Shown here: positions 1-43,566 of the stretch, piece after piece | Numbering within the stretch: the first letter of the stretch is position 1 | How the letters are laid out: each line of letters opens with the position of its first letter | From: a virus | Lineage: Duplodnaviria; Caudoviricetes | DNA: 43,566 bases | Strand: one strand, 5' to 3' | IMG/VR virus record: IMGVR_UViG_3300024309_000002 | Location: 1 to 43,566 of that record | The notes under the pieces: generated by a model | Told to the model about the DNA's origin: nothing | Database searches by the model: none | The model's input: only the letters and a program-made list of their open reading frames with translations | Made by a program: the position numbers and the translations under genes

Positions 1-95
1 CCACCGGCAAGGGGGAATCCGCGCACAACAAGGCGGTTTCCAAGACCCGCAAGATTTCCGTTTCCGTCATTTTATCCTGAACCTCGAAGATTTGC

Positions 96-125
96 TTGCA
101 TTATTTTCGCAGACTATGCTATAGT
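96..125 (+). promoter_or_regulatory. Host sigma70-type promoter of the tRNA gene
   Basis: TTGCAT (96-101), 18 bp spacer, TATAGT (120-125) with an upstream TG (extended -10), 13 bp before the tRNA. Confidence 0.65.
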
Positions 126-138
126 TACGTTCTTCAGA

Positions 139-193
<55 letters not shown>

Positions 194-215
<22 letters not shown>

Positions 216-1735
216 AACGTATCTACGCCCCCTATGACGCAAGCCATAGGGGGCGTAGTCATTTCTACCCAAGGCGATCCGTCGTCGTCCTGCCCCACAA
301 CGGGGGCACCCAACAGTTCGCGCAGTAGTTCGCGGGCCACCTCGATGTCGTCTTGCAGCGCGGTGTCCAGGTTCGCCAGCATCTTTTGGTAGTTTTCCAA
401 GGCGGCCTGCACGTTCACGTCCTTGGGCGGCTCCGGGGGCGTGGATTTCAGCCGGGCCATTTCAGCCTCGGCGGCGCGCAGGCGTTCACCAATAGCGTCC
501 GAATAGCCCACCTTCGCCAGCGCGTCAGTCAAGCGCCCTATTTCCGCTTTCAATTCGTCGGTACGGCGACCTGTCTGCCGGGCCTGACCCTGGCAGTCCT
601 GCCGGTGCGCTTTGACGAGTTCCCGCGCCTGCCGCTGCACGTCGGCCTGGGCCTCGGGGGACAGCAACTCGTCCCTGATTATCCCGACCAAGCGGGCGTC
701 TGTGTCGCCGCGCGGGGCCAGCACACCAGGACATGTCCCCCGGTCCTTGCGCGCCGCGCATCCGTACTGATGCTTCGACACGGCCACAACCGCACCGCCG
801 CAGTGGACGCACCGCAAGATGCCCCCGAACAGCGTAGGTTTCCTGCCGCCCTGTTGCTTGATTTCCCGGCGTGCCATCCTGGTGCGCGCCGCAGCCCAGG
901 CAGTATCGTCAACAATGCGCAGGTGTGGCATGTCGGTGACCGACCATTCATCGCGGGGGCGGTCTACGCGCGTGCGCTTGCCGGTGTCGGGATCTTTCAC
1001 CCATTGGCTGCGGTTCCACACGTAGCGCCCGACATACAGTTCGTTGTTCAGAACGCCTGCCAGCCGCGCCGGATTGCCGTAGATAGCGGACACCGCCCAG
1101 GTGCCGCCGCGCAGGCTCGGCACGCCCAGGCGGTTCAGTTCATGCGCGATGCGCTGGCACGACCAGCCATCGGCGTAGTGGGCAAAAATCCAGCGCACCC
1201 ACTCGGCCTGTTCTTCGTTGATCGCCAGCTGATGCCCGCCTTCGACGGCCACCGTGCGATAGCCGTAGGACAGGCCGCCCGCGTGCATCCCCCGGCTGAC
1301 CTGGCCTGCCAGACCCCGGTGCGTCTTCTCCCTCAAGTCGTCCAAGTAGACTTCGTTGATGATGCCACGCATCCCCCGGTGCAGCTTGCGGGTTTTGGAT
1401 TTGGAATCGTAGCCATCGGCTACGCCGACGATACGGATGCCGCGATGTTCCAGGCGTCGGATGACGGTTTCTTGCTCCACCATGTCGCGAGAAAGGCGGT
1501 CAAGCCCTTCGACCAGCAACAGATCAAAACGCCCCGCCAGCGCGTCGGCCAGCAGGGCTTTGCCCCCGGCGCGCAGCGCGACGGGCGTGCTGCCGCTCAC
1601 CCCCTCATCGCCGTGCCGGATTTGGATGGTCGCACCAAGCGAAGCCGCACGTGCGGCACAGGCTCGCTCTTGGTCGGCAATGCTGGTTTCTTTCTGCCGG
1701 TCGGTACTGTATCTTCCGTAGAACGCTGCGCGCAT
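194..1735 (-). CDS. int: Large serine recombinase (integrase), 513 aa
   Basis: N-terminal YGRYST catalytic Ser motif, DRLSR motif, recombinase domain, CxxC...C...C zinc ribbon and coiled coil; adjacent to attL. Confidence 0.95.
223..258 (+). terminator. GC-rich hairpin just downstream of the tRNA, inside the integrase 3' end; probable replacement terminator for the tRNA
   Basis: CTACGCCCCCTATG-acgcaagc-CATAGGGGGCGTAG, a perfect 14-bp stem followed by TCATTTCT. Confidence 0.55.
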
Positions 1736-1797
1736 TGGAATGACCTTTCTAAAAGATGGCGGATCAAAAGGCGGTGGGCCGGGGTGAGTTCCATACG

Positions 1798-2316
1798 TTA
1801 CTCCTTCCCGGCGGGATTGCCGCTTTCCGATTCGATCAGCAGATCAAGGTAGTGCCGGGCTTTCTTCAAGTCCTCGACCCCATTCTTGCTGCGCCAGCGG
1901 GTGACGTATTTGATGACGTTGCCCTCGGCGTAGCCGATCCCGTTCTTGAAGATGAACTCAATGGGCTGGATCGCCATGTTCTTGTAGTGATCGCCGCCCT
2001 CTTGCTTGTCGAGCGCGCGCGCGGCTTGCGCATTGCAAGGACCGCAAAGGGCATAGACGGCGTTGTTCACCATCGCATCAGGGTCAAAGTCTGACTCCTT
2101 GCCACAATCCGTTGCGCCCCGGATGGCGTAGCGCACGGCGGCCTTTACGGCATCACGCTGGGTATGCGTGAGAATCGGAGGCGGCAGTTCCTTGGGTTCG
2201 TCGGCACCGGGGGCGTATTCGCGCGGTGCATACAGCCAATGGTCCTTCGGCAGGGGAAACGATCCGGTAGCGAAGGCACTACCATCTGGCAGTACGACGG
2301 GGTTCATGGTCATCAT
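1798..2316 (-). CDS. DUF3310 (T7 gp1.7/SaV-like) domain protein
   Basis: C-terminal QEGGDHY...QPIEFI...EGNVIKYVTRW..KNGVEDLKKARHYL signature; SD AAGGAG upstream. Confidence 0.75.
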   Translation of the reverse strand: MMTMNPVVLPDGSAFATGSFPLPKDHWLYAPREYAPGADEPKELPPPILTHTQRDAVKAAVRYAIRGATDCGKESDFDPDAMVNNAVYALCGPCNAQAARALDKQEGGDHYKNMAIQPIEFIFKNGIGYAEGNVIKYVTRWRSKNGVEDLKKARHYLDLLIESESGNPAGKE

Positions 2317-3695
2317 GTTCTCCTTTTCATGGCTTCGAGTAGCAAGTCCTGCACGTCGCGCTTGGTTTCGACGCGCTGGATAACGATCTCGTCAACCGTG
2401 TCAGCGGCGACGATGTTGTGGATGAATACGGGGCGGTTGTGTCCGGCCTGGGCCTGCCGAGTGGGGCCGATACGCTCGATGATTTGCAGCCGTTCTTCGA
2501 GGTTCCACCAATGGCCGAAGAACGCGATGATGTTGCCGCCATCTTGCAGGTTCAGGCCGTGGCCTGCGCTGGCCGGATGTGCGAACAGCACCGGGATTTT
2601 TCCGGCGTTCCAATCGCGGATCGTCTGCGGATCGTCGTCGAGCACGCGGCCCTTCGAGAACACCTGCGTCAGCCGGGCAAGATCGCTCTTGAAGTGATAC
2701 GCCACGAGCACCGGCATCCCGGCTGCTTCGGTCACAATGCTGTCGAGCGCCTGCAACTTCACGTCGTGGACTTCGGCCCACACCTCGCTCGTGCCGTCCG
2801 TGTAGATCGCGCCGTTGGCGAGTTGCAGGCACTTGATCGTTTTGCTCGCGGCGTTGAAGGCTTCGATGGCCGTGCCGTCAGACAGCGCGAGGAACATCTC
2901 GCGCTCCATCTCGCGGTACATGCGCTTTGCTGCGGCGGGCAACTCCACGCGCACAGTGTTCACGATCAACTCGGGTAGATCGAAAAAATCGCGCGCATCG
3001 AGCGACAGGCAGATGTCGCGCAGCCGGGCTTCGATCTCGGCCTGGGCGAACGGCAGCGGCTCGATGTCCAGGCGCTCGCCGCGCTGCACGGATTGGAACC
3101 AGCGGTCTTTGAACGCGGTGAAGCTACGGCCCAGGCGTTCGCCCCGGTCGAGGAACCACATTTGCCCCCACAAGTCTTTCAATCCGTTCGGACTTGGCGT
3201 GCCAGTCAACTCGAAGAAATAATCGGCCAGCGTGTGCGCGACGCGGGCCAACTGCCGCGCGCGCTTTCCGCCCTGCTGCAAGCGGAAACTCTTGAGTCGT
3301 GTGGACTCGTCAGAGACGATCTTGCGAAACGGCCAGTTCTTGCCGTAGTGCTCGACCAACCACGGCACGTTGTTATAGTTGATCGTGAACACGTTGGCCG
3401 GGCGCTTGAGCGCAGCGCGGCGTTCGGCTGGCGTGCCGAGGATCGGGGCAACTTCGATGTTGCGTAGGTGCGCCCACTTGGCCGCCTCATCCGGCCACGT
3501 GCTACCGGCCACGCGCTTCGGGGCCAGCACCAGGGCCGGGCCGGGATCGACGAATTCCAGAGCGTCGAGCGCGGTGAGGGTCGATACCGTCTTGCCCAGG
3601 CCCATGCCCGCCCACGCTGCGCTGCGCGGCGTGTCGAGTAGGTGCTCGATGATGCTGCCCTGGTAGGCGTGCGGGGTGAATACACGTCGCGTCAT
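2313..3695 (-). CDS. SNF2-type (DEAD/H superfamily 2) helicase, about 460 aa
   Basis: Motifs MGLGKT, DES, LTGTP, SAGHGLNLQ and Q..ERI; start moved to MTRRVF (3695), overlapping the upstream stop. Confidence 0.9.
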   Translation of the reverse strand: MTRRVFTPHAYQGSIIEHLLDTPRSAAWAGMGLGKTVSTLTALDALEFVDPGPALVLAPKRVAGSTWPDEAAKWAHLRNIEVAPILGTPAERRAALKRPANVFTINYNNVPWLVEHYGKNWPFRKIVSDESTRLKSFRLQQGGKRARQLARVAHTLADYFFELTGTPSPNGLKDLWGQMWFLDRGERLGRSFTAFKDRWFQSVQRGERLDIEPLPFAQAEIEARLRDICLSLDARDFFDLPELIVNTVRVELPAAAKRMYREMEREMFLALSDGTAIEAFNAASKTIKCLQLANGAIYTDGTSEVWAEVHDVKLQALDSIVTEAAGMPVLVAYHFKSDLARLTQVFSKGRVLDDDPQTIRDWNAGKIPVLFAHPASAGHGLNLQDGGNIIAFFGHWWNLEERLQIIERIGPTRQAQAGHNRPVFIHNIVAADTVDEIVIQRVETKRDVQDLLLEAMKRRT

Positions 3696-3910
3696 TCGAT
3701 CACCTCGAACTCGTCGGCGACGGGCCGGTTCTGCCAGCGCTTCGTCAAATGCCAGCCCTTGCACTCGGGGCATTTGTACGCCCACAACTCGATGTTCCGA
3801 CGCTTGCCGACCTGCCGCGCACGGATGCGGGCGATGCGCTCGCTCACGTAGCGGGTTTTGGCGACGCAGTTGAAGTGCGCCTTGGATACAGGCACTTTCT
3901 TTTTGCTCAT
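3692..3910 (-). CDS. Small basic zinc-ribbon protein
   Basis: C..KTRY...YKCPECKGWHLT pattern common in phages; ATGA-type overlaps with both neighbours. Confidence 0.65.
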   Translation of the reverse strand: MSKKKVPVSKAHFNCVAKTRYVSERIARIRARQVGKRRNIELWAYKCPECKGWHLTKRWQNRPVADEFEVIE

Positions 3911-4230
3911 GACAGCACCTCATCGACGCCTTCGATGGAATCGACGACAACGACGTGCTGCCCCATGCGGCGCATCCGCTCATGCTCGCGGACTTGATGT
4001 GGTTTCGCTTTCTCGCCGGGGGCTTTGAGTTCGACCCAAAACGCCACGGGCGGTTTGCGGTAATTGCGCTCGATGCCGACGTATTTGTCGGGCGCTTTGA
4101 GCCATCGTTCGGGCAGCATCACCAACCGATCCGGTGCGCCACGGCGGCCTATCCACTTCACTTTGCGGACTTCTCCGCCCAACTCGTTGACGCGCTTGAC
4201 AAGGTATTGCTCAATCTGTGATTCACGCAT
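3907..4230 (-). CDS. VRR-NUC domain nuclease
   Basis: MRESQIE...GAPDRL...VELKAPG...Q PD-(D/E)xK signature, located between polymerase and helicase. Confidence 0.9.
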   Translation of the reverse strand: MRESQIEQYLVKRVNELGGEVRKVKWIGRRGAPDRLVMLPERWLKAPDKYVGIERNYRKPPVAFWVELKAPGEKAKPHQVREHERMRRMGQHVVVVDSIEGVDEVLS

Positions 4231-4233
4231 GAT

Positions 4234-6327
4234 TCAGTCCTTTTTGTAGCGGTAGGCTTGAAACCCGGCTGCGGCCAGCGGCAGGCCAGCGGCCCACGAC
4301 GGATTGGCCGTCATGAGATCGGACAGCAGCGCGGGGGTGTAGTCGTCGGTATCGGGGGCTTCGGTCAGCACTTCGTCATGCACAGTCAGCACGATCTCGA
4401 AACCGGCTTGTTCGATGCTCGCCATCGTTGAAGCGAGCACGTCGCGGGCGATGGCCTGGGTCACGTTCTCGGCCAGCTTGCCGCCGTAGGTATAGAGCCG
4501 CGTCCATTTGCGCGTGTATTGATGCACGCCCATGTAGGACAGCTTGCCGCCGTCGCTTATCTGCGGCGAGGGGTAACACAGGAACCGCCCGGACGGCAGC
4601 CGAATACGCAGCCACGCGCCGTCGCGGCGCAGCTTGAGCGCGCGGCACTCGAACACCTCGCCGGGGTTGAGCACGGCAAGGCGGGCAGCTTCGAGCAGAT
4701 CGCGCCAGAACGCCACGGTAGCCGGGTGCTCGCGCCGCCATAGGCGCTTGAGCGAGTCGCACACGCAGAAGGTGTTGGGATCGAGGCCGAACAGCCCCAT
4801 GTGCTTTGCCTTGCGCCACGAGACGAACTCCTCGGCCTCGGCCCACACATCGTCGGGGATGCTCGGGCGCGCGGTCTTTGCCATCGCATCGAGGTCGATA
4901 CGGTACGTCGCCGCCCCGGTGAGGAACGCGCCAACGCCGCCCTCGTAGCCGAGCATCAACTCCATCACCTTGCCGATCTGGCGCATCATGCCGTCGCCGC
5001 TGTGCTTGTTCTCCATCACCTCGTCCGGCGTGATGGCGAAGGCACGGGCGTATGCCACGGCGTACAGGTCATGGCCTTGCCCGGCGTCGAAATCGCGGAA
5101 CGCTTGCAGCTTCCACTCCTCGCCCGCTTCCCAGGCGATACCCCGGCCTTCGATGTTCGACAAGTCAGCGACGACCAGCTTTTTGCCGGGAGCGCTGACA
5201 AGCGCGCCACGGATCGCGCTGCTGGTAAGCGTCATGATGTCGCCGTCGTCGAACAGCACGTCGGCACAGTCGGCCTTGAGCAGTTCGATACCCTCGTTGA
5301 TGACGCCTTGTTTGAGCGACGGGCGGGGCAAATTCTGCGGTTGAAACAGCCGACCGGCCCACCGGCCCGTGCGGGCTGCGCCGTCAAATTGCAGGCAGCC
5401 GCGCAGGCGTCCGTCGCTGCTCGCGCCATTCACCAGGGTCTTGTACTTGCTGGTGCTGGTGGTGCTGGCTTGCAGCCGGATGCCGAGCAGTTCGCGAAGT
5501 TCGATGGGCAGATCGGGATCGTTCATGCGCCGCTCAAGCGTGGCCTGCTGCATGTCGGGCAAGTCCAGGCCGTAGGCTTCGAGCAGATATGTGAGCATGG
5601 CGTCGCGCTGCGTAGCGGCCTGCACGGCGTCGTCCGTGATGTCTTGTGTACGCCGAGCGAGCACGCGCTTTTCCCGATCCGTCGCGCGGATGGCCGCGCG
5701 GGCAAGATCGAGATCGACAGTGAAGCCCCGGTCATTGATTCGCTGGTCGAGGTGCCAGAGATCGAGTTCCGCACCTCGGTAGTTCCATGACGGCAGGCGC
5801 TTATCGACTTCGCGCATGGCCTCGATGTCCAGGCCCGCGTAGGTGACGAAGCGCCGCCAGTCCTCGGGGTGGGTTTTGCGCGTGGCGCGCTTGATCTTGT
5901 TGGTTTTCGGGCGCGGCTTGCAGAACAGTTGAATCAGGCGATGGCCCTCTTTGTCCTTGGCCTTGTCAACCGGAACCTTGAGGATGTCGCACAGCGTGCC
6001 GAGTTTGCCCGGCAGCGAGTGGGCCAGCGCCTTGACCATCGTGTCGCGCCAGCGCTCGCGCGGCACGTCAAACTGCGGCCACGCATGGTGCATTACGGTG
6101 CGGTCAAAATGCGAGTTGTGCGCCCACACTTCAACGTCCTGATCGTCGAGTGCTTCGCGCAGCAGCACGGGCATCGCCGCACCCGTAGTGCAGTCCCATA
6201 CCGTGACGGGCGAGTCATCGAGCGCGAAGGCGGCGAGCATGATCTCGACGCGCTCGGCGTAGGCGTGCGTGCCGTGGTTGATCGGCACGTCGGAGTACGT
6301 CTCGAAGTCGAGCCAGAGGCGGGTCAT
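4234..6327 (-). CDS. Phage family A DNA polymerase with 3'-5' exonuclease, about 697 aa
   Basis: Exo motifs LDFET, AHN..FD and Y...D; polymerase motifs A (ADLSNIEGR), B (R..GK...L..GY) and C (VHDE); likely start MTRLWLDFET at 6327. Confidence 0.93.
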   Translation of the reverse strand: MTRLWLDFETYSDVPINHGTHAYAERVEIMLAAFALDDSPVTVWDCTTGAAMPVLLREALDDQDVEVWAHNSHFDRTVMHHAWPQFDVPRERWRDTMVKALAHSLPGKLGTLCDILKVPVDKAKDKEGHRLIQLFCKPRPKTNKIKRATRKTHPEDWRRFVTYAGLDIEAMREVDKRLPSWNYRGAELDLWHLDQRINDRGFTVDLDLARAAIRATDREKRVLARRTQDITDDAVQAATQRDAMLTYLLEAYGLDLPDMQQATLERRMNDPDLPIELRELLGIRLQASTTSTSKYKTLVNGASSDGRLRGCLQFDGAARTGRWAGRLFQPQNLPRPSLKQGVINEGIELLKADCADVLFDDGDIMTLTSSAIRGALVSAPGKKLVVADLSNIEGRGIAWEAGEEWKLQAFRDFDAGQGHDLYAVAYARAFAITPDEVMENKHSGDGMMRQIGKVMELMLGYEGGVGAFLTGAATYRIDLDAMAKTARPSIPDDVWAEAEEFVSWRKAKHMGLFGLDPNTFCVCDSLKRLWRREHPATVAFWRDLLEAARLAVLNPGEVFECRALKLRRDGAWLRIRLPSGRFLCYPSPQISDGGKLSYMGVHQYTRKWTRLYTYGGKLAENVTQAIARDVLASTMASIEQAGFEIVLTVHDEVLTEAPDTDDYTPALLSDLMTANPSWAAGLPLAAAGFQAYRYKKD

Positions 6328-6488
6328 TGCTGCACACCCCCGGCCAAACGATCCCGTATCGCCTTGCGTAGCGCTGTGTGGTTGTAGCGCATGTACGGAG
6401 TGATGGCGACGCCGTGCTTGCGTAGCCATACCTTCATGGCGCGGCGGCGACGTGCGGCCTCCCGTTCGATAGATATGATTGCCTTCAT
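6324..6488 (-). CDS. Small basic hypothetical protein, 54 aa
   Basis: MKAIISIERE...; fills the gap with ATGA overlaps at both ends. Confidence 0.5.
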   Translation of the reverse strand: MKAIISIEREAARRRRAMKVWLRKHGVAITPYMRYNHTALRKAIRDRLAGGVQQ

Positions 6489-6853
6489 GCGGCTTTCCTG
6501 AATGGTGTGAAGTGACGGCCCTCGCGCACGCACTGCCGGACGTTTTGCCGCTGCGTGCCGCCCTTGAGATGGGCCGGGTTGCAGCACAGCCGGTTGTTGC
6601 ACAGGTGCATGGCGACGGACTTGGCCGTGAGGCGTCGCCCGCCGAGTTCCTGCACGGCGACGCGGTGAACCAGGAAAGTGCCAACCTTGCCCTTGCGCGG
6701 CCCCCGCTTGTAGCGGCGGGTGATCTGGCCGTAGCCGGACGAATTGCGCTTGCCCATCCAAATCCAGCACGGGGTGCCGTTGTAGAAGGACTCGTCCGAG
6801 ATCATCGTGTTTGCGAGGATGCGCTCGGCAAGGCTGGCGTATTTCCTGGGCAT
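6485..6853 (-). CDS. HNH endonuclease (homing-endonuclease-like)
   Basis: CWIWMG...GYG...VHRV...HLCNNRLCCNPAHL..GT...N motif. Confidence 0.85.
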   Translation of the reverse strand: MPRKYASLAERILANTMISDESFYNGTPCWIWMGKRNSSGYGQITRRYKRGPRKGKVGTFLVHRVAVQELGGRRLTAKSVAMHLCNNRLCCNPAHLKGGTQRQNVRQCVREGRHFTPFRKAA

Positions 6854-6857
6854 GGCG

Positions 6858-7244
6858 TTACCCCAACTGCCCGCCTGGGCGTGGCCTGCCTTCCAGGTCG
6901 GCCAGAGCGTCGGCCTCGGTCAGCACAGGGTGGGTCAGTTCGCTGCACAAGGCATAGCCGAGTAGCGGCCACACCTTGTCGAGCGCACGGCCCCGCGCCA
7001 GCTTGCGGCCCGTCTCGGCGTCGAACGCCAGCGGGTCAGAGCAGAACGCTTCACCCGTGACGACAAAGCCGTTTCGCAGCGTCAGAAGGCAGATCGTCAA
7101 CAGGCGCAGGGCGTCTATGTGGCGATCTTCAAGCCCGTCCAGGTAGCGTGCCGTTCCCATCGCAGACGCCTCGAAACCCGTGACGTAGTTTTCAGCGACG
7201 ACTTGCTCCTCGGCGAACGTTGGGGGCATCCGGGTTGTGTGCAT
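6858..7244 (-). CDS. N4 gp49/Sf6 gp66 family protein
   Basis: TICLLTLRNGFVVTGEA.C.DP..FDAETGR..A...A..KVWPLLGY signature. Confidence 0.8.
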   Translation of the reverse strand: MHTTRMPPTFAEEQVVAENYVTGFEASAMGTARYLDGLEDRHIDALRLLTICLLTLRNGFVVTGEAFCSDPLAFDAETGRKLARGRALDKVWPLLGYALCSELTHPVLTEADALADLEGRPRPGGQLG

Positions 7245-7256
7245 GGCGCGCCCCCG

Positions 7257-7802
7257 TTATGCGAACTCGGCGTCAGCGCCTTCGCTGATGTCGTCGAATT
7301 CATCCACGTCAGCGGCCCCGCCGCCAGCGAAGGCGTCGCCGTCCTTGAAAAATTGGACGCCGCGCAGGGACGCATTGATGCGCTTGCCGTAGTTGTTGTC
7401 TTGCGCCCAAATATCGAGCGAGACGTTCACGTAGCAACCGCCGTAGGGCTTGCCGTCAGCTTCGACCAGCGGCGACTTGTCGCGGTCGAGCACGGTGGGC
7501 CGCGTGTTGCTGCGGGCCGAGACGAACATGTTGCCGGGGAAACCGTCATAGTTCGACTTCACATCGCCGTCGTGCAGGCAGGTCTTGTCTTGCTTTTCCA
7601 GCGACTTGAGCAGCGCGTCGGCCTTGTCGGCCCACTTCTCTTTCGCCACGGTCTTGATGGCCGCCTCGATGGTCTGGATTTGCGGGTCTGCCGGGTCGAT
7701 CAGGAACGATGCCGAGAAAGCGGGCTTGCCCTCGCCGTTGACGGTCTTGGCCTCGAACAGAGCGGGGAAAGCGAGGCGCACGTTGTTGAGTTTGATCTGC
7801 AT
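7257..7802 (-). CDS. Single-stranded DNA-binding protein (DUF2815-like), 181 aa
   Basis: NVRLAFP.LF...YGGCYVN...GVQF..DGDAF and an acidic C-terminal tail ending EFA; SD AGGAG before 7802. Confidence 0.85.
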   Translation of the reverse strand: MQIKLNNVRLAFPALFEAKTVNGEGKPAFSASFLIDPADPQIQTIEAAIKTVAKEKWADKADALLKSLEKQDKTCLHDGDVKSNYDGFPGNMFVSARSNTRPTVLDRDKSPLVEADGKPYGGCYVNVSLDIWAQDNNYGKRINASLRGVQFFKDGDAFAGGGAADVDEFDDISEGADAEFA

Positions 7803-7812
7803 GGTGTTGCTC

Positions 7813-8040
7813 CTAGATGAGTTTGAGTGCTTCGGAATAGAACAGCCCGGCGTTTTGCCGGAAGTGCTGCGGGTAAAGGTTTTGGACTTTGGCGACAGCG
7901 TGATTGACAGCCTTGGCGCGCTCGTGCGATTCCTCTTTGTCGGGATCGACCGCCGCAGCCCGCTTGAGCATGTCCTGCGCTGCCTCGGGCAACACGTTGT
8001 GCTGCCACTGGCCGGTGTGAACCGCACGAGCCTTCGTCAT
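7813..8040 (-). CDS. Hypothetical protein, 75 aa
   Basis: ORF tightly packed in the operon, with an ATGA overlap with the upstream gene. Confidence 0.55.
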
Positions 8041-9341
8041 ACGAATTCCTCCCCGGCTGTTTCGTCGATGAACTCATCGGCGACTTGGCCGACGACCAGC
8101 GCCGGGCGCTTGTCGCTCTCGGGGGCCACCGATGGCGAGCCTTCCGATTGCGTGATGAGTGCTTGCAGCTTGGGCCACTGACGCGGGCCGATCACGCCGT
8201 CCTTGCTCAACTTCTCGGCGGTGGTAGGCGAGATCAGCTTGAGGTCGAACATCTCCTCGGTCTTGAGCCGGAACGACTTGAGCATCGCTTCGGCCTCGGT
8301 AGCGTCGCCCCAGGCGCGGTTGCCGCGCTTGCCTTCGACCAGCTTGTACCCAGGCACGGCATTGCCCGCGAGCAGTTCAGATTCGACGCGCGCGCGGATG
8401 GCCTTACACCAGCCTTCGATCAAGTCGATGGCAGCCATGCGCTCGCCCAACTGCTCGGGCGTGACCAGGGCCACCAGCGCCTGCACCTTCTCGGCGCGGG
8501 CCTCTTTCGTCGGCGCGGTGAGATCGGAAAACTCCGCGCCCACCTCGGCCTGCACCTTCGCGCTCAACGCCGGGCAGATGGCTTTGGCGCGGCAGAAGCG
8601 GCATTGCTTGCCGGGGCGCAGTTCCTGGGCCTGGATCGCCTGCACGTCGAAAGCCGGATCGGCGTACGGCAAGGCCACGCGCGAGATCGTCCTGATCTCA
8701 TCCAGCTTGTCGGTCAACTCCACCAGCGACATGTCCCACTCGCTGATGTGGTCGAGCCGGGGCTGCACGATGACAGCACGCGCCCGCTTGAAGTCCGCCG
8801 TGAACTCGTGCTCGGCCAGCGCCGCGCCCAGGTAGATCGTGAGTTGATCGTTGTTGAACGCATCGACCTTCACGCCCTTGCCGTACTTGAGATCGACGAC
8901 GATCAACTCCTCGTCGAGCACGACTACGGCGTCGGACGTGCCGAAGGCATCCGGTTCGCCTGTGATGTGTGAGATCGACAGGCGCTGCTCGACGAACAGT
9001 TCGCCGCCCTGGGCCACCAGCGCACGCACATAATCGACGTACTTCTGCACGGCCTCGGCCATCTCGTGCTCGACGGTGAAAATCTTGTCCGTCAGCAGAG
9101 GGGTGTAGTCGTGCGCGATGAACACGGTGGAGCCGTCCTCATGCAGCACGATTTGCTGGCCCACGTAGCCCGCCGCAGTGCTGTTATTTTCGAGGCAGAC
9201 CGATGCCAGATAGTGAGCAACCGTGCCTTCGTCGGCAAAGCTGCTGGACGTGTCCGGGATCGTGGCCTCAAGCGCGATGCTGGCCGGGCAGTAAAGCCAG
9301 CGGTGCGCGCCACTTGGGGAAAGGATCGCGTGCGTGCTCAT
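8037..9341 (-). CDS. DUF2800 family PD-(D/E)xK exonuclease (Cas4-like)
   Basis: HAILSPS...W..CP, GTSD...DLKYG and C.FC....C motifs; usual neighbour of DUF2815 and Pol A. Confidence 0.88.
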
Positions 9342-9775
9342 GCCAGCGCCTTTTCCAGATCAGCCAACAGCGCGGCCCAATTCTCGGCGGCGATGTCGTT
9401 CAGGTGCTTGCCGCCGTGCTTGGCGAGAATCTCGACCAGCGCGTCGCGGTTCTTGGGGGCCAGTCGCTTGATGGCGTCGGCCACGGTCGCGCGATCCGGC
9501 TGCGCGCCGCTATTCCCACTTTGTGCCTCGCCGGAGTTCTCGGCCTTGGACTCGGGCGCAGCGTCCGCCCCCGCCTCGGCAGTAGGCCGCGTAGGGGCAG
9601 GCTTCTCCGTTGTCCGCGCAGACGTGGACTTTTTTTCGGTTGTCTCCGGCTTGGCGGCAGACTCTTTCTTGGTCTGTATGGATTCGATGGCCTTGTCGGC
9701 GGCCTCGGCGGTCAAGGCCAACGTAACGGCGGCCAGTTGTTGCGCGTTGTGTAGCGTGATAGTGACGGGGAACAT
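9338..9775 (-). CDS. Hypothetical protein with Ala/Pro/Glu-rich linker
   Basis: SD AGGAG before MFPVTITL; typical gene upstream of DUF2800. Confidence 0.65.
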
Positions 9776-9792
9776 GGTTTCTCCTGGTGTGG

Positions 9793-10212
9793 TCAAAAAG
9801 TGGTTGCTTGTGCTTCGGACACGAAGGGTTCCCACGTGTCGGGCAGCGAGCAGTTCGCGGGGGTGTTGCGGAACATCGGGGCGATGTCCGCGTCGAGATG
9901 GCCCGCAATGCCGCAGCCAATGCGAGTCACGAAAAATTGAAGGTGCGGGCGGGCCTGGGCGTACTCGATGAAGCGCTCGACAGCCTGCTCGATGGCCGGG
10001 ATCGGCAAGCGGTTCGCAACCGTCGCGTCCACGGTGGGGATGGCGTAGGCGTGGCCGGTACGACCTTGGCTTGCACCCCAGGCCGCCCCGTAATGGCTGT
10101 GCGCGGCATGGGCTGCGCCGCCCAGGTGCGCGCCGATCAAGTTGCTACCGAACACGAAGATGTGTCCGGTAGGCGCGGCGCTGCCGTCCTTGTGGAATTG
10201 GCGGGCGGTCAT
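9793..10212 (-). CDS. Macrodomain-like phage protein (IFVFGSN family), about 139 aa
   Basis: IFVFGSN..G.H.GGAA...YAIPT...F.VTRIGCGIAG motifs; start at 10212 overlaps the upstream stop. Confidence 0.7.
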   Translation of the reverse strand: MTARQFHKDGSAAPTGHIFVFGSNLIGAHLGGAAHAAHSHYGAAWGASQGRTGHAYAIPTVDATVANRLPIPAIEQAVERFIEYAQARPHLQFFVTRIGCGIAGHLDADIAPMFRNTPANCSLPDTWEPFVSEAQATTF

Positions 10213-10940
10213 TCGGACACCTCGACCACGTTGCCATCGGCGTCGAGCGAGTACCACGTGTCGGGCTTGATCCCGTCTTGGCCGACGATGACGGCCTTGG
10301 CGTGGATGATCCGCCCGTAGCCTTCGCCCCACTCGCCACTCTCGTCGCGGTAGACAAGGAACAACGCGGAACCTTCAATTCCTTGCGCTTTGCCCCGGAC
10401 GCCCGTGGCCGATGCCGCGCTATAGCGGCCCGTGGCCGATGCCGCGCCCCGGACGCCCGTGGCCGATGCCGCGCCCTGGTCGCCCGTGGCCGATGCCGCG
10501 CCCTGGTCGCCCGTGGCCGATGCCGCGCCCTGGTAGCCCGTGGCCGATGCCGCGCCCCGGACGCCCGTGGCCGATGCCGGGGAGTTGGGATCAACCGGCT
10601 TGGCCCGGCTGAACGTGTATTCGACGGCAGCCTTAATCAGACCAGCCAGCCCGATCTCGGCTTTGATCTTGATCTTGCGGCTGGCAACCTTGGTATCGCC
10701 GCCTGTTTCACGCGAGAGATCGCCCGACTGCTCGACGACCGCGAAGCGAGAGGCACCCGGCGCGTAGTAGCCGAACACGTCGAGCGGGTATTCGCAGGCG
10801 TGAAAGCCGTTGCCGCACGCTTCGATCTTGCCTTCGGCCTCGTAGGTTTTGCCGATCTCGTACTGAAAGCGGCGGCACGTCAGGTCTTGGTGAAAGCCCT
10901 TGAACGTGGTGATGGTCTGCTCTTTATTGGTCTTTGCCAT
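10209..10940 (-). CDS. Conserved phage protein (DUF7666-like) with ASATG repeats
   Basis: FKGF..DLTCR.FQYEIG...C.NGFHAC..PLDV..YY N-terminal domain, 7 nonapeptide repeats, C-terminal IKPDTWY.L. Confidence 0.8.
   Translation of the reverse strand: MAKTNKEQTITTFKGFHQDLTCRRFQYEIGKTYEAEGKIEACGNGFHACEYPLDVFGYYAPGASRFAVVEQSGDLSRETGGDTKVASRKIKIKAEIGLAGLIKAAVEYTFSRAKPVDPNSPASATGVRGAASATGYQGAASATGDQGAASATGDQGAASATGVRGAASATGRYSAASATGVRGKAQGIEGSALFLVYRDESGEWGEGYGRIIHAKAVIVGQDGIKPDTWYSLDADGNVVEVSE
10402..10579. repeat. Seven in-frame 27-bp tandem repeats (core CCCGTGGCCGATGCCG) encoding ASATGxxGA
   Basis: Core copies at 10402, 10429, 10456, 10483, 10510, 10537 and 10564. Confidence 0.93.
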
Positions 10941-10949
10941 GTCTGGCTC

Positions 10950-11132
10950 CTAGTGGATGGTGATGGGCTTGATGAGGATGGCGAACGGCTGCGTGCTCTC
11001 GCCATCGGGGCAGGCGCAGTTCAAGGCGCGCTCCTCGGCCTCGGCACGGGTGCCTTCACAGACGAACTCGTGGAAGGCGGACGGGGTGTGGACGCGCACG
11101 AGAAAGCGCTCGGGGGTGTTGGACGTGTTCAT
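10950..11132 (-). CDS. Small hypothetical protein, 60 aa
   Basis: MNTSNTPERF...; ATGA overlap with the upstream gene. Confidence 0.5.
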   Translation of the reverse strand: MNTSNTPERFLVRVHTPSAFHEFVCEGTRAEAEERALNCACPDGESTQPFAILIKPITIH

Positions 11133-11818
11133 GCGAATTCCCCTACGCGCGGCGAAACCCACTCGGGGATGTCGGCGCTGTTGTAGACACCTTCGGCGGG
11201 TGAGCGGCGGGGCGAGATGAGCGCAACGAAGTGCGGGAACTCACGCGCCACCACGAGCACCGGCTGCGTCTCATCCGCGTGATACAGAAAGGCGTAGTCC
11301 TTCGGGTCTTTAACGCCGCCGAGCAGGCCGATGGCCTTGTAAGCGTCCATCGTGAAGCGGGGGTCGAGCGTGACGCCCGCCGCGTGCTCGCCGTACTTGA
11401 GCACCGACTGCGAGTTGCCGAATAGGCGCTTGTAGTCGGGCCAGCGCCCATCGACGCTGATGGTTTCCAGCGTCAGGCCGTTGGGCTGGCGGATCGACAC
11501 CTTCCACGTCTCGGCCCCGTTCGGTTCGAGCGTGACAGTCAGCCCGTCAACGTCGCGCGCACCGATCTTGATGCGGCGCAGTGCATCTTCCGGCACCAGA
11601 ACCTGCGTGCCTGCGGGAACCTGGGGCGCACCTTCCTCGTACGGCAGGTAGGTTTGCAGCGCGTGCAGGCGTTGGCCGTCCGTCGCAACGAGGTTGAGGA
11701 ACCCGTTGGGGGCGAACTCGAACATCACGGTGTTCAGGTAGAAGCGAATATCTTTCTTCGGGGCAGCCAGCAGCACAGCTTGCAGTTCGGACGCGCGGAT
11801 CGTGAATGTGTAGGACAT
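11129..11818 (-). CDS. Truncated DNA polymerase III beta-clamp-like protein, about 229 aa
   Basis: DIRFYLN.V, LVATDG.RL and DGRWPDY match the DnaN central-domain motifs; SD GAGGAG. Confidence 0.75.
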   Translation of the reverse strand: MSYTFTIRASELQAVLLAAPKKDIRFYLNTVMFEFAPNGFLNLVATDGQRLHALQTYLPYEEGAPQVPAGTQVLVPEDALRRIKIGARDVDGLTVTLEPNGAETWKVSIRQPNGLTLETISVDGRWPDYKRLFGNSQSVLKYGEHAAGVTLDPRFTMDAYKAIGLLGGVKDPKDYAFLYHADETQPVLVVAREFPHFVALISPRRSPAEGVYNSADIPEWVSPRVGEFA

Positions 11819-11866
11819 GGTTTCTCCTCGCCCCCCCCCCATTCGGAGGGGGCTTGCATTTAAGGG

Positions 11867-12790
11867 TTAGGCGAGGATGGCGTCGGCCACGGGAGAGGCG
11901 ACGCCGGTTTTGATCTGCTTCATGCCCTCGGCAAGCTGCCAGAGCGCACGGTTCAGGTTGACGTTTTCAGCGATGCCCTTGACGGCGCGCGTGGTCTGGC
12001 GACGGCCATTGGCGCTGACGCTGCCCAGGCCGCCCTTGATGACGTTCTCCTGGATGCGGTTGAAGGTCATCCAGAGATCGCGGGTGTTGTCGTCGTGGCG
12101 ACGCGGACGCAGCACTTGCTCGGTCGAGACGGGGTATCCGCCCTTGTGTTCGAGGTAGCGGTTTTCTTCGTTCGGCTCGCCGTACTTGGCGACGATGGCG
12201 GCGCGGGCGAGCACTTGCTGCTCGGCGTCGGACAGCGTGATGGCCTTCATCTCGTCGCGCGATTCGATGATCTGCGCGAAGCCATCGACCACGGTGAACG
12301 CGCCCTCGATCACGTCGTTCACGATGTCGCCCTTGTGATGGACGTTGATCTGCTGCGAGATCGAGGACGGCACGCACAGACCGTTGCTGCACACGAGGCG
12401 GTACATGCCGGTGGACAGTTGGTAGCCGCTGGTGCCGTCGTGCGAGTTGACCAGCACGATCTCGGGGTACTCGTCGCCGACGAAGTTGGCAACGTCCTGG
12501 ATGCGACGCAGACGCAGCATGTGGCGGGTGAACTCGGCCTTGCCGGGGATGCGGGTGCGCCCTTGCGTCGCGTTCACGACCTCGAAGCCTTCGCGGCGCA
12601 GGCCGTTGAGCACGTCGATGGTGGGGATGAAGGTGTAGCGGTCGCTGCGCGAGTCGTGCTTGCCTTCGGCAAAGACGCTCGGGGCGACGCGGTGGATTTG
12701 CTCGTCGGTCAGGGCGACGGGCATACGGACGTTCGCGTTACGACGCGCGCCGATGGTGAAATTGTGCAGTTGGCTGTAGGCTTGGTTCAT
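11867..12790 (-). CDS. DUF932/DUF945 family protein
   Basis: APSVFA...HDSRSDRY..IPT, NSHDG.S, R.VC.NG and LW..FNR.QEN..KGG motifs; first gene of the leftward early operon. Confidence 0.85.
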   Translation of the reverse strand: MNQAYSQLHNFTIGARRNANVRMPVALTDEQIHRVAPSVFAEGKHDSRSDRYTFIPTIDVLNGLRREGFEVVNATQGRTRIPGKAEFTRHMLRLRRIQDVANFVGDEYPEIVLVNSHDGTSGYQLSTGMYRLVCSNGLCVPSSISQQINVHHKGDIVNDVIEGAFTVVDGFAQIIESRDEMKAITLSDAEQQVLARAAIVAKYGEPNEENRYLEHKGGYPVSTEQVLRPRRHDDNTRDLWMTFNRIQENVIKGGLGSVSANGRRQTTRAVKGIAENVNLNRALWQLAEGMKQIKTGVASPVADAILA

Positions 12791-12835
12791 TTTTCGCTCC
12801 GGTGAGAGTCATCGCGTAAGTGCGATGGAGCGAAT

Positions 12836-12920
12836 TACACCATACGGTGTATCTGGTGTAAACACCTTTTGGTGTAATCAAGCCTACTTTTACAAACTGT
12901 TTCATCTCACCGAATGGTGA
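12836..12920. promoter_or_regulatory. Three palindromic operators (CACC-N4-GGTG) upstream of the leftward early operon
   Basis: TACACCatacGGTGTA (12836-12851), AACACCttttGGTGTA (12861-12876), TCACCgaatGGTGA (12907-12920). Confidence 0.8.
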
Positions 12921-12929
12921 ATACGCAAC

Positions 12930-12955
12930 AAAAAGCCCGCCTCAATGGGCGGGCT
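12930..12955 (-). terminator. Intrinsic terminator of the repressor transcript
   Basis: Minus strand reads AGCCCGCC-cattga-GGCGGGCT followed by TTTT. Confidence 0.75.
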
Positions 12956-12976
12956 GTGTTATGCAGCGGGGATTGT

Positions 12977-13165
12977 CTAGGTCTTTTTGCGCGCGAACCA
13001 GTGCCACGCGCACCAGCCAACACCAGCAAGAACCAATATCGAGCCGAAGGCGGCCTCACCACTTCCGAACCATTTGCCGGGGGTGGCCGCGATGCTGAAC
13101 AGGACGGCGGCCACGACAACAGCCATGATCCCTTGCATCACTCGTCTTTCACGTTGCTTGTTCAT
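12977..13165 (-). CDS. Small two-TM membrane protein, candidate superinfection-exclusion factor
   Basis: Two hydrophobic segments, SD AGGAGG, between the repressor gene and its terminator. Confidence 0.6.
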   Translation of the reverse strand: MNKQRERRVMQGIMAVVVAAVLFSIAATPGKWFGSGEAAFGSILVLAGVGWCAWHWFARKKT

Positions 13166-13241
13166 GTTGTCGTCCTCCTGTTGGTAGTGCGATCACCGAG
13201 ACATGGTATCCCTCGACCACACCAGTTTCAAGGGCCGCTCT

Positions 13242-13613
13242 TTATGCGACGCGGCTTTTTATAGGGGGCGCGGCCCCGGCGATGAAGCCCGACACCATAG
13301 AGTCGAGTTGTTCTTTCTTGCTCTGTGGCAGCGCCACGTAATCATCGTAGGGCGCGCGAAACGGCCACGCCGGGCGGGCCTGCTGTACGGGCGTTGCACC
13401 TTCGCCGGGGGACACCAGCGCGATGCGCTGGCCGGTGGCTGCGGCCCATGAATTTTCCATATCGCGCGCTACCTTTTCTCCGAACGATTTGCGCCCCGCC
13501 AGCATGTCGCCGATCTGGCGATCTGGTTTACCTGTTCGTTTTGCGACTACGGCTTGACCATATTTATCAACAAGGTCTTGCAAAGCCTGCCGCCGGATTT
13601 CGGGTGTGCTCAT
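13242..13613 (-). CDS. Putative prophage repressor (CI-type HTH, no S24 peptidase domain)
   Basis: RRQAL..L...GQ..VA.......I..ML.G.KSFGEKVAR..E HTH pattern; divergent position next to operators. Confidence 0.7.
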   Translation of the reverse strand: MSTPEIRRQALQDLVDKYGQAVVAKRTGKPDRQIGDMLAGRKSFGEKVARDMENSWAAATGQRIALVSPGEGATPVQQARPAWPFRAPYDDYVALPQSKKEQLDSMVSGFIAGAAPPIKSRVA

Positions 13614-13631
13614 TGTTGGATTTCAACACAT

Positions 13632-13688
13632 ATTCACCATTAGGTGAATCCCTACCTTTTGCCTAATATACACCAAATGGTGTATTCT
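13632..13688. promoter_or_regulatory. Two operators and a rightward promoter between the divergent regulators
   Basis: ATTCACCattaGGTGAAT (13632-13649) and ATACACCaaatGGTGTAT (13668-13685); the second overlaps the spacer and -10 of TTGCCT (13659-13664)-N18-TATTCT (13683-13688). Confidence 0.75.
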
Positions 13689-13713
13689 CTCGGCAGATTC
13701 CGAGGACACCACA

Positions 13714-13947
13714 ATGAACCGACACACCATTTTCAGCACCCGTCGCAAGAACCTTCGCATCCTGATCGACACGCAATTTGCGGGCAATCAGACCGAGTTT
13801 GCGCGGGCGATCAACAGCCTGCCCGCTGTGGTGAACCGCTGGCTCACCGAGCACGCACGCGACCGGCGCAATATCAGCGAGCGTACGGTCTGGAAGATCG
13901 AAGAAACCTGCAACCTCACTCCGGGGTGGATGGACACAGCACGATGA
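13714..13947 (+). CDS. HTH regulator in the Cro position, 77 aa
   Basis: RRKNLR.LI...GNQ.EFA..I...RNISER...KIE....L..GWMD HTH pattern; SD GAGGA. Confidence 0.75.
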   Translation: MNRHTIFSTRRKNLRILIDTQFAGNQTEFARAINSLPAVVNRWLTEHARDRRNISERTVWKIEETCNLTPGWMDTAR

Positions 13948-16169
13948 ATCAAGGCGCGACCCCCCAGGAGTGGGCGCACTTTGATCTAGTGCTTGGTCTT
14001 GGCAACGACTTGCTGCCTGTCGTCTCCAATCTCGAAGCGCGGATCGCCCCCAACTCCAAGCTAAAAGCCCTCGGCAAAACGCCGAGCCAATACAACGACG
14101 CGCACCACGTCGTCGGCATCGCCGACTGGCCGAACCACATTGCCAGCGACCTGAATCTCACGCGCTGGCAGCGCGAGCCGGACTATGGCCTGTGTGTCAT
14201 CACCCGGCGCGTGCGGGCCTTCGACATCGACATCCACGACCACGACCACGCGCAAGCGGTGGTTGCGACGATCACGCAGCACCTGGGCGTCACGCCCCCG
14301 TGCCGCTGGCGGGAGAACTCCGGCAAGGTGCTGCTCGCCGTGATGATCGAGGGCGACATGCCCAAGCGCAAGATCGTGGTTGAGGGCGGCATGATCGAGT
14401 TCCTCGCCACGGGCCAGCAGTTCATCGCCGCAGGCACGCACACGAGCGGCGTGCGCTACCGCTGGCGCACGGGCGAGGTTGATGGCTTGCCCGAGGACAT
14501 CCCCACGGTGACGACCGAGCAGTTCGAGTCGTTATGGGCGGTGCTGGTCGAGCGCTACGCCATCGAGACACCACGCCAGCGCGGCCACGGCGCGCGCAAG
14601 CACGAGGCCCACATTGATCTACCCGATCCGGTGGCCGACTACCTGGACGCGAACGGCCACGTCATCGGCGTGGATCGCAGCGGCGCGCTGCTCATTACCT
14701 GCCCGTGGTCTGCCGAACACACGCAGGGCGAGGACGGCGACGGCTCGACGGTGTGGTTCATGGCCGGGACGAACGGCTATGATCGCGGCCACTTCCGGTG
14801 CCTGCACGGGCATTGCGAGGATCGACACGACGGCGATCTGTTCGCCGCCATCGGCTACCAGCCGAACCACGAGGCCGACTTCGCCATGATCGAGGCCGAC
14901 GAGATCGACGAGGACGGCCAGCCGCCGCGCCCGGTGGATGCACTCGCCGCGCTCGGGTTGCGGCGCAAGGTAGGCAAGGGGCAATGGGCGGGCTGGTTCG
15001 TCGCCACGGCAGAGAACCTTGTCGCCGCGCTGCGCCTCGCGCACGTGGCCGGTTTCGAGGTGCGCTTCGATGTGTTCCGCGACGAGATCATGCGCCGCCA
15101 GCCTGGGGGTGAGTGGCAGCCGTTCAAGGATGCCGACTACACCCGGTTGAAGCTGGCGCTCGAAGGCGCGCACTTCGAGCCTATCCCGTTCGAGTTGCTC
15201 AAGGCGTGCGTGCGGTTGGTGGCCGATGAGCAGATGTTCGACAGCGCGCAGGATGCCGTCGCCCGGCTGCGGTGGGACGGCGTGCCGCGTATCGAGTCGT
15301 TCTATTCGCGCTACTTCAAGGCCGCCGACACCCCGTACACGCAGGCGTGCGGCCTGTACACCTGGACGGCGATGGCTGGCCGGGTGCTCAACCCCGGCTG
15401 CAAAGCGGACATGGTGCCGATCCTGGTGGGGCCGCAAGGCTTACGCAAGAGCACGGCGGTCGAGGTCATGGCGCTCAATCCCGAGTGGCACGGCTCGCTG
15501 TCACTGTCCGGCAAGGACGCCGACCTATCCCGGCAGATGCGCGGCAAGGCCGTGATCGAGTTGCCCGAGTTGCGCGGGCTTCGTACGCGGGAGTTGGAAG
15601 CGATCAAGGCGTTCATCACCGAGGGCAGCAACGCATGGGTTGCCAAGTACCAGGAGTTCGAGACGAAGTACCCCCGGCGCTGTCTGTTCATCGGTACGAC
15701 CAACGAGCAGGAGTTTCTCGACGACGACACCGGCAACCGGCGCTGGCTGCCGATCACGGTGGGCCTGATCGACACCGACGCGCTGGCTGCCGATTGCGCG
15801 CAGCTTTGGGCCGAAGGCGTCGAGCGGTTCAAAGCGGGCGGCGTGCAGTACGCACAGGCCGAATCGCTGGCGACGGCGGAACACGCGGCGCACACGATTT
15901 CGGACGAGTGGGAAGAACCAATACGCAATTTTTTGCAGACTCCTGACGAGTTATCAGGCGAGAAACCAGAAGATCGCGGTTTCATCACGAGTTCGCAAAT
16001 TTTTGCACACGCGCTGTTTATTACAGTTGAACGCACGGATACGCGCACGGCGAAGCGGCTGGCGCGCGCAATGCGCGCGTTGGGATGGGAAAAGGACGAC
16101 AGGCGCAAGAATACGGTAGGACGCGGCTGGCGTCGTGTGACACATGATGACACATGCGAGTTTTGCTAG
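13944..16169 (+). CDS. Primase-polymerase fused to a VapE-type helicase, about 741 aa
   Basis: N-terminal DIDI prim-pol motif, CP...H...C.H.HC zinc site, Walker A GPQGLRKST, FIGTTN...LDDDTGNRRW; start MNQGATP overlaps the upstream stop. Confidence 0.88.
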   Translation: MNQGATPQEWAHFDLVLGLGNDLLPVVSNLEARIAPNSKLKALGKTPSQYNDAHHVVGIADWPNHIASDLNLTRWQREPDYGLCVITRRVRAFDIDIHDHDHAQAVVATITQHLGVTPPCRWRENSGKVLLAVMIEGDMPKRKIVVEGGMIEFLATGQQFIAAGTHTSGVRYRWRTGEVDGLPEDIPTVTTEQFESLWAVLVERYAIETPRQRGHGARKHEAHIDLPDPVADYLDANGHVIGVDRSGALLITCPWSAEHTQGEDGDGSTVWFMAGTNGYDRGHFRCLHGHCEDRHDGDLFAAIGYQPNHEADFAMIEADEIDEDGQPPRPVDALAALGLRRKVGKGQWAGWFVATAENLVAALRLAHVAGFEVRFDVFRDEIMRRQPGGEWQPFKDADYTRLKLALEGAHFEPIPFELLKACVRLVADEQMFDSAQDAVARLRWDGVPRIESFYSRYFKAADTPYTQACGLYTWTAMAGRVLNPGCKADMVPILVGPQGLRKSTAVEVMALNPEWHGSLSLSGKDADLSRQMRGKAVIELPELRGLRTRELEAIKAFITEGSNAWVAKYQEFETKYPRRCLFIGTTNEQEFLDDDTGNRRWLPITVGLIDTDALAADCAQLWAEGVERFKAGGVQYAQAESLATAEHAAHTISDEWEEPIRNFLQTPDELSGEKPEDRGFITSSQIFAHALFITVERTDTRTAKRLARAMRALGWEKDDRRKNTVGRGWRRVTHDDTCEFC

Positions 16170-16326
16170 TGTCCTTTGCTAACCCCTTATTTCTTGCTGC
16201 TTTGGACACATAGGACACATAGGACACATAAAAATGAAGGTATTACACGCCTGTATTATTGTGTGCCGTCAGGGAAAACAGAAGGAATTTTGGTGTCCCA
16301 TGTGCCTTATGCGTCCTAAGTGTCCC
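16139..16326. repeat. Iteron-like repeats in an AT-rich gap; putative replication origin
   Basis: GGACACATA x3 (16204-16230), further GACACAT copies at 16139 and 16149, and four degenerate inverted 9-mers (about ATGTGTCCT) at 16291-16326. Confidence 0.55.
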
Positions 16327-16372
16327 GGCAAGATAGCCACAAATGAATGAGTAATTTTTTGCGAGTAAGCAC

Positions 16373-16648
16373 ATGACTACAACCAACATACACGGACGCC
16401 GCATCGGCGAAGATCACCCTCGGGCAACTCTGACCGACCAGGATGTCGCCCTGATATTCGCCATGCTCGACGAGCGCGACGCCGCCCTCGAACGGTGGAA
16501 GGGCGAAGGGATGGACGCTTGGCAGATCGACAACGCCTTGACGCTCACGGGCCTGTCCTACCGGCTCATTGCGGACAAGTTCAACATCGACAAGAGCACG
16601 GTTTTTAAGATAGCCAGCGGCGCGCGTCGCAGCCAGACGACGGAATAA
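16373..16648 (+). CDS. Small HTH DNA-binding protein, candidate late-gene activator
   Basis: GEDHPRATLT..DV motif and C-terminal GLSYRLIADKFNIDKSTVFKI HTH; immediately upstream of the first late-promoter motif. Confidence 0.65.
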   Translation: MTTTNIHGRRIGEDHPRATLTDQDVALIFAMLDERDAALERWKGEGMDAWQIDNALTLTGLSYRLIADKFNIDKSTVFKIASGARRSQTTE

Positions 16649-16673
16649 CAACCGAGTGGCCGTGTGCCACGTA

Positions 16674-16710
16674 CCCCGTGGCCTTATATCGCGCGCGCGA
16701 GGGTTCAAAT
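16674..16710 (+). promoter_or_regulatory. Putative late promoter element 1 (upstream of terS)
   Basis: CCCCGTGGCCTT followed 19 nt later by TCAAAT (weakest -10 match of the five). Confidence 0.55.
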
Positions 16711-16716
16711 GGTGAT

Positions 16717-17139
16717 ATGACGATCACCAACGACAACCGAGAACAGCGACAAGGCATCTTCCTTCGCGCCCTCGCGCAAGGCGAGACAATGGCGCGCGCG
16801 CTGGCCCAGGCGGGCATCGCCTCGCGGCAGACCATCAACGCATGGCGCGAGAAGGACGCCGACTTCGCCGCCGCCTACACCGAGGCGATGGAAAACGCCG
16901 CCGACCTACTCGAAAGCGAAGCCCGCCGACGCGCCGTGGATGGTGTGGAAGAACCACTGCACTACCAGGGGCAAATCTTCGCGCATGTACGCCGGTACAG
17001 CGATCCGCTGCTGCTGGCCCTGCTCAAAGCCACGCGCCCCGAGAAGTTCAAGGACCGCGTTGAACACTCCGGCAGTGTCGAAGTGAATCTGGCCGAGCGG
17101 CTCGCTCGTGGCCGTGCGCGCACGGGTTCAGGCCAATGA
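16717..17139 (+). CDS. terS: Terminase small subunit
   Basis: HTH...W...D.DF...A.LLE.EARRRAVDGV..P...YSD.LL..LLK..RPEKF signature; directly precedes terL. Confidence 0.85.
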   Translation: MTITNDNREQRQGIFLRALAQGETMARALAQAGIASRQTINAWREKDADFAAAYTEAMENAADLLESEARRRAVDGVEEPLHYQGQIFAHVRRYSDPLLLALLKATRPEKFKDRVEHSGSVEVNLAERLARGRARTGSGQ

Positions 17140-18701
17140 CCAACGCCGACATGCAACTCGCCGACGAGATCGCGCGGTTCTACGCCGACCCGCTCGGCTT
17201 CGTCATGTTCGCCTATGAGTGGGACACCGACCCGGCGCTGCAAGTGTGCAAGCTGCCGGAACCCTGGTGCTTCATCTACGACTGCGAATTCGGCCCCGAC
17301 GTGTGGGCTTGCGAGTTGCTCGACACCATCGGCCAGCAGGTACGCGGCAACGCCTTCGACGGCCTGCACGCAGTGCGTGCCATCCGCGAAGCGGTTGCCA
17401 GCGGCCACGGTATCGGCAAGTCGGCCATCACAGCGTGGCTTGTTGACTGGATCATGAGCACCCGGCCCTACGCACGCGGCACAGTCACGGCCACGACCCT
17501 GCCGCAGCTTGAGAGCAAGACCTGGGCCGAGATCGCCAAGTGGACAAAGAAGTGCATCACGGGCCACTGGTTCGACGTGACCACGGGCCGCAACTCCATG
17601 AGGATGTCGGCCAAGAGCGACCCCGAGGCGTGGTTCTGCACGGCGCAAACCTGCCGCGAGGAGAACAGCGAAGCCTTCGCCGGGCAGCACGCCGCCAACT
17701 CCACCAGCTTCTACATCTTCGACGAAGCCTCGGGCGTGCCGGACGTGGTGTGGGAGGTGGCCGAAGGCGGCCTGACGGACGGCGAGCCTATGTTCTTCGC
17801 GTTCGGCAACCCGACGCAGAACAGCGGCAAGTTCTACGACTGCTTCAACGCCCAACGCCATCGTTGGGGGACACGCCAGATCGACAGCCGCGCGGTGCAG
17901 ATTAGCAACAAGGAAACGATCAACGAGTGGATCGCCGACTACGGCGAGAACAGCGACTTCGTGAAGGTGCGCGTGCGCGGCATGTTCCCGGCGATGTCGG
18001 CCAAGCAGTTCATCAGCGTGACCGATGCCGATGCCGCCCTGGGCAAACACCTTCGCCACGAGCAGTACGCTTTCGCGCCCAAGATTCTGACATGCGATCC
18101 AGCCTGGGAAGGCGACGACGAACTCGTGATCGGCCTGCGGCAAGGGCTGCGCTTTGACGTGCTGCGGACGATCCCCAAGAACGACAACGACGTGCAGATC
18201 GCTACGCTGCTCGCCAGCCTTGAGGACGAGCACGCCGCCGATGGCGTCATCATCGACTTCGGCTACGGCACCGGCATTTACAGCGCCGGGCAGACGATGG
18301 GCCGCGACTGGCTGCTCGCGGACTTCGGCAGCAAATCGCCAGACGCCGGGTGCTTGAATCTGCGCGCGTTCATGTGGCGCGAGATGCGCGACTGGCTCAA
18401 GGCCGGTGGCGCGATCCCGGACGATAAGGTGCTGTACGCCGATCTCATCGCGCCGCAGACCGTGCCACGTGCAGACGGCGTGATCCAGCTTGAAGCGAAG
18501 AAAGACATGAAGCGGCGCAACCTGCCGTCGCCCAACCGGGCCGACGCGCTCGCGCTGTCCTTCGCGTTCCCAATCAGCCGAAAACAACACGTCCACGTCA
18601 ACCGACAAGACACGATCCGGGGCCACGATCCGTACGAGGCCGTCTCACCCCGTGGCCTTGACGAGCAACCGACCGAACACAATCCCTACGCAAACCTGTA
18701 G
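17136..18701 (+). CDS. terL: Terminase large subunit
   Basis: Walker A SGHGIGKS, Walker B YIFDEA, GNPT, nuclease D.A..G.D and SPNRADALAL. Confidence 0.95.
   Translation: MTNADMQLADEIARFYADPLGFVMFAYEWDTDPALQVCKLPEPWCFIYDCEFGPDVWACELLDTIGQQVRGNAFDGLHAVRAIREAVASGHGIGKSAITAWLVDWIMSTRPYARGTVTATTLPQLESKTWAEIAKWTKKCITGHWFDVTTGRNSMRMSAKSDPEAWFCTAQTCREENSEAFAGQHAANSTSFYIFDEASGVPDVVWEVAEGGLTDGEPMFFAFGNPTQNSGKFYDCFNAQRHRWGTRQIDSRAVQISNKETINEWIADYGENSDFVKVRVRGMFPAMSAKQFISVTDADAALGKHLRHEQYAFAPKILTCDPAWEGDDELVIGLRQGLRFDVLRTIPKNDNDVQIATLLASLEDEHAADGVIIDFGYGTGIYSAGQTMGRDWLLADFGSKSPDAGCLNLRAFMWREMRDWLKAGGAIPDDKVLYADLIAPQTVPRADGVIQLEAKKDMKRRNLPSPNRADALALSFAFPISRKQHVHVNRQDTIRGHDPYEAVSPRGLDEQPTEHNPYANL
18648..18683 (+). 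promoter_or_regulatory. Putative late promoter element 2 (inside the terL 3' end)
   Basis: CCCCGTGGCCTT-N18-CACAAT. Confidence 0.6.
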
Positions 18702-18710
18702 GAGTCTGCT

Positions 18711-19178
18711 GTGATCGTCGTGAAGCGCGTCAGCGCGGACGAATTTCTCGCCCGCCCCGAAGTCCCCGCCTTGCTCGCCGAGTACGCGAATGAATCGCGC
18801 ATCGGCGGCCTGCCTGCGCCCGCCCCCGACGCCGACCTGTACCGGGCCATGTATGCCAGCGGCACGATGCACCCGCTTGTCGCCTTCGACGGCGACGTGA
18901 TGGTGGGTTTCGCCGTGCTGATCGTGTACCGCAATCCGCACTATGGCGTCGTGATGGGCGTGCTCGAAAGCCTGTTCGTTGGCGGTGAATACCGCAGCGG
19001 TGGCGCGGGCCTGCAACTGCTCAAGATCGCCGAGACGTTCGCCGCTGGCATTGGGGCCGTGGGCCTGTTCGTCAGCGCGCCCGACGAGTCGCGCCTCGCG
19101 CAGATCATGGACGCCAAGCGCAGCTACACGCTGACCAACCGCGCCTACTTCAAGCCGCTTACCGAGGGCCAGTCATGA
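18711..19178 (+). CDS. GNAT-family acetyltransferase
   Basis: LFV..EYR.GGAG..LL..AE motif A; SD AGGAG before the GTG start. Confidence 0.75.
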   Translation: MIVVKRVSADEFLARPEVPALLAEYANESRIGGLPAPAPDADLYRAMYASGTMHPLVAFDGDVMVGFAVLIVYRNPHYGVVMGVLESLFVGGEYRSGGAGLQLLKIAETFAAGIGAVGLFVSAPDESRLAQIMDAKRSYTLTNRAYFKPLTEGQS

Positions 19179-19633
19179 GCGAGATCGCCACACTGCCGCC
19201 CGTGCTGCCGCCATCGAGCGAGCGCACCATCGCCTTTGTCGATGAAGTCGCCCGTCGCCATTTGCAGGAACCGCAGCCGATCATCTTCACGCACCACGTC
19301 CTGCACGGCGGCGTGTACGCGCGCACGATGATGATCCACGCCGGGCAGCAGATCACCAGCACGCTCATCAAGGTGCCGACCGTGCTCACGATCTGCGGCG
19401 ACTGCGAAGTGCTCGCGGGCGATGGCAACACCTACCACGTGCAGGGCTTTCAAGTGCTGGCCGCCAGTGCTGGCCGCAAGCAAGCCTACATCGCGCACGA
19501 GGACACATTCGTCACGATGGCCTTCGCCACGGACGCCAAAACCATCGAAGAAGCCGAAGAACAGTTCACCGACGAGGCCGACCGGCTTCTGTCGCGCGTC
19601 GGCGAGAACACCATCATCATTACGGGAGAATAG
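19175..19633 (+). CDS. Cupin-fold-like hypothetical protein
   Basis: H..HGGVYARTM.I.AG......G.K....AHEDT...T pattern of a beta-barrel phage protein. Confidence 0.55.
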   Translation: MSEIATLPPVLPPSSERTIAFVDEVARRHLQEPQPIIFTHHVLHGGVYARTMMIHAGQQITSTLIKVPTVLTICGDCEVLAGDGNTYHVQGFQVLAASAGRKQAYIAHEDTFVTMAFATDAKTIEEAEEQFTDEADRLLSRVGENTIIITGE

Positions 19634-19635
19634 CC

Positions 19636-19989
19636 ATGTCCGGTGCCGTTACCGCTACCGCCGTGGGCCTGGGGGCTTCGGCCCTTGGCGCAACAACCGC
19701 CGTCGCCGTGGGCGCTGGCCTTGCCGCTGGCGCTGTCGCTATGACGCAAGGCCAGCAAGCACAGCGTGCTGCGAACGCTGCACAATCGGCACCGTTGCCT
19801 GCGCCGACCGCCCCCAACGCGCCCCCACAAGCGACGCCCGCCCCTTCCGAGCAGGCCAACCGCAACGCCACGTCGTCGGCGGCAGGCGGCGGCATGACGG
19901 CAGGCAACGCCTCGACGCTGCTCACGGGCGCGCAAGGCGTGCAGCAGGGCGACGAAACCCTGGGTCGAAACACCTTGCTCGGCGGTTAA
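19636..19989 (+). CDS. Small Ala/Gly-rich virion-associated protein
   Basis: Hydrophobic G/A N-terminus and C-terminal TLLTG...TLLGG typical of the pre-portal gene in these podoviruses; SD GGGAG. Confidence 0.65.
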   Translation: MSGAVTATAVGLGASALGATTAVAVGAGLAAGAVAMTQGQQAQRAANAAQSAPLPAPTAPNAPPQATPAPSEQANRNATSSAAGGGMTAGNASTLLTGAQGVQQGDETLGRNTLLGG

Positions 19990-19992
19990 GAC

Positions 19993-21732
19993 ATGGCCCG
20001 CCCCGAAGTACCACTCCGGCAGCGCCTGCTTGCACGCAAGAGCGCTATCTGGCAAGAGCGCACCACGTGGATTCAGCGCTACCGCGAAGTCACGGACATC
20101 TTGCTGCCGTACTCGGGGCGCTATTTTGCGAGCGATCACAACAAGGGCAACAAGACCTTCAACTCGATCCTCGACTCCACGGCCACGGGCGCGCTGGACA
20201 TCGCCAGCGCTGGCCTCATGTCCGGCGTCACCTCGCCCGCCCGCCCCTGGTTCCAGCTTGCCACACCTGACCGCGACTTGATGGAGTACGACCCGGTGCG
20301 TCGCTGGCTCGCGCTCGTCGCCAAGATGATGCGCGACATCTTCAACAAGTCGAACACCTACAACTCGCTGCACACGATGTATGAGGAGTTGCTCGCGTTC
20401 GCCACGAGCGCAAGCATCGTTGAGGGCGACTTCCACAACGTGATCCACCAGACCGTGTTGACGGCGGGCGAGTACGGCATCGCCGTGGACGACAAGGGCC
20501 GGGTCAATACCCTGGTGCGCGAGTTCGAGATGACGATGATGCAAGTCGTCGAAAAGTTCGTCGTGCGGCCCGATGGCACGATGGACTGGTCTGTCGTCTC
20601 GCCCACGGTGAAAAACGCCTGGGACTTGAACAAGAACCTCGACCAGTGGATGAGCATCGTTCACATCGTTCAGCCGCGCGACCAGCGCGACGTACGCAAG
20701 CGCGACCAGCGCAACATGCGCTTTGGCTCCTACTACCTGGAACCGGGGCGCGACAACGTGGACATCGCGGGCGAGCACCTGCTGCGCGAGTCCGGCTACA
20801 ACACCTTCCCCGTGCTCGCGCCTCGCTGGAACGTGCGCGGTGGCGACATCTACGGCAACGGGCCGTCGTTCCGTGCGCTTGGCGACATTCGCCAGTTGCA
20901 ACAGGAACAGTTGCGTAAAGGGCAGGCCATCGACTTCCAGACCAAGCCCCCGATTCAAGTGCCATCCGACCGGAAAAACTCGCACCTGTCGATGCTGCCG
21001 GGCGGCGTGTCCTACATCCCGATGGGCCAGACCGCGCAGCCCGCGACACCCTTGTTCACGTCCGACCTGCGACTCGACCATTTGCTGCTCGACATCCAGG
21101 ACGTACGCCAACGGATCAACCGCAATTTCTTCGTCGATCTGTTCCTCATGATCTCGCAGGACAACCGCCGCACCCCCGCGACGGCTACCGAGATCGCCGA
21201 GCGGCAAGAGGAAAAGATGCTCGTGCTCGGCCCGGTGCTTGAGCGCTTGCACAACGAACTACTCTCGCCGCTGATCGAAACGACCTTCGCGCGCATGGTG
21301 GCGGCTGGCATCCTGCCGCGCCCGCCGCGCGAGTTGCAGAACATGGAGTTGTCCGTCGAGTTCATCTCGATCATGGCCCAGGCGCAAAAGATGATTGGCC
21401 TGGGTTCGCTCGACCGGATGCTCGGCACGGTGGGCCAGCTTGCCGCAGGTACGGGCGACCCGTCCGTGTGGGACAAGATCGACCTGGACAAGACGATCAA
21501 TCACTACTCCGACATGCTCGGCGTCGATCCCGAGGTGATGCGAAACGACGAAGGCGTCGCCATCATCCGCACGGAACGCGCGAAAGCGCAGCAGGCACAG
21601 CAGACCCTCGCCGCTACGCAGCAGGCTGCCGGGGCCGCGAAAGACCTGTCGGCGGCTGATCTGTCGGGCAACAACGCGCTCACCTCGGTTGTGCAGAAAC
21701 TCACGGGCTACAACGCGCCGCTGTCGCAGTAG
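19993..21732 (+). CDS. Portal (head-to-tail connector) protein
   Basis: L.SG.TSP.RPWF, RW....G..YG.GP and TATEI.ER..EK...LGPVLERL..E.L.PLI motifs of T7-type portals. Confidence 0.93.
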   Translation: MARPEVPLRQRLLARKSAIWQERTTWIQRYREVTDILLPYSGRYFASDHNKGNKTFNSILDSTATGALDIASAGLMSGVTSPARPWFQLATPDRDLMEYDPVRRWLALVAKMMRDIFNKSNTYNSLHTMYEELLAFATSASIVEGDFHNVIHQTVLTAGEYGIAVDDKGRVNTLVREFEMTMMQVVEKFVVRPDGTMDWSVVSPTVKNAWDLNKNLDQWMSIVHIVQPRDQRDVRKRDQRNMRFGSYYLEPGRDNVDIAGEHLLRESGYNTFPVLAPRWNVRGGDIYGNGPSFRALGDIRQLQQEQLRKGQAIDFQTKPPIQVPSDRKNSHLSMLPGGVSYIPMGQTAQPATPLFTSDLRLDHLLLDIQDVRQRINRNFFVDLFLMISQDNRRTPATATEIAERQEEKMLVLGPVLERLHNELLSPLIETTFARMVAAGILPRPPRELQNMELSVEFISIMAQAQKMIGLGSLDRMLGTVGQLAAGTGDPSVWDKIDLDKTINHYSDMLGVDPEVMRNDEGVAIIRTERAKAQQAQQTLAATQQAAGAAKDLSAADLSGNNALTSVVQKLTGYNAPLSQ

Positions 21733-21734
21733 CA

Positions 21735-21770
21735 CCCCGTGGCCTTGATCGAGAAACGCGCACGTAACGT
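21735..21770 (+). promoter_or_regulatory. Putative late promoter element 3 (upstream of the head genes)
   Basis: CCCCGTGGCCTT-N18-TAACGT. Confidence 0.65.
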
Positions 21771-21778
21771 ATCGCCCT

Positions 21779-22147
21779 ATGACATCAGAACACAACCCGC
21801 TTGATCTTCCTGGTCAAGATCGCGCCGAGGCTGATAAGGCCGAGGATGAGCGTCTAGCGAGGGAGCGAGAGAAAAGTGATCTCTGTGTGGTCATGGGAAG
21901 TAAAGAGGGCCGCCGTGTTGTGTGGCGACTGCTCGAAGCGGCTGGCATACATCGCATTAGCTTTGTGGCTGGCGACCCGCTTGCAACGGCGTTCAACGAG
22001 GGCCAGCGCAATCTCGGGTTGATGCTTCAAGCGGAAGTCGAAGCCGCTTCGCAAAAGCGCTTCATCGACATGATGCGGGAAGCCCAAGAGCAAAAGGAAC
22101 GTGATGAGCAACGAAACGCAGACCGCCGAAACCGCAGCGCCGAGTAG
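21779..22147 (+). CDS. Bbp19-like phage protein
   Basis: V.....GRR.VW.LL...G...SF.......AFNEG.RN.GL motif between portal and scaffold. Confidence 0.75.
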   Translation: MTSEHNPLDLPGQDRAEADKAEDERLAREREKSDLCVVMGSKEGRRVVWRLLEAAGIHRISFVAGDPLATAFNEGQRNLGLMLQAEVEAASQKRFIDMMREAQEQKERDEQRNADRRNRSAE

Positions 22148-22811
22148 CACGCCCGCTACCGCCGCGCCTGCTGCGCCAGCCACGAGCACGCCGACACCGG
22201 CACCCGCTCCGGCTGCACAGCCCGCTACGCCCGAGAGCACGCTCCTGGGCGGTGGCGCTGCACCCGCCACGCCCGAGCAGGGCCAGCCCGCTACGCCGCA
22301 AGCCGCCCCCGAGGCGAAACCCGACGAGCAGCCTGCTACTGCCGAGCCGGTCAACTACGACGATCTGCAAGCCCCCGAGGGCGCGCAATTCAACCCGGAA
22401 TCGTTGGGCGAGTTCAAAGCCCTGGCGACCGAGATGAAGCTGCCCAAAGAGCAGGCGCAAAAACTGGCCGACCTGGGCGTCAAGGCCATTCAGCGCCAGC
22501 AGGAACAGTTCATGCAAGCCATCGCTGCCGAGCACGCCCGGTGGGCGGAAGCCTCGCGCACCGACCCGGAATATGGGGGCGACAAGCTGGACGAAAGCCT
22601 GGGCCTTGCTAACCGCGCGCTGTCGGAATTCGCCAGCCCCGAGATGCTCAAGCTGCTCACCGAAAACAAGTTGGGCAATCACCCCGAGATCATCCGTACC
22701 TTCGTTCGCGTGGGCCGGGCGATCAGCGAGGATCGACTTGTGACCGGGGCTACCAAGCCCCCGGTGCGTGATGCGCGCAACTTCTACCCCAATTCCAACC
22801 ATACCGCGTAA
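22104..22811 (+). CDS. Capsid scaffolding/assembly protein
   Basis: Pro/Ala-rich N-terminus, L..EQAQ, DPEYGG and LGNHP..IR....G..ISED motifs; directly before the MCP (alternative GTG start at 22101). Confidence 0.8.
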   Translation: MSNETQTAETAAPSSTPATAAPAAPATSTPTPAPAPAAQPATPESTLLGGGAAPATPEQGQPATPQAAPEAKPDEQPATAEPVNYDDLQAPEGAQFNPESLGEFKALATEMKLPKEQAQKLADLGVKAIQRQQEQFMQAIAAEHARWAEASRTDPEYGGDKLDESLGLANRALSEFASPEMLKLLTENKLGNHPEIIRTFVRVGRAISEDRLVTGATKPPVRDARNFYPNSNHTA

Positions 22812-22823
22812 CGGAGAACGAAC

Positions 22824-23834
22824 ATGGCTACTCTCGCCAATACTCACCCCACGCTGCTGGACATCAAGAATCGTCTCGACCCGAACGGGCAAGTCGCCCA
22901 GGTTATCGAGATGCTGAACCAGCAAAACGAAATCCTGGAAGATGCCGTCTGGATCGAGGCCAACGAATTGACCGGCCACACCACCAGCATCCGCACGGGT
23001 ATCCCCGAGCCGACGTTCCGCAAGCTGTACGGCGGCGTGCAGCCCACCAAGAGCACCAGCGTCAAGGTCAAGGAAGGTCTTGGCATGTTGGAAAACTATG
23101 CCGAGGTGGACAAGGCACTGGCCGACCTGAACGGGAATTCGGCCTCTTGGCGTCTGTCCGAAGAAAGCGCCTTCATCGAAGGCTTCGGCCAAAAGCTGTC
23201 GCGCTACATGATCTACGGTAGCGAGGCCACGGAACCCGAAGGCTTCACCGGCTTCGCTCCGCGTTTCAATGCCACGGATGCGGTCAACGGCGGCAACATC
23301 ATCATGCCGTCTGGCGGCGCGTCTGGCAGTGACAACACCTCGTTGTGGGTCATCGGGTGGGGGCCGCTGTCCGCACACATGATCTACCCGAAGGGTTCGC
23401 AAGCTGGCCTGCAAATCCATGACAAAGGCCAAGTCACCATCGAAAACATCGATGGCAACGGTGGCCGTATGGAAGCCTACCGCACTCACTACAAGTGGGA
23501 CGCCGGGCTTGTCGTGCGCGATTGGCGCTACGTAGTTCGCATCGTGTTCGATCCGAATACTGTTGGTGCCGAAAAAGAAGGCTACACCGGCCCTCTGTTG
23601 CGCGACATGCTGGCGAAGGCAATGCGCCGCATCCCGAATCTGAACAACTGCCGCCCTGCGATCTACATGAACCGGGATTCGCTCGACGCCTTCGACCTGC
23701 AAATGAACCGCGACCCTCTGTTGTCGTTCACCACCCAGGAGAACGCACAAGGCAAATTCGTCACGACCTTCCGGGGTGTGCCGATCCGCCGCGTCGATCA
23801 AATTCTGTCCACCGAAGCGGCTCCTGCCGCCTAA
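22824..23834 (+). CDS. Major capsid protein (Bbp17-like)
   Basis: IEML.Q.NEIL.D, R...G.Q, F.G...R, RDWRYVVRI and FRGVPIRRVD.I..TE motifs; SD GGAG; strong codon bias. Confidence 0.93.
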   Translation: MATLANTHPTLLDIKNRLDPNGQVAQVIEMLNQQNEILEDAVWIEANELTGHTTSIRTGIPEPTFRKLYGGVQPTKSTSVKVKEGLGMLENYAEVDKALADLNGNSASWRLSEESAFIEGFGQKLSRYMIYGSEATEPEGFTGFAPRFNATDAVNGGNIIMPSGGASGSDNTSLWVIGWGPLSAHMIYPKGSQAGLQIHDKGQVTIENIDGNGGRMEAYRTHYKWDAGLVVRDWRYVVRIVFDPNTVGAEKEGYTGPLLRDMLAKAMRRIPNLNNCRPAIYMNRDSLDAFDLQMNRDPLLSFTTQENAQGKFVTTFRGVPIRRVDQILSTEAAPAA

Positions 23835-23869
23835 GCGGGCGCATCCCAAGAACTCAAGGAGAATCGACC

Positions 23870-24331
23870 ATGATTATCGACAAGCGCAACGAGTTCGCCG
23901 ACGCGCTCGCCCTGAACACGGGCGCGCCGGGGACTTTCCTCCTGGGCGACGTGATCGACACGCAAGCGCCGACCATCAGCCCCAACACCACGCTCGACCA
24001 GGAAGGCTCCGATCTGTACCTGTTCGTGAGCGTAGACACGAAGGCGACCTCGGCGGGCGATGCCACGCTGCAAATCAAGCTGGTGTCTGACGCCCAGGCG
24101 GCTATCTCCACCAACGGAACCGCGACCGAGCACATCGTGCTGCCGGTCAAGGCTGTTGCTGACCTGACCGCTGGCGCGGTGCTCGGCTGCGTGCGCCTGC
24201 CATCGGGCAGCTACGAGCGTTACCTGGGCATCCTGCAAGTAACAGGCGAGGCCGCGTTTACGGCGGGCAAGATCAATGCCTTCCTGACCTCCGACCCGGC
24301 GATCTGGCGGCCCTACGCCGATAACGTCTAA
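23870..24331 (+). CDS. Capsid cement/decoration protein (Bbp16-like)
   Basis: MIIDK..EF.D...RYLG......T.GKINAFL motif directly after the MCP; SD AAGGAG. Confidence 0.8.
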   Translation: MIIDKRNEFADALALNTGAPGTFLLGDVIDTQAPTISPNTTLDQEGSDLYLFVSVDTKATSAGDATLQIKLVSDAQAAISTNGTATEHIVLPVKAVADLTAGAVLGCVRLPSGSYERYLGILQVTGEAAFTAGKINAFLTSDPAIWRPYADNV

Positions 24332-24342
24332 GGGGGTAGACG

Positions 24343-24603
24343 ATGGCTGAACAGACCCCCAAGCAGACGGGTGTTATTACCATCGTCGCTGTCGAGCGCG
24401 GTTTCCTCGGTGGCGCGATGGTGGAACCCAACGCGAAATTCAACTGGCCTGCTGACAAGCCGCTGCCGAAGTGGGCGGCCAAAGAAGGCGACCAACGGCT
24501 TGCGCGAGCCAAGCGCCCGATCACGGCTGCCGACCTGAAACCGCAGGCGATCAACGACGCGGTACGAGGCAAGGCCGAGGCATTGCGAAACGAGTTCGCC
24601 TGA
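24343..24603 (+). CDS. Hypothetical virion-module protein, 86 aa
   Basis: SD GGGGG; fits between the cement gene and a terminator. Confidence 0.6.
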   Translation: MAEQTPKQTGVITIVAVERGFLGGAMVEPNAKFNWPADKPLPKWAAKEGDQRLARAKRPITAADLKPQAINDAVRGKAEALRNEFA

Positions 24604-24624
24604 ACCCCACCGGGAAATCAGGCC

Positions 24625-24663
24625 ACGGGGGCGGGCGGCTATCGCCTCGCCCCCGTTCCATTT
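24625..24663 (+). terminator. Hairpin after the capsid gene block
   Basis: ACGGGGGCG...CGCCCCCGT stem followed by TCCATTT. Confidence 0.5.
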
Positions 24664-24676
24664 ATAGGGGCATGGC

Positions 24677-25279
24677 GTGGCATCGAAAATCGACATTTGG
24701 AATCTGGCACTCTCGCACGTCGGTACGGCGGCGACCATTGCCGACCCCGACGAGCAAAGCGTGCAGGCCAACCACTGCCGCCGCTTTTATCCGGCGGCCC
24801 TGGGCTGCGCGCTTGAGCGGCACTCGTGGCGCTTTGCGTCACGTCGCGCGCGTCTCGTCCAAGTCAACAACAACATGAACCAGTGGGCTTTCGCCTACGC
24901 GCTGCCGAACCTGTGCGTGCGGCCCCGCGCGGTGCTGTGGCCCGACGCCCAGGACGATTCGGACGAACAGCCCTACGAGGTCGAAGGCACGGACACGGTA
25001 GACATCCTGTACACCAACGTCGAGAACGCCGTGCTCAAGTACACGGCGCTCGTCGAGGACGTGAACCGCTTTTCGCCGTACTTCAAACTCACGCTGTCCT
25101 ACGATCTGGCCGTGCTGCTGGTGGGGCCGCTATCCAAGGACGTGCAGATGAAAGCGCGGCTCATGCAGGCCGTGCAGTATTACGTCGGGCTGGCCCAGGC
25201 TGCCGACGCGAATAGCGGGTTGAGCACCACCTACAACGACTTCACCCCTGAACACTTGAAGGCGCGCAATGGGTACTAA
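24677..25279 (+). CDS. Tail adaptor (tail tubular protein A-like)
   Basis: S.IDI.NLAL..VG...H.W.FA...W..AY.LP motif. Confidence 0.8.
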   Translation: MASKIDIWNLALSHVGTAATIADPDEQSVQANHCRRFYPAALGCALERHSWRFASRRARLVQVNNNMNQWAFAYALPNLCVRPRAVLWPDAQDDSDEQPYEVEGTDTVDILYTNVENAVLKYTALVEDVNRFSPYFKLTLSYDLAVLLVGPLSKDVQMKARLMQAVQYYVGLAQAADANSGLSTTYNDFTPEHLKARNGY

Positions 25280-27824
25280 GATCGAAACCCTGCAACGCTC
25301 GTTCGCGGGCGGCGAGATCGGGCCGGAACTACACGGGCGCATCGACCTGACGAAGTACCAGACGGGCCTCTCGCGCTGCGAGAACTTCATCGTGTTACCG
25401 CACGGCCCGGTGCAGAACCGCCCCGGCTTCGAGTACCTGAACCTCACCCGCGCGCAGAACGATACTGCCGCCCCCAAGGTGCGGATCATCCCGTTCTCGT
25501 TCAACACTGAACAGACCTACGTGATCGAGTTGGGCGCGGGCTACATCCGCTTCTACACGCAAGGCTCTACGCTGCTCGGGGCTGCCAGCCTGGACATCAC
25601 CGGCATCTCGCAGAACAACCCGTGCGAAGTGACCTACGACGGCGACGATCCTGCCGAGGGCGCGTACATCTACCTGTCCGGGATCGGGGGCATGACGTGG
25701 CTCAACGGGCGCTTTGTGCAGGCCCGCAACGTCGTCACGGCGGCCAACACCTTCGAGGTGTGGGACGATGACGGCCCGGTTGACTCGTCGAACTATCCAG
25801 CCTACACAAGCGGCGGTACGGTGCGTTTCCCCTACTCCCTCACGACCGATTACACAGAAGCGGAACTGTTCGATATCCGTTTCGTGCAGTCTGCCGACGT
25901 GCTCACGCTCGTCCACCCAAACCATCCGCCGCGTGAACTGCGCCGCCTGGGGGCGACTTCCTGGGCGCTCGTGGACATTGAGTTTTTGCCGACTATTGCC
26001 GCCCCAGGCGCGCCGACAGTGACAGCGCACGTCGCCCCCCTGCCAAGTGGCGCGCCCGCCGACACTCCCGTCGAGTATTTCTATAAGGTGACGGCGGTGG
26101 CCGCCGACACGCTAGAGGAATCGCTCGCATCGGAATCAGCCAGCGCCTCGGTGGACTTGAGCCGACAAGGTAATTACAACGCAATCGTCCCGCCTGCCGT
26201 CGAGGGGGCGGTGCGCTACAACATCTACAAGCTGGACGGGGTATATGGCTACATCGGCCAGTCTGACGGCGGCGAGTTCCGCGACGTGAACATCACGGCG
26301 AACATTAGCCAGACGCCGCCCGAGAACAAAAACCCTTTTACGACCCACGGTATTTCTTCCGTGCCGGTCATCGCAGGCGGTAATGGGTACGGCCCGGCGG
26401 CCACGCTCGAAGTCACTGATGACAAGGGCAGTGGGGCCAAACTCACCCCCATCATTGGTGAGGGGGGCATCGTCACCGGGGTGCGCGTCGATTCTCCTGG
26501 CGAAAATTACACTGCGCCGACCGTAACCTGGGCAGATGCGGCAGGCGGCAGCGGCGCGGAGTTTGGCCCGGCAGAATTGACCCCGGACAATTTCCCTGGC
26601 GCTGTGGGCTATTACGAGCAGCGACGTTGCTTCGCAGGTACGGGCATCATGCCGCAAAACTTTTGGGCGACGCGCTCGGCTACCGAGAACAACATCTCGT
26701 ACTCCATCCCGACGCGCGATGACGATTCGATCCAGTTCCGCATCGCCGCGCGCGAGGTCAACCGGGTGCAACATATCCTGTCACTCGACGTGCTGATTTT
26801 GCTCACCACGGGCGGCGAGTGGAAAATTGCCCCTCAAAACTCTGACGTGCTCACTCCTACCTCGGCCTCGCCTAAGCAATTCTCGGCGGAAGGAGCGAGC
26901 CGTGTATCCCCCGTTATAACGGCGAGCAGCGTAATCTTCGTGCAGGAGGCCGGGCGTCGGCTGCGCGAGATGAAGTACAAGTGGGAGGCCAACGGCCTCA
27001 CTACGGAGGACATCTCGCTCATGGCTCCTCACCTGTTCGACGATTACAAGATCGTCGATATGGCTTATGCCAAATCACCCCACCGGCTGATCTGGTGTGT
27101 GCGATCCGATGGCGCGCTGCTGTGCCTGACGTACCTGCCCGAACAGCAAGTCCTCGCGTGGAGCCAACACAAGACAGACGGGCTTTTCAAGTCCATCGCC
27201 TGCATCCAGGAGGACGGGGAATACACGCTCTACGCGGTTGTTGAGCGCACCTTGCAGGGCAAGCAACGCAACTGCGTCGAGCGGATGCGAAAGCGCATAT
27301 CCAACGTGCAGGCCGACGCCTACTTCGTTGACTGTGGCCTGACGTACAACGGGCCGCCGACTTCGACCGTGCGCGGCCTGTGGCATCTTGAAGGCCGTCG
27401 CGTGACGATCCTGGCGGACGGCGCTGTCGTGCCGACGCAGGTTGTGCAGAACGGCGCGATCACGTTGGCCCAAGAGGCAAGCGTGATCCATATCGGCCTG
27501 CCCATGATCGCGTACTTGCAGACCCTACCGCTGGCGTTCCAGGCCCAGGCAGCCGGACAGGGCTACACCAAAAACATCAACGCGGTGTACTTCCGGGTGA
27601 AGGAAACCTCGGGCCTCGAAATTGGGCCGACGTTCGACGAACTCAACGAGTGGACGTTGCGGCGATCTGGCGACACCAGCCTGTCGCCCGCGCTCTATTC
27701 CGGCTTGAGCGAATTCCCCATCATGCCCGAGTGGGGCATGGACGCCTCTGTGTGCATCCGGCAGGCCGCCCCCCTACCCGCGACCATCCTCTCCATGACC
27801 ATCGACGCCACGATAGGCGGCTAG
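25269..27824 (+). CDS. Tail nozzle/stabilisation protein (tail tubular protein B-like), 851 aa
   Basis: SF.GGEI.P....R.D...Y......NF.....G....RPG N-terminus, ...HLEG..V....DG and C-terminal Q..PLP..I. Confidence 0.85.
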   Translation: MGTKIETLQRSFAGGEIGPELHGRIDLTKYQTGLSRCENFIVLPHGPVQNRPGFEYLNLTRAQNDTAAPKVRIIPFSFNTEQTYVIELGAGYIRFYTQGSTLLGAASLDITGISQNNPCEVTYDGDDPAEGAYIYLSGIGGMTWLNGRFVQARNVVTAANTFEVWDDDGPVDSSNYPAYTSGGTVRFPYSLTTDYTEAELFDIRFVQSADVLTLVHPNHPPRELRRLGATSWALVDIEFLPTIAAPGAPTVTAHVAPLPSGAPADTPVEYFYKVTAVAADTLEESLASESASASVDLSRQGNYNAIVPPAVEGAVRYNIYKLDGVYGYIGQSDGGEFRDVNITANISQTPPENKNPFTTHGISSVPVIAGGNGYGPAATLEVTDDKGSGAKLTPIIGEGGIVTGVRVDSPGENYTAPTVTWADAAGGSGAEFGPAELTPDNFPGAVGYYEQRRCFAGTGIMPQNFWATRSATENNISYSIPTRDDDSIQFRIAAREVNRVQHILSLDVLILLTTGGEWKIAPQNSDVLTPTSASPKQFSAEGASRVSPVITASSVIFVQEAGRRLREMKYKWEANGLTTEDISLMAPHLFDDYKIVDMAYAKSPHRLIWCVRSDGALLCLTYLPEQQVLAWSQHKTDGLFKSIACIQEDGEYTLYAVVERTLQGKQRNCVERMRKRISNVQADAYFVDCGLTYNGPPTSTVRGLWHLEGRRVTILADGAVVPTQVVQNGAITLAQEASVIHIGLPMIAYLQTLPLAFQAQAAGQGYTKNINAVYFRVKETSGLEIGPTFDELNEWTLRRSGDTSLSPALYSGLSEFPIMPEWGMDASVCIRQAAPLPATILSMTIDATIGG

Positions 27825-27825
27825 G

Positions 27826-27859
27826 CCGTGGCCTTGTCTCGGCGGGCGGCGGTTACGCT
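27826..27859 (+). promoter_or_regulatory. Putative late promoter element 4 (upstream of the ejection proteins)
   Basis: CCGTGGCCTT-N18-TACGCT. Confidence 0.6.
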
Positions 27860-27884
27860 CGCCGAACATATGAAGGAATAAATC

Positions 27885-28556
27885 ATGTCGGGAGCAGCCA
27901 GCGCAGGAGGTGCCGCACAGGCCATGTCGATCATCGGTTTGGGAACCCAAATCGGCGGCATGGTGGGCGGCGCTTCGACTGCGAAAGCCAACGCGAAAAT
28001 TCAGCAAGCGCAGTTGAACTCGCAAGCGGACGCCTATGCCTATCAGGCCAAGGTGAGCCGTAACAACGCGATGGTTGCCGAGTGGCAAGCGCGCAGCGCC
28101 ATCGCCGCCGGGGGCAAGCAAGAACAGGCCCTGCAACTCAAAACAGCGGCGCTTGAAGGCGCGCAGCGCGCCCGGCTGGCGGCCAACGGCGTCGATGTCA
28201 CCCAGGGTAGTGCCGCGAATATCCTGGCCGACACGAGGTATATGGGCCAGCGTGATGTGGACACCGTGCGGCTGACCGCTGCGCAGCGGGCATGGGCCTA
28301 CCGCACGCAAGGACAAAACGAACTCGACAACGCCGCCATGCTCGACACGACGGCGGCCAACACCCGGCGCGGTGCGTCCACAATCAGTCCAAGCGGTGCC
28401 TACATGGGTTCCCTGCTCACTGGCGCGGGCCAAGTCGCCTCGGGCTGGTACAAGTATTCGGAAGCCTTCGCCCCGCCGTCCGGTGTCGATCCGGCCATCA
28501 TCAACGCGGCCAACGGGACGGACGACCCCATCGGCTACCTCGCTTTGAATCTATAG
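27885..28556 (+). CDS. Internal virion (ejection) protein 1
   Basis: Ala/Gln-rich helical protein with G.Q.A..AA.GVD...GSA motif; SD AAGGA. Confidence 0.75.
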   Translation: MSGAASAGGAAQAMSIIGLGTQIGGMVGGASTAKANAKIQQAQLNSQADAYAYQAKVSRNNAMVAEWQARSAIAAGGKQEQALQLKTAALEGAQRARLAANGVDVTQGSAANILADTRYMGQRDVDTVRLTAAQRAWAYRTQGQNELDNAAMLDTTAANTRRGASTISPSGAYMGSLLTGAGQVASGWYKYSEAFAPPSGVDPAIINAANGTDDPIGYLALNL

Positions 28557-28558
28557 CC

Positions 28559-30331
28559 ATGCCGACCGTACCGACCTACGACGCCCCCCAAGTTGCTTCG
28601 ACCGAATTGCCCGGTGTGGGCCTGCGCTCCGTCGTGTCCCCCGGTCTGCTCACGGCTGGCTCGCGTGGGGCCGAGATCGCTCTACGCGACAACGCGAGCA
28701 ACGCACGTGGCGCGATGGACTTGGGCCGTGCGGTGCTCGACATCGGCGTGAAAATGCAGGCGCGTGACGATCTCGAAACGATCTTCACGCAGGAAACCGC
28801 TCTCAAAGATGGATGGGTCAAATTCCAAAACGAAGCGCGCCAGCGTAACGGCGCGAACGCTGCGGGCCTGACGGCGGAAACCGATGCGTGGTTTCAGCAG
28901 CAGGAGCAGGAACTCACCAAAAACTTCACCAATCGCAACCAGCAAATTGCTTTCGCCAAGACCTTCGGCCAACTACGCGCGCAGGCGATGGGCAGCATGT
29001 CGGCCTACGAGACGCAGGAACGCGAGCGCTCGCTGGCCGAGACTGCCGAGGCGTCGATAAATAGTTCGATCAATCTGGCGGCTACGGCAGCGCTCGACCC
29101 CAAAACGAACCCTGCACCGGCAGCCGCCCAGGCGCGCGAGGACATTCAATCGCGGCTGGACGTGATCGGCAAGATGCGTGGCTGGACACCCGAAGTGCTC
29201 GCTGACAAGAAAGCGAAGATGCTGGACAGCCTGCACATGTCTGTCATTGCGGCGATGATCGACCAGCGCCCCGGCGTGGCGAAAGCCTACATGAAGGCCA
29301 ACAAGGACGAGATCAGCGGCGTGAGCCAAGCGAAGGTGCGCGACTGGCTCGACACCATCGCCAAGCGCGCCGAGGGCGACGTAATCCTTGCTACGGCGCA
29401 ATCCTTCGCTGACGACGCGATCAGCAGCGGCATGACCGAGTACGACGCCATCAACGCCGCACGCGCGAAGTTCTCGGGCAAGCAGGAGGAGCAGGCTGTT
29501 CAAGCGCTCAAGGTGCGATACAACGAGCGGCAGACCTCGGCAGCCGATGCCGCCTGGGGTGCCTTCCAGAATGGCGGCGGCAAGATCGAAGCGATCCCGG
29601 TTTCGATCTTCAACGATCTGAACCCCAAGGACAAGGCCGCGCTGCAAGAGGCGGCGGCCAACGGTATTTTCCCCAAGCAATCCGACCGAGGGACGCTGGC
29701 AGACCTGTACTCGCTCGAAGCACGGGGCGATCTCACGCCGGACGTGGTGCGTCGCGCCTCGTCGCAACTGAACCAAGGCGACTATCAGAAGTTCATGGAC
29801 TCGGCGAACTCGCCCGACAAGCAGCGCACGGCCAGTATCGACGCCGACGACTTCAACACCCTGGCCGTGAAAACTGAACGCTTTGATCCCTTCTCCTCGA
29901 AGCCCGAGGACAAGGCCAAGATCGGCGAGTTGCGCTCGGCCATTGAAGCCCGGATCGACGAAGAACAGCAGGCCAAAAAGCGCGTGCTGACACGCGACGA
30001 GAAAAAGGCTGTCATGCAGTCCGTGCTCGACAACAAAGTGTTCGTTGACGAGTGGGGCCGCGATCCCGAGAAACTGCAATACCAACTGTCGGCGGACGAC
30101 CGGCAAAACGCCTACGTCGTGGTCAACACGCCGATCACGGTGCGCGGCTCGCGCTTCTCGCAGCCAGTGCAGACTACGAAGAAACAGACGATCTACCTGC
30201 GCGACATCAGCAAAGAGGAGCGCAACGCGATCATCAACAAGCTGACAAAACTGAACATGCCGATCACTGAACAGAGCATCGCCGAAGCCTGGGCCAACGC
30301 CAAGCAAAAGCAAGCCGAGTGGGGTAAATAA
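28559..30331 (+). CDS. Internal virion (ejection) protein 2, about 590 aa
   Basis: MPTVPTYD start typical of this position; helical composition; between ejection protein 1 and the giant protein. Confidence 0.7.
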   Translation: MPTVPTYDAPQVASTELPGVGLRSVVSPGLLTAGSRGAEIALRDNASNARGAMDLGRAVLDIGVKMQARDDLETIFTQETALKDGWVKFQNEARQRNGANAAGLTAETDAWFQQQEQELTKNFTNRNQQIAFAKTFGQLRAQAMGSMSAYETQERERSLAETAEASINSSINLAATAALDPKTNPAPAAAQAREDIQSRLDVIGKMRGWTPEVLADKKAKMLDSLHMSVIAAMIDQRPGVAKAYMKANKDEISGVSQAKVRDWLDTIAKRAEGDVILATAQSFADDAISSGMTEYDAINAARAKFSGKQEEQAVQALKVRYNERQTSAADAAWGAFQNGGGKIEAIPVSIFNDLNPKDKAALQEAAANGIFPKQSDRGTLADLYSLEARGDLTPDVVRRASSQLNQGDYQKFMDSANSPDKQRTASIDADDFNTLAVKTERFDPFSSKPEDKAKIGELRSAIEARIDEEQQAKKRVLTRDEKKAVMQSVLDNKVFVDEWGRDPEKLQYQLSADDRQNAYVVVNTPITVRGSRFSQPVQTTKKQTIYLRDISKEERNAIINKLTKLNMPITEQSIAEAWANAKQKQAEWGK

Positions 30332-33300
30332 TGGCCGACACTCGCAGCTTCACCGACGCGCTCGACGCGGTATTCAGCACCGGCACGCCGCCCGCTGGCC
30401 TGCAAGAGCAAGGCAACATCGACCTCACGGCGCGGCCTGTGGTGAACAACCCGGACGGGTCGATCAGCACTGTGCGCTCGATGTCTTTCAACATGGACGG
30501 GCAGGAGGTGTTGATCCCGACCGTGGCCGACGATGGCTCTCGCATCCTGTCCGATGACGAGGCCGTAGACCAGTACCGGCGTACGGGAAAGTTCCTCGGC
30601 AAGTTCGACACGCCTGAAAACGCCACGGCCTACGCGGAACAACTGCACAGCGATCAGGAGCAGCGCTACAACCCCGAATTCATGCGCGCGCTCGACGTGA
30701 CGCTTGGCGAGCAGCAAGAGGAAAATGCCGCCCGCCTGTCGGCGGTGTTGGCAAGCGTCGCCCGCATGAACCCGGACAAGTACGCCAACGCGCTCGCGCT
30801 GTCCAAGGCATCCGGCCTGCCCGTCGATCTTGTCGAACGCAACTTCGACGACGTGGCCCGCGCGCAGCAGATGCGCGACTTGAAGGCGTTGGCCGCGCGT
30901 AGCCCCGTGCTCGCGCAGCAGCTACTCGATCCGCAATTCGCCGCGCTCGCCAAGGACGACGGCGGCCCGCTGTCGGAGATCGAAAAGCAGTTTGGCACGA
31001 TCCGCGCCACGCCGCAGCCGGACAACACGGTAGCGAATTGGGCGCGCGGCCTGTGGACAACCTTCACGGAAAGCATGTCCCGTCAGCGGCTCAACGTGCA
31101 GCTTGAAGGCTTGGATTTGTTTGGTGGCAATTCCGACGCCGAGGAAATCCGCCGCGCCGATCTGCTGCGCCGGATCGCTGCCTCGCAGTCCCGCGCGGAT
31201 AGTTCCACACCAGACATCGACTCGGTTGTCGCGCGCGACATCTATAGTGGCCTGTCGAGCACCTTGCAGCAACTGCCCGGCTTGGGGCTGGCTGTGCTCA
31301 CGCGCAACCCGGCTTTTGGCCTTGCCTGGGCTGGCTCCCAAGCGCAGACGGATGCCTACGGCAAGTACCGCACTCGCGGCGGCACGCCGGGTGAAGCTGC
31401 GTTCGGCAGTGGCCTCGAAGGGGCCATCGAAGTCGGAACCGAAGCGATCCCGATGGGTTTCTTTGTTGACCGCTTCGGCAAGGAAGGGATGCGCGCGTTT
31501 ATCGGCGGCTTGCTGGCACGCGAGGTTCCCACCGAGATCGTGGCTACCATCGGGCAAAGCGCGGTCGATACCGCCATTGCTAATCCGAGCGCGACGTGGG
31601 GCGATTACATCGACTCACTGCCTTCGGACATCCGATCCACCTTCATCGCTACGGTCACGCAATCAATTCTGACGGGCGGGGCTGGCACGCTGGCTTATCG
31701 TCTGTCGGGCGAGCGCTCGCGTGTTCGTGCTGCCCAGGACAATGCGGCGGCTGTCGAGCGGCTTAAGCAACTCACGACGGCGATGAACCTGTCCAAGCGC
31801 GACGTATCGAGCGCGCAGACTTTCCTCGACGCGGCTGCCGCCGATGGCCCGCTTGAGAACATCTACCTCGACGTGCAGCGCTTGCAGCAGTCCGACGTGG
31901 ACTTGACCAAGCTGGCCGAGGTGTTGCCCTCGGCTGCCGAACAGATCGGCCCGGCGCTTGCCACGGGCGACGACATCGTGATCCCGGTGGGTGAGTTCCT
32001 CACGAACATTCAGGGTTCCGATCTCGACGCCCAGGTAACGCCGCACATCCGCACGTCGCCCGACGCCTTGAGCGTGGACGACGCCAACCGCTTCGTTGCC
32101 TCCGAGACGGCCAACATGCAGGCAGCCGCCGCGCAGATCGTGGCCGAGCGCGAGCAGGACGCAGCGTGGCAATCGGAAGTCGCCCAGGTTGAGCAGCACT
32201 TTGCCGATCAATTGGCCCAAGTCGGGCGGTTCAGCCCGGACGTGAACAGCGCCTATTCGGGGGTGCTTCGTGACTTTTATACAACGATGGCTGCACGCAC
32301 TGGCCGCACGCCAGCGCAGATGTTGGCCGAGTTTCCGCTGCAAGTCCGGGCCGAAGGTATCCCCGGCGAGCAACAACTGAATCAGGAGGCCGCCGATGGC
32401 AGCCACACTACCGCCACTGTCCCCGGAGTATCGGGCGGACAAGACCTTCTCACAACTGTCGCAGGCCAACAAGCCAGCGCCGGATGGGCAGCCGCAACCG
32501 TCGTCCGACGACCAGACGACCGCCCTGCTGCGGTTTATCGAGCAGGCCGAGCAGTCACCCCAGGCGACTTCGACGGGGCCGTTGTCGGGCCTGCTGGCGG
32601 CCCTGCGGGGCATGGCCTCGGCGTTTGGTTTACCAGCGAGCAGCGAGAGGCCGCCGAAAATGGAACCGTAACGCCCTACTACCTCGATTTGCGTAACCCG
32701 TTCCCGACCACATTGGCGGCCATGCCCCGATTTGAGACGGCGGCCCAGGCCGCCGCATGGCGTGACGAACTGCGCGCGCAAGGGTATGATGGAGTGGCTA
32801 TCGACGAGCGCGAGCGCGGCGGCCCTGTGCAGTTTGTGGCCTTCGCTCCCGAGGCCGTCATCCAAGCCCCTCCCTCCGATCCGTTGAATGTGGGGGCATT
32901 TTCACAGGGGCAAGATGATGGAACTGGACGAGGACTTGAAGGACGCACTGACGTATCTGGACGAGGCGAGGCGCGCGGAAGCGATAGCGCACTTGCAGGA
33001 GGCGAAGGACTCGCCAGCGGAGTTCGCACTGCGTCGGATGGCGATCATGGCGGAAGCGGAAGAATCACCGAAGATCGGGGACTTGCGCCTCTTGAAGGTG
33101 CGCCATCAGTCCAAGGGTTTCACGGGCCAGACCCGCGACTCGTCGCTGTCGCAGAACAATACGCCGCCGACCAGGGGATAACTCTCAAGCGGCAAGCCGT
33201 CTATGTCGAAGTCGATCCCGAGCGGGCTACCCGCATCGCGGCGGCTTACGACGAGATGGAACACGCCCCCCACGACCCGAAGGTCAAAGAAGCATACGCC

Positions 33301-36300
33301 AACCTCATCGCGCAGACTGTCGCACAGTACCGCGCTCTTGAAGCGGCAGGCTATCGCTTCTGGTTCATCGACATCAATACCCCCGAAGGGCGGGCGTATT
33401 CGTCCTCGCCGTGGAACGCCATGCGCGACATCCGGGCGAATCAGTCGATGGGCATTTTCCCGACTGACGAGGGCTTCGGCTCCAACGAAGAATTCAACGC
33501 GGACGAAAACCCGCTGCAAGCCGACACCGGCATTCTGTGGCCCAACGGATCGCCAGACGGGCCGCTAAAACCCGTGCTCGCCAATGACCTTTTCCGTGCG
33601 GTACACGACGCTTTCGGCCACGGCCTTGAGGGCGCAGGCTTTCGCGCGCGGGGCGAGGAAAACGCTTGGCAGTCGCACGTGCGCCTTTTCACGGGCAGCG
33701 CGGTAGGCGCGATCACCACCGAGACACGCGGGCAAAATAGCTGGCTCAACTATGGCCCCTACGGTGAAAGCAACCGCACGGCCAGCGCAGCCGAAACCCA
33801 CTTCGCCGACCAGAAAACGGGCCTCATGCCCGAGTGGACTTGGCAGGAAGGCGTCGCGCCCGACGAGGGCGGTAACGGTAGTGGAGACGAACGCAGCACG
33901 CTCGAACAATCCGCCCTGCCGCCTGGGCAGATCACGCTCGTCCACTACTCGAATCAGGCTGATCTCGCGCAGACCGACCCGGACAAACACGGCACCGGCT
34001 ACAAGGGTGCGGAACGCCAGCGCCGCGATGCGTTCCCCGATCTGTACGTCAACCGCACCTACTTCGGCATCACGGGGATCGACAATCCTTATCAGCGCGA
34101 GTCGGGCCTCGGCACGAACGTCTACCACGCGACGGTGGATTCCGCCGACCTGTACGACATGAAGGCCGATCCCGATGGTCTGTATCCGCAGGCGCGCGAG
34201 GAATCACGACGCACCGATCTGAACGGTATCGAGAACTGGACTCGCACGGAAAGCATCTACAAGGCCATGATCCGCGACGCGGGATACAAGGGCTACTACG
34301 TCGGCAACGTGGCCGCCGTGTTTGAGCCGATGGCCGTGCAGAAGGGCAACGCGATGGCTCAAAACGAATCGCGCGGCCAACTGTCCTTCGGCAGCGACAT
34401 CACGCAGTCGCCAAGCGTCATCACGCTGTTCGAGAAAGCCAACCTCTCGACGCTGCTGCATGAACTCGGCCACTTCCAGCTTGAGGTGCTCGCCAATCTG
34501 GCCGCGCGGCCCAACGCGCCCACCAGCATCGTCGCCGACATGAACGCCGTGCTGCGCTGGTTCGACGAGTGGTTCACGCTCGATCAATGGCGTGCGATGA
34601 CCGTAGAGGAAAAGCGCCCATACCACGAACGATTCGCGCGCGGCTTCGAGGCGTATTTGTTCGAGGGCAAAGCACCTACCCCGGAACTGAAAACGCTGTT
34701 CCAGCGTTTTGCCGCCTGGATGCGCCGGGTGTACCAGAACATCACGCGCCTGAACGTCGAGGTGTCGCCCGAGGTGAAAGCGGTGTTCGACCGGATGCTC
34801 GCGTCAGAACAGGCCATCGCCGAGGCCCAGGCCGCCGCCAGCATGACTCCGGCTTTCGGTTCCGCCGAGGCGATGGGAACGGATGCCGAGGGTTTCACAG
34901 CCTATCAGGCACTCGGGCAGGAAGCCACGGACACGGCCACGGATGCCCTACAGCAACGCAGCCTGCGCGACATGCGCTACGCAGGCAAAGCGCGCGACAA
35001 GTTCATCAAGGACATGCAGAAGGCCACGGCCCGCATCCGCAAGACGCTGCGCGCCGAGGTGCAGGCCGACGTGCGCGCTCAACCCGTCTACGCCGCCATG
35101 CACTTCCTACGGCGCGGCGAGATGACGACGGACGCAGGCGAGCAGATCAAGGCCAGCATCGGTCACAAACTGGATCGGGCAGCCCTGGCCGAGATGTACC
35201 CCGACTCTATGCTCTCGCGCCCCGACCTGTCGCGGCTGCGCGGCATGACGCGCAAGGATGGGCTGCACCCCGATCAAGTCGCCGAGATATTCGGCTTTCA
35301 GTCGGGCGATCAGCTTGTGCGCGAGATCATCGACGCGACACCGGAAAACGAGTATGTCGAGGCCGAGACGGACGCGCGCATGTTGGAACGCTACGGCGAC
35401 ATCACCAGCCCCGAAGCGCTCGCTCGTGCCGCCGACGAGGCGATCCACAACGACGTGCGCGCTCGCTTCGTGGCTACCGAGATCAAGGCCGCCGTGAAGT
35501 CTGTCGGCCCCGTGCGTGCGCTGACGGCGGCAGCCAAGGACTACGCCGAGCGCCTGATCGCGCGCAAGCGGGTCAAGGACTTGCGCCCCCGGCAGCACGC
35601 CGCAGCCGAAGGGCGCGCGGCCAAGGCCGCGCTCGATGCGCTCGCCAAGAACGACCCCCAGGGCTTCGCCGTGCAGAAACGCAATCAGCTTGTGCAAATC
35701 CAAGCGACGAAGTTGGCCTACGAGGCACAGAACGAGATGGCTGCCATGCTGCGCCGTTGGTCGCAGATCGTGCGGCGTAACGATGAGCGTGCAGGCAAGT
35801 CCTACGACATCGACATGCTCAACGCGGTGCGCGCCATCCTCGGCATGTACGGGATCGCGCCGCGCACGGGCGAGCGCGCGATGGACTATCTCGGCAAGGT
35901 GAAGAACTACGACCCCGACATGTATGCCGTGGTCGAGGATTCCGTCATGCGCGCCGAAGCCAACGCGCAGCCGTTCGATGAGTTGACGGTCGAGGACGCG
36001 CGGGCCTTGCGCGACGAGATCGACGCGCTGCTGCACCTTGCACGCCGCAGCAAGCAAATGGAGGTGGACGGCGATCTGATCGACCGGCAGGAAGTCGAGG
36101 AAGCCTTGCGCGCCCGCATGGAGGAGATCGGCCTGCCCGATGTCGCCCCCGGCCAGTTGTCGGCCATCACGCCCAAAGAGCAGGCCATCATCCGCTTCAA
36201 GACGTTCCGGGCGGCTGCGCGCCGTGTGGAAAGTTGGGTGGGCGAGATCGACGGCAAAGACTTCGGGCCGTTCCGCCGCTTTATGTGGAACCGGGTGAAG

Positions 36301-38238
36301 GACGCCGCGACTGCGTACCGCACGGACAAGGCCAAGCACCTCACGAAGCTGCGCGACTTGCTCAACAGCATCGCGCCCTCGCTCAAGCCCCTGCGGATCG
36401 AAGCCCCCGAGTTGAACTACACGTTCGGCAAGGACACGGCCAACAGCGCCACGGCGGAAATCCTGCACGCGCTGCTGCACACCGGCAACGAGAGCAACAA
36501 GCGCAAGCTGCTGCTCGGGCGCAATTGGGCTACCGAGCGCGAGGACGGTTCGCTCGACACGTCGCGGTGGGATGCCTTCATCAAGCGCATGATCGACGAG
36601 GGCCGGATCACCAAGGCCCATTACGACTTCGCGCAGGGCGTGTGGGACTTGCTCGAAAGCCTCAAGCCGCTCGCACAAAAGACGCACCGGGATGTGTTCG
36701 GCAAATACTTCGACGAGATCACGGCCACGCCGTTCTCCACGCCTTTCGGCGACTACCGAGGCGGGTACGTACCGGCCAAGGCCGACACGCGCATTGTGGG
36801 CGATGCAGCAATGCGCGATCTGATCGAGCGCGAAAACGCGAGCATGGCCTATGCCTTCCCCGCCACGGCCAAGGGCTTCACGAAGGGCCGCGTCGAATAC
36901 AACCGCCCGCTCATGCTTGACCTGCGTACGCTCGCGCAGCACGTCGATCAAGTGCTGCTGTTCTCGCACATGGAGATGCCGGTACGCGACGTGACGCGCG
37001 TGCTCAAGGGCGTGCAAGGCACGCTGTACCGGCTTGACCCCACGGCCCTGTCCGGGATGCTCACGCCCTGGCTCAACCGTGCCGCCCGCCAGCAGGTTGT
37101 CACGCCTATCGCGGGCGACGCCGGGATGTCTCGCTTCTGGTCTGTGCTGCGCTCGCGCGCAGGCGCGGCGGCCATGTTCGCCAACATCGCCAACGCGGCG
37201 CAGCAGATCACGGGCTTTTCCCTGGCTGCGGTGAAGGTCAAGCCGCGCCTGCTCAAATCGGCCATCGCCGACTACATGAAAAGCCCGCGCGAGTTCACCC
37301 GCGCGGTGGCCGAAGCGTCGCCCTTCATGTCCGACCGCATGAACGACACCATCGGCCATCTCTCGGACGACATCCGGGAAATCTTGCTGAACCCGACGAA
37401 GTTGCAACAGGCCCAGGGCTGGACAATGCGCCATGCTTATTTCTTGCAGCAGGCCGTCGATAATGTCATGTCGCCCTCGATCTGGCAGGCCGCCTACAAC
37501 CAGCACGTCGAGGAAGGCCACAACCACGATGACGCGGTGCGCTTCGCTGACGGCGTGATCCGGCAGACCCAGGGCAGCCAACTGCCCGAGGACGTGTCGC
37601 GCATCGAAACCGGCCCGGCCTTCGTGCGGCTGTTCACGCAGTTTGCCGGGTACTTCAACATGCAAGCCAACCTACTCGGCACCGAGTTCGCCAATCTGGC
37701 GCGAGACTACGGGCTGCGTAAGGGGGCGAGTCGGGGGTTCTTTGTGCTCGCGTCGGGGTTCCTCGTACCGGCTATCGTGGCCGAGGCCGTCGTGCAAGTG
37801 TTTCGAGGCGGGCCGGGCGACGAGGACGACGATGGCTATCTCGATGACTGGCTCTCGGCCTTGAGCCTGGGCGTGCTACGCAACGCAACGGCGATGGTTC
37901 CCATCGCCGGACAGCTTGCCAATGCCGTCGTGAACTCGATGAACAACAAGCCATACGACGACCGGCTCGCCACGGCCCCCGCAATCTCCATGATCGAGAA
38001 CGCGATCCGGGCGGTTCCCTCGACCTACAAGGCGGCGGCAGGCACCGGCAGCGCGCAGAAGGCCGTGCGCGATGTGGCCTCGCTTATTGGCATCACGGTG
38101 GGCCTGCCTGCTCCTGTGGCTGCGCGTCCCCTGGCCTACGCTGCGGGCATGGCTTCGGGCAAGATCGAGCCAACCAGCGCGCTCGATACGGCCCGTGGTC
38201 TGCTGACAGGTACAGCCAGCGAGGAGTCCCGACGATAA
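30331..38238 (+). CDS. Giant internal virion/ejection protein with inserted enzymatic domains (polyvalent protein), 2635 aa
   Basis: Position of the T7 gp16 analogue; two ADP-ribosyltransferase-like segments, a RAVHDAFGH...EENAW domain and a HELGH zincin motif. Confidence 0.8.
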   Translation: MADTRSFTDALDAVFSTGTPPAGLQEQGNIDLTARPVVNNPDGSISTVRSMSFNMDGQEVLIPTVADDGSRILSDDEAVDQYRRTGKFLGKFDTPENATAYAEQLHSDQEQRYNPEFMRALDVTLGEQQEENAARLSAVLASVARMNPDKYANALALSKASGLPVDLVERNFDDVARAQQMRDLKALAARSPVLAQQLLDPQFAALAKDDGGPLSEIEKQFGTIRATPQPDNTVANWARGLWTTFTESMSRQRLNVQLEGLDLFGGNSDAEEIRRADLLRRIAASQSRADSSTPDIDSVVARDIYSGLSSTLQQLPGLGLAVLTRNPAFGLAWAGSQAQTDAYGKYRTRGGTPGEAAFGSGLEGAIEVGTEAIPMGFFVDRFGKEGMRAFIGGLLAREVPTEIVATIGQSAVDTAIANPSATWGDYIDSLPSDIRSTFIATVTQSILTGGAGTLAYRLSGERSRVRAAQDNAAAVERLKQLTTAMNLSKRDVSSAQTFLDAAAADGPLENIYLDVQRLQQSDVDLTKLAEVLPSAAEQIGPALATGDDIVIPVGEFLTNIQGSDLDAQVTPHIRTSPDALSVDDANRFVASETANMQAAAAQIVAEREQDAAWQSEVAQVEQHFADQLAQVGRFSPDVNSAYSGVLRDFYTTMAARTGRTPAQMLAEFPLQVRAEGIPGEQQLNQEAADGSHTTATVPGVSGGQDLLTTVAGQQASAGWAAATVVRRPDDRPAAVYRAGRAVTPGDFDGAVVGPAGGPAGHGLGVWFTSEQREAAENGTVTPYYLDLRNPFPTTLAAMPRFETAAQAAAWRDELRAQGYDGVAIDERERGGPVQFVAFAPEAVIQAPPSDPLNVGAFSQGQDDGTGRGLEGRTDVSGRGEARGSDSALAGGEGLASGVRTASDGDHGGSGRITEDRGLAPLEGAPSVQGFHGPDPRLVAVAEQYAADQGITLKRQAVYVEVDPERATRIAAAYDEMEHAPHDPKVKEAYANLIAQTVAQYRALEAAGYRFWFIDINTPEGRAYSSSPWNAMRDIRANQSMGIFPTDEGFGSNEEFNADENPLQADTGILWPNGSPDGPLKPVLANDLFRAVHDAFGHGLEGAGFRARGEENAWQSHVRLFTGSAVGAITTETRGQNSWLNYGPYGESNRTASAAETHFADQKTGLMPEWTWQEGVAPDEGGNGSGDERSTLEQSALPPGQITLVHYSNQADLAQTDPDKHGTGYKGAERQRRDAFPDLYVNRTYFGITGIDNPYQRESGLGTNVYHATVDSADLYDMKADPDGLYPQAREESRRTDLNGIENWTRTESIYKAMIRDAGYKGYYVGNVAAVFEPMAVQKGNAMAQNESRGQLSFGSDITQSPSVITLFEKANLSTLLHELGHFQLEVLANLAARPNAPTSIVADMNAVLRWFDEWFTLDQWRAMTVEEKRPYHERFARGFEAYLFEGKAPTPELKTLFQRFAAWMRRVYQNITRLNVEVSPEVKAVFDRMLASEQAIAEAQAAASMTPAFGSAEAMGTDAEGFTAYQALGQEATDTATDALQQRSLRDMRYAGKARDKFIKDMQKATARIRKTLRAEVQADVRAQPVYAAMHFLRRGEMTTDAGEQIKASIGHKLDRAALAEMYPDSMLSRPDLSRLRGMTRKDGLHPDQVAEIFGFQSGDQLVREIIDATPENEYVEAETDARMLERYGDITSPEALARAADEAIHNDVRARFVATEIKAAVKSVGPVRALTAAAKDYAERLIARKRVKDLRPRQHAAAEGRAAKAALDALAKNDPQGFAVQKRNQLVQIQATKLAYEAQNEMAAMLRRWSQIVRRNDERAGKSYDIDMLNAVRAILGMYGIAPRTGERAMDYLGKVKNYDPDMYAVVEDSVMRAEANAQPFDELTVEDARALRDEIDALLHLARRSKQMEVDGDLIDRQEVEEALRARMEEIGLPDVAPGQLSAITPKEQAIIRFKTFRAAARRVESWVGEIDGKDFGPFRRFMWNRVKDAATAYRTDKAKHLTKLRDLLNSIAPSLKPLRIEAPELNYTFGKDTANSATAEILHALLHTGNESNKRKLLLGRNWATEREDGSLDTSRWDAFIKRMIDEGRITKAHYDFAQGVWDLLESLKPLAQKTHRDVFGKYFDEITATPFSTPFGDYRGGYVPAKADTRIVGDAAMRDLIERENASMAYAFPATAKGFTKGRVEYNRPLMLDLRTLAQHVDQVLLFSHMEMPVRDVTRVLKGVQGTLYRLDPTALSGMLTPWLNRAARQQVVTPIAGDAGMSRFWSVLRSRAGAAAMFANIANAAQQITGFSLAAVKVKPRLLKSAIADYMKSPREFTRAVAEASPFMSDRMNDTIGHLSDDIREILLNPTKLQQAQGWTMRHAYFLQQAVDNVMSPSIWQAAYNQHVEEGHNHDDAVRFADGVIRQTQGSQLPEDVSRIETGPAFVRLFTQFAGYFNMQANLLGTEFANLARDYGLRKGASRGFFVLASGFLVPAIVAEAVVQVFRGGPGDEDDDGYLDDWLSALSLGVLRNATAMVPIAGQLANAVVNSMNNKPYDDRLATAPAISMIENAIRAVPSTYKAAAGTGSAQKAVRDVASLIGITVGLPAPVAARPLAYAAGMASGKIEPTSALDTARGLLTGTASEESRR
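32396..32671 (+). CDS. Candidate nested +1-frame gene A inside the giant protein, 91 aa
   Basis: AGGAGG 6 nt before the ATG; G/C-ending codons in this frame while the host frame uses rare CGA/GGA/CCA codons. Confidence 0.5.
   Translation: MAATLPPLSPEYRADKTFSQLSQANKPAPDGQPQPSSDDQTTALLRFIEQAEQSPQATSTGPLSGLLAALRGMASAFGLPASSERPPKMEP
32915..33181 (+). CDS. Candidate nested +1-frame gene B inside the giant protein, 88 aa
   Basis: AGGGG before ATGATG; acidic amphipathic helix MELDEDLKDALTYLDEARRAEAIAHL; codon-bias inversion relative to the host frame. Confidence 0.55.
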   Translation: MMELDEDLKDALTYLDEARRAEAIAHLQEAKDSPAEFALRRMAIMAEAEESPKIGDLRLLKVRHQSKGFTGQTRDSSLSQNNTPPTRG

Positions 38239-38274
38239 CCCCGTGGCCTTGAGGCCACGGGCGGCTTGCAAAAT
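38239..38274 (+). promoter_or_regulatory. Putative late promoter element 5 (upstream of tail fibre, DGR and lysis genes), with an inverted second copy
   Basis: CCCCGTGGCCTT-N18-CAAAAT; CCCGTGGCCT-tg-AGGCCACGGG is a perfect 10-bp inverted repeat. Confidence 0.6.
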
Positions 38275-38300
38275 CCCCGGTACTTCGTCGGGATTTTGTC

Positions 38301-40220
38301 ATGACCGTTTCCAATACCAATCGTCGCGCGGGGCCGTTTCCGGGTGCTGACTCGCCTGGGCCTTTCGGTTTCGACTTTTACACCCCCGCCCCCGAGGATG
38401 TCGTCGCAATCCGGGCAGACCCCCTCGGCGCGGAAACGGCGCTCATCTACGGCGCGGATTTCTCGGTCACGTTGAACGACGACCAGAGCGAGAACCCCGG
38501 CGGGGATTTGCTGCTCACGAACGCGCTGCCCTCCGGCTACACGCTCACGCTCACGAGCGCCTCGCCCGCATTGCAACCGACCGACATCACGAACTTGAGC
38601 GGCTTCTACCAGAAGCTGATTACGCTGGCGCTCGACCGGCTCACCGTGCTCGTGCAGCAGACGGATGAGAAAGTCGGGCGTGCGGTGAAGGTGCCGATTT
38701 CCAGCACGATCACGCCGGACGATCTCATCAACCAGCTTACCAACGCGGCATCCGACGCCGTGAATGCAGCATTGAACGCGGCCACGTCCGAAGGCAATGC
38801 CCATGACTCGGAAGTCGCGGCAGCTACCAGCGAGAGCAACGCCCACGATTCCGAACTGGCCGCTGCGCTGTCGGAAAGCCGCGCCGCAGCAAGTGAAGGT
38901 GCTGCCGCTGGATCGGCCAGCGCAGCCCTGGTCAGCGAAGGTCACGCCCACGACTCCGAACTGGCCGCTGCACTGTCCGCATCGAACGCGGCCACGTCCG
39001 AAGGCAATGCCCACGATTCCAAGGTGGCAGCGGCCACGTCCGAAGGCAACGCCGCCGATTCGGCCAGCGCAGCCGCTGCGAGTCAGAACGCCGCTGCGCT
39101 GTCCGAAACCCACGCCGCTGCAAGCGAAGTGGCCGCCAAGACATACCTCGAAACCCTGGTGCAACCTTTCGCGTTCACGAAAGCGGACTACAACACGCCC
39201 TGCCTGAAAAAGACCGGGGCGCAAACCGTCAGCATCAAAGCCGGTACGGTCGTTGTTGTGTCCAACGTAGCGCGGGCCTTCCCTGCCGATACCGCTGTCA
39301 CGATGCCCGGTACGCTCACCGCAGGCGAGGATTACAGCGTGTGGGTCAAGCCCGACAATACCGCTGTGGCCGTTGTCGATTCGTTCCTGGCCCCGGCCAG
39401 CGCGCCCGCCGTGGGCGCGGTACGCATCGGCGGCTTCCACTACGGTCTGGTCACGGCGGGCGAGACAGTGGCCGGGGGCAGTTTCGCCACCAGTGGGGTG
39501 ACAGCAGGCGGCGGGTCGATGGCCTGGACGCAAACCGATGTAGACCGCATCGCGGGTATCAACGAGTTTTCCCTGTGGGACTTGGCTTTCCGCTGCGCGG
39601 GTGAACAGTATGGCATGGCCTATGACCCCTGGGCCGACGTGTGGGTCGCTATCTACTTCTGCAACACCGCCCCCCATGTCAATGGCGTCAGCCGCTACAA
39701 CACGGACGTTTGCAGCGGCACCGTTCTGCCCTTCGTCGCGCCGTCTTTCGGCGGCGACGGGGTGCTGAAATACAGCGCCTTCCGATCCTGGGAGGCGAAC
39801 GAAATTTGCCTAGATCATGGCCTGCGCCTGATCCGGTACGAAGAATTCGTATCCGCCGCGTTCGGCGTCACCGAGGGCCAGAGCCTGGGCGGCGCGTCCG
39901 CAACGATTCCGGCCACCATGCGCCAGCCGGGCTACACGTCGCGCATCGGCCTGGAACAGACCACCGGCCATGTCTACACCATCGGCGGCCCGATGATCGG
40001 GCAAGGCGGATCGGCCTGGGCAGGAAACGGTCGGGGATCGAACTATGGCGGTGGGTGCGTCCAGTTGTTCGGCGGCGCCCGTACGGGCGCGTCCGGTTCG
40101 GGGTCGCGTTGCGTCGACTTCGGCAGCGGCCTCGGGTCCTCGAACTGGAGCGTTTCGCTGCGCGCCGCCGGTGACCCGCAAAAAACAATCGGCCCGGCCC
40201 TTTATCAAGAGGCCGCGTAA
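38301..40220 (+). CDS. Tail fibre/receptor-binding protein with C-terminal Mtd-like (C-type lectin fold) domain; DGR target, 639 aa
   Basis: N-terminal podovirus fibre anchor (ALDRLT...QQ), Ala/Ser repeat shaft, GGFHY...INEFSLWD..FR motifs resembling BPP-1 Mtd, and a VR near the 3' end. Confidence 0.88.
   Translation: MTVSNTNRRAGPFPGADSPGPFGFDFYTPAPEDVVAIRADPLGAETALIYGADFSVTLNDDQSENPGGDLLLTNALPSGYTLTLTSASPALQPTDITNLSGFYQKLITLALDRLTVLVQQTDEKVGRAVKVPISSTITPDDLINQLTNAASDAVNAALNAATSEGNAHDSEVAAATSESNAHDSELAAALSESRAAASEGAAAGSASAALVSEGHAHDSELAAALSASNAATSEGNAHDSKVAAATSEGNAADSASAAAASQNAAALSETHAAASEVAAKTYLETLVQPFAFTKADYNTPCLKKTGAQTVSIKAGTVVVVSNVARAFPADTAVTMPGTLTAGEDYSVWVKPDNTAVAVVDSFLAPASAPAVGAVRIGGFHYGLVTAGETVAGGSFATSGVTAGGGSMAWTQTDVDRIAGINEFSLWDLAFRCAGEQYGMAYDPWADVWVAIYFCNTAPHVNGVSRYNTDVCSGTVLPFVAPSFGGDGVLKYSAFRSWEANEICLDHGLRLIRYEEFVSAAFGVTEGQSLGGASATIPATMRQPGYTSRIGLEQTTGHVYTIGGPMIGQGGSAWAGNGRGSNYGGGCVQLFGGARTGASGSGSRCVDFGSGLGSSNWSVSLRAAGDPQKTIGPALYQEAA
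38776..39130 (+). repeat. Imperfect coding repeats (AATSEGNAHDSE-like) in the fibre shaft
   Basis: Recurring GCGGCCACGTCCGAAGGCAA and GCCCA(C/T)GA(C/T)TC units. Confidence 0.75.
40068..40173 (+). repeat. DGR variable repeat (VR) ending in a G/C element
   Basis: 106-bp gapless match to 40316-40421; all 18 mismatches lie opposite TR adenines. Confidence 0.95.
40195..40215. promoter_or_regulatory. Candidate DGR target-recognition hairpin downstream of VR
   Basis: CGGCCCTT-TATC-AAG(A)GGCCG, an 8-bp stem with one bulge; the loop reads GATA on the bottom strand. Confidence 0.4.
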
Positions 40221-40315
40221 TGAACATCGCACTGCCGCGCCAAAGCGCCCTGCCTCCGTTGGCAGTGCATCGGTTTTTGCTGCCCTTCTGGACGGCAAAA
40301 AGGGTGGAGCAAGAT

Positions 40316-40421
40316 AACAGCGGCAACCGTACGAACACGTCCAATTCGGGGTCGCGTTGCGTCAACTTCAACAACGGCCTCGGGAACTCGAACTGGAACA
40401 TTTCGCTGCGCGCCGCCGGTG
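40316..40421 (+). ncRNA. DGR template repeat (TR)
   Basis: AAC-rich copy of VR with 24 adenines; diverges from VR right after ...GCCGCCGGTG (IMH versus IMH* position). Confidence 0.95.
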
Positions 40422-40558
40422 GCGATTGTCAACCCGCCGTGATGCAAGCCGCGCATCCCGGCACTTTGGTCAGCTTGCTTCACCTGCTTCGGCAAATACC
40501 TTCCTGGGTGCGGAGAACGGCGAGTAGTGAGAATCGAAAGCCGCGCCGCCTTGTTGTC

Positions 40559-41539
40559 ATGGGCAAGAAATACAAGAACCTTTACGACACCATCACGTCG
40601 ATGGAGAACCTGCGCGCGGCGTACAAAAAGACCTCGCGCGGCAAGCGCAAGACCCGCAGCTACCGGACGTTCACCGGCCACCTGGATAGCCGCCTGCGAT
40701 CTGTGCGGCGCAGTCTGATGACGGGATCGTACCGGCAAGGCAAGCCCCGCCAGTTCACGATTTTTGAGCCGAAAGAACGCCTGATTTCCGCGCTGCCCTT
40801 CCGCGACCGCCTTGTGCAGCATGCGCTTTGCAACGTCATCGAGCCGATTTTCGACGGGGTGTTTCTGCCGCAGTCCTACGCCTGCCGCAAAGGCAAAGGA
40901 ACGCATGCCGCTGCCCGCGACGTGCAGGCGGCGCTTCGCCGGATGCAGGCCCAGGGCCTGCCGGTGTGGGTGCTGAAAACGGACTTCTCCAAGTATTTCG
41001 CCAGCATTCCCCTGGACGTGCTGCACCGCGAGTATCGGCGCAAGATTTCGTGTAAACGCACCCTGGCGCTGCTGGACAAACTGCTGCCCAAATCGGGCCG
41101 GGGCATCCGCATCGGCGAACTTATCAGCCAACTTTCGGCCAACCTGATCGGCCACGTCGTGGACCGCTGGCTCGTCCACACGAAGGGTGTCACGACGTTC
41201 TTTCGCTACATGGACGACATCGTGATCCTGGGTTCCGACCGGGCGGCCCTGGCCCGCCTGCGCGTCGAACTCGAAGCCTTCGCGCTGGCTGAACTCGGCC
41301 TGCACTTTTCGCGCTGGTCACTGCTGCCAGTCTCGCGCGGAGTCAATTTCGTGGGCTACCGCATCTGGCCTTCTCACAAACTGCTGCGCCGGGATTCCGT
41401 CACCCGCGCCAAGCGCAAGGTGCGCCGGTATCGGGCGCACGGCGCGATGGAGCGTTTGCGGATGTTCCTGGCGTCTTGGCTCGGCCACGCCCGGTGGGCC
41501 GACTCGCATCACCTGATCGCATCTATGGGGGTCGCATGA
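40559..41539 (+). CDS. brt: DGR reverse transcriptase, 326 aa from MGKKYKNL; the frame is open back to the ATG at 40220
   Basis: EPKERLI.ALPFRDR, YACR.GKGTH, DFSKYF, IG..ISQ, YMDD and FVGYRI motifs; size and N-terminus resemble BPP-1 bRT; adjacent TR and VR. Confidence 0.95.
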   Translation: MGKKYKNLYDTITSMENLRAAYKKTSRGKRKTRSYRTFTGHLDSRLRSVRRSLMTGSYRQGKPRQFTIFEPKERLISALPFRDRLVQHALCNVIEPIFDGVFLPQSYACRKGKGTHAAARDVQAALRRMQAQGLPVWVLKTDFSKYFASIPLDVLHREYRRKISCKRTLALLDKLLPKSGRGIRIGELISQLSANLIGHVVDRWLVHTKGVTTFFRYMDDIVILGSDRAALARLRVELEAFALAELGLHFSRWSLLPVSRGVNFVGYRIWPSHKLLRRDSVTRAKRKVRRYRAHGAMERLRMFLASWLGHARWADSHHLIASMGVA

Positions 41540-41940
41540 ACGACTGCTACAGCCCGCACACGGGCGAACACATCCCGACCGACAACCCCGCGCCCTGGAT
41601 GGGCCGCGCCGGGGTGGCCTGCCCGGCATACGACCGGGCCACGCAAGCGGCCTTCTGGCGCGGCGGCCCGGCTTGGGTCGTGGAGGACGTGCAGCCCGCC
41701 CCTACGGGCCGCACCGTGCTGTCTGCACGGGAGTTTCTGGACAGGTTCACGAGTGCCGAATACGCCGCCGTGCGGACCAGCGGCAACGTCGATCTGCTGC
41801 GCGCGTATGACAACCTGATCGCCGCCGACTTTGTGGACCTGGGCGACCCGGCAGTCAGCATGGGGCTTGACCTGATGATTTCATTGGGGGTCATCGACGC
41901 CAGCCGCAAGGCCGAACTGCTGCAACCGGAGGGCGCGTAA
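41536..41940 (+). CDS. Hypothetical protein, possibly a tail-fibre assembly chaperone, 134 aa
   Basis: ATGA overlap with the RT stop; F..RFT..E...VDL.D....GL..L...G.I...R..ELL C-terminus seen in fibre-associated phage proteins. Confidence 0.55.
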   Translation: MNDCYSPHTGEHIPTDNPAPWMGRAGVACPAYDRATQAAFWRGGPAWVVEDVQPAPTGRTVLSAREFLDRFTSAEYAAVRTSGNVDLLRAYDNLIAADFVDLGDPAVSMGLDLMISLGVIDASRKAELLQPEGA

Positions 41941-42188
41941 TGTCCAGCCCACACTGCGACACACCAGCCTGCCAGGAAGCAGCCGACCGGGCGGTCCGAA
42001 AGGTATTCGCGATCCTGGGGGTGGATATCGACAGCCCCGCCGAGGTGGAGGCATTCCGGGAGGACCTGCGGTTCGGACGCTGGATGCGCCGTGCTGCGGA
42101 CAAAGGGCTGATGGCTTTCATTGGCGTTGTTGCAGCAGGAATTGCTGCTGCGCTTTGGGCGGGCATCACGAGATTTGGAGGGCATTGA
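41940..42188 (+). CDS. Putative holin, 82 aa
   Basis: Single C-terminal TM segment; immediately upstream of the endolysin. Confidence 0.55.
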   Translation: MSSPHCDTPACQEAADRAVRKVFAILGVDIDSPAEVEAFREDLRFGRWMRRAADKGLMAFIGVVAAGIAAALWAGITRFGGH

Positions 42189-42190
42189 CC

Positions 42191-42862
42191 ATGAAACCGC
42201 GAGGAATTCGTAACAACAATCCTGGCAACATCCGGCATGGTGATCCGTGGCAAGGCTTGGCAGAGCAGCAAAACGACCCTGAATTTTGTACGTTCAAGTC
42301 ACCTGCCTATGGCATCCGAGCCATGGCTCGCTTGCTGATCAACTATCAGGATAAGTACGGACTGCGCACCATTCGGCAGGTTGTTGAGCGCTATGCTCCG
42401 CCGAACGAGAACAATACAGGAGCGTACGTCCAGTTTGTGGCCGGAAAGGCGGGCCGAAGCGCTGATGCCCACCTTGATCTGCATACGTATGACGACCTGC
42501 GGCCGGTGCTTGAAGCAATGATTCGGCAGGAGAACGGCCAGGGCCTTCTGCCCACGGTAAACACTTGGTATGACGCGGCGACTGTCAATAAGGGCCTGTC
42601 CCTGGCCGGTGTCGAGCCCCCGAAGCGTGCGGCCGGCCCCGTCCCTGTCACGCGGGAGACTGTTGGCGCTACAGCCACCGCTGGTGTTGGCATCAGCCAG
42701 TTGGCCGAGGGCGCACCCGCAGTGATGGATGCCGTGACCACTGCCCAGGACAGCCTGACCAGCGGGCAAATAAGCCGGATTGTCGTGGGGCTGGTGCTGG
42801 TGGGTCTGGCGGTCCTCATCGCGTGGTCTCAGGTCAGCAAGCACAAGGCCGGGGTGCTGTGA
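42191..42862 (+). CDS. Endolysin (RGIRNNNPGNI lysozyme-like family) with hydrophobic C-terminal tail
   Basis: RGIRNNNPGNIR...F....YGIRA...YAPP.ENNT.AY...ENG motif; SD GGAGGG; in the lysis cassette. Confidence 0.8.
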   Translation: MKPRGIRNNNPGNIRHGDPWQGLAEQQNDPEFCTFKSPAYGIRAMARLLINYQDKYGLRTIRQVVERYAPPNENNTGAYVQFVAGKAGRSADAHLDLHTYDDLRPVLEAMIRQENGQGLLPTVNTWYDAATVNKGLSLAGVEPPKRAAGPVPVTRETVGATATAGVGISQLAEGAPAVMDAVTTAQDSLTSGQISRIVVGLVLVGLAVLIAWSQVSKHKAGVL

Positions 42863-43107
42863 TGCTGGCGGCGCTGTGGGCCAAGGCTCAGGGCTGGCTG
42901 TTGACACTCGGGGCCGCCCTGCTGGTGCTGGCGGGGGCGTATGCGGCCGGCGGCCGGGCTGCGCGAAAGTCCGCAGAACTGGATCAACGGCGGCGCGATG
43001 CGGCCGCCAGGGAGAAAGCCGATGATGTGGCTCAGGAAATCGATGCGCTGGACGATGCTGCTATCCGTGATCGCGCTCAACGCTGGGTGCGCCACGACGG
43101 GCGGTAG
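42862..43107 (+). CDS. Rz-like inner-membrane spanin
   Basis: N-terminal TM plus short coiled coil, after the endolysin. Confidence 0.65.
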   Translation: MLAALWAKAQGWLLTLGAALLVLAGAYAAGGRAARKSAELDQRRRDAAAREKADDVAQEIDALDDAAIRDRAQRWVRHDGR

Positions 43108-43231
43108 CTACTGCGACATCGCACGGCCAATCTGGTGGGCGAATCTGGCCGACCTGGAAACCACCCCGGTAGACATCACCCGGCAGGTGGTCCGGCACAA
43201 CGATCAGTGGGTGGCCCTGTGCCGGATGTAG
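43022..43231 (+). CDS. Rz1-like outer-membrane lipoprotein spanin (start at 43022 or 43043)
   Basis: Signal peptide with lipobox-like LNAG-C; overlaps the Rz 3' end in another frame. Confidence 0.65.
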   Translation: MMWLRKSMRWTMLLSVIALNAGCATTGGSYCDIARPIWWANLADLETTPVDITRQVVRHNDQWVALCRM

Positions 43232-43254
43232 TATCGTGTAGATACGTTCCGTAG

Positions 43255-43270
43255 CCTGTTCCCGCAACCA
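43255..43270 (+). repeat. attR core CCTGTTCCCGCAACCA
   Basis: Identical to 200-215; followed by the displaced host terminator. Confidence 0.93.
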
Positions 43271-43278
43271 GTTTAGCG

Positions 43279-43317
43279 ATGGGCCGAATTCTTTCGAATT
43301 CGGCCCATTTTGCTTTT
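43279..43317 (+). terminator. Host intrinsic terminator, originally downstream of the tRNA
   Basis: ATGGGCCGAATTC-tttc-GAATTCGGCCCAT followed by TTTGCTTTT. Confidence 0.85.
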
Positions 43318-43417
43318 CCCGCGCGGACGGAGAAACCGAAGGGAAAATCCAGGCAGGGGAAACCCGGACAAAAACCCAGCCCCGACCGCGCCGGCAGCCC
43401 AGGGTCCGAGGCATGAC

Positions 43418-43469
43418 CGACACATGATCGACACATGATCGACACATGATCGACACATGATCGACACAT
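43418..43469. repeat. 11-bp tandem repeat (CGACACATGAT) x4.7 in the host flank
   Basis: Exact units start at 43418, 43429, 43440 and 43451, with a partial unit at 43462. Confidence 0.9.
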
Positions 43470-43566
43470 AAAAGAAAAAGAGGACCGCCGAAGCACCCGC
43501 CCCGGCTTCCAGGTGGACTCCGGGGCGGAATGCTCCGGCGGTCCGGGGCTCTCGACGCAGAGAGTA

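Follow-up and report, generated by a model that had tools for sequence, protein, structure and literature searches.

A putative small gene nested in the +1 frame over the start of an ART-fold domain in a giant phage virion gene

Within a giant virion gene, the window (the whole 43,566-nt stretch of viral DNA analysed) carries a small ORF in the +1 frame that overlies the start of a predicted ART-fold domain. Its Shine-Dalgarno (SD) site and ATG, the handover of codon usage between frames, purifying selection in both frames, and homologous ORFs in distant phages make it very likely that this ORF, here called A, is a real and separately translated small gene. The reading preferred in the current study goes further, and takes the product of A to be the binding partner (chaperone or inhibitor) of the ART-fold module over whose start it is encoded. 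The probability of this joint reading is put at roughly 0.4; the binding role, considered by itself, is a tentative proposal that falls a little short of even odds.

The window represents a BPP-1-like temperate podovirus, as seen from its gene order: recombinase, DNA polymerase A, portal, capsid, a T7 gp14-like gene, the giant gene (nt 30331-38238), Mtd and reverse transcriptase. The giant gene, referred to below as the host gene of A, lies downstream of the T7 gp14-like gene.

30331..38238, + strand: host giant gene, encoding a 2635-aa large polyvalent virion (ejection-type) protein, Bbp10-like, with an N-terminal LPD22 domain

The LPD22 domain at the N-terminus of the host protein is recognised by Pfam (E=2e-18), and the N-terminal 690 aa match BPP-1 bbp10 at 27.6%. 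Polyvalent proteins probably enter the cell together with the phage DNA, according to passages of PMC5512222. Bbp10 of BPP-1 resembles the host protein in its orthologous position and N-terminal core, and the BPP-1 genome has the same plan as the window, with Mtd and reverse transcriptase. Unlike the host protein, Bbp10 has 2052 aa, carries a PBECR1 domain and shows no ART match; no nested ORF in it passed the tests for SD, ATG and codon inversion applied below. In the window, an Mtd-like tail gene with a reverse transcriptase immediately after it (nt 38301-41539, + strand) makes up a BPP-1-type diversity-generating retroelement. The domains of the host protein seem to be set apart by short [LF]-x-Q junctions (LNQ, FSQ, LEQ), and the starts of A and of a second nested gene, B (see below), both lie just past such a junction. 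Two other proteins, P0006 and P0007, have a common ART-fold module with different domains upstream of it.

The features of A are as follows.

32384..32389, + strand: Shine-Dalgarno site of A, AGGAGG, 6 nt upstream of the ATG at 32396 and unchanged in the related locus L009
32396..32671, + strand: nested gene A, in the +1 frame of 30331-38238, 91 codons (91 aa)
32441..32464, + strand: A family motif, residues 16-23 of A, K-T-F-x-Q-L
32576..32632, + strand: hydrophobic stretch of A, residues 61-79, lineage-specific, overlying an eroded host loop

The AGGAGG at 32384-32389, the 6-nt spacing, the ATG at 32396 and the 91-codon +1 ORF are exactly as claimed in an earlier note on this DNA. The AGGAGG appears to sit right after the LNQ module junction of the host protein. 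Two AGGAGG+ATG sites are listed in the window, that of A and a minus-strand site at 13165, which opens a 62-codon ORF and is probably a small ordinary gene. The product of A begins M-A-A-T-L-P-P, contains no cysteine, and is in large part low-complexity P/Q/S/A. Its family motif occupies DNA that the host frame reads as D-L-x-x-T-V-A-G, an extension of the ART-fold domain. Residues 61-79, which may be read as an amphipathic helix, include 7 L/I/V/M/F against 2.0 +/- 1.3 when the host gene is synonymously recoded (p=0.003). No special RNA structure was seen at the SD of A (z 0.53). The stretch also occurs as contigs in one RNA run (X4); contigs cannot show translation. A fusion by programmed frameshift was set aside, as a slippery heptamer is absent from the window and from 11 of 15 loci.

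Codon usage changes hands over A. The host frame has a GC3s of 0.56, compared with 0.80 +/- 0.04 expected from its amino acids, while the nested frame reaches 0.78, compared with 0.64 +/- 0.06 for the +1 frame of 894 control windows; the codon adaptation index over A is likewise higher in the nested frame (0.59) than in the host frame (0.42). The GC3 computation suggested in the earlier note thus favours the nested frame, and its description of a +1 frame ending mostly in G/C is borne out. In a sliding GC3 profile the host dip begins at A, with a deeper dip at B. The host codons that had been described as rare elsewhere are indeed enriched over A relative to the rest of the giant gene: CGA accounts for 5 of 6 Arg codons (8 of 181 in the rest), and GGA (4/16 vs 7/167), ACT (3/10 vs 11/141) and CCA (2/6 vs 7/108) follow the same pattern. 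The depression of host codons is present in every third of A (z -3.9, -4.8 and -3.7), and is not clear in the half of the ART-fold domain outside the overlap (z -1.7).

The length of A is ordinary for the window, as its open stretch comes only about 21st to 22nd among the 244 +1-frame segments and the frame stays open in 9% of recodings that keep the host amino acids, so that the case for A rests on codons and conservation. Open +1 stretches of this length are common in a GC-rich genome, and Q-E-A-A-D-G in the host protein can by itself spell AGGAGG...ATG, which would suit an artefact, i.e. a chance open frame with a chance SD arising from host amino-acid composition. All null models in which the host protein was held fixed were rejected, however, and the signal returns at the same position in 15 of 16 distinct loci (see below); the artefact is accordingly very improbable and largely refuted by the sequence data.

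Close relatives give a second line of evidence. The sequence L008 is identical to the window, and L009, with 85% nucleotide identity over the region, keeps the SD, the ATG, the 91 codons and the TAA of A; the A proteins of L009 and the window are 84% identical, with the same start, length and stop. Between these two, differences are seen at 4 of 65 host four-fold sites in A compared with 44 of 140 in the two flanks together (p=3e-5), in a giant gene along which divergence from L009 is patchy. Host amino-acid changes are as frequent in A (6/92) as in the flanks (6/72 and 9/85), which speaks against a recently exchanged patch. On a larger scale nt 30331-36630 of the window is strongly mosaic relative to L009, with a far diverged N-terminal part and a middle part at 0.3 at four-fold sites; the C-terminal core of the giant gene stands at 0.04.

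When variants are pooled from L009 and 8 sequencing runs (contigs, several of them of low depth and partial cover), pS is 0.18 in A compared with 0.54 and 0.44 in the flanks, and pN is 0.058 compared with 0.046 and 0.049. By these counts the host frame is under selection over the A overlap. None of the 26 variants places an internal +1 stop in A and one turns the stop TAA into TGA, although the lack of stops alone is weak evidence, since only 9 of 228 host-silent changes are able to create one. Most variants within A alter the nested amino acid. At the protein level, P0002, P0004 and P0005 retain Q-E-A-x-D-G, the host stretch that spells the start signal of A.

More distant loci, in which the ART-fold domain is 33-45% identical, were recovered by DNA-pattern scans; several other scans for related loci gave none. 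One scan gave 20 matches, one of them false. Two loci, L010 and L036, proved to be false matches and were left out. With duplicates and close pairs cut to one locus each there are 16 distinct loci including the window (15 in some tests); the use of the host loop motif to find them biases this sample of the ART-fold subfamily. A +1 ORF of 58-91 aa, beginning 55-91 codons upstream of the loop motif, is present in 15 of the 16. These ORFs start at the same place and carry K-[TS]-x-x-[QE]-L, the first part of a longer motif common to the family, K-[TS]-x-x-[QE]-L-x-x-E-x-P-x-x-G-G-L. Where such an ORF is expected, 14 of 16 loci combine an SD-like site, an ATG and an ORF of at least 40 codons, compared with 14 of 244 control windows; at a stricter SD the figures are 8 of 16 and 5 of 244. 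In L028 the nested ORF is present with a weak SD. In L023 the domain core is retained, but the N-terminal extension and the nested ORF are both missing.

Conservation in the +1 frame exceeds what the host protein forces. With codons resampled and host amino acids fixed, z is 6.4, 4.2 and 3.6 over host aa 704-745, and 0.4 outside the overlap. In the reciprocal test, with the nested protein held fixed, the host motif scores 1.50 against 0.31 +/- 0.18, in an alignment anchored on the nested lysine and so favouring the nested score. A profile of the family built without A gives A 25.6 bits, a score reached by none of 2000 synonymous recodings, and places it at the top of 761 six-frame segments (E=5.5e-7). 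In 14 of 15 nested ORFs the stop falls on an NTA host codon. The nested motif used alone as query gave 12 matches, of which 10 lie over the ART-fold domain, one of these being a new locus; the other two (L048 and L052) were dropped as chance motif matches. No free-standing copy of A was found in the protein database at E<=1 or by the nested-motif search. A has no Pfam match, 18 members of its family gave a single match in PHROGs (E=0.069), and the Atlas returned only weak unnamed clusters for A, as also for B; such blanks do not prove an absence of relatives. From its sequence, A belongs to a conserved family of nested ORFs over this ART-fold subfamily. The claim of a real overprinted gene missed by annotation is thus strongly supported, by the codon inversion, by a frame free of stops in close homologues and by the conserved family that the suggested comparison of homologues brought to light.

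It could be argued that the act of translation matters rather than the peptide, +1 initiation and termination serving to tune ribosome load, mRNA stability or the output of the giant gene. The start and stop signals are well kept, and the peptide is mostly variable in length (58-91 aa) and of low complexity. Stops cluster at host aa 746-770 (11 vs 2.8 expected), and this clustering also fits such a role. Set against it are the motif amino acids, conserved beyond host forcing, and the comparison of L037 with L040, in which all three linker changes are silent in the nested frame. This explanation is considered improbable.

Within the family, A itself is an unusual member. It fits the others only in the first half of the motif, its z against the rest of the family being 2.7 at host aa 704-712 and -0.4 at 713-728; the half reading G-G-L-A-Q-L-A-S is replaced in A by polar and proline residues. 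The loss of this half could mean that A was once a functional family member and is now decaying or weakly expressed in this lineage. Its perfect SD, the suppressed host-synonymous change, the codon depression in 3 of 3 thirds and the excess of hydrophobic residues in its extension all speak against decay, which is given little credence. An extension like that of A, ending at the same codon, is found in L026, where the host loop is retained.

The domain beneath A is the following.

32443..32871, + strand: non-canonical ART-fold domain, host aa 705-847, the first 77 residues overlapped by A

All 19 members of the domain alignment match the ART-PolyVal profile (PF18760) at E<=0.01, the best at 1.1e-12; the window domain scores 25.3 bits (E=2.9e-5), under the gathering score of 31.2. 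A first structural model from 4 sequences was unusable (pLDDT 46). The model from 19 sequences has a pLDDT of 88.9, with the first 40 residues, under A, scoring above 90 and only loop 47-55 low. Nearly all top rows of a structure search with it were PARP/ART folds, the best being PARP-1 with a middling Z of 7.2 (rmsd 3.3 over 112 residues); Foldseek gave a best E of 0.014 and none below 0.001. On the strength of this model the host domain is assigned an ART fold. No match was found in a sequence search of the PDB. The structure searches also match the cyanophage A4 pre-ejectosome, for which passages of PMC12002296 contain no mention of 'ADP-ribosyl' or 'NAD'. The domain subfamily comprises 127 clusters at E<=1e-30.

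ART-PolyVal shares with the host domain its fold family and its setting in LPD22 virion proteins, as described in part of PMC5512222. The ART-PolyVal site consists of H in strand 1, Y in strand 2 and an acidic residue in strand 5, given as H-Y-D in that source. Unlike this site, the window domain has R737, a W in strand 2 and Q834, so that the H-Y-acid triad is absent, and across 160 relatives the three positions are R (156), W/F/Y (105/44/9) and H/Q/N (88/42/17). As this loss is common to the whole subfamily, the nested gene is not its cause; the third position in any case falls outside the overlap.

The overlapped half had been called degenerate in the earlier note, which holds for one loop only. 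Near-invariant residues under A have been lost in the window lineage (G738, L752, P759-S760 and Y777), and the eroded loop is the site where A reads as a hydrophobic stretch. Otherwise the half is confidently modelled and matches 23 of 32 subfamily-conserved positions, compared with 23 of 29 outside the overlap. It is predicted to fold and stands under selection, its erosion being only local. Overprinting as the reason for degeneracy could similarly apply to the one loop and not to the triad, lost subfamily-wide and with one of its three positions beyond A.

A is not the only candidate nested gene in the host gene.

32918..33181, + strand: nested gene B, +1 frame, 87 aa from an ATG shared with L009, with AGGGG at 32906-32910, located in the linker that precedes the next domain
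33100..33879, + strand: second host domain, downstream of B, matching phrog_3170 (E=1.2e-12; annotated as of unknown function)

The codon inversion is stronger in B than in A (host GC3s 0.43-0.44, nested 0.81). Relative to L009, 1 of 23 four-fold sites differs and 20 of 53 host codons change their amino acid; the B proteins are 49% identical, with the N-terminal half conserved. No family match was found for B. A weak sigma-70-like site (9/12; 0.2 expected by chance) lies at 32762-32790 on the + strand, about 130 nt upstream of B. The second host domain has tblastn matches in polyvalent genes. A third domain (33901-34350, + strand), with a V-H-Y-S strand and a G-Y-K-G-Y motif, looks ART-like by eye; it has no PHROGs match and no codon inversion.

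Across 14 phage sequences, a survey that includes the window and in which the window and L009 are not independent, SD, ATG and codon inversion coincide 8 times in giant genes (107 kb), in every case in the +1 frame, and not once in neighbouring genes (69 kb). Nested ORFs behind the same host domain resemble each other in L001, L014 and L015. Unannotated SD-led +1 ORFs occur in L001 (5096, 5771, 5981), L014 (12614 and near host aa 1460), L015 (11268, 12117), L004 (4945) and L005 (2122). The GenBank phages with these ORFs are MW202722, MW202640, PQ492659, MW202675 and OL906435, and several of the ORFs are alike between phages, before or after the same host domain. In L007 (636-845), a 69-aa nested +1 ORF with an SD-like site and codon inversion lies in a linker of the same giant gene. 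A nested gene does not invariably precede domain 2, since L002 and L003 have no clear one.

If the product of A does act on the ART-fold module, internal initiation on the late mRNA would yield a peptide of 60-90 aa alongside the giant protein. Within the cell that makes the virions, the motif K-T-F-x-Q-L-L-x-E-x-P-x-x-G-G-L would keep the module silent or folded; as A would not be packaged, the virion protein would reach the next cell without it. In the window lineage the second half of the motif has been eroded, and A has acquired a hydrophobic C-terminal extension over strands 1 and 2 of the domain. The specific role proposed in the earlier note, as inhibitor or chaperone of the adjacent effector, is a guess. 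The subfamily lacks the H-Y-acid triad, so the domain may be non-toxic and may need no inhibitor. The partner reading is also weakened by canonical ARTs in L001, L003, L014 and L015, which have no adjoining nested ORF of the kind of A, and by L023, where the domain core stands without the nested gene. A predicted complex of A with the domain scored 0.29 against a mark of 0.32, and is counted neither for nor against.

Close behind the partner role in odds stands the possibility that A is real and functionally independent of the ART-fold domain, with another target such as a host defence protein, head assembly or another part of the giant protein. The co-occurrence of the A family and the domain is in part a consequence of the overlap, as two readings of one stretch of DNA are necessarily inherited together; the domain appears to be non-catalytic and is also found without a nested gene, and plain linkers also host nested genes (e.g. 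B). An independent gene would sit less easily with the want of any free-standing A in the protein database (E<=1), with the 10 of 12 motif matches that lie over the domain, and with the tendency of nested families to track particular host domains.

A partnership between A and its host product would have precedents. In phage lambda, Rz1 is in the +1 frame. Like the embedded spanins Rz/Rz1, A is a small gene wholly within a larger phage gene on the same strand; unlike them, its host is a 2635-aa LPD22 virion protein and not a lysis protein, and A, being free of cysteine, is not a lipoprotein, whereas the Rz1 o-spanin has a signal peptide and a lipobox cysteine. Spanin genes may be embedded, overlapped or separated, and the two products, also when one gene lies within the other, work together as a complex (PMC6139136, in part); the pairing of A with its domain is in contrast a proposal from sequence. 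For an internally started product that acts on its host product, the functional model is the Rpn intragenic antitoxins, in which the small RpnS blocks the full-length RpnL product (passages of PMC10327210). RpnS is in frame, corresponds to the C-terminal domain of the toxin and belongs to a bacterial defence gene, while A is out of frame (+1), unrelated in sequence to the host protein, and within a phage structural gene. Embedded phage genes and intragenic antitoxins are thus already known from the parts of these two sources consulted. What appears to be new is a hidden and conserved family of genes encoded over a domain of a giant virion protein that is predicted to be folded. The text of PMC5512222 contains neither 'overlap' as a whole word nor 'linker' or 'frameshift', and a literature search with thin coverage of subscription journals found no paper that deals with genes nested in those of polyvalent virion proteins.

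A broader and rather doubtful extension is that giant polyvalent virion genes are hidden operons, in which each exchangeable effector module carries its cognate +1 partner. The A family would then be a partner fused in the DNA to the folded N-terminus of its domain, both being selected across phages that are about 40% identical. If this is true, module and regulator would move together with the giant reading frame unbroken.

The results indicate that annotation misses small genes inside such ORFs of 2000-5000 aa. A would also provide a natural example of one set of bases under selection for two proteins, of which one is a predicted folded domain and not a linker. Polyvalent virion proteins probably enter the cell with the DNA, and how a phage makes them with the producing cell unharmed becomes a testable question, since a hidden gene family tied to one module may be probed by altering its start codon without any change to the host protein.

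Follow-up and report, generated by a model that had tools for sequence, protein, structure and literature searches.

Does a small open reading frame (ORF) in the linker of a giant phage virion gene, read in a different frame from that gene, encode a protein of its own, or does the linker merely happen to read open in a second frame? The question is posed by a Caudoviricetes genome, IMG/VR record IMGVR_UViG_3300024309_000002, of which positions 1 to 43,566 were analyzed; this entire 43,566-nt stretch is referred to as the window. The host gene of the linker lies between an endolysin-like gene on one side and a tail-fibre gene on the other (PHROG context). It has the makeup of a polyvalent protein, that is, many unrelated domains with LPD or ART-PolyVal domains among them. 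Pfam LPD22 matched residues 138 to 225 at 66.8 bits, above its cutoff of 28.6, and ART-PolyVal matched residues 763 to 841 at 18 bits, which is below the cutoff of 31.2 and makes that domain only a lead. A reading of the DNA from sequence only had described a low-complexity G/R/D/S linker built from GGA, CGA, CTT, and ACT codons. The 58 host codons of the linker (32914 to 33087) include 16 for Gly, 7 for Asp, 7 for Arg, 6 for Ser, and 6 for Ala, besides others, and GGA accounts for 12 of the 16 Gly codons compared to 11% of Gly codons gene-wide.

The sequence-only reading had also noted that AGGGG-caag-ATGATG opens an 88-amino-acid ORF within the linker. The arrangement is present, with caag at 32911 to 32914 and ATGATG at 32915 to 32920, rather than from 32916 as had been implied. 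The base at 32915 occupies position 2 of its host codon, which places the ORF in the +1 frame of the host gene. The AGGGG sequence is predicted to pair with the anti-Shine-Dalgarno (anti-SD) sequence at −5.7 kcal/mol, and its letters are identical in L114, a relative with 72% identity. The first ATG is ATA in L114 but the second ATG is intact there. We define the ORF that begins at the second ATG as gene B (Table 1); alternative starts would lengthen it to 88 codons from 32915 or to 97 codons from an upstream ATG at 32888. A longer gene of the same strand but a different frame contains all of gene B, and AGGGG-N7-ATG provides gene B, as judged from the DNA letters, with a putative start and ribosome-binding site of its own.

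Table 1. Positions in the window of the host gene, the nested ORFs, and their parts
Feature	Position	Strand	Description	Basis or remark
Host gene	30331..38238	+	2635-aa polyvalent virion-module protein	ORF list and translation
Gene A	32396..32671	+	91-codon +1 ORF, strong SD	rejected as coding
Shine-Dalgarno-like AGGGG	32906..32910	+	4 nt before first ATG, 7 nt before second	
Probable start codon of gene B (second ATG)	32918..32920	+		retained in L114
Putative nested gene B	32918..33181	+	+1 frame of host gene; 87 codons and TAA (33179-33181)	
Lineage-specific acidic helical N part of gene B	32918..33064	+	49 codons; host frame is the G/R/D/S linker	
Downstream host-frame domain	33043..33873	+	motifs NDLFRAVHDAFGHG, GEENAWQ, ETRGQNSW	alignments A1, A4
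Degenerate family core motif	33050..33088	+	AEAEESPKIGDLR in the window vs PETEEDG[IL]RA[GE].LR in most relatives	alignment A2
Tail of nested ORF	33089..33181	+	overlaps codons 1 to 30 of the downstream domain, which are conserved	

By length, gene B is unremarkable, as the same host gene contains seven +1-frame and two +2-frame ORFs of at least 80 amino acids. Codon scoring was performed for 937 sliding windows of 60 codons in 14 genes. The annotated frame was outscored only at four gene 5′ ends, which we attribute to artefacts of the assigned ORF starts, and at two sites in gene interiors (32371 to 32670 and 32791 to 33240), each of them in the host gene. The strongest advantage of the +1 frame over the annotated frame among all 937 windows was found at 32911. 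Moreover, over 32890 to 33100 it was the +1 frame and not the host frame that resembled coding sequence: GC content by host codon position was approximately 0.8/0.7/0.37 compared to 0.67/0.47/0.79 in the whole gene, such that the pattern of the linker is the normal coding pattern displaced by one base. As a compositional matter, a G/R/D/E-rich linker built from GNN codons automatically yields a +1 frame that is poor in stops and rich in E, K, and A.

Substitutions were compared between the window and L114 with tests that are not tree-aware. Within the N part of gene B (32918 to 33064), the 30 differences were distributed 8/6/16 over the three +1 codon positions and 16/8/6 over the host codon positions, and no other segment peaked at host position 1. 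Elsewhere, differences at host positions 1/2/3 numbered 3/2/18 in the ART core, 18/19/74 in the downstream domain, and 4/1/22 in a downstream stretch. When the N part was read in the +1 frame, 8 codon changes were synonymous and 12 were replacing, with an amino acid identity of 0.76; when it was read in the host frame, 1 was synonymous and 21 were replacing, with an identity of 0.57. A Fisher test of the N part of gene B against its flanks gave a P value of 6e-7. Near-identical strains were compared over the 40 of 80 strain differences that were listed, to which all strain counts refer. In strain contigs X6 and X8, the three listed differences at 33028, 33061, and 33121 all replaced a host residue and were silent in the +1 frame, a kind that made up 1 of 37 differences listed elsewhere. 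Thus, purifying selection on the nested frame was detected against L114, among strains, and in the wider family described below, in each case by tests that are not tree-aware. A single contig from an RNA library carried the sequence (X4; 21 kb); it did not differ from the DNA and does not establish transcription.

A second +1 ORF of the same host gene, gene A, had been grouped with gene B as an instance of one shared arrangement. Gene A has an SD duplex of −10.3 kcal/mol, and its frame stays open in L114. Changes between the window and L114 were 10 synonymous and 6 nonsynonymous when read in the host frame but 2 synonymous and 15 nonsynonymous when read in the +1 frame, and of its eight listed strain differences, six were host silent and one was silent in the +1 frame. 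No relatives of gene A were found in viral contigs. Because gene A evolves under host-frame selection, it is not supported as coding despite its SD and codon score. We conclude that the generalization to both ORFs fails in the window, where only gene B has substitutions that follow the nested frame.

Relatives numbered approximately 565 in IMG/VR, and 80 viral loci and 80 loci from prokaryote genomes were examined, with 59 loci in a nonredundant set. A +1 ORF with the family motif was found at the same place in 76 of the 80 IMG/VR loci and in 10 of the 80 loci from prokaryote genomes, all of these loci having the downstream domain in common. Locus L162 of the cultured host Halomonas sp. NO4 (NZ_WHMA01000002.1) is among the carriers of the motif ORF. 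The conserved +1 peptide of the family reads PETEEDG.RA..LR.LK.R. When each host protein of the 59 loci was kept and its synonymous codons were redrawn, +1 identity was expected to be 0.151 but was observed to be 0.376, higher than that of the host frame itself (0.275). The z-scores of this resampling are inflated by shared ancestry, and a downstream control region was also 1.3- to 1.4-fold above expectation.

Synonymous sites of the host frame were frozen in the family linker, and host Gly columns used GGA in 36 of 36, 32 of 32, and 37 of 42 cases compared to a background of 22%. In the linker, entropy was highest at host codon position 1 (1.37/0.97/1.04), whereas in the domain it was highest at position 3 (0.79/0.62/1.44). 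Moreover, a start codon was present upstream of the motif in 55 of the 55 nonredundant loci that have the +1 ORF (the 59 minus four without it), and an SD of −6 kcal/mol or stronger preceded 37 of the 55 compared to 27.6% of 1885 control windows. In 35 of 53 loci, compared to 96 of 530 in the background, GTA, a rare codon for Val, creates the +1 stop at codon +41. In relatives, the host linker drifts but stays open while the +1 peptide is conserved. Because the small protein is conserved more than the linker, the ORF is likely a real and unannotated gene. We conclude that the +1 ORF at 32918 to 33181 is probably a genuine translated gene nested out of frame in the linker of a polyvalent gene.

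The host frame is also constrained. When the +1 peptide alone was kept, host identity was expected to be 0.198 and was observed to be 0.302, and a host stop codon would be gained in 35 of 55 loci. The nested frame has normal codon usage and the host frame is of low complexity, which suggests that the host's reading of the linker arose later than the nested one. Not all open +1 stretches in the family are coding, as the long N-terminal +1 extension of one clade is under host-frame selection (L043 compared to L050: 9 synonymous and 5 nonsynonymous changes in the host frame, 2 and 10 in the +1 frame). The motif was absent from the more distant homologues of the domain that were examined, both in the cultured phages Mel-JY33, Pag-Yong1, and Dagobah and at loci L002, L003 (Octadecabacter virus BD1), and L009.

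One alternative is that the conserved stretch acts as nucleic acid, either as a handle for cassette recombination or as an RNA signal, and that the +1 ORF is a by-product. The frozen synonymous sites are what such an element would produce, and cassettes from different contexts become similar suddenly, at a point within the conserved stretch some 60 nt upstream of the domain. Identity in the +2 frame was likewise above expectation (0.291 compared to 0.146), and one database protein, P0055, carries an HTH domain and three tandem copies of the motif junction. The HTH gene of that type stands alone, without the motif, in 21 viral loci, and thus P0055 has the look of a chimeric or otherwise odd record. 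Third positions of the +1 frame, however, are as free as a protein would leave them: any nucleotide occurs at Pro and Thr, only purines at Glu, and only pyrimidines at Asp. A nucleic acid element also leaves unexplained the presence of a start codon in all 55 loci, the enrichment of SD sites, the selected +1 stop, and the +1-silent changes across the 49-codon N part that is unique to the window. We consider this alternative improbable.

Recoding was weighed in two forms. Ribosomes on the host frame might shift to +1 and produce a truncated protein with a new tail, or ribosomes that start in the +1 frame might shift into the frame of the domain. The latter is how one 322-amino-acid database protein, P0089, appears to be laid out, as it reads from the +1 ORF directly into the domain, but its IMG/VR relatives L121 and L123 (92 to 93% identity) have the ordinary nested layout and P0089 is therefore probably due to an indel or an error. 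A CTT codon does follow G-rich SD-like bases at the junction, a combination that we take to resemble known +1 shift sites, but the aligned junctions share no visible slippery heptamer. Moreover, the independent starts often come right after a +1 stop, and at many loci that stop lies 0 to 3 codons before the +1 start and leaves no room for an upstream shift. Recoding is, we think, very improbable.

Chance is the least probable of the three: a GC-rich Gly/Arg/Asp linker could give a stop-free, helix-looking +1 reading, and the nine alternative-frame ORFs of the host gene, the quality of gene A by SD and codon score despite its lack of conservation as a protein, and the want of any protein family or phage tblastn match for the peptide would fit, but the phase of substitution switches only at gene B, +1 conservation exceeds host conservation family-wide, and starts, SD sites, and stop are all selected. 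A compensated double frameshift or assembly error was rejected, as dozens of independent contigs share the layout and, from the PLEG motif on, the host frame is conserved in frame.

The predicted product of gene B is all helical in an AlphaFold model (helices at residues 5 to 12, 16 to 28, 33 to 49, and 51 to 71), with a pLDDT of 81 to 92 over residues 1 to 50 and of 51 to 62 over approximately the last 25. Its N part has a pI of 4.4 and its C part a pI of 11.6. The core motif of the window matched the family HMM weakly (13.6 bits; E value of 0.0012), and that of L114, EAEEAAAIRSAEQRRLQNRR, is closer to the family by eye, yet scored −0.4 bits. The window's own peptide retrieved only one weak relative, L112, from viral contigs, and a tblastn search with the 88-amino-acid peptide gave zero matches in 50,697 phage records. 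Pfam and PHROGs returned nothing for the nested protein and the best ESM Atlas scores, 0.84, were uninformative, such that no family, fold, or language-model neighbor in these resources pointed to a function. The tail is probably dispensable. The host frame is strongly conserved across it, +1 tails in the family range from 17 to 41 codons, and in contigs of runs X6 and X8 a host-silent C-to-A change at 33144 creates a +1 stop that shortens the ORF by 12 codons.

The downstream domain belongs to phrog_3170, a family of unknown function, and its AF2 model had a pLDDT of 91. The domain matched no Pfam family, no PDB sequence, and no Foldseek structure at an E value of 0.001 or better; two of its distant relatives matched MATCAP/DUF1704 only, below threshold. 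Relative to the domain start, the 90 to 100% identity between loci L119 and L121 is confined to a segment from about −60 nt to +796 nt, so that the unit exchanged between different polyvalent genes extends from about 60 nt upstream of the domain, within the core of the small ORF, to the domain end. The domain thus does move with the embedded ORF. The earlier proposal that domains travel as cassettes with an embedded partner gene therefore stands in part: gene B looks real, is conserved at the front of the domain, and is exchanged with it, but the arrangement is not general to genes A and B. That reading had further suggested that the partner may be an immunity protein that protects the producing cell, with the effector alone packaged and injected.

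If gene B is a genuine nested gene, ribosomes would start at the internal AGGGG-N7-ATG on a long late mRNA and produce an 87-amino-acid helical protein (75 amino acids in some strains), acidic in its N half and basic in its C half. Host ribosomes would read the same bases as a G/R/D/S spacer, and the linker would be the trace that the small gene leaves in the host frame. As exchange involves the domain together with the core of the small gene, the small protein would work on the domain or jointly with it, perhaps as a regulator, an inhibitor, or an assembly partner. That it binds the domain is a tentative proposal, and one that we hold to be rather unlikely. Broader still, and more doubtful as a whole, is the idea that the linkers of polyvalent genes are second-frame small genes, and that every cassette encodes, behind an internal ribosome-binding site, a micro-protein that would bind its neighboring domain and control it, for instance by keeping the domain unfolded or inactive up to packaging and ejection. 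The whole gene would then amount to a compact operon, and cassettes would be swapped as units of effector plus controller.

Nested phage genes have precedents. Lambda Rz1 lies in the +1 frame of Rz, with both proteins produced, and genes E and B of phiX174 are overprinted in D and A, respectively. In polymorphic toxin systems, immunity genes lie downstream of the toxin domain and are not overlapped by it. Gene B resembles Rz1 in that a larger phage gene encloses it entirely, in the +1 frame and with a putative start of its own. Rz1, however, is an outer-membrane lipoprotein of the lysis cassette that binds the product of its host gene, whereas the 87-amino-acid product of gene B has no Cys, signal sequence, lipobox, or hydrophobic N terminus. 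Unlike Rz1, gene B is located in a virion-protein gene, where it overlaps a linker of low complexity and not a folded region, and it moves with a domain cassette. The embedded architecture of two-component spanin genes is treated in PMC6139136 and PMC5295617. Overprinted genes (reviewed in PMC8227390 and PMC3494269) are likewise dual coding, with one frame normal in composition and the other odd, but here it is the short nested frame that has normal codon usage and the long host frame that is of low complexity. As in toxin-immunity cassettes, a variable and, here, putatively enzymatic domain travels with a small gene. Toxin-immunity pairs are defined by toxicity and binding. In layout they differ from gene B, which lies upstream of its domain and overlaps its first 30 codons.

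The host gene agrees with the polyvalent proteins described from phages and from conjugative elements (Iyer et al. 2017, PMC5512222) in its LPD22 domain, its weak ART-PolyVal match, its many domains, and its place in a virion module. The main text of that article mentions no embedded genes; the words "frameshift," "overlapping," and "linker" are absent, and "nested" is used only for a hairpin. In the openly accessible literature, as far as searched, we found no description of genes nested in the linkers of polyvalent proteins. If genes such as gene B are real, the low-complexity linkers of giant virion proteins merit a second look. Moreover, the shuffling of polyvalent domains would gain a defined unit, and each cassette would offer a candidate regulator of an enzyme of unknown function. 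The family is also a good natural example of dual coding because its "old" and "new" frames can be told apart. Gene callers skip genes that are nested in longer ORFs, and such genes are missed. In a collection of 5.8 billion proteins, only 53 small and 4 longer members of the family had been called, all of them unnamed and mostly from short contigs.

The viral contig that makes up the window (43.6 kb, GC 63%) was contained in a 193-kb metagenome contig (L113; 100% identical over the 5.7 kb fetched) and is therefore probably a prophage. In other runs, the window sequence was found in contigs of 18 to 28 kb. In Pfam, the host protein matched LPD22 with a score over the cutoff and ART-PolyVal only weakly, with a score under it; by domain content it is therefore a polyvalent protein. 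Separately, the reverse transcriptase gene and the adjacent fiber gene look like a diversity-generating retroelement acting on the fiber.

Coordinates of features in the window
Feature	Position	Strand	Description
Host ORF	30331-38238	+	2635 aa; after a tail protein and an endolysin-like gene, before a tail-fiber gene
Gene A	32396-32671	+	91-codon +1 ORF; Shine-Dalgarno (SD) energy -10.3 kcal/mol, better than that of ORF B; +1 codon score
SD-like AGGGG	32906-32910	+	followed by caag, then ATGATG (32915-32920)
ORF B	ATGATG 32915-32920 to TAA 33179-33181	+	host +1 frame
Reverse transcriptase gene	40220-41539	+	phrog_1423, E 1e-125; directly 3′ of the tail-fiber-like gene 38301-40220

The sequence-only reading had proposed an SD-led ORF with normal codon usage nested in a low-complexity stretch of the host gene, and its SD, ATGATG, frame and linker were all borne out, with only the start off by one base. 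In the host frame, the linker (32914-33087) is a run of 58 codons with a high content of G, D, R, S and A, in which GGA accounts for 12 of 16 Gly codons, versus 11% gene-wide. GC content by host codon position between 32890 and 33100 was approximately 0.8/0.7/0.37, compared with 0.67/0.47/0.79 for the whole gene; this matches the usual coding pattern with a one-base offset. A codon-frequency score built from 14 genes was run over 937 windows, and the maximum of them all fell at 32911, in the +1 frame. Within genes, a nonannotated frame won at two places only, both in the host gene (32371-32670, which is gene A, and 32791-33240); the only other wins were at four gene 5′ ends, artefacts of ORF starts set too far upstream. 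The length of ORF B was not beyond chance, as the same gene holds nine other same-strand, alternative-frame ORFs of at least 80 aa.

To compare substitutions, we used a metagenome contig (L114) that is a 72% relative of the window from the ART-like domain through the linker and the domain after it. L114 keeps the +1 ORF open for 87 codons; ATA stands in place of the first ATG, and AGGGG is retained together with the second ATG. The N part of ORF B (49 ungapped codons) differed at 30 sites (8/6/16 across the +1 codon positions), with 8 synonymous and 12 replacing codon changes in the +1 frame (amino acid identity, 0.76), versus 1 synonymous and 21 replacing changes in the host frame (identity, 0.57). 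All flanking segments showed the opposite, host-frame pattern, with differences by host position of 3/2/18 in the ART core, 18/19/74 in the domain and 4/1/22 in the downstream stretch (Fisher's test on positions 1 and 3, N part versus flanks, p = 6e-7). Moreover, whole-stretch contigs from two runs matched the window at 97.5% and 95.6% identity, and among the 40 of 80 strain differences listed, those at 33028, 33061 and 33121 were all host-replacing and +1-silent (3/3), compared with 1 of 37 elsewhere. A further listed difference, 33144 C>A, introduces a +1 stop and is silent in the host frame. ORF B is thereby 12 codons shorter, so its domain-overlapping tail need not be complete. We conclude from these comparisons that ORF B is a well-supported real feature with the substitution behavior of a coding sequence.

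The same tests gave a different outcome for gene A, which the sequence-only reading had paired with ORF B in a general scheme. Gene A is open in L114, but its differences fell 2/5/11 by host position, with 10 synonymous and 6 nonsynonymous changes in the host frame and 2 and 15, respectively, in the +1 frame. Among the listed strain differences, 8 lie in gene A, of which 6 are host-silent and 1 is +1-silent. Its substitutions thus follow host-frame selection, unlike those of ORF B, and gene A was rejected as a coding gene; it is best read, on this pattern, as a chance ORF or at most a nonconserved one. As such, it is a useful negative control for tests of +1 coding.

The domain downstream of ORF B (host residues about 905 to 1180) has relatives in 213 phage records, mostly as partial matches, and in an estimated 565 confirmed stretches of IMG/VR, of which the best 80 were analyzed. 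The host frame was open for more than 200 codons upstream of the domain in all 79 loci that could be anchored (L015 was left out by the anchor pattern), and therefore the domain is internal to large ORFs. A survey of relatives had been suggested, and just upstream of PLEG, with which the domain begins, a conserved +1 peptide, roughly (Y/W)(N/D)PN.PETEEDG[IL]RA[GE].LR|[LR]L[KR][AV]R, was present in 76 of these best 80 of the estimated 565 loci, a count that is partly by construction since the motif HMM was built from 54 of the same sequences. In the other four (L013, L019, L053 and L063), the peptide is missing and the linker is of another, non-G/R type. The core motif occurs in the window as a degenerate copy (AEAEESPKIGDLR; motif HMM score 13.6 bits, E 0.0012), and that of L114 is closer by eye (EAEEAAAIRSAEQRRLQNRR) with an HMM score below zero. 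The 45-residue acidic helical N extension of the window lineage was found only in L113 and L114; other clades have different N extensions, some common to several loci. Selection on the long open +1 stretch of the L043/L050 clade follows the host frame, and not every N extension is coding as judged by substitution pattern.

At the junction, the host frame is variable (".GDG.GR.....[LI][AT]PLEG"). When the host protein was kept and synonymous codons were redrawn from each locus's own usage (59 loci below 90% nucleotide identity), the +1 identity expected for codons -16 to -1 was 0.151, compared with an observed value of 0.376 and a host-frame identity of 0.275. A downstream control region exceeded expectation by only 1.3- to 1.4-fold, which gauges the inflation caused by shared ancestry. 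Host Gly columns were GGA in 36/36, 32/32 and 37/42 loci versus a 22% background, and a host Arg was CGG in 33/43 versus 12%. Variation in the linker falls on host first positions, equivalent to third positions of +1 codons, and respects +1 codon degeneracy, with any base accepted for Pro and Thr, purines for Glu and pyrimidines for Asp. Consistently, entropy by host position was 1.37/0.97/1.04 in the linker and 0.79/0.62/1.44 and 0.89/0.83/1.60 in the domain, and differences in 14 closely related pairs, some of which share a clade, were 72/29/41 by host position in the linker and 129/84/567 in the domain. The host frame is constrained too: when the +1 peptide alone was preserved, a host stop would arise in 35 of 55 loci, and expected host identity was 0.198, versus 0.302 observed. 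We conclude that the +1 frame of the linker is under constraint and that, by these comparative measures, the linker is a case of true dual coding.

Signals for separate translation were sought in 55 nonredundant loci with the +1 ORF (the 59 less L013, L019, L053 and L063). In 55/55, an ATG, GTG or TTG followed the final +1 stop and preceded the motif, frequently within four codons of that stop. An SD of -6 kcal/mol or better was present in 37/55, versus 27.6% of 1885 length-matched control windows, and 20/55 reached -8, versus 11.2%; the loci lacking an SD are of low GC and have A-rich leaders. In 27/55, a +1 stop occurs 41 codons into the domain, formed by the GTA Val codon of a conserved V-D (window 33211-33213 region). 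GTA, otherwise rare, is used there in 35 of 53 loci, compared with 96 of the 530 other Val codons of the domain, and in some loci with GTA at this codon the +1 ORF had already ended.

Two loci in different polyvalent contexts, L119 and L121, were 90 to 100% identical from approximately -60 to +796 nt of the domain start and less than 45% identical outside that span. The exchanged unit is therefore the small ORF core plus the domain, in agreement with the earlier proposal that the domain moves with its embedded gene. Were the frozen stretch instead a recombination handle or an RNA element, the frozen sites and the breakpoint would be explained, but this improbable reading leaves the code-shaped wobble pattern, starts, SD sites and stop unaccounted for. 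Somewhat less probable still is production of the +1 peptide by recoding, suggested only by one fused ENA record (P0089, 322 aa) in which the +1 ORF reads straight into the domain as one protein; its close relatives lack the fusion, as L121 and L123 (IMG/VR, 92 to 93% relatives) have the ordinary nested layout. A chance open frame is the least probable, being excluded by the L114 and strain substitution patterns and by family-wide conservation of the +1 peptide, starts, SD and stop.

Out-of-frame embedded genes are known in phages. Rz1 in Rz is an example (PMC6139136 and PMC5295617), and overprinting is the subject of reviews (PMC8227390 and PMC3494269). The main text of the founding polyvalent-protein paper (PMC5512222) lacks the words "frameshift," "overlapping" and "linker," and full-text searches of main texts turned up no account of nested genes in the linkers of polyvalent proteins. 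What appears to be new here is the embedded arrangement in a polyvalent-protein linker, not out-of-frame embedding itself. The host reading of the linker is probably the younger frame, because codon usage is normal in the nested frame and the host frame reads as low-complexity sequence; the linker would then be a footprint left by the small gene.

The conserved start and SD suggest that translation would initiate internally at AGGGG-N7-ATG, and the product is predicted to be a free helical protein of 75 to 87 aa. An AlphaFold model of the 87-aa product had four helices, with pLDDT of 81 to 92 over residues 1 to 50 and a low-confidence tail; the N half has a pI of 4.4 and the C half a pI of 11.6. 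The nested protein had no Pfam or PHROG family match, no tblastn match among phage records and no informative Atlas cluster. The downstream domain was modeled confidently (pLDDT 91) and had no PDB sequence match or Foldseek match; two distant relatives gave only a subthreshold MATCAP/DUF1704 hint. Co-transfer, the one indication of function, tentatively suggests that the small protein might act on or with the adjacent domain.

Among prokaryote-genome loci with the domain, the +1 motif ORF was found in 10/80, all with at least 60% domain identity, from Gamma-, Beta- and Alphaproteobacteria and one Pirellulales MAG, and including the isolate Halomonas sp. NO4. The +1 motif was absent in the distant homologues examined, from Microcystis phage Mel-JY33, Planktothrix phage Pag-Yong1, Octadecabacter virus BD1 and Streptomyces phage Dagobah. 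In Dagobah (L117, MT711977.1 45002-45864), the domain homologue is free-standing and annotated as two adjacent genes of 75 and 189 aa. We note that in one locus (L025:1380-3400) the domain is tandemly duplicated within one polyvalent gene, each copy with its own +1 ORF. Finally, in a 308-aa database protein, P0055, a DnaA_C-like HTH domain is fused in frame to the PETEEDG junction motif, present as three tandem copies, and this protein is either a chimera or a real junction repeat; the HTH gene of this type stands alone, with no motif, in 21 viral loci (L091-L111).
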